Assembly: GCA_048939465.1 (NCBI GenBank)
Contig: JBHLPL010000015.1
Coordinates: forward strand, 19,887 to 25,464
DNA: 5,578 nucleotides
Source of the DNA: Promethearchaeota archaeon
Lineage (GTDB): Archaea > Asgardarchaeota > Odinarchaeia > Odinarchaeales > JBHLKK01
Direction: 5' to 3'
The notes beneath the pieces are model-generated. The model did no database searches. It saw nothing but the letters and a program-made list of their open reading frames with translations, and had not been told where the DNA came from. Numbering within the stretch: the first letter of the stretch is position 1; every line of letters begins with the position of its first letter. Shown piece after piece: positions 1 through 5,578 of this stretch. The translations under genes and the position numbers were made by a program.

Positions 1-425
1 CCCAGAAACATCAGAGGGGCCCAGCCAGCTTTCCACTTACCTTCGCGGAGGTAATTATCGGCCTCGACTATTCTCCTCGCAACGGCCATAAGGAGAGCCC
101 AAGTAGTGTCTGCTGTGGTTTCAGTAAGAACTTCAGGCGTATTGGTCACATAAACACCGAGCCTTGTGGCAGCCTCAATATCAATGTTGTCAATTCCAAC
201 TGCATATTGAGCGATAATCTTCAGTGCCTTTGCGGAAGTTATCAGTTTAGCATCGATCTTATCCGACACCGTTGTGATCAGTCCATCGACGTCCTTGATT
301 GCTTCGGAAAGAATGTTCGCAGGTGGAGGTTCTTTCCCAGGCCAAATCTTGAGGCTGAAGTCATCTTGAAGACGCTTAATTCCCTCTTCCGGTATTCGTC
401 TTGTCAGGAATATTCTGGGTTTCAA
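1..425 (-). CDS. gyaR: Glyoxylate reductase / D-isomer-specific 2-hydroxyacid dehydrogenase, N-terminal part (3' end runs off the window; missing from the ORF track)
   Basis: Manual minus-strand translation from TTG at 425-423: MKPRIFLTRRIPEEGIKRLQDDFSLKIWPGKEPPPANILSEAIKDVDGLITTVSDKIDAKLITSAKALKIIAQYAVGIDNIDIEAATRLGVYVTNTPEVLTETTADTTWALLMAVARRIVEADNYLREGKWKAGWAPLMFLG. The motifs AVGIDNIDI and VTNTPEVLTETTAD..WALLMAVARR are typical of the GyaR/GhrB family. The window ends just before the expected GxGxxG Rossmann motif. An alternative GTG start lies at 434. A GTGAT SD-like sequence lies upstream of the TTG. Confidence 0.9.
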   Translation of the reverse strand, partial: MKPRIFLTRRIPEEGIKRLQDDFSLKIWPGKEPPPANILSEAIKDVDGLITTVSDKIDAKLITSAKALKIIAQYAVGIDNIDIEAATRLGVYVTNTPEVLTETTADTTWALLMAVARRIVEADNYLREGKWKAGWAPLMFL

Positions 426-447
426 GATTGCCACATCACATTCATTA

Positions 448-1611
448 TCAGGGAGATATTTTTTCCAACAGTTCTTCTATTCTTTTTATACCCTCAACTA
501 TATTCTTAAGAGAAGTTGAATAGGATATACGGATATTTCCTTCCCACGCGAAAACCGATCCTGGAATAGTAGAGACTCCGGCTTCTTCCAGAAATCGCAT
601 CGTCAAGGTTTTTGAATCAAGACCAAAACTACTGAAATCCGGAAAAACGTAGAATGCACCCTTAGGCATGGGACAACTAATTCCCTCTATATTATTTAAA
701 GCACGTACAGCGGCTCTTCTCCTTCGGTCGTATTCATCTATCATCCTTCTCAAGCTGTCTTGAGGATCTCTGAATGAGGCCACCGCCGCCTTTTGTGCAA
801 AGCTTGTTGGGCAGGTTGTACTGTTTTGCTGGATCCTAAGCATATTGTCAATTACCTCCCTCGGTGCCGCAGCATATCCAAGACGCCACCCTGTCATTGC
901 ATACGTTTTCGAAAAACCGTTGATCAATATTGTTCGAGACATGAGGTTGGAAAATGAGCCCATGCTGATTTGCTTCATGTCATCATAAACAAATCTATCG
1001 TACATTTCATCACTCAGTACGAGTAGATCCTTTTCGTTGGCCAAATCTGCCACTACACTCATTTCCTCTTCGGTCAAGATACCTCCCGAAGGATTGTTGG
1101 GGGAATTTATCACAATAAGCTTTGTCTTATCGCTTAATGACTCTTTCAGAGCTTCTTTGTCCAGAGAGTAGGTTTCGCTGGTAGAAACCCCCACTGGGAT
1201 TGCCCCAGCAATTCTTGTTATGACAAAGTATGTCGGCCAGGCCGGCGTAAGTATGAGAACCTCATCCCCCGGATTGACTGTGGACAATATCGCACACAAG
1301 ATTGCATGTTTTCCTCCAGGAGTCACTATGATCTCTCTTCCGGGGTCAACATCCACACCTTTGGTTCTGAGATCTTCAGCAATCGCTTCCCTCAGCTCAA
1401 GGAGCCCGTAGCTTGAAGTATAATGAGTGAACCCTTCATCCAAGGCCGTGGTTGCTGCCTCTCTTATGTTTTTGGGGGTTGTGAAGTCAGGTTCTCCAAC
1501 GTCCAAATGGATGATTTTTTTACCTGAACGCTCCAGTGCACTGGCTTTCTCAAACATACCGAGGGTTCCGGAAGGTGGGATTACATCCATTCTTTTTGCG
1601 CTAAATCGCAT
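448..1611 (-). CDS. aspC: Class I/II PLP-dependent aminotransferase (aspartate aminotransferase subgroup Ib-like), 387 aa
   Basis: Motifs IHLDVGEPDF, THYTSSYGLLELREAI, VTPGGKHAI, INSPNNPSG, LSDEMY and the PLP lysine motif GFSKTYAMTGWRLGY. The ORF-track start at 1833 overlaps the upstream gene by 155 nt. ATG at 1611 (MRFSAKRMDVIPPSGT) gives the normal family length. Substrate specificity is not proven. Confidence 0.9.
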   Translation of the reverse strand: MRFSAKRMDVIPPSGTLGMFEKASALERSGKKIIHLDVGEPDFTTPKNIREAATTALDEGFTHYTSSYGLLELREAIAEDLRTKGVDVDPGREIIVTPGGKHAILCAILSTVNPGDEVLILTPAWPTYFVITRIAGAIPVGVSTSETYSLDKEALKESLSDKTKLIVINSPNNPSGGILTEEEMSVVADLANEKDLLVLSDEMYDRFVYDDMKQISMGSFSNLMSRTILINGFSKTYAMTGWRLGYAAAPREVIDNMLRIQQNSTTCPTSFAQKAAVASFRDPQDSLRRMIDEYDRRRRAAVRALNNIEGISCPMPKGAFYVFPDFSSFGLDSKTLTMRFLEEAGVSTIPGSVFAWEGNIRISYSTSLKNIVEGIKRIEELLEKISP

Positions 1612-1650
1612 TTTGATTCCCACGATTTTTGTGCGCTCTATTGCAGAGCT

Positions 1651-1666
1651 GTAATAAAAAACTTTG
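1651..1666 (-). promoter_or_regulatory. AT-rich element between the Panacea-like gene and the aminotransferase: TATA-like box and/or oligo-T terminator
   Basis: The minus strand reads AAAGTTTTTTATTAC, about 40-55 nt upstream of the ATG at 1611 and about 13-28 nt after the stop at 1679. It could be a BRE/TATA or an archaeal U-tract terminator. A short inverted repeat GCTCT-ATTGC-AGAGC (1635-1649) lies between it and the start codon. Confidence 0.4.
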
Positions 1667-1678
1667 TTAACCAGAAAA

Positions 1679-2626
1679 TCAGTCTTGCTCTCTCGGGAAA
1701 TATCCCAAAAGGTAGCATACCTCGACCACAGGTTTTGTCCCAGCGATTTTGAGTACGCCTCCGACTTCCAAAACCCATTTTGCCACCGTCTCAGGTTTGC
1801 TCTCAAGATAGAAGGTTTGACCCGAGAAATCAATATAGCAATCTACAACATTTTCCGCTGTACAGGCGTAACGATGTGACAGTTTGCAGAACATGCCAAA
1901 AGCAGCGAGTTCAACCTTATGAAAAACGCCATACAGTTTGACCGGACAGCAGGGGAATATTTCTCTTCTAACCCAGTCTTTCTTAAGCTCCGTGATTGAA
2001 GGATATATGGCTGCTCGACTCCTAAATCTATCGATTAAGTTCAGCGTATTCTGGTCCGTGTGGAGAGCATTATTGAGAGGAATCTGAAGGCTTATCCTCC
2101 TGTTCAGGTCTGCTCTCCAATGGAGAGCATTTGTTAAAATGTATTCTTTTATGGTGTCTACATTTAGATAAAGCATTGTTGGCTGTACTATTTGCTGAAA
2201 GGTTTCATAGGAGGCGCAAATTAGATCCGAAGTTGACAGGGCACCATATTTCTCTGTGAAGTCCGACAGGCTTTTCTTCATCAATGGTGCCACATCAAGC
2301 AGGTTGCAGGCGTTTTCTTCACCTTGCTCAGAGAGACGGATTGGCTTTGACAAGGGTGATGATCGACTCTGAATGAAGAACTGCTGAATCAGTCCCTGCT
2401 CACTCAAGTCCAAAGAATTGTCTGTTATTTCGGCGGAATATGGACCGTATAGATAAGGGTAGAATACGAATCGCTCGCTGAAGACCTTATCTCTGTGAGT
2501 CGCCAAGAATATCAATTTTTGAAGCCTAATCACACTTTCGATCTTTCCGCCAAAAGCACTCAGCATGGTCAGAATTGTGTTCTCCTGCTGTATTCCGTTT
2601 TTCTCAAGCGAATCCGTATGTGACAC
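1679..2626 (-). CDS. Hypothetical 315-aa protein: N-terminal Panacea/SocA/YwgA-like domain plus a putative C-terminal OB-fold
   Basis: The N-terminus GKIESVIRLQKLIFLA...FVFYPYLYGPYSAEI...L..L.EQGLI matches the LQKL.Y/F...YGPYS signature of YwgA/Panacea (DUF4065-like) proteins. The C-terminal beta-rich pattern VKLYGVFHKVE / FGMFCKL / VVDCYID / VLEVGGVLKI / KPVVEVCYL suggests five OB strands. GTG start preceded by purine-rich GGAAGGGG, with a TTTAAATA box about 40 nt upstream. Confidence 0.75.
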   Translation of the reverse strand: MSHTDSLEKNGIQQENTILTMLSAFGGKIESVIRLQKLIFLATHRDKVFSERFVFYPYLYGPYSAEITDNSLDLSEQGLIQQFFIQSRSSPLSKPIRLSEQGEENACNLLDVAPLMKKSLSDFTEKYGALSTSDLICASYETFQQIVQPTMLYLNVDTIKEYILTNALHWRADLNRRISLQIPLNNALHTDQNTLNLIDRFRSRAAIYPSITELKKDWVRREIFPCCPVKLYGVFHKVELAAFGMFCKLSHRYACTAENVVDCYIDFSGQTFYLESKPETVAKWVLEVGGVLKIAGTKPVVEVCYLLGYFPREQD

Positions 2627-2660
2627 CCCCTTCCGAAAGTAATCATCCTGATGTTTTTTA

Positions 2661-2700
2661 CGAAAGTATTTAAACTACCCCATTTCCGTCAGTTTAAATG
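2661..2700. promoter_or_regulatory. Back-to-back archaeal TATA boxes of the divergent promoter region
   Basis: On the minus strand, TTTAAATA (2674-2667) faces the gene starting at 2626. On the plus strand there is TTTAAATG (2693-2700). The two lie in a perfect 9-bp inverted repeat ATTTAAACT(2668-2676)-N14-AGTTTAAAT(2691-2699). Confidence 0.6.
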
Positions 2701-2760
2701 GACTCTTACTCATATGAGAGAGTGGAGTGAAAGTACTGAAGAAGAACAAAAAGAGCATAC

Positions 2761-2817
2761 GTCAAGTTTAAATTCATGATGAATATATTCTTTAGTTGAA
2801 TAGCTCCTCGACGGTGA
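2761..2817 (+). promoter_or_regulatory. Proximal promoter (BRE/TATA) and Shine-Dalgarno of the Roadblock gene
   Basis: GTCAAG-TTTAAATT (TATA at 2767-2774) lies about 50 nt upstream of the start. An archaeal SD GGTGA at 2813-2817 sits 6 nt before TTG 2824. Confidence 0.6.
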
Positions 2818-2823
2818 CCTACA

Positions 2824-3546
2824 TTGGAGGAAAAATCTAATATAAAGCAAGAAGAGCTCATGAGTCTGCTTAAGGAACTGGAAGGCAAGACTGCCCTTGA
2901 GGCATCGGCCGTAGTTACAAAAGATGGGATGAGACTGGCATGCTCTGTCAGTGCTGAAATGGATGCAGATATTTTCTCCGCAGCCGCTGCTGCCATGGTA
3001 AATCTTGGATCAATGACCATAAGAAGGCTCAATCAAGGCAAGCTGAAGGAAATAATCGTTAGAGGAGACGAGGGCTATACGATGGTAACGGATTGCGGGA
3101 ATGATCTGATGCTTGTTGCTGCTGGAAGAGAGAGCTTCCGTTTAGGCTACTATCTTGGGGTTTTGAAGAAGTACGCAAGAGATGTATCAAAAATCATGGG
3201 TATTGTGGGTAAACCAGCAAAGCCACCATCAGAAGAGATAACGCCATCTGAGGCGACTCCTGCCGAATCGACACCCATGGAGGTACCATCAACCGGCGTT
3301 TCGCCGACTGATACACCATTGACAGAGGTTGCATCAACAGAATCAATGCCCGCCCCATCGGAAGAACCTGTTGCACCGTCAGAGGAAGAGACTTCGAGTG
3401 CTGAATCTGCTGCTCTAAGTGTACCGGAAACAGCTCCTTCTCAGAAGTCAGCCCAAGATGAAGAGAAATCAGCCTTGGAAGCTGAGAGAAAAGCGATATT
3501 AGAAGCGCTGAAAGCTCTCGGATGGGAAGAGTCATCGGGAGAGTGA
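2824..3546 (+). CDS. Roadblock/LC7 (MglB/LAMTOR-like) domain protein with a long low-complexity acidic C-terminal extension, 240 aa
   Basis: Residues ~8-125 show the Roadblock pattern: helix (ELMSLLKELEG), ASAVVTKDGMRL, FSAAAAAMVNLGSMTIRRL, GKLKEIIVRGDEGYTMV, LMLVAAG, LGYYLGVLKKYARDV. An ~82-aa P/S/T/E linker and a terminal helix follow. The TTG start is supported by the GGTGA SD. Confidence 0.88.
   Translation: MEEKSNIKQEELMSLLKELEGKTALEASAVVTKDGMRLACSVSAEMDADIFSAAAAAMVNLGSMTIRRLNQGKLKEIIVRGDEGYTMVTDCGNDLMLVAAGRESFRLGYYLGVLKKYARDVSKIMGIVGKPAKPPSEEITPSEATPAESTPMEVPSTGVSPTDTPLTEVASTESMPAPSEEPVAPSEEETSSAESAALSVPETAPSQKSAQDEEKSALEAERKAILEALKALGWEESSGE
3214..3459 (+). repeat. Low-complexity Pro/Ser/Thr/Glu linker with four degenerate PSE(E) units within the Roadblock protein
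   Basis: PPSEE, TPSEA, APSEE and APSEE, encoded by CCATCAGAAGAG, CCATCTGAG, CCATCGGAAGAA and CCGTCAGAGGAA. The segment has no aromatic residues. Confidence 0.7.
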
Positions 3547-3850
3547 ACCATTCTCGGCTCTCGCAAGGGGCTTCCGCCCTTGAACTCCGAATTTCTACTA
3601 GGTCTCTCTTTTTGGGGCAGGGAACTCGCTCTGAGGAGGATGTAGGCCGGTTCGTTTTCCTTCTTTATACAGTCGCGGGCTGAAGAAGCCTGCCCTTAAG
3701 CGATTAGCCCAAAGCCCTATTTTCCGTGTAGACTTCTCCTTTCGATCCTCCTTTCTTCCGAGATCAAAAGGTCTTAGACTCAGGTATCTAAGGAAGCATT
3801 CAAAAGTAGCGCAACCCATCCTGACGTTTGCGTATGGGTCTCCTTGCAAA
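3543..3850 (-). ncRNA. Candidate unannotated structured RNA (family unknown; possibly an orphan IS200/IS605 omega-RNA-like remnant)
   Basis: Complementary segments in plus coordinates: 3560-3568/3842-3850 (end-closing), 3813-3819/3834-3840, 3773-3779/3786-3792, 3730-3750/3760-3774, 3615-3621/3689-3695, 3660-3672/3680-3688, 3564-3582 (GGAA tetraloop on minus), 3545-3560 and 3634-3641/3745-3752. The imperfect positions are G-U pairs on the minus strand and A-C mismatches on the plus strand. Confidence 0.6.
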
Positions 3851-3873
3851 CAACAGATAAAAAGAAGGAAAGA
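3848..3873 (-). terminator. Possible U-rich archaeal terminator of the large membrane-protein gene
   Basis: The minus strand reads CTCTTTCCTTCTTTTTATCTGTTGTTT, a pyrimidine/T-rich tract about 50-75 nt after the stop at 3924. Confidence 0.35.
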
Positions 3874-3923
3874 GTGCCAACAATCCTATCTTCAATCCAA
3901 CGGTTTTGTATCGAATTTCGCAC

Positions 3924-5578
3924 CTATGATTTCCTCAGTTTTTCCAAGAACTCCCTTCTTTCTTCTGGCGGCAGGCTTTTGAGTTCTTCGGTGAGAATCA
4001 GCTTTTCTTCAGCGGAGATTATTTGCTTCTGTAAGAGTTCTTCCAGTGCGTCCTCTATCTCTTCTTCCGTTAGAACCTCTTTGGCGAGTTCTTTCTTGAT
4101 TAACGCTTGTTGTTCAGCCCTTGCTCCCACCAATGTTCTTATAAATTGATCTCTTTCTGAAGGCTCCATTCCAGAGAGCTCGGATACAAGAGCTTCTTTT
4201 TCACTCTCAGGTAAACTTGGGAATTTATCATAAACAACTTCTCGCAGTTTGGCAATCTCCGGAATCAGTTCTGCCTTCCCAGGAGAGGGGGCTAGTTCCG
4301 CTTCGGGCATCGATATTCCGGCGGACGCGAAGAACTTAGATTTACTTCCGCTTATCAGAGCTTCTCTCGTCGCGATTATCTCCTCTTTAACTTGCTTATT
4401 CTTTTTTATCGAACTTATAGTTCTTACTATCTTCTTGACAGTCGATGGAAGTCTTGCCCATCTGTAGTATCTTAGGGCTCCGTATCCTGCCGGAACAGCA
4501 GTAATCCCTATCATAAATAGCGCAAGAGTTAGGATAAGCGGGAACGGTGTCCCTATTGACAAGCTGAACCGAACGGATCCCGTAGGAGTATCATAGACTT
4601 CAAAGGTAGTATCTCCTACTGTTCTTCCTGGCAGTGCTACATTTAGATTTATCCAGTAATCTCCCGGTTCTAGGTCTTGCGTTGATATGACGGCCTCATA
4701 TGCGGTTCCCACAAGGCTAAGTCTGCCAGATATCGAGGTTCCCTCGATGAAATAGGTTATGTTGGCGTCTAGAATTGGCAACTGATTATCCGTATCCATC
4801 AATTCTACTCTAAGCGGATTATCCTCCCCTGCCGACACACTGGCATTCCATACCAGAAGGGAAATGGACGGCTGCAATTTTTCTGTGAGAACCGTTCTTG
4901 TATCCGCTATTGGTATTGCAGAAAGTTCATAGAATGTTTTGTTCGCGTACGCAACAGCGAGATACGATCCAGGTTTCATTGCTGAGGTGTTTAGTTCTAT
5001 CTCATATTCTCCGTTCCCGAGTGGTGTGTATGACCAGTAGCTGGAATTCCAATTAAAGGTAATGCCGGCATTCTCAATCGGACCTATTCTTGGATCCAGA
5101 TTACATGAATATTTGACAATCATACTTACGTTTCTTCCCCAGGGAACTTCAGCAGGATCCGGCTCGATGCTCATCAATTCTAAACTGGCTGACCACTCAT
5201 CTATTACTTGAAGAGGTATTGAGAATTGAATCGATTGATAGTATTGTGATATTGAAATCAAGACGATTATTGTATAATTCTCAGCATTCGAACCCGATGT
5301 ATTTAGACTGAAAGCATATAGTCCGGAAGAACCTGTTTGACCGAAGGGATTTTGGACTTCTTCCCAAGGAAGAATATAGGTTCCATTTGCGCCTGTCACA
5401 TTTCTGACAGGATCCATCACCGTATCGTTAGATTTAGCCCTAAATGTGACTGTTAGATTCTCTCCCAGTGCGGCTCGAAGCATTTTAGTACCGTCAACAG
5501 TTAGCTCGAAGTCTAGAGAGGAACCCCATGGCTCCACGTATGTAGGTACTGGAAGAAGATTTAAGGTGATATTCAGTT
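3924..5578 (-). CDS. C-terminal part of a large single-pass surface/S-layer-like glycoprotein with Ig-like beta-sandwich repeats, a TM helix and a helical cytoplasmic tail (5' end outside the window)
   Basis: The frame stays open from the GTG at 5537 to the window edge (LNITLNLLPVPTY-VEPWG...). Three repeats share G.Y...(L/I).T.....(G/N)Y: SGLYAFSLNTSGSNAENY, NGEYEIELNTSAMKPGSY and GTAYEAVISTQDLEPGDY. There are 13 N-X-S/T sequons before the hydrophobic segment FPLILTLALFMIGITAVPAGYGAL (4544-4473) and none after it. Basic residues follow the TM (RYYRWARLPSTVKKIVR). Confidence 0.85.
   Translation of the reverse strand, partial: LNITLNLLPVPTYVEPWGSSLDFELTVDGTKMLRAALGENLTVTFRAKSNDTVMDPVRNVTGANGTYILPWEEVQNPFGQTGSSGLYAFSLNTSGSNAENYTIIVLISISQYYQSIQFSIPLQVIDEWSASLELMSIEPDPAEVPWGRNVSMIVKYSCNLDPRIGPIENAGITFNWNSSYWSYTPLGNGEYEIELNTSAMKPGSYLAVAYANKTFYELSAIPIADTRTVLTEKLQPSISLLVWNASVSAGEDNPLRVELMDTDNQLPILDANITYFIEGTSISGRLSLVGTAYEAVISTQDLEPGDYWINLNVALPGRTVGDTTFEVYDTPTGSVRFSLSIGTPFPLILTLALFMIGITAVPAGYGALRYYRWARLPSTVKKIVRTISSIKKNKQVKEEIIATREALISGSKSKFFASAGISMPEAELAPSPGKAELIPEIAKLREVVYDKFPSLPESEKEALVSELSGMEPSERDQFIRTLVGARAEQQALIKKELAKEVLTEEEIEDALEELLQKQIISAEEKLILTEELKSLPPEERREFLEKLRKS
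3927..4217 (-). repeat. Four degenerate short helical repeats in the cytoplasmic tail of the membrane protein
   Basis: SLPESEKEALVSEL, GMEPSERDQFIRTL, IISAEEKLILTEEL and SLPPEERREFLEKL, arranged as two similar pairs separated by an E/K-rich helix. Confidence 0.6.

Follow-up and report, generated by a model that had tools for sequence, protein, structure and literature searches.

A protein-less IS200/IS605-family element of tnpB origin between two convergent genes of an Asgard archaeon

The locus and its empty counterpart

The stretch of DNA analysed here (the window, 5,578 nt in length) comes from an archaeon of the Odinarchaeia and contains two convergent genes separated by a gap of 377 nt (positions 3547-3923). 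The first gene (2824-3546, plus strand) encodes a Roadblock/LC7 protein (Pfam PF03259, E = 3.5e-14), and the second (3924-5537, minus strand), which was taken from the list of open reading frames, encodes a predicted membrane protein of 537 amino acids for which a Pfam scan returned no family. The initial annotation had described a discrete element of about 300 nt between these genes, at 3543-3850, and such an element is indeed present. Comparison of the filled site with an empty one, together with the sharp ends of the alignment of paralogues, sets its true limits at 3543-3856 on the minus strand. These 314 nt take in a left end, remnants of tnpB and a right end but no protein gene, and the gene for the membrane protein lies outside them. 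The statement that the element is 3' of both flanking genes was nearly right; however, the Roadblock gene ends on a TGA (3544-3546) that belongs to the element.

The empty site is found on contig C50 of the sister genome G002, where the orthologous Roadblock gene (77% amino acid identity, full length) is followed after about 75 nt by the same convergent neighbour and the 314 nt are missing. When positions 3543-3856 are removed in silico, the remaining sequence is collinear with G002 across the junction. The junction was fixed by global pairwise alignment of the excised sequence; MAFFT run on the filled and empty pair misplaced the gap. There is no target-site duplication, with 0 bases duplicated at the junction between the window and G002:C50, and the 314 nt are a mobile insertion placed directly 3' of TTTAT. 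This target or transposon-adjacent motif occupies 3857-3861 on the minus strand, directly 5' of the left end, and TTTAT or TTCAT predominates at the same position among 58 aligned left ends of the repeat family described below.

The right end of the element overlaps the end of the Roadblock gene, yet the encoded protein ends in ...GWEESSGE* in the window, after in-silico excision and in G002 alike. Before the insertion the gene ended GA|A TAA, with the ancestral TAA stop held in ATAAA, the complement of the TTTAT target motif. After the insertion it ends GA|G TGA, in which the last base of the final codon and the TGA stop (3543-3546) come from the complement of the right end, GTTCAC. Read on the complement, TT(T/C)AT gives A-TAA/TGA-A and GTTCAC gives G-TGA-AC, and because the target motif and the right end both carry a stop codon on the complement, the element can sit on the stop codon of a gene.

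The repeat family and its relation to tnpB

The element belongs to a large family of repeats in its own genome, the assembly of which comprises 1.96 Mb in 152 contigs and is 91% complete. BLAST against this assembly recovers only the last ~55 nt of the element as repeated, with the same outcome in the sister genomes, and the family is therefore visible only by profile search with nhmmer. A first nhmmer round with a 381-nt query found 15 full-length paralogues, and a profile built from the first paralogues detected at least 24 diverged full-length copies of about 300-390 nt, the window copy included. It also detected about 60 further partial copies, built from 5' and 3' modules common to the family that are often spaced about 240 nt apart, and the 1.96 Mb hold about 84 left-end modules. 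Similarity among the paralogues begins abruptly at ...TTTAT|CT... and ends abruptly after ...AGTTCAC, and family members occupy dozens of unrelated genomic contexts. The window copy is 45-58% identical to its paralogues, and an alignment of 21 full-length copies contains two subfamilies that differ by large indels.

Subterminal imperfect palindromes are found at both ends of the element, and terminal inverted repeats are absent. The left-end hairpin (3813-3840, minus strand), which corresponds to helix ii of the initial annotation, has the position and architecture of the left ends of two elements in the same genome, on contigs C105 and C2. In the family register, 76% of its cells are paired compared with 41-56% in slid controls, and four pairs show compensatory changes. 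The right-end palindrome, together with the terminal ...GGTTCAC, occupies 3543-3570 on the minus strand; it is 79% paired in the family with little covariation, and the position logo shows a sharp boundary after the final C.

These ends are shared with the elements of the genome that carry transposon genes. One tnpA(Y1)-tnpB element is present, on contig C105, and its Y1_Tnp gene (C105:1180-1545, E = 7.5e-37) encodes the sole Y1 TnpA in the assembly. An element on C2 carries tnpB without tnpA, and the third tnpB is split between the ends of contigs C70 and C55. Directly upstream of these genes (tnpA-tnpB on C105, tnpB on C2 and C70) lies the 5' module of the family, and the left ends at these elements read out as a GNRA-type hairpin. 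The right ends of the tnpB elements on C2, C105 and C55 carry a similar hairpin followed by (C/T)AGTT(C/T)AC, exactly as in the window element. The assembly thus contains a Y1 TnpA that could act in trans on the dispersed, multi-copy family.

After the left-end hairpin, the alignment of full-length copies has a conserved consensus box, TTTAAATA, and tnpB on C2 is preceded by this same box. The box may represent the archaeal TATA-type promoter of the lost tnpB. Its counterpart in the window (CTTTTGAAT, 3798-3806, minus strand) is degenerate, the TATA-like box of this copy reading TTTTGAAT where the family has TTTAAATA.

Derivation from tnpB is established by intact elements in sister genomes. 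In G001:C76, G002:C94 and G007:C44 the 3' part of the family follows immediately after the TnpB zinc-ribbon, and Pfam PF07282 matches in these relatives coincide with earlier DNA matches of the 3' part of the element. The family HMM is split at G001:C76 and G002:C94 (E = 1e-59 and 1e-64), with HMM positions 11-137 corresponding to the left end and the start of tnpB and positions 106-348 to the right end together with the ~220 nt at the 3' end of tnpB, and both ends of the element are fully homologous to these two tnpB elements. The TnpB of G001:C76 (417 amino acids, PF07282 E = 2.9e-19) served as a tblastn query, and its residues 358-417 match a decayed remnant of the last ~60 tnpB codons in the window copy (3557-3739, minus strand; 42% over 62 amino acids, E = 7e-6). 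The match to residues 3-24 is a very weak remnant of the first ~25 codons (3760-3825, minus strand; E = 2.8), and this 5' remnant (the first ~25-36 codons), faint as it is, is clearer in the paralogues on C40 and C77. The C-terminal match reaches 68% over 72 amino acids (E = 1e-29) in the paralogue on C69, and in several copies the match is split over two frames, indicating a broken reading frame. Apart from these decayed remnants, the window element contains neither a transposase nor a nuclease gene of its own.

Only sister genomes yielded the TnpB subtype that matches the element. In the genome of the window, the three intact or partial tnpB genes are of other subtypes (28-45% identical), and as tblastn queries against the element copies the TnpBs of this genome gave nothing significant. 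The G001:C76 subtype is represented in the assembly by remnants on C69, C127 and C151, and an intact TnpB of this subtype is absent from it, an absence that in an assembly that is 91% complete is no proof. Shorter elements of about 240 nt retain the last ~18 codons of the C2 or C55 tnpB, and internal deletion derivatives are therefore common in this genome.

The 3' 180-240 nt of the element are homologous to the last tnpB codons and the right end of the elements in sister genomes. In TnpB systems studied by experiment, the 3' end of tnpB and the right end encode the guide RNA, about 16 nt of the flanking DNA serve as the guide, and the target motif acts as the TAM (PMC8612924). Archaeal omega RNAs are known to be expressed (PMC12558985). 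By homology, the retained tnpB 3' end and right end would be the region encoding the scaffold of a TnpB guide RNA (omega/reRNA). In the window copy, the scaffold homologue delimited by the family HMM lies at 3543-3721 on the minus strand and spans the family helices P1 and P2/P2a/P2b, a partly lost pseudoknot strand, a lost P3, P4 and the right-end hairpins. The TnpB mechanism (PMC8612924) would place a putative guide of about 16-20 nt in the host flank at 3523-3542, on the same strand.

Structure of the family and of the window copy

Conserved structure was assessed in two alignments, one of 21 full-length paralogues (A1) and one of the 3' ~175 nt of 19 copies (A3). Three of the copies in A3 come from other genomes, where their position immediately 3' of tnpB was verified. 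In A3 the family fold consists of three hairpins, P1 (10 bp), P3 (GNRA) and P4, and a three-way domain, P2/P2a/P2b, with a possible pseudoknot GUGAAC/GUUCAC. In this fold the 3' 175 nt are 87.6% paired, compared with 35-51% when the partners are slid, and 13 pairs are changed on both sides (24 cells versus 8.1 expected). The covariation score of the family is 0.171 versus 0.121 +/- 0.008 in shuffles, 0 of 500 of which scored as high, for copies that are related to one another, a structure that was read from one of them and a region that is partly protein-coding in some. Two further helices are compatible but covary little: a long-range CCUCCC/GGGAGG helix (93% paired) and one in which GUGAAC pairs instead with the terminal GUUCAC (91%). 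A naive search for compatible stacked column pairs yielded many spurious helices and was dropped.

Since the two subfamilies differ by large indels, RNAalifold on the whole 21-copy alignment returned a single helix, the CAAGGG/CCCTTG hairpin. This hairpin (3564-3582, minus strand) is helix P4A of the family and helix vi of the initial annotation, and 97% of its cells are paired in A3 and 87% in A1.

The window copy stands apart from this covarying family fold, having lost P3 and retained only a weakened pseudoknot strand. The claim that its structure is denser than expected by chance does not hold for this copy. On the minus strand, the 308 nt to which the claim referred fold at -91.7 kcal/mol versus -90.0 +/- 5.4 kcal/mol for dinucleotide shuffles (z = -0.31), and the plus strand is likewise unremarkable (z = +0.12). 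The 3' scaffold of G002:C94 folds into most of the family helices (z = -1.37), and that of the window copy does not (z = +1.22). Judged by folding energy alone, which is no better than in shuffled controls, the outcome is one that the initial annotation had itself named as refuting its claim.

The individual helices proposed for the element fared unevenly, and the family fold shares about half of them. In A1 the share of paired cells is 87% for helix vi, 76% for vii, 69% for i, 68% for ii, 64% each for iii and v_b (CAG/CUG), 49% for v_a, 47% for the helix that closes v, 42% for iv and 37% for v_c. In the family, helix ii is the left-end hairpin, v_a/v_b match P2a/P2b and vi matches P4; helix iv and the helix closing v occur in the window copy only. 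The helices cannot all coexist, as i overlaps with vi and with vii, and iii overlaps with iv.

The strand preference that had been read from the sequence was correct. G-U pairs on the minus strand are conserved in A3, where columns 13/23 carry one in 18 of 19 sequences and columns 147/163 in 16 of 19. The proposal that a single strand, the minus one, was under selection also stands, and in IS200/IS605 elements this is the top DNA strand that is transposed as well as the strand from which the guide RNA is transcribed. Two ordinary processes explain the polarity, since the hairpins on which TnpA acts belong to a single DNA strand and the guide RNA comes from this strand as well.

Origin, alternatives and known systems

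What kind of element occupies 3543-3856? We consider it very probable that it is a non-autonomous, protein-less member of the IS200/IS605 family, of the PATE or IS605-type MITE kind, that descends from a tnpB-bearing ancestor, and the same explanation, at the same high level of confidence as a whole, includes that its insertion was tolerated because a stop codon in the right end takes the place of the one that the Roadblock gene lost. In this explanation a deletion removed nearly all of the ancestor's tnpB and spared the left end, hairpin and promoter region included, the final ~180-240 nt of the gene and the right end. Elements of this kind are mobilised as single-stranded DNA by a Y1 TnpA provided in trans, which recognises both subterminal hairpins on the top strand, excises that strand and inserts it immediately 3' of a short motif (TTTAT in this case), leaving no target duplication. 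Read-through of transcription into the flank would add a guide that matches the empty site of the element itself, such that a TnpB supplied in trans could cut vacated sites and thereby restore the element.

From the sequence features described above we infer that the element could be transcribed, could specify a guide RNA and could still be mobile. For the copy in the window, a present function as guide RNA is doubtful, since its box and P3 are degenerate and it folds no better than shuffled sequences. This copy is old and decayed. Given that state, and with a cognate TnpB missing from the assembly, it most likely represents a relic that has ceased to be an efficient guide-RNA gene.

The initial annotation suggested instead a stand-alone structured RNA of about 300 nt with a cellular function, possibly representing an undescribed archaeal class. 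Several features would fit such an RNA, including the intergenic position, the strand-specific G-U pairs and the conservation of some helices among paralogues. The inability to assign it to a known RNA class was also confirmed, in that the whole window matches none of the Rfam families, RNase P, SRP, riboswitches, group II introns and HEARO among them, at gathering thresholds, with chance-level matches only at E <= 10, all on the other strand, and a tRNA/tmRNA scan found none. However, a sequence that is mobile and multi-copy, that is missing from its site in the sister species and that has IS200/IS605 ends and decayed tnpB coding remnants is poorly accounted for by a cellular RNA, particularly when its folding is no better than that of shuffles and about half of the proposed helices are not conserved. 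This reading is already largely refuted and we regard it as highly improbable; the claim of a new class lacks support for what is a multi-copy, mobile, gene-less derivative of a tnpB element, a kind already described. A group II intron or a retron was also considered and rejected, as the genome has no reverse transcriptase domain and there is no Rfam intron match.

It is also very hard to maintain that the sequence is a 3'-untranslated or terminator element of the host that serves the two convergent genes, even though it lies between them and has stable GC-rich hairpins, given that the same gene pair in the sister species is separated by about 75 nt with no such element and that the sequence family occurs in dozens of unrelated contexts. 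An open reading frame of 83 amino acids (3598-3849, minus strand) raises the question of a small protein, to which we give next to no credence. The frame is open over 83 codons, but its product matches no Pfam family, it differs from the frame of the tnpB remnant, and many indels in the paralogues fall across it, so the frame is not conserved.

A more serious possibility, though one that we judge to be improbable, is that the element is an active or domesticated cassette for a trans-acting guide RNA. The promoter in its left end would drive expression, and the RNA would serve a TnpB, or a nuclease-dead TnpB-like regulator, encoded elsewhere. Such a cassette might maintain the element or might regulate the Roadblock locus, being antisense to its 3' end. 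The covarying scaffold is kept even in copies with a broken tnpB frame, the promoter-like TTTAAATA box is conserved in the family, and PATEs with omega RNAs that act in trans have been proposed (PMC10055086). Against this, the window box reads TTTTGAAT, P3 is lost, the pseudoknot strand is weakened and the scaffold has a z of +1.22; in addition, the cognate TnpB subtype was not found in the assembly, and the only site matched by the guide would be the one vacated by the element itself. We favor the decayed, protein-less IS200/IS605-family element as the explanation of the locus.

The position of the element on a stop codon has parallels elsewhere in the family. At 5 of 36 family right ends the TGA in the complement of GTTCAC closes an antisense open frame of at least 80 codons, and among all GTGAA sites in the genome 2.6% close such a frame. 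Four of the five docked frames are above the curated Pfam cut-off and encode the Roadblock protein, a peptidyl-tRNA hydrolase (PTH2), ribosomal protein uS9 and an Lrp/AsnC regulator, with the models of PTH2 and uS9 matched to the last residue; the fifth has a sub-threshold match to DUF4760 only. When the element is excised in silico from the Roadblock, PTH2, uS9 and DUF4760-like frames, the complement of TT(T/C)AT again supplies a TAA or TGA in frame, as read by eye at the junctions.

The docking pattern may be only the product of a survival filter combined with the similarity between the target motif and the right end. A bolder proposal, which we put forward tentatively and consider rather unlikely, is that the target motif and the right end are stop-codon mimics on the complement and that the diverged gene-less copies are kept as a library of trans-acting guide RNAs. 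If mimicry were true, an antisense insertion would exchange NNA-TAA for NNG-TGA and leave the protein intact, and the 3' ends of even essential genes, such as those for uS9, PTH2 and Roadblock, would be open to colonisation.

The analysis removes a false lead, in that there is no new archaeal RNA class at this locus, and documents, through a filled and an empty site, a gene-less IS200/IS605 element with clear limits in an Asgard archaeon. Such elements form a large repeat family in a small genome, and the annotation of Asgard MAGs is affected, since the elements break assemblies and mimic structured RNAs and small open reading frames. The covarying scaffold and the intact TnpB in sister genomes constitute a usable candidate for an Asgard TnpB and guide-RNA pair, and docking that preserves stop codons is a small, testable idea on how elements avoid harm to their host.

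The guide-RNA region may be compared with that of ISDra2, for which the reRNA or omega RNA of TnpB is known (Karvelis et al. 2021, PMC8612924; structure in PMC10097598). The scaffold predicted for the window element shares the position of that RNA, being formed by the tnpB 3' end and the right end and stopping at the transposon boundary, so that the flank would be the guide and the target motif the TAM. The two have no detectable sequence similarity, however, and the window scaffold of about 175 nt has helices of its own and only a putative association with TnpB.

Closer in kind are the PATE-like, gene-less IS200/IS605 elements of Geobacillus stearothermophilus, which carry omega RNAs (Meers et al. 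2023, PMC10055086), and PATEs often encode omega RNAs that need TnpB in trans (PMC10055086). Like the window element, the Geobacillus elements are minimal, have conserved ends, keep the guide-RNA region and would need both TnpA and TnpB in trans. They differ in that they are bacterial and that their expression and TnpB function have been tested, whereas the window copy is decayed and known from sequence alone.

PATEs and core-deleted IS605-type elements have also been described in Haloquadratum walsbyi, where HqIRS71 has retained a remnant of the C-terminal coding part of tnpB (Dyall-Smith et al. 2011, PMC3119063). The window element resembles these PATEs in having no protein gene, no terminal inverted repeats, near-terminal palindromes at both ends and no target duplication. 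In both cases internal-deletion derivatives of tnpB (IS1341-type) elements are present in many diverged copies per archaeal genome, with insertions that are specific to a strain or species. In contrast to the Haloquadratum PATEs, the window element resides in an Asgard archaeon rather than a haloarchaeon, belongs to another sequence family with another motif (TTTAT/TTCAT), and its retained part has homology to the 3' end of tnpB as carried by intact elements of sister genomes. The gene-less IS200/IS605 element is thus a kind already described in both archaea and bacteria (PMC3119063, PMC10055086).

Other genes in the window

The aminotransferase gene (window 448-1833, minus strand; PF00155, E=3e-69), whose listed start is the first TTG, overlaps the upstream 315-aa open reading frame (window 1679-2626, minus strand) by about 150 nt. 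The real aminotransferase start probably lies downstream of this TTG since the Pfam domain begins only at residue 106 of the listed frame. A Pfam scan assigned no family to the 315-aa frame or to the 537-aa membrane protein (window 3924-5537, minus strand), and in the latter the membrane segment is followed by a C-terminal tail that is long, charged and helical.

Stop codons supplied by right ends

The right end of the element family provides an antisense gene with a replacement TGA stop (window 3543-3546), and the original TAA or TGA is contained in the target motif TT(T/C)AT, read on its complementary strand (window 3857-3861). Other right ends of this kind lie elsewhere in this archaeon's genome (G000) on contigs C77 (9048), C69 (11694), C59 (248) and C48 (18818). 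Counting the window's own Roadblock gene, the arrangement is seen at four genes, the other three being PTH2, the gene of ribosomal protein uS9 and a DUF4760-like ORF. Such a stop is supplied at 5 of the 36 family right ends versus 2.6% of GTGAA sites genome-wide, where the sites counted are those whose TGA ends an open frame of at least 80 codons.

Related subfamilies and an apparently divided tnpB

About ten copies in the same genome carry an additional ~60-70 nt inside the scaffold, the part homologous to the TnpB guide-RNA region (e.g., C77:9035-9399, C137:14164-14552 and C24:2868-3256). These long copies, whose middle region differs (...GGGGCACAGAAAC...CCCC...), are a separate subfamily. 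The genome also contains several further subfamilies of gene-less IS200/IS605 elements of ~240 nt each (e.g., C130:5150-5385, C123:3278-3517, C137:8590-8830 and C38:1590-1814), which retain ~18-30 codons from the very 3' end of tnpB genes that belong to other subtypes (C2-type and C55-type, after their contigs) and have a left-end module in common with the window element's family. In total, ~84 left-end modules are present in 1.96 Mb.

A single tnpB gene is apparently divided over two contig ends (C70:3-926 and C55:5735-6043). The two pieces overlap by 25 identical amino acids, and the split exemplifies assembly breakage by such repeats.

Follow-up and report, generated by a model that had tools for sequence, protein, structure and literature searches.

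A probable ORF-less derivative of a TnpB-only IS200/IS605 insertion sequence between two convergent genes of an Asgard archaeon

The window analyzed in this study is a 5,578-nt stretch of DNA from an Asgard archaeal genome (G000). A sequence-only reading had proposed long-range RNA contacts within the 377-nt spacer (3547-3923) that separates two convergent genes, a Roadblock/LC7 gene (2824-3546, plus strand; PF03259) and an ORF of at least 550 aa (3924-5576, minus strand) with no Pfam match at E ≤ 0.001. We consider it very probable (approximately 0.9) that the minus strand of 3543-3856 is instead a degenerate, ORF-less internal-deletion derivative of a TnpB-only IS200/IS605 insertion sequence, similar to the palindrome-associated transposable elements (PATEs). 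The 314-nt element was recovered by nhmmer as a full-length copy of a repeat family and fitted exactly to an empty site; between its left and right ends, it retains only the final ~230 nt of tnpB, where the omega RNA is encoded. A PATE-like element with an omega-RNA remnant is an ordinary, known kind of object, and its host here is an Asgard archaeon. The complementarities on which the proposed contacts were based are chance matches in a purine/pyrimidine-rich relic, not conserved contacts.

The boundaries of the element were defined by the orthologous Roadblock locus of a congener (G002), which is an empty site reading ...TTTCTAT|TCTCC. Excising exactly 3543-3856 from the window gave the best alignment to this junction (GGAGAATAAAAAG versus GGAGAATAGAAAG). 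On the minus strand, the element begins directly after TTTAT (3861-3857), the target motif and presumed TAM, and ends with GGTTCAC (3543); no target duplication is present. The left-end region (3760-3856) corresponds to profile positions ~16-100, which also flank TnpA/TnpB units, and contains a subterminal hairpin (CCCAU, 3838-3834, with AUGGG, 3819-3815) whose family consensus is CTCCATCC-GAGA-GGGTGGAG and which is down to 5 bp in the window copy. The right-end terminus, GUUCAC (3543-3548), is both the 3' strand of a pseudoknot-type pairing and the presumed TnpA cleavage motif. Palindromes at both ends are a feature of the family consensus, and the right-end hairpin shows compensatory changes in the family; in the window, the left one is reduced and the right one is left with five of nine pairs. 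No transposase or TnpB ORF lies inside the 314-nt element. The sole coding trace is a remnant of the tnpB C-terminal region (3557-3742, minus strand; residues ~357-417), which carries two in-frame TAA stops and was matched by six-frame protein comparison to a 417-aa TnpB of a second congener, G001 (E 1.7e-4, 43% identity).

Further copies were found by searching the window's own genome and its relatives at the DNA level. An nhmmer profile built from five copies was run on the 1.96-Mb G000 assembly and returned 14 full-length copies (300-365 nt), about 41 left-end-type matches, and 23 right-end-type matches. DNA-level matches were also obtained in seven of 400 genomes sampled from the phylum, belonging to three genera. 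An exact TTTAT preceded the left end in 19 of the 41 copies, and TTTAT or a close variant did so in most of them; AGTTCAC terminated 13 of the 23 right ends, and the GUUCAC terminus was invariant across all reachable homologues. The same left end and right end (...GGAAGCCCC..GGGG.AGTTCAC) flank genuine IS200/IS605 units, one on contig C105 with both TnpA (Y1 type; PF01797, 7.5e-37) and TnpB, and another on contig C2 with TnpB. The C105 gene (1180-1545) is the only Y1 TnpA gene of G000, and four matches to the TnpB TNB domain (PF07282) lie above the Pfam cut-off in this genome, where ORF-less derivatives greatly outnumber autonomous units. A second full-length subfamily comprises five copies of ~360 nt with a different interior (e.g., C138:15049-15403). 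A well-preserved copy is found at C127:3798-4134. C10:12038-12532 holds two elements arranged head to tail, with a few bases between the right end of the first (...GGGGTAGTTCAC) and the left end of the second; this arrangement suggests nested or tandem insertion beside a right end.

Parental elements bearing tnpB were detected in G001 and G002, both of the window's genus, and in G018, which belongs to another genus. In these parents, a TnpB-coding stretch of ~950 nt separates the left end from the 3'-terminal 230 nt. The TnpB ORF is intact in the G001 parent (L035:1515-2768, minus strand; 417 aa; PF07282, 2.9e-19) and is split into two ORFs in the G002 and G018 parents. At three loci (L035, L034, and L043), the final ~60 TnpB codons and the right end occupy the same stretch as the 3' 230 nt of the family, and the layout of the parents thus identifies this part of the ORF-less element. 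TnpB elements carry the sequence of their omega (guide) RNA in this region, at the 3' end of tnpB and across the right end. We also looked for TnpB ORFs directly upstream of other copies and found none; the parent was detected only in congeners. The window's own assembly (91% complete) yielded no intact cognate TnpB. Searching the genome contigs with the TnpB protein recovered only close relatives and consequently added no covariation for the pseudoknot.

The RNA structure of the family was derived from two alignments, one (A1) covering the final 235 nt of 29 distinct copies drawn from five genomes and the other (A2) covering 17 full-length ORF-less copies. Helices were identified by an all-against-all scan of column pairs in the 29-copy alignment followed by explicit pair counting, and their positions are counted back from the right-end boundary; RNAalifold applied to this alignment returned stems 3 and 4 only. 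In the family structure as a whole, 88.6% of cells were paired, compared with 38-53% in slid controls, and 43 compensatory cells were counted versus 12.5 in shuffles, none of 500 reaching the observed number. Part of this conservation is at the protein level, because the same bases encode the TnpB tail in the tnpB-linked copies.

The most upstream helix is a 10-bp hairpin at -171..-147 (window 3716-3707 with 3701-3692, minus strand, loop UAAUC; nine of ten pairs retained). It was paired in 88.6% of cells over the 29 copies, and six of its pairs, in 16 cells, were changed on both sides, which was reached by none of 500 shuffles. It is followed by stem 1, which covaries (GGGCUG/CAGCCC versus GGGCGU/ACGCCC in another genus); its remnant in the window (3644-3691, minus strand), at about 3691-3687 with 3648-3644, encloses ACGAAC (3655-3650), the 5' strand of the pseudoknot-type pairing, and has four of six pairs in register, or 5 bp with a one-base shift as judged by eye from the coordinates. 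A 33-nt segment in the loop of stem 1 (A1 columns 147-179; window ~3684-3656) was observed in the window's genus and has its own covarying hairpin, GCAGUC-UGU-GGCUGC (6 bp, 91.3% paired, three pairs changed on both sides), whose homologue in the window lies at 3669-3681 on the minus strand. Nine copies in two other genera (eight in G007/G018 and one in G049) lack the segment, including the tnpB-linked G018 copy on contig C228; it is a lineage-specific expansion of both the omega-RNA scaffold and the C-terminal tail of TnpB.

The terminal GUUCAC (-6..-1) is complementary to GUGAAC at -107..-102. This long-range pairing was possible in 94% of cells and complete (6/6) in 21 of the 29 copies, with no compensatory change, and it would form a pseudoknot because its 5' strand sits in the loop of stem 1. 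Stem 2 (family CCUCCC, -91..-86, with GGGAGG, -37..-32) was likewise paired in 94% of cells with no compensatory change; in the window, its strands are CCUCCU (3634-3639) and GGGCGG (3574-3579), both on the minus strand, and five of six pairs are retained. Both pairings lack compensatory changes because they hardly vary, and they are predicted from complementarity, MFE folding, and analogy with the ISDra2 omega RNA. Stem 3 (family CUCC-GAAA-GGAG) covaries in the family and is lost in the window (3604-3621, minus strand; two of four pairs), where an insertion found only in this copy (CCCCAA, 3617-3612) splits the site. Stem 4, the right-end hairpin (family GCCCCUUGC-GAAA-GCUAGGGGU; window 3550-3571, minus strand), has its GAAA loop at -20..-17 and shows compensatory changes between UA and CG and between CG and UA; its 3' arm is decayed in the window. 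When two tnpB-linked copies were folded independently by MFE (z -2.0 and -1.9), the closing helix, stem 2, and stem 4 were recovered in both and stem 3 in one.

These features show how the element came to lie at its site and suggest what its relatives may do. The element inserted 3' of TTTAT without target duplication, within the last codon of the Roadblock gene. The 3' segment of tnpB in intact relatives encodes the omega-RNA scaffold of TnpB, composed of the upstream hairpin, stem 1, the predicted -107..-102/-6..-1 pairing, stems 2 and 3, and the right-end hairpin. The ORF-less copies may have been moved in trans, as single-stranded DNA, by the Y1 TnpA of the genome; the evidence for mobilization consists of the one TnpA gene and the insertion polymorphism. 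Transcripts running through the right end might then provide a guide for TnpB supplied in trans.

Whether the window copy itself still works was judged from its state of preservation. If it did, it would be a mobilizable PATE, an omega RNA, or both, with a guide antisense to the 3' end of the Roadblock gene and TnpB supplied in trans. The literature describes PATE-like elements whose omega RNAs are acted on in trans (PMC10055086), a TnpA gene is present in the genome, and the window copy has kept the terminal GGTTCAC, stem 2, nearly all of the upstream hairpin, and a left end that is still recognizable. However, it is the most diverged of the 29 copies, with 62.8% identity to the consensus in the -107..-1 core, and its pseudoknot-type pairing is down to four of six pairs. 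The right-end hairpin required by TnpA has only five of its nine pairs, stem 3 is gone, the scaffold is interrupted by the 6-nt insertion, the MFE fold of the 3' 120 nt is worse than that of shuffles (z +1.18), and no intact cognate TnpB was recovered from the 91%-complete assembly. A working copy is therefore unlikely, and the window copy is probably a relic that neither moves nor functions.

Directly 5' of the element, and in the same orientation, lies the 550-aa ORF, the end of this gene being 62 nt from the insertion site. The window contains two sizeable minus-strand ORFs without a Pfam match at E ≤ 0.001, this one and a 315-aa ORF at 1679-2626; the 550-aa protein has a helical and charged C-terminal tail. 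At its other end, the element interrupts the Roadblock gene between bases 2 and 3 of the final sense codon. The right end, whose complement is GTGAAC, supplies G+TGA and has thereby converted an ancestral GAA TAA into GAG TGA (window 3541-3546, plus strand; empty site L080:2225-2240), so that the TGA stop codon of the Roadblock gene (3544-3546, plus strand) is derived from the element. The end of the Roadblock protein, ...KALGWEESSGE*, is identical in both orthologues, with and without the element. This is a case of an element entering the last codon of a gene and swapping its stop codon while the protein remains unaltered.

This arrangement raises the question of whether the host has co-opted the element as the 3' end of two convergent genes, in which case it would provide the Roadblock stop codon and possibly a terminator or spacer, and read-through from the 550-aa gene would yield an RNA antisense to the Roadblock 3' end. 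The G+TGA that closes the Roadblock ORF and the position of the element downstream of the 550-aa ORF are consistent with such a role. Nevertheless, the Roadblock protein ends identically in the congener without the element, the replacement of the stop codon is neutral rather than adaptive, and conservation of the insertion was not seen beyond this genome. We regard co-option as quite unlikely and a relic insertion as the better explanation of the locus.

The pairings proposed by the sequence-only reading were examined both for their expected frequency and for their conservation. All of the named segments are present. Read on the plus strand, AGGAGGAT (3634-3641) and ATCCTCCT (3745-3752) form a perfect 8-bp inverted repeat, which corresponds on the minus strand to the suggested pairing of AGGAGGAU (3752-3745) with AUCCUCCU (3641-3634). 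GGGCAGG (3615-3621) and CCTGCCC (3689-3695), the helix that this contact was thought to cross, are both present, as are UGGGCU (3711-3706) with AGCCCG (3681-3676) and GCUUCC (3797-3792, in the left end) with GGAAGC (3575-3570), these last two pairs on the minus strand. These complementarities are real, but they occur at chance level. In 200 dinucleotide-preserving shuffles of the element, taken here as 313 nt, at least one perfect Watson-Crick helix of at least 8 bp was found in 55.5% (mean 0.83; observed 1), helices of at least 7 bp had a mean of 2.9 (observed 2), and 6-bp helices with G-U allowed had a mean of 92 (observed 102). Such matches are easily found because the element is rich in purine and pyrimidine runs. 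The whole 377-nt spacer folded no better than dinucleotide shuffles on either strand (MFE z +0.68 and -0.53).

Conservation gave the same picture. Over the 29 homologues, the 8-bp AGGAGGAU/AUCCUCCU pairing was formed in 54% of cells, most cells containing non-pairs, and the loop at AUCCUCCU corresponds to the 5' strand of stem 2, whose predicted partner is 3579-3574. The GGGCAGG/CCUGCCC helix was paired in 52%, and its 3' arm falls largely within the 6-nt insertion found only in the window. GCUUCC/GGAAGC reached 69%, and the pairing of the tested set was equalled by 113 of 500 shuffles; its two arms belong to the left and right ends and are ~1.2 kb apart in the tnpB-bearing parents. The "long hairpin" that had been drawn from 3771-3762 with 3747-3738 was paired in 53% of cells in homologues, which carry at this position a shorter covarying hairpin (GAGGUC-UGU-GACCUC) that was paired in 90%. 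For both GCUUCC/GGAAGC and the long hairpin, pairing was within the range of shuffled or slid controls. UGGGCU/AGCCCG fared better in one respect, since 86% of its cells were pairable and the window maintains the pairing through a double change from A-U to G-C; it nevertheless fails because its 5' arm is taken up by the 10-bp upstream hairpin (which also occupies part of GGGCAGG) and its 3' arm by the 6-bp hairpin of the stem 1 loop, both of which covary, and because nine copies from other genera, including a tnpB-linked one, have lost the AGCCCG arm by deletion. The homologues thus keep their local hairpins and not the listed pairings.

Two further candidates were considered and rejected. The GAAC/GUUC stem of the sequence-only reading corresponds to pairing of GUGAAC with an internal GUUCAC, which is degenerate in tnpB-linked copies (3-6 of 6), while the terminal partner is nearly always complete (6/6); the GAAC at 3653-3650 has the terminal GUUC (3548-3545) as its predicted partner, and the internal pairing may at most be an alternative conformer. 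CGAGGG/CCCUUG, the counterpart of the proposed GGAA hairpin, was pairable in 92% but conflicts with stem 4, and it was rejected because it leaves the compensatory changes of stem 4 (UA to CG, seven copies) unexplained.

An Rfam 15 scan of the window at E ≤ 1 gave no match to any covariance model, and a scan of six related loci detected no family, with a single chance-level match outside the element. An independent structured RNA gene (regulatory, catalytic, or guide) that depends on the proposed contacts or switches between them is extremely unlikely: complementary segments do exist, the G-U pairs favor the minus strand, and UGGGCU/AGCCCG stays pairable in the window despite the double change, but the pairings are no more frequent than expected by chance, fail to persist in 28 homologues, compete with covarying hairpins, and are accompanied by neither an Rfam family nor a thermodynamic signal. 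The idea of a guide-type RNA with long-range contacts was right for the family, which descends from TnpB omega RNAs, although the partners are different ones.

The family can be compared with three known systems. The HqIRS families of Haloquadratum walsbyi are PATEs of haloarchaea, and one of them, HqIRS71, retains part of an IS1341-type (tnpB) C-terminal coding region (Dyall-Smith et al. 2011, PMC3119063). Like these elements, the present family has no ORF and apparently no terminal inverted repeats, carries subterminal palindromes in its consensus, causes no target duplication, and follows a short conserved 5' target oligonucleotide; it also shares with them an origin from IS605-type elements by core deletion, a large number of diverged copies, and strain-specific insertions. 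The differences are the Asgard host, the target (TTTAT) and terminus (TTCAC), and the fact that this subfamily keeps the full ~175-nt omega-RNA region and not just fused termini.

The second system is the omega RNA (reRNA) of ISDra2 TnpB, for which a cryo-EM structure has been reported (Nakagawa et al. 2023, PMC10097598). In both cases, the RNA is encoded at the 3' end of tnpB and extends through the right end. The predicted pseudoknot lies at -6..-1/-107..-102 in the family and at -5..-3/-103..-105 in ISDra2, where non-canonical pairs extend it at -6/-102 and -2/-106 (PMC10097598). Stem 2 lies at -37..-32/-91..-86 here and at about -36..-31/-85..-80 in ISDra2, with -35..-32 opposite -81..-84 in the solved structure, and the last hairpin has its tetraloop at -20..-17 in both (PMC10097598). 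Unlike in ISDra2, the family, whose structure is predicted from sequence, has a 33-nt insertion hairpin in stem 1 (in the window's genus), an extra covarying 10-bp upstream hairpin, and a predicted TAM of TTTAT in place of TTGAT, and there is no sequence similarity between the two.

The third system is provided by the PATE-like minimal IS elements of Geobacillus stearothermophilus, which encode omega RNAs used in trans (Meers et al. 2023, PMC10055086). As in that bacterium, the copies described here are gene-less and have ends in common with TnpB-bearing IS copies, and presumably one TnpA acts in trans while the guides serve a TnpB made elsewhere. In contrast to the bacterial elements, for which expression and activity data are available, the window copy has degenerated, and its assembly yielded no cognate TnpB.

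The ORF-less copies that have a complete scaffold, 14 in this 2-Mb genome, might be dispersed stand-alone guide-RNA genes that act with a TnpB or TnpB-derived protein in trans, in homing or gene regulation. We consider this very unlikely; if it were true, the window copy would be an antisense guide against the 3' end of the Roadblock gene.

The chief value of this analysis is a correction: what looks like an exotic, pseudoknotted RNA is very probably the dead remains of a mobile element of known type, with "tertiary contacts" that are due to chance. The analysis also shows that an Asgard lineage carries a large family of gene-less IS200/IS605 derivatives in which the guide-RNA module is retained. 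The scaffold of this family, which has no Rfam model, maps helix by helix onto the solved ISDra2 omega RNA, and this mapping provides a ready model for an archaeal TnpB/omega-RNA pair (the G001 locus L035) with a predicted TTTAT TAM.
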